Source: Azolla caroliniana
Taxonomy: Eukaryota; Plantae; Polypodiophyta
Direction of reading: 5' to 3'
Length of the DNA stretch: 13,143 nucleotides
Assembly (NCBI GenBank): GCA_043228905.1
Contig: JBHGNT010000991.1
Location: forward strand, 1 to 13,143
Positions 1 through 13,143 of the stretch are shown here, piece after piece. Both the position numbers and the translations under genes were made by a program. Numbering within the stretch: position 1 is the stretch's first letter; each line of letters begins with the position of its first letter. The notes under the pieces were generated by a model. That model ran no database searches, was not told the DNA's origin, and worked only from the letters and a program-made list of their open reading frames with translations.

Positions 1-715
1 AAGAACGGAAGAGGATATCTCAATCTTTCTGATAGTATCTTTGGGCATTGAAAGGGACGTAGAAGGAGCGGGGCTTCAAAAGGAAGGAGAGGGATTTAAA
101 CCCTCAGTAAACAGCAGTCTACTTAGATTTTCTCGCCTAAAGCATAGTTGAATGTAGATATCATGAATAGGAGGTAGAGTGGAAGGGATACCGAGCCTAG
201 CTTTCTAGGGGGAAGGCAACATGTCATTCATTGTTTGCTCCCAGGATAGATATAGACCATATCGTAGGTTTCTTTCTCTTGACCAAACATGTAACCTGCG
301 CCCCAAAACCAATCTAGAAATCTAAGGAAGAGTTCTCCAAATAATTTGTAAAACCATTACCATTTTGATGATTGACCTCTGCCAGAATAAATTCTACACT
401 ACCTGACATTGTCATAATATCTGCTAGCTTGAGTACAGAGACAACCATAAAGAATAAACAGACACCAAGTTGTTGGATGTCTTCCAATGGCTGCAAAATT
501 ACCTCTCCTATAAAACTTCAAGAGTGAATGTACTAACTTTCAAACTAGAAGAAAAGATCCATCACCAACCAAGAAATCACAAAGTTTGGTGGACCATATT
601 AAATGGGTGTTGACAAAGGGAAACTATTTGACTTGGTTTTGCTTGCCTTACGCAGCAAGATCAGATTACATTTCCTCATTTGAAAAATGCACGAAAATCA
701 GAATCCTTCTCCTGG

Positions 716-730
716 GTGTGTGTGTGTGTG
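716..730. repeat. (GT)n microsatellite
   Basis: gtgtgtgtgtgtgtg, immediately 5' of the plus-strand LINE fragment. Confidence 0.9.
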
Positions 731-734
731 AACA

Positions 735-1381
735 GATATTAGCCCCACTATAAGGTACACTTTTTACACACATCAGATGACGGACTCCTCATCATGCCCT
801 CTTATATTTACATTGATCACATGCACTGTAAAGTGACATAAGGCAGTTGTAGTTGTCCTCAGATCAGTTAGAGATTGAGGCAGGCAGACATGCACACACT
901 TTTAGAAGAAAGAATCTGCCAATTATGTCATTATGGAATGTAATCTGAAGAGCACCATTTATGTCACAATATTGTTTTGCAGATAATAAGTGGGAGATAT
1001 CATTGCCTCATCAACCAAGCCTTAGGCCCAGTAACAAGGTGATGGAATATGTGGACCAACAGTGCTTGGGGCTGTTCTTGCTAGAACTCAAGAAACATAG
1101 GAAGAGGTTGTTGAAGGATAACAATACAGCCACACAAGTTCATCCAGAAAGATCAATCACAACTTCCTTTAGCCCCATCACTTCTACTCATGCTACAAGT
1201 CAATCAATGGTTACACGAATGGGCTCCCAATCAGGACATTGCAGAGGGGTTAGAATCAATCGGGCAATAGCAATTTAAAATAGCAGCCTCGTGGATCATG
1301 TTCTCACCACCCTTGTCATTGATAGATAAAGAACATTATCTCCCGTTATTTAGGTGCTTCCTTTGCTTCGGAGTCTCTCCA
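735..1381 (+). mobile_element. Decayed 3' fragment of a non-LTR retrotransposon (LINE, RTE/L2-like ORF2 C-terminus and 3' region), copy A
   Basis: Collinear with the reverse complement of ~5070-5700, e.g. gttagagattgaggcaggcaga vs gttagagattgaggtaggtaga, and ctttagccccatcacttctactcatgctacaagt vs ctttagtcccatcattcctagtcatgctacaagt. Encodes broken QLEIEAGR...LEERICQLCH...SEEH, a Cys/His motif typical of LINE ORF2 C-termini. Ends are approximate. Confidence 0.8.
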
Positions 1382-1558
1382 CTCCGTTAGATACCTTTTC
1401 ACGACATAAATTACAACCTATCTAACTTACGAATCTTACATTTATAGTAACAGGATTCTTTAGTCACTTAGTTACATTTATTTTGGTTTTTTGTTCTCAA
1501 AGCAAGAAAACATTTTAAGATGTAATCTCTTGTTTGGTCTTATAAGCCATTTTGGCCT

Positions 1559-1577
1559 CCCCCCCCCCCCCCCCCCC
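1559..1577. repeat. Poly-C tract (19 nt; poly-G in the PEX2 pre-mRNA)
   Basis: Uninterrupted run of C, followed by a short (CA)n. Confidence 0.9.
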
Positions 1578-1802
1578 AACGCACACACACTTTTGCCCCT
1601 TCTCTCCAATTCTGGTTAATGCTTTCGGAATTCATACTTAGATTGAAGGAGGATATTCAAGCTTATAAATGCCCTCTTACATTGAACCTTATAAAAATCA
1701 GTGTGACTATTTATCATGCGTCTTATAAGAATATCTACCAATATAACCCCCAGCCCTAAATATAAGAATATCCTGCCCAATGTATGGGCCAAAATACAGT
1801 AC

Positions 1803-1939
1803 CTGGCCACTGTCACCCCATCTTCGAAATGCGGATACCATCTGCAATCGAGCCCAGCCATAACGACCAACTATGAAGGCTAAACAATAGCCAATCTTCT
1901 GATGTTTTGTCAAACCTGGACCCTCAAGGCCAGTTCGAA
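1803..1939 (-). CDS. PEX2: Peroxisome biogenesis protein 2, internal exon (last PEX2 exon found in the window; gene continues beyond position 1)
   Basis: Acceptor tacag|TT, donor CAG|gtactg. Encodes (V)RTGLEGPGLTKHQKIGYCLAFIVGRYGWARLQMVSAFRRWGDSGQ, matching plant PEX2 VRTGLEGPGLT..QK..YC...AFRRWGDS.Q. Phase is compatible with the preceding exon. Confidence 0.93.
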
Positions 1940-2128
1940 CTGTATTTTGGAAAGAAAATCATTAGATACACAAATGATCTCTCTGACTCTCTCTAGTTTT
2001 AAAAGAAAATAAGACATCATATTAGTTTTACAAAATAATTCTGTATCTTCAATAATAGTGACATTTCTGCTCATTTATCCTAGTAATTGATTTCATTTAA
2101 TATGCTAGCATGTCTGAAGAATATAGAC

Positions 2129-2291
2129 CTTTCCCAAGCGTAACCAGAGAAAGGAAAGCTCGTTCATCTCTGTATCTAAGGTTCATAAGAGCAATCCCAG
2201 GAGTTGGCTTGTCCACCCAAATTGAAAATCTCCAGATAAGAAATTCAAGGCAGGCATCCAGCTCATGCTCATAGCGAGACAGAAATCCTGG
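2129..2291 (-). CDS. PEX2: PEX2 internal exon
   Basis: Acceptor tgcag|CCA, donor AAAG|gtctat. Encodes PGFLSRYEHELDACLEFLIWRFSIWVDKPTPGIALMNLRYRDERAFLSLVTLGK, the conserved plant PEX2 block (ELDA.LEFLIWRFSIWVDKPTPG.ALMNLRYRDER). Confidence 0.95.
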
Positions 2292-2763
2292 CTGCACATG
2301 GGAATTCCAAAACATTATAAGCATTCAAACAGCCAAACACCTATTGCACTGCCTTCTTATTTGCCTATGCCCTATGTATCATTAAATTAAGAAATTTCAG
2401 TTAGTATATGAAATAAGAGGTTGGATTAGTAATAAAGATCACTATGTAGAGAGTTTGGAAACATATTTCTCCTATACTTTTTAGAAGTAACATTTGGAAA
2501 ACAAGCCAAATTGAAATAAAATATGTCATCCATTCACCTAGTCTTACAACTAAGAAAGAGTCACCTTTATAAAAGAATCATTACTTCTTGGAAAACATAA
2601 GCAACATATCCTGAAATTCATACTTTAAAACCATTTTCAAAACTTCAGAGTGGGACTTAAAACAATAAGAGTGATAATACCAATAGCTTATATCAAGTTG
2701 TCATAAAATGATAATGTTGGTGCAAGATATTATTCTAACAATTTGCTCTTAGCAGTAGCATAC

Positions 2764-2880
2764 CTGCATGAAAGAAAATACTCTAGTGAGCTGCTCTTTA
2801 AGCATGGCTGTCATCTCTACATCTAATTTGGCAGCATCCAACTGACTCACCCTTGATATGGGGATCCATGGTATCACTCG
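2764..2880 (-). CDS. PEX2: PEX2 internal exon (absent from the ORF track)
   Basis: Acceptor cacag|CGA, donor CAG|gtatgc; 117 nt, phase 0/0. Encodes RVIPWIPISRVSQLDAAKLDVEMTAMLKEQLTRVFSFMQ, matching plant PEX2 ISRVNQFDAARLDVEMSAMLKEQL. Confidence 0.93.
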
Positions 2881-2953
2881 CTGTGAATGCACAACATTCA
2901 GCCATTTCTATAACATATCAAAGATGAAGATATTATGCTAAACACAATCATAC

Positions 2954-3017
2954 TTGAGGTAGATTTGCCTCCATCATTGATCTCCGTAAGTAATGAAAAC
3001 CCTCATGTATTATTAGC
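2954..3017 (-). CDS. PEX2: Probable PEX2 exon 2; wholly coding, or coding from the ATG at 2977
   Basis: Acceptor ttttttatccag|G, donor CAA|gtatga, 73-nt intron to the next exon. Open in frame as LIIHEGFHYLRRSMMEANLPQ with tandem ATGs at 2977 and 2974. The peptide is poorly conserved, so support comes from splice signals and phase. Confidence 0.6.
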
Positions 3018-3419
3018 CTGGATAAAAAAGAATGCACAATTTTAAAATTTGTTTATGCAGCACCGAATAACAAGGTGAAACAAAGCTTCAAGTGAGCGTC
3101 CAAAAATCAACTTTACACTTTGGTATTTGAAGGTCTAAATAATTTTATTAAAAGTTTTCATAACTTTCAATATTTGTTACAAAATCATTTCAAAAAATTT
3201 AGACACTACACATGCCTGCCCTAAGACTTAGAAAAAATTAGATATTAATATAGAAAATAAGTCATTAGATGGGGAAGAGAGAGAGCAAATCAATGTAAGA
3301 TGGGAAACAAGGAGAGATAAAGATGGAATTGTTACATGGATATCTAAAAACACAAAAAGTTTAGGGTTTAGGGTTTTCCCAATATTGACAGAGCTAAGGC
3401 TATTTGAGGCTTTGTTACA

Positions 3420-3602
3420 TGTTGATATATTGTGATAGTGATGTATGAACATGCTTAGGATAGCTAGGGCTTATTATCTCATTTAGAGTTTTTTACTCTA
3501 GTCCAAAAGTATAACTCTTCATGTTGAGGCACTAATGTGCTATTTGAAATATATTTTCTCCTATTATCTGCTGCCGATGTACTTCAGCAATGGAATCCAG
3601 CA
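3420..3602 (+). repeat. 5' LTR
   Basis: TG...CA termini. Shares gctagggctt, ccaaaagtataac and aggcactaatgtgct with 4217-4441. Confidence 0.8.
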
Positions 3603-3604
3603 GT

Positions 3605-3615
3605 TGGTATTAGAG
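3605..3615 (+). promoter_or_regulatory. Primer-binding site for initiator tRNA-Met
   Basis: TGGTATTAGAG, one mismatch from the canonical plant PBS TGGTATCAGAG, 2 nt after the LTR terminal CA. Confidence 0.8.
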
Positions 3616-3837
3616 TAGGTCACCGTCTTCTTTAGGTTAAGGGTTTAAAGTACACAGCATTCTGTGTCCACCTCAGAACAGTACAACCAGGTTCAAATCA
3701 GTGAACCAAGCTGCAATAAACTCTACCATTGAGCTACACGTCTCATTGTCTGCTATGTGCATATTAGCATACTTTCTGACAGTCTCTTGAACTACAATAT
3801 TCTTACATCAGGTTATTTGATCACTTGGTGACTTGCA

Positions 3838-4090
3838 ATGGAAAAATGTATTCAAGATGCTGGCCCTTGAGGAAAAATTAGCTGGATCCAACCACCCATT
3901 GTGGACTTCTATGATGAGGCATATATTGGTGACGAATGGCTTATGGAACATTGTGTAGGGCGTCGAAATGTGTCCAACACCTGCAAATATAATGATACAA
4001 AGTGATGTGGATGATGTTGAAGATGATTTTCACTTTCCTGGTCTTGTTGCAATACCTATTGCACATACTGCAGAGCAGATTGGCTGGGAT
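3838..4090 (+). pseudogene. Copia gag N-terminal remnant
   Basis: FKMLALEEKLAGSNHPLWTSMMRHILVTNGLWNIV*GVE...TAEQIGWD fits the copia gag pattern KL.G.NY..W...M...L...GLW.IV.G. In-frame TAG at 3956 and a frameshift just after the ATG at 3838. Confidence 0.8.
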
Positions 4091-4206
4091 AGTTTGAAGC
4101 TTTTCCGAAAGCTTTGGCTTACTACCTTTGGTGGATTGATTTCATTCCACATAGCTTGGCAATTCCTATGTATCAATGCCAGCTCCATGTTCATCACATC
4201 CCTCTT

Positions 4207-4214
4207 AGGGGGGA
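4207..4214 (+). other. Polypurine tract
   Basis: AGGGGGGA, 2 nt before the TG that starts the 3' LTR. Confidence 0.75.
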
Positions 4215-4216
4215 TT

Positions 4217-4441
4217 TGTTGATATGTTGTGCTAGTGATGTGTGAACACACTTAAAATTAAGTACGTGTTACATTTAGGATGGCTAGGGCTTTTTTACAT
4301 CTATAAAAGTTTTTGCCCTAGCCCAAAAGTATAACCCTTATGGTTAAGGCACTAATGTGCTCTTCCTTTTTTAAATATATTCTCTCCTATTTTCAGCAAT
4401 TTTCTGTTGCCTGTCTGCTTCTTCAGTGACATAATCCAAAA
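4217..4441 (+). repeat. 3' LTR
   Basis: Diverged direct repeat of 3420-3602 with small insertions; ends aatccaaaa versus aatccagca in the 5' copy. Confidence 0.78.
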
Positions 4442-5069
4442 GTAACAAAAGATGCTTTAGGATAACATTTTAATGTATGATTAGAGAGAAAATTGATTTA
4501 CCTATCGAGGGCATGCACTCTACATATTAAGTTCTTCTGAAGATGAAATCATATGATACGTTGATGAAGAACACGTGCTAAACTTTGAAAGAAGACATAA
4601 ATGCTACACAAAGAGGACTTGAGATTTTGTTTCAGTATCTCCAAAGAAGGTCAGCAAAAGTCATTATTTACACTTAAGTCTCTTAAGACTTCCTAGTAAA
4701 TTGATAATATTCCGAAACAGAATGATTTTGTGGTCAATTTTGAATATCTATAATGGTATAGTGACAATTTTCTATGAACAAAACTTGCATCATTGTTCAG
4801 TTGGCAACTCACACTACCAATTGTTCGAGTTTACATGCATCTAGTAAAAAGGAAAGAGAGAAATGTATATTAATGTCTTTTAAGAGGCCAAACACAAGAT
4901 TACATCTTAAAATATTGTCTCATCTTTGCGAACAACAGACCAAAATAGATGTAGTAAAATAAAAACAAAAGTGACCAAAGAATCCTATTATCTATACATG
5001 CAAAATTTTCAAGTAAGATAGATTGAAATTTCTATTTTTGAAAGATCTTCAACATGGGTCGATCCAAAA

Positions 5070-6935
5070 TGGAGAGATCTCCAAAGCAAGGGAAGCCCCT
5101 GCAATGGCAAGAGATAATGGCCTTTATCTGAGGATAGCAACGGTGCCAAGATTGTGATCCACAAGACCGGGGTCTACATGCACAAGAAATTGTTATTTGT
5201 CAATCTATCATGACCCTTTCGCAATGTTTCGTTGGGAGCCCACTTGGGTAGCCTTTGATCCACTTGTAGCATGACTAGGAATGATGGGACTAAAGAAAGT
5301 CATGATTGTTCTTTGTTGATGGCCTTGTGTGGTTGCATAATTGTCCTTCAACAACTTCTCTCTATTGCAAGAACAGTCCTACAACTGGTCCTCATATTCC
5401 ATTATCCAGAATGGTGGGTCAAAGCCTTTTGTTAAAGAGGCAAACATATTCCTCTTCAGATTCTATTACCTGATGACACACTTAGCAAATTCTTTCTTCC
5501 AAACGCATGCATAAATATCTACCTACCTCAATCTCTAACAGATGTAAAGAGGTCCGCAACTGCCCCATCACACTTTGCAGTGCATGCAACAAATGTATAT
5601 CCATATAAGAGGACCTGATGATGAATCAATCTTCCTGTGTTTGTAAAACATGTGCCTTACAATATGCCATCTTCCTACCAAGAGATGTTGTGGGGCTGAT
5701 CCATGTTCTTCCATTATCCAATTTGATACTATCAATTTGGATCACTCTTTTCTTTTCCACTTTGGTCATGTTCAAATGGGACACTCCAATCTATGTTGGA
5801 ACAGGGGTATACATTTATGGTTATGCCATGTGACTCAAACCATTGTTGCATTTCCGCAAATAAACAATGATCATCTCCATGTTTAGCAAGTTGTTTTAAT
5901 GGAATAAGTGCCAAACTTGATTACATTCATTAGGGAGCTCCCAAAGTCGTTCAACATTGGTCATTGATCGGAATAATGCCTCGATGATTATTGGGGTTGA
6001 TCCCATATGTGAATTATACATCATGGCAACCAATACTTTGCTCCTTATGGTGCAAACAATCAAGACTAAATGTCTCTCCAAATCTCTCCAATTATTTACC
6101 TTGTGAAGACTGCGTTCCCAGGTTTCTACACCATAGAGAAGAGTCAATGTCACAAGTTTATCAAATAGAAATAATTTAGCTCATGGCTGGTGGAGCTGTC
6201 TATCTGCAGATTCAAATGCACAAGGGCTGAAAATCCACAAAAATGTCAAGCACAAACAGCCTCCCGTAAGGACAGCCGAGGTCCTGAAAATTTTACTCCT
6301 AGGTATGTGTACAATTGTGTGTATGCCTCTTACTTTCCCAAGAATTCTGGTACTGATCTCGTTATTCATGATTGAGTGGTATTAAACACCATCACTTTAG
6401 CTTTATCGAGGTTTACCAGCGAACATTTATACATACAGATTTATTTTAAAGCATTTTGATGTCTTTGTAGCCCTTCTTGAGAGTAGGAGATCAAAACAAT
6501 GTCATCAGCATCTAGTAAATATATTTATAGTTATACCTACTAAGCATGCTCTTAAACTGCCGAATCTCTATGTGATGTGATACCTCATCTATACTGGGCC
6601 TGAAGAGAGTGGGTAATAGTGGGAACCCTTGTTTCACTCCAATTGTGCTAGCCACGACCTCCAACAACCCATTAGGAGGTTGCACTTTTCCTAACATAGA
6701 TTCTAACTCTAGTATCAACCCATATAGATTAGCCAACTAGTGGTCAATCATGGTTGTCCTATAATTTCCCGGCATCAAGTTTCAGCTCTTGAAGGTTGGC
6801 ATAATGACATATTTTTTCCAGCTATTAGGGAAACCTTTACACATAGCTCTATTAAAGATGTGTGCTAGCAACGGGAGCAATGTCTCACAGGCAAAGCTAA
6901 AGTGATCACATATCAAACCATCATGATTTTGGACC
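5070..6935 (-). mobile_element. 5'-truncated, decayed LINE (RTE/L2-like reverse transcriptase ORF2), copy B, sense to PEX2 within intron 1
   Basis: Ordered RT motifs broken by stops and frameshifts: HDGL...LLPLLAHIFNRAMCKGFPNSW, PGNYRTTMI, LANLYG, STIGVKQGFPLLPTLF (cf. GVKQGCPLSP.LF), LLDADDIVLIS (cf. YADD), VNLDKAKVMVF, YTYLGVKF, LLYGVETW, LEIEVGRY...EERIC. Ends are approximate. Confidence 0.9.
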
Positions 6936-7108
6936 TTTTAGATTCGTAACAGAACAATGGTGTTCAAAAGAAGAAGGAAAAAAGAAAAAGAAAAATATGG
7001 GAAAGAAGTTAAGAGATACTGACTTCTTCTTCCTCGAAGAAACAGGACTGCGATATGTCGTAGCGCTATCAGAACCTCTGATTGAAGAAATAGTTAACGC
7101 GGGATCAC

Positions 7109-7167
7109 CAACACGATGACGCAGAAGAAGAAGAAGAAGAAGAACCACAGGGAGCAGATTTCGCCAT
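7109..7167 (-). CDS. PEX2: Candidate first coding exon of PEX2 (alternatively a 20-aa uORF, 7167-7105, in a 5'UTR exon)
   Basis: gctATGG starts MAKSAPCGSSSSSSSASSC. A donor at TG|gtgatc (phase 2) joins the 3017 exon in frame to give ...SSC-W-LIIHE. The region is rich in CG dinucleotides, unlike the surrounding CG-poor DNA, as expected at a gene 5' end. The donor is weak. Confidence 0.45.
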
Positions 7168-7285
7168 AGCCGATCGACACAGAGATGGGGTGAGAGAAGC
7201 TGCAAAGCAAAGCGATCGTTGTTTTCTGCCTTTTTTTCTTTCTGTTCATATACTTTTGCGAAATTACAAAAATGCCCCCCTGCCA

Positions 7286-7293
7286 CTTTTATA
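7286..7293 (-). promoter_or_regulatory. Candidate TATA box for PEX2
   Basis: TATAAAAG on the minus strand, ~120 nt upstream of the ATG at 7167. Motif match only. Confidence 0.3.
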
Positions 7294-7504
7294 CGGAATT
7301 CTCCAATTATACCCTTTTCCTCTTAAATCTCCCAACTAACCCCTCGCCTTTCCTTCTATAAATTCTCTAAAAGCTTCGACACCATCCTATCCTCTCCATG
7401 TCTTTTTCTTCATTGTTCTCGAGTTTCTCCGTGGGACTGACGACATTGAGGGCTTTAAAAACAAGAATGAATCCCGTGGACGCCTGACTAACAATCGGCA
7501 CCAA

Positions 7505-7625
7505 TTCGGTTCGGTTCGAGAGTGTCAAAACCGAACCGCGAAACCGTTAAAAAACTAAATTGTTACAAAAAAATCCAAACTGTTAAATCGTTAAAATTGT
7601 GGTTTTGTGGTTCGGTTTTGGTTTT
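7505..7625. repeat. AACCG/CGGTT-rich inverted repeat cluster, probably a hAT-type subterminal remnant
   Basis: ttcggttcggttcg, then aaaaccgaaccgcgaaaccg (7527-7546), which is an inverted repeat of tggttttgtggttcggtttt (7600-7619) at 17/20. No TIR pair or TSD was found. Confidence 0.5.
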
Positions 7626-8143
7626 CAAGTTACGTCAAAATTCAATCCAAAATTTCAACAAGTTTTTAGATTTAGGAACTACCATTTTAATGTTTTCTTG
7701 CTTATAGTAATGAAATTCATCCACGGTCAACAAATACCTTACACTCTACAATAGTGTCGCATGTGAACGTCGAAATATTCTCTATATGAATGTTGCATGC
7801 AACAAGCTTCTCGTTATCAGAATGAACCCACTCCTATGACAAGGGATGGGTCTTTAGATTTTGCGTTATCTCTTTAAGCAAACTTATAGCAGTTTGATTA
7901 ACACCATCCATTGTGGCTTAAAAAGGCAACCCAACTACACATCATTTGCTTGTATTCAATTGTTCAATAGTCGATGCGTTGGTTCCATTATAAACTTGAC
8001 AACCATGTGATGACACTCATCTTTGTAAACTAAGAACAACCCCACAACAAAGTACCAACATGTTTTTCTTGCATAAATCACTAACATGGATGTTTGGAAT
8101 TTAATGAGGAAACATTGGCAAGCACGAAAGTAAATTAAACAAA

Positions 8144-8456
8144 GGGAAAAGTACCCAGATACCCCTAGAAGTTCATCTATTTACTAGAATGCCCCTGGAA
8201 GTTCCAAATTTACCAAACTACCCCTATGTCCAAAAAATTACACTTTATAACGTAATTATACACTCAAATCTACAAGCCCTATTTACCAACGATGGAGGAA
8301 ATGGACCTGAACTAGCCCTATTTACCAAAGATTTGAGTGTATAATTACTTTATAAAGTGTAATTTTTTGGACATAGGGGTAGTTTGGTAAATTTGGAACT
8401 TCCAGGGGCATTTTGGTAAATAGACGAACTTCCAAGGGTATCCTAGTACTTTTCCC
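8144..8456. mobile_element. Mutator-like (MULE) MITE / foldback element, 313 bp
   Basis: 128-bp TIRs at 8144-8271 and 8329-8456, with 9 mismatches by manual count, starting GGGAAAAGTAC. Perfect 9-bp TSD TTAAACAAA at 8135-8143 and 8457-8465. 57-bp spacer. Confidence 0.95.
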
Positions 8457-9555
8457 TTAAACAAATCATGCCAAAGCTTTTCAGCTCATTCAATAACCCA
8501 TTAAAAATTTAACAAGGTTTTCACTTAACATTCATTTGTCAATAGGTTTGCACCCTCATATTGTGCATTTTTTAGCACCATATATGTGCCACAATTTATT
8601 GAATAATACTCACATTTGCTCCATGAAATATAACATTATGTTGCCATTATCATCCAACTGACCTCCCTATGGGTTAATCAAATTTTCATGATCCATACAT
8701 TTCTCATAGTATTTAACATTTGCTTGATCACAGTCAAGCATCATCTTATAGAAAATGGATTGCTAAAGAACATTCCAACATGACCCACATTTTTCTCATG
8801 AAATTCAACATAATGTTCTCACTATAATCTTGAACTTATTATTAGAGAATCCACATTACTATTGCCTCTAGTAACAACCAATGTCGTGAGCACTCCTAGA
8901 GTGGAGAGCAATCACAATGGACGCAATTTTCAAACTAACCCTTCCAAAACTGCATTTTCTAGCATAAAATAGAATGATGTGCATAAAAACATTGTTCATT
9001 GTGCTATCGTTTCATTTTACAAGTTCTCGATGAGGGAAAGAAGGCACTTTTTGGTTACGTATCAAAGTCAAATTCAAACAATGGATCTTAATGTTGGATA
9101 ATATTGCAACATTTCACCATGTGTAGATGGGCATGGACAGATTAATTGATTGATTTATTCTATGGTCCAATAAACCCTTATATGCATATTTAACTAGGCT
9201 CTCAACACTTTATTTCCATCTATGTGTCTTTATGTGAACCTTGATGCCTTTGAATGACATCCTATTCAGCAAGCTCTCCCATAGTGGTGAACGTCTATGA
9301 TGGAAGTAATGATCGATAAAGAAATAGAACAGTGCAGCATATAGTGATGTGGATAAAAAGACATAATGGACCATGCTAAGTTTTCATCGTAGACTATGTC
9401 AAGCGAGGTAAATAACTCACACATTGATCACGTATCAAAGACGAGCTAAATCAAACATGGGCATCATTGTTGGATAGTAATATTGCAGCAAATGTATACA
9501 TGCGGATGGATGAATTGATGGATCCATCTCCTTGTGTATGGTCCAACATAACACA

Positions 9556-9559
<4 letters not shown>

Positions 9560-9608
<49 letters not shown>

Positions 9609-9617
9609 CACACACAC
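9560..9617. repeat. Compound (CT)n(CA)n microsatellite
   Basis: About 23 CT units with one interruption, followed by about 5 CA units. Confidence 0.95.
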
Positions 9618-9630
9618 CGTCGTCCCGACA

Positions 9631-9860
9631 TTTATGTCCATATCTCCCATGTCTTCGTGTCCATCTCTCTCGTGTCTTCGTGTCCATCTCTCTCCCATGT
9701 CTTCGTGTCCATCTCTCTCGTGTCTTCGTGTTCATCTCTCTCTAGTGTCTTCTTGTCTGATCTCACTTGGTGTCTTCATGACCATTTGTCTTGAGTCTTC
9801 TTGTCTAATCTCCCCATTTGTCTTCATGTCCATCTCTCTTTGTTGTCTTCATTATGTGTC
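9631..9860. repeat. 23/25-bp minisatellite, ~9 copies
   Basis: Consensus TGTCTTCGTGTCCATCTCTCTC(G/CCA). Units start at 9650, 9673, 9698, 9721, 9746, 9771, 9794, 9819 and 9844, and degenerate rightwards. Confidence 0.9.
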
Positions 9861-9884
9861 CCCTCCAATCCTCTGTAAGAAGGA

Positions 9885-10066
9885 AATGGGAGCTTTTGGA
9901 GGAATGGAAAGGAAATCCTTCTTCCTGCCATAGCCAACGAACTGTAATGGAGCTTTTGGAGGAATGGGAAGGAAATCCTTCTTCCTGCCATAGCCAACCA
10001 ACAGTAATGGAGCTTTTGGAGGAATGGAAAGGAAAATCCTTCGTCCAGCCATAGCCAATTAACTGT
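9885..10066. repeat. 60-bp tandem repeat, 3 copies
   Basis: AATGGAGCTTTTGGAGGAATGG(A/G)AAGGAAATCCTTCTTCCTGCCATAGCCAAC.AAC.GT starting at 9885, 9946 and 10006. Confidence 0.95.
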
Positions 10067-10317
10067 ATGAACGAACCAGGCTGTCTGTGCGCTGTGGTGT
10101 GTGTAGGGCCTAGGCCACGACGATGGAGACAGACTGACATACCGGAATCGCTCCATCTCTCTCACACGTCTGAGTGCACACTCACCTTTTCCTTGAATCT
10201 CTGCTTCATCATGTCCTCACAGTGTCGATGAATCTGTGTCTCTCCTTCACATCATCCAGTTTTGTTCCTGGCAAAAATCAAGCGGCACTTTTGAGCAGTA
10301 TCCACCAGTACAAAAGT

Positions 10318-10709
10318 ATGGAAAAGAATGGCAATGCTCAGTCTGTAGGCGTGGATCTGGAAAGTCCGTTGCTGCTCCATGGACCTATATCTAAATCGGC
10401 ATCTCGCAATATGCATGAGCGTGAAGAAATCTTCAAGGAATCAGACAATGATGATGATGATTACCATTATTCTGATGATGATGAATCTTATGTGAATAAT
10501 GTCCATGGTAGCATGTCTGATGATGATGAATCTCGGGTAAAGGATGTCGATTGTGTACAGAATGTTGATGATGGATGTTGTACAAGGGAAGGATGTAATG
10601 TAGACACTGTTTCTAGTGGCCCCACCATCGAAAGCCTGGATTATGATCCCATTCACAGTATTGTATATGCTAAGACTGCCAAAAAACCTCAGAAAAGGAA
10701 GTTTTATGG
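10318..10709 (+). CDS. CLC: CLC-family anion channel/transporter, first coding exon (an upstream in-frame ATG at 10228 is also possible)
   Basis: aaaagtATGG context. Acidic N-terminus ending TIESLDYDPIHSIVY; ESLDY is the N-terminal motif of plant CLC-a/b/c/d/g and animal ClC-6/7. Donor GG|gtaatc. Confidence 0.85.
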
Positions 10710-10850
10710 GTAATCTAATCTATAACCTTTATATAAAAAGAAAAGGTGATTTTTAGGTGTATGCTAACCTGTTTTGAGAAAAAAAAACAAATTAAAACAA
10801 TTGAATTGAAGATAACATATTAAAGAAATTGAATGTTATCAACAAATGAA

Positions 10851-11112
10851 AGCAATTAGCCTGAAGTCATTATGATTGACAATAGAAGATTTATCAGCGT
10901 ATCATATTAAAGCAGTTAGATTGAAGTAATCGTGGGGGATGACAGAAGGTTTAGCGACCTAGTGAATATTTTTTTTAAAATTGAAGGAATCATGATCAAC
11001 AATAGAAGACAAATTAAAGCAAGTAATAATGGTTGACAACAGAAGGCTTCCTTAGATTTAGAGATTTGAAGCATTTCTAAACATTGAAGCAATCATGATT
11101 AATAATATAAGT
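10851..11112. repeat. Degenerate ~60-bp-period repeat in CLC intron 1
   Basis: Core TGAAG.AAT.ATGATTGACAA.AGAAG recurs at about 10862, 10922, 10982, 11021 (partial) and 11085. Confidence 0.65.
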
Positions 11113-11437
11113 CTTGAATATTAACTTTCCATCTAACAAAATGTTCCGCGAGTAGAGTCCTATAGATTTGTACTACATTGGGAGATCGTGTAGCACTACA
11201 TTAGATTTAGGATTTGCATTTCCTTACTTTGAGCTTACTACTAGTATTAGCTAGAATGAAGGAAATAAGAGGATGCATGGTAAATGCACCAAGTGGGTAG
11301 CCATCCCTTACGTATCCATTTGTGCATATAAATACAATTGTTTTGATTCCTTGTTTATTCTCTACATAGAGTTAATCCAGTTTGATTATCATGTTATATG
11401 TGGTCCTCATGGTGGCCATTCTCTCTTCTGCATATAG

Positions 11438-11496
11438 GTATTCTGGAATCACTTTCACCAAATGGACTCTAACTATACTTATCGGAGCCATAGTTG
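11438..11496 (+). CDS. CLC: CLC exon 2
   Basis: Acceptor catatag|G, donor G|gtgagt. Encodes (G)YSGITFTKWTLTILIGAIV(G), matching the CLC helix B pattern KW.....IG...G. Confidence 0.9.
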
Positions 11497-12517
11497 GTGA
11501 GTATGTTGTCCCCAACACTAGATGGGTAAGATTGTGTATAATATATATAGACCCCGAACCAATGGTGAGGGGTTGTTCTAATCATGATGTTAGAAAACAA
11601 AACTCATGACCATGGGGCATATGACAAAATTTGTAATGTCCATGTTAGGGGTAATATGACAATATTAGAATAAGCTCATAGATTTCATCGATTAAGTTTC
11701 GACTAGTTGTGTAGGTTATCACTATCGAGAGTTAACTACTCCGTAAAAACGTTGTCACTCACTTTATATCCCAATTTGTGATTTCATTGGCATTGGTATA
11801 GAATTCTCAATCCTTGGGCAGGGTTGCGGAAATCAAAGATTTAGTGACGGTCTTGGTATGGCTCACTCCATTGTGTTTATTGTTTTGGGATGACAATGCA
11901 ATTGAAGTGAATGGGCTTTACAATGAGCGTGTAACCTTAGATCCTTCACGTTTGACTTGATCCCACCTAGAAAACCTTAACATTACAAAGCAAAGACATT
12001 TTTACCAACTCACCACAATATTTATACATTGAAAGGTAGAATTGTAACAATTTCTGTTGGGCGTAGTAAATGAAACATTTTCGGACAAAAATGCAATGTA
12101 TATAAACAAACTTGAACCCAAAACCTTCACGTGATAAAGTATTAAACTTTAGTATTAATTACAACATGAGTGATGTTTATGCATGTAATTTATGGCTACA
12201 ATTTCCTCTGCATATTATACACATAAGTATGTGAAGGCAATGAAATGCTTTTCACAAATGTGCTTCAGCACGTACTGCTTTGGTCAGAGGTTCGAGCCTC
12301 CTCCCTTTCTTTATTTGAAAAGCAATTTGAAACTTTTTGAATGTCGAGATTATTGGGAAATGATTTAGATGGATGCTGCTACTCCTCTCTCAGCCATGCT
12401 TCTGTTTTCTTCTCTGCTCAGGCTATGGAAACCAAACTGCAATCTTCTGAACGACAAAGCCAAGTTGTTACCAAGAAATAATATTCCCTGAATTCGTTTT
12501 CATTCCTTCTTTCACAG

Positions 12518-12570
12518 GATGCATAGCATATTGTATATCATATTTCCAGGGACTTATAATAGATTACAAA
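12518..12570 (+). CDS. CLC: CLC exon 3 (absent from the ORF track)
   Basis: Acceptor ttcacag|GA, donor AAA|gtaagt. Encodes (G)CIAYCISYFQGLIIDYK. Phases 1/0 bridge exons 2 and 4 exactly. Confidence 0.85.
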
Positions 12571-12673
12571 GTAAGTACTTTTGAGGATCAGGATATATTT
12601 GTTTTATTATTATTCATTTTCTTTCTCTGAAACATTCCCAAATATGCTTAGATGTTTGTTAGCTTTTGTGCAG

Positions 12674-12808
12674 AGGACGTGGACACAGAGTACGATAGAA
12701 CATGGGCTTTGGATTTCCTTCATAGGCTATGCAGGTTTTAGTATTATGCTGGTTACTCTGTCAAGCTGTTTAGTATTATTTTGGGCTCCAGCTGCATCTG
12801 GTGGTGGG
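12674..12808 (+). CDS. CLC: CLC exon 4
   Basis: Acceptor gtgcag|AGG, donor GGG|gtatgc; 135 nt. Encodes RTWTQSTIEHGLWISFIGYAGFSIMLVTLSSCLVLFWAPAASGGG, i.e. helix C and the AP.A.G.G loop. Confidence 0.9.
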
Positions 12809-12934
12809 GTATGCAATGTTTATTCTTTTATGAGCCTAAGGTTACTTTAAACACATACACACATAATATGTATATATATTATGTACATATGCATATGTCA
12901 CAAGTATATATTTGTTAATGTTCATATGTTGCAG

Positions 12935-13009
12935 GTAACACTTGTCATGGCTTATCTGAATGGCAATGAGATTCCTGATCTCTTAGGAGTGAGGACACTT
13001 GTGACCAAG
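12935..13009 (+). CDS. CLC: CLC exon 5
   Basis: Acceptor ttgcag|GTA, donor AAG|gtcttt; 75 nt. Encodes VTLVMAYLNGNEIPDLLGVRTLVTK, matching CLC AYLNG..IP......TL..K. Confidence 0.9.
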
Positions 13010-13108
13010 GTCTTTATCGACATTAAATTGATTGACCCACTTGAGTCTTTAAACATGCCATATCTGGAGTTCGAATGAAAATATTTGTTTTTTTTGGTTT
13101 TCTTATAG

Positions 13109-13143
13109 ATCTTGGGAACAATATGTACGATATCTTCTGGATT
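13109..13143 (+). CDS. CLC: CLC exon 6, cut by the window edge
   Basis: Acceptor ttatag|ATC. Encodes ILGTICTISSG, matching helix E (K)I.G.I..V..GL, just before the G(K/R)EGP motif, which lies outside the window. Confidence 0.85.
   Translation, partial: MLGTICTISSG

Follow-up and report, generated by a model that had tools for sequence, protein, structure and literature searches.

The window, which is the whole 13,143-nucleotide stretch of Azolla caroliniana DNA analysed here, covers exons 1 to 6 of an intact CLC gene that belongs to an ancient green-plant clade. After splicing, the filter loop of the encoded protein reads GGGVTLVM where CLC-7 has GSGIPQIK, and the two align without a gap. 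From sequence comparison and by analogy with published mutants, we propose that the gene product would exchange anions for H+ at the vacuolar or endosomal membrane through a loosened inner pore, likely less chloride-specific, a reading to which we assign a probability of roughly 0.55.

Gene model, junctions and contig

All coding features lie on the forward (+) strand. As originally predicted, the six window exons splice in frame at GT-AG sites and furnish 249 codons without a stop. Exon 1 (10318..10709) begins with the ATG and encodes an acidic N-terminus followed by an ESLDY box at 10630; its joint to exon 2 is found in the RNA-like contigs of runs X2, X3 and X4. Exon 2 (11438..11496) is placed by joints in RNA-like contigs and by frame, exon 3 (12518..12570) by joints in X3 and X4 and by frame. 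Exon 4 (12674..12808), again placed by joints in RNA-like contigs and by frame, encodes helix C and the C-D loop and closes with three Gly codons (12800..12808), the middle one of which (12803-12805) occupies the Ser-cen position (EcCLC S107). The filter motif is then interrupted by a 126-base GT-AG intron (12809..12934) that is skipped in the X2, X3 and X4 contigs. The first 15 bases of exon 5 (12935..13009), at 12935-12949, encode VTLVM in place of IPEVK at the start of helix D, and AYLNG follows. Exon 6 (13109..13143) is cut at the contig end; exons 6-22 are found on G000:C7, up to position 3588737.

The 12808/12935 junction, for which a check in RNA had been proposed, is found spliced in RNA-like contigs from three runs (X2, X3 and X4), which belong to two studies. 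The X3 and X4 contigs skip all five window introns, and X2 skips three of the five, the 126-base motif intron included. Among the joints listed in the run contigs there is no alternative at the motif intron, and in run X1, which is probably DNA, no exon joint was seen. The RNA nature of X2-X4 is presumed, from the tool's guess and from their intron-free joints; none of the runs listed was on record as RNA. In exon 4 all four of the differences listed for the related runs are synonymous (X3 has six there, two beyond those listed), while in exon 1 the residue is altered by 15 of the 21 codon changes listed, which is what one would expect if the membrane domain is conserved and the N-terminus is free to vary. 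The gene is real and conserved, and it looks expressed.

On C7 the full gene extends from 3575791 to 3588737, with 22 exons, 21 GT-AG introns, 893 amino acids and a single terminal stop. Exons 7-22 were assigned by GT-AG sites, frame and homology, and read junctions cover exons 1-6 only. The part encoded on C7 supplies the gating Glu255, the proton Glu334, Tyr623, Asp626 and two CBS domains; reading the downstream sequence, as had been advised, thus revealed intact exons with the gating Glu, the proton Glu and the central Tyr all kept. Compared with full-length clade members, the gene model scores 46-59% over 810-890 aligned columns.

The window itself is the entire 13-kb contig G000:C991, which repeats the stretch G000:C7:3565452-3578632 at 98.3-98.6% identity and stops within exon 6 of the CLC gene. 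Judged from this sequence match, it is probably an alternate haplotype kept as a separate contig. Three coding bases differ between the window copy and the C7 copy, one of them changing a residue. Immediately upstream of the transcribed start region of the CLC gene lie two tandem repeats, a 60-base unit present three times with 91% matches (9889-10067) and a 23-25-base unit present nine times (9635-9850). Further upstream, two 130-base stretches at 8142-8271 and 8329-8458 align in reverse with the C7 copy at 93-95%, which suggests an inverted pair spaced about 58 bases apart, possibly a small fold-back element.

A CLC clade of the green lineage

Relatives were gathered with three queries, a CBS exon, a moss homologue at full length and the motif region from a conifer, and with an HMMER search. 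The alignment holds 238 of 258 proteins, 20 that fell outside 600-1200 amino acids being excluded, and the motif columns were removed before tree building. The derived loop then maps to a single branch, which holds 134 of the 238 rows (support 95) and has a core of 127 rows (support 100), and in a quick IQ-TREE tree of 51 rows all 24 sampled clade rows again share one branch (support 96). Since the rows are related and were gathered with clade members as queries, row counts here and below do not represent independent events. Plant CLC-a-d and CLC-7 are split from the clade by a branch of support 100, and its neighbours in the tree are CLCs with GSGIPE and GPEGP, one of them named from the stramenopile Aureoumbra. 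The Azolla caroliniana gene is sister to gymnosperm-type rows, above the lycophytes (98), which is the position expected for a fern.

Named members come from algae (Chloropicon, Chlamydomonas, Volvox, Coccomyxa, Klebsormidium), bryophytes (Marchantia, Riccia, Nothoceros, Physcomitrium, Ceratodon, Sphagnum) and vascular plants (Selaginella, Diphasiastrum, Taxus, Cryptomeria). With 134 of 238 rows on one branch, apart from CLC-a-d, the sequence data support the distinct and conserved CLC subfamily that the original prediction had suspected, ranging from chlorophytes to gymnosperms; the worry that the motif might be unique to this assembly is dispelled by its occurrence from algae to conifers. 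No flowering-plant or fern name occurs among the 134 clade rows, and because many of these rows are nameless, loss of the clade from angiosperms is only likely. Some database names mislead: the Physcomitrium member P0016 is called CLC-d and the Tetrabaena fragment P0294 is called CLC-a. The Myrmecia member P0037 carries an extra Pfam domain, PF12906 (which we take to be RING-variant), before the CLC domain and may be a fused gene model.

A third green-lineage group has been named before. Scholl et al. 2021 (bioRxiv 10.1101/2021.04.07.438841) mention, in a single sentence of the preprint, a third subclade CLCv (subgroup III) that occurs across Viridiplantae and is absent from vascular plants; that sentence gives neither a motif nor a function. 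CLCv and our clade are alike in that each is a third green-lineage CLC group beside CLC-a-d and CLC-e/f, and the clade has named members from prasinophytes and chlorophytes up to bryophytes, some of them in species sampled for CLCv, namely Chloropicon primus, Coccomyxa subellipsoidea, Klebsormidium nitens, Marchantia polymorpha and Physcomitrium patens. By elimination and from these shared species, the clade is probably CLCv as that sentence describes it. They differ in range, since CLCv is called absent from vascular plants there and the clade includes Selaginella, Diphasiastrum, Taxus, Cryptomeria and the Azolla caroliniana gene; going by the same sentence, the vascular members were either missed or CLCv was drawn differently. 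Beyond it, no title on the clade, its motif or its function was among the literature matches listed, in a search that reached only a minority of the subscription journals. Probably, then, the clade already has a name, yet it is uncharacterised as far as the literature covered goes.

CLCs with GSGIPE number at least four in the same genome, which also encodes two CLC-e/f-type members. Canonical CLCs are therefore already present, and the motif gene is an extra paralogue. A Pfam scan of the genome gave 19 matches, none of them on C7, and missed the motif gene itself, so that every paralogue count is a minimum; when one helix-Q/R exon served as the query, the C7 copy was the sole match. The subgroup-I CLCs on C5, C9 and C16 (L007, L008, L009, L023) have Ser at the filter in four of four cases. 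Within this same lower-bound Pfam scan, no CLC with the nitrate-type Pro was found in the Azolla caroliniana genome.

Outside the clade, the best solved relative both by sequence (E 7e-105) and by fold is CLC-7. An ESLDY box, the gating Glu, the proton Glu, the Tyr and the CBS pair are common to CLC-6/CLC-7 and the clade, whereas CLC-7 has GSGIPQIK, GKEGP and His three residues after the Tyr (Tyr+3) where the clade has GGGVTLVM, GQEGP and Asp. The clade member P0007 scores 355 bits against CLC-7 and only 269 against CLC-a. Arabidopsis CLC-a/b (Pro, NO3-/H+) and CLC-c/d/g (Ser) share the family and the domain layout; the clade forms a branch separate from them, and at the filter the Azolla caroliniana gene has neither Ser nor Pro.

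For the fold we modelled the homologue P0010, which is 56% identical to the Azolla caroliniana protein, with a 110-row alignment (mean pLDDT 84.2, pTM 0.85). In this model helix D begins at the motif Val, and the C-D loop and the start of helix D are predicted with confidence in their usual place. The best fold match is CLC-7 (TM 0.89 by target), with CLC-6 and CLC-a also matched, and CLC homologues carry PF00654 (Voltage_CLC) and PF00571 (CBS). On sequence and predicted fold, the gene product belongs to the CLC family and is of the eukaryotic CLC-6/7 type. Structure searches found no solved structure inside the clade, and the ESM Atlas gave generic CLC clusters only. The N-terminus is probably disordered, going by a pLDDT below 50 in the N-terminus of the modelled homologue.

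CLC-7 and CLC-6 are lysosomal and late-endosomal 2Cl-/H+ exchangers, and acidic dileucine motifs act as sorting signals. Amino acids 15-20 of the Azolla caroliniana protein (10360..10377) form such an acidic dileucine motif, a candidate vacuolar or endosomal sorting signal. A loose version of this pattern occurs in 14 of 20 streptophyte N-termini, Azolla caroliniana included, against 5.2 expected from shuffles; it is absent from the remaining 6 of 20, among them three gymnosperm-type rows. Together, the kinship with CLC-6/7 and the N-terminal motif make a vacuolar or endosomal location likely.

Filter loop and pore residues

Compared with GSGIPEVK, the loop has five substitutions (S>G, I>V, P>T, E>L, K>M), as had been noted from the window alone, and the four canonical paralogues of the same genome confirm the contrast. 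Of the land-plant rows, 17 cover the loop; 16 of them have the same eight residues and the other differs at a single position, so that chance or an assembly error is not the source of the motif. Gly at the Ser site, which had been put forward as one of the distinguishing features, is indeed fixed in land plants (17/17); it does not hold clade-wide, where the 134 rows have Ala (60), Gly (59), Ser (7) or Thr (1) at the Ser-cen position, with a gap in 7. Because the seven rows with Ser have it within an otherwise odd loop, the Ser change is not the clade-defining trait. P0101, P0120, P0135, P0139, P0140 and P0196, which combine Ser at the filter with an otherwise derived loop (GSGVSLVM), appear as natural intermediates.

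More uniform are the neighbouring positions (EcCLC numbers 109, 110, 112 and 113 were counted from S107 and E111). The loop Pro (EcCLC Pro110) is present in none of the 134 clade rows versus 88 of the 104 outside. The loop Glu is mostly replaced by Leu (98 of 134), and EcCLC position 113, which is Lys in 93 of the 104 outside rows, is Met in 114 of the 134 clade rows. Both flanking loop Gly residues are kept, in 125 and 126 of the 134 rows, respectively. One sequence, P0163, was labelled canonical by rule, yet its loop is a misaligned end and not GSGIPE.

The residues that run the exchange cycle are retained. The gating glutamate (EcCLC E148, here Glu255) is kept in 131, the proton glutamate (EcCLC E203, here Glu334) in 134 and the central Tyr (here Tyr623) in 133 of the 134 clade rows, and none of the three varies across the 110-row alignment. 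At the barrier, F348 and I356 correspond to Tyr526 and Ile534 in the Azolla caroliniana protein; all 18 land-plant rows have Tyr at the former and Ile or Val at the latter. Outside land plants the F348 position is often small (Ala 39, Ser 24, Cys 10 and Thr 5 of 134), and a small residue is found there in 21 of the 104 rows outside the clade as well. Around the gating Glu, GxEAP, with Ala for the Gly that follows, occurs in 23 of 134 clade rows (for example P0014, P0023 and P0037) and in 2 of 104 outside, and the residue before the gating Glu is Gln in land plants versus Pro in most algae.

A column scan of the alignment identified Tyr+3 as the clearest clade-specific column. An acidic residue (Asp or Glu) stands there in 128 of the 134 clade rows, including 127 of 127 in the core, and in none of the 104 outside; the six exceptions all fall within the seven basal rows of the clade. 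The Azolla caroliniana gene has Asp626 at this position, and Ile or Leu occupies it in the three paralogues checked in that genome. Loss of the loop Glu is thus matched by a new Asp or Glu at Tyr+3, which suggests, from the alignment, that a carboxylate has been relocated to helix R from helix D. Additionally, the helix-Q Lys has become Asn in 128 of 134 and the Asp of the RRxF box has become Glu in 112 of 134 clade rows. Lys at Tyr+7 is found in only 3 of 133 clade rows against 46 of 84 and 9 of 14 in two outside sets. Near Tyr+7 the clade has one extra residue, and 92 of 133 clade rows carry Arg at Tyr+6; the Azolla caroliniana gene has neither Lys at Tyr+7 nor Arg at Tyr+6.

Transport mode and biological meaning

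Several of these positions have been mutated in other CLCs. Park and MacKinnon 2018 report that EcCLC S107G doubles the Cl- rate and lowers H+ coupling 3-fold, that S107G/F348A nearly abolishes H+ coupling, that bulky F348 and I356 are a mark of transporters and that CLC-1 I581 (Tyr+3) is a barrier-lining residue (PMC6019066). Chen and Chen 2003 equate ClC-0 E127, I515 and K519 with EcCLC E111, I448 and T452, place positions 127 and 515 at comparable distances from both sites and describe E127Q alone as near wild type (PMC2229543). I515E/E127Q slows the fast gate of ClC-0 (PMC2229583), and a negative charge on I515C gives a lower open-channel current with outward rectification (PMC2234078). 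According to Leisle et al. 2022, Ser-cen is important in CLC-0 and matters little in CLC-1 and bCLC-K, in both of which Ser-to-Pro leaves selectivity almost unaltered; backbone amides carry much of the selectivity of CLCs, and the determinants of anion selectivity and H+ coupling are still debated (PMC9726985).

The equivalents of EcCLC S107G and of ClC-0 E127Q/I515E are combined naturally in the Azolla caroliniana gene. Those mutants are single or double changes, whereas the clade gene also alters Pro110, the Lys at EcCLC 113 and the helix-Q Lys. By analogy, a changed selectivity or coupling is plausible. In the mechanism that we propose, the outer gate and the proton path would still drive the exchange cycle. 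Missing the Ser hydroxyl, the central site would bind anions more weakly and the passage from the central to the inner site would be wider, and together these two effects would lead to faster anion movement and partial slip without protons. In place of the lost loop Glu, the helix-R carboxylate would regulate how the inner site is occupied from the cytosol, and, deprived of its usual nearby Lys, it would lower entry from the cytosol and introduce rectification.

A point against the loosened pore is that the mutant data describe individual changes, made in a bacterial exchanger or a fish channel, and several co-evolved changes in the clade may cancel each other. The Arg at Tyr+6 could, judging from its place in the alignment, neutralise the new carboxylate, though not in the Azolla caroliniana gene, which lacks it. 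The near-wild-type behaviour of E127Q and the minor role of Ser-cen in CLC-1 and bCLC-K soften the analogy further. The main rival is an ordinary, tightly coupled Cl-/H+ exchanger in which the loop and helix-R changes compensate each other and backbone amides still bind the anion, so that the sequence differs and transport differs little. Retention of the gating Glu, the proton Glu, the Tyr and the bulky barrier residues agrees with such a protein, as do the conserved flanking Gly residues, the selectivity carried by backbone amides (PMC9726985), the comparable positions 127 and 515 (PMC2229543), and the model of P0010, which with high confidence puts the C-D loop and the helix D start where they normally lie. 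We nevertheless find it rather doubtful. S107G by itself shifts rate and coupling in EcCLC (PMC6019066) and a negative charge at ClC-0 I515 is not neutral (PMC2229583, PMC2234078). Moreover, the clade gene is maintained alongside four canonical paralogues, which suggests a separate job.

The opposite departure, a channel-like CLC with largely uncoupled flow or one for a larger anion (nitrate, bicarbonate or a small organic anion), would leave the glutamates for gating only. A proton Glu in 134 of 134 rows makes this distinctly unlikely, and so do the Tyr and Ile/Val at the barrier in the Azolla caroliniana gene and all land-plant rows. Gly or Ala at Ser-cen together with the loss of Pro would widen the loop, as this alternative demands, and the nitrate-type Pro is absent from the four subgroup-I paralogues found. 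The often small F348 residue outside land plants resembles S107G/F348A, in which H+ transport is almost lost (PMC6019066); small residues are, however, seen there in outside rows too. To a decayed CLC-d copy, mis-splicing or an assembly error we give virtually no credence. The window is a small duplicate contig cut within exon 6, and NCBI names the moss member CLC-d. Against this stand the junction in three runs, the intact 893-aa frame, the motif from algae to conifers and the branch of support 100 that sets the CLC-a-d clade apart. Pseudogene, mis-splicing and CLC-d orthologue were all rejected on the used junction, the intact frame and the separate branch.

The loosened-pore exchanger thus remains our preferred reading. 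A bolder version of it, which we consider unlikely as a whole, would make the clade a third plant CLC class on a billion-year scale, in which a carboxylate tethered on helix R takes over from the serine loop both the inner gating and the selection of anions. Such proteins would move a non-chloride anion, nitrate first, into the vacuoles of algae, bryophytes, ferns and conifers, and flowering plants would have dropped them once the proline-type CLC-a/b took over.

In summary, the present analysis adds the vascular-plant range and the putative move of a charge from helix D to helix R. If the clade is CLCv, as is probable from the sentence that names it, the range of that group is corrected to include lycophytes and gymnosperms. 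The database names CLC-d and CLC-a mask a separate gene, one that is apparently missing from flowering plants. Orthologues exist in Marchantia (MPTK1_2g12940), Physcomitrium and relatives of Chlamydomonas, where knock-outs and vacuole recordings are feasible. The clade is a natural experiment in which the exchange machinery has been kept, Ser-cen has been dropped and the pore carboxylate would sit on another helix.
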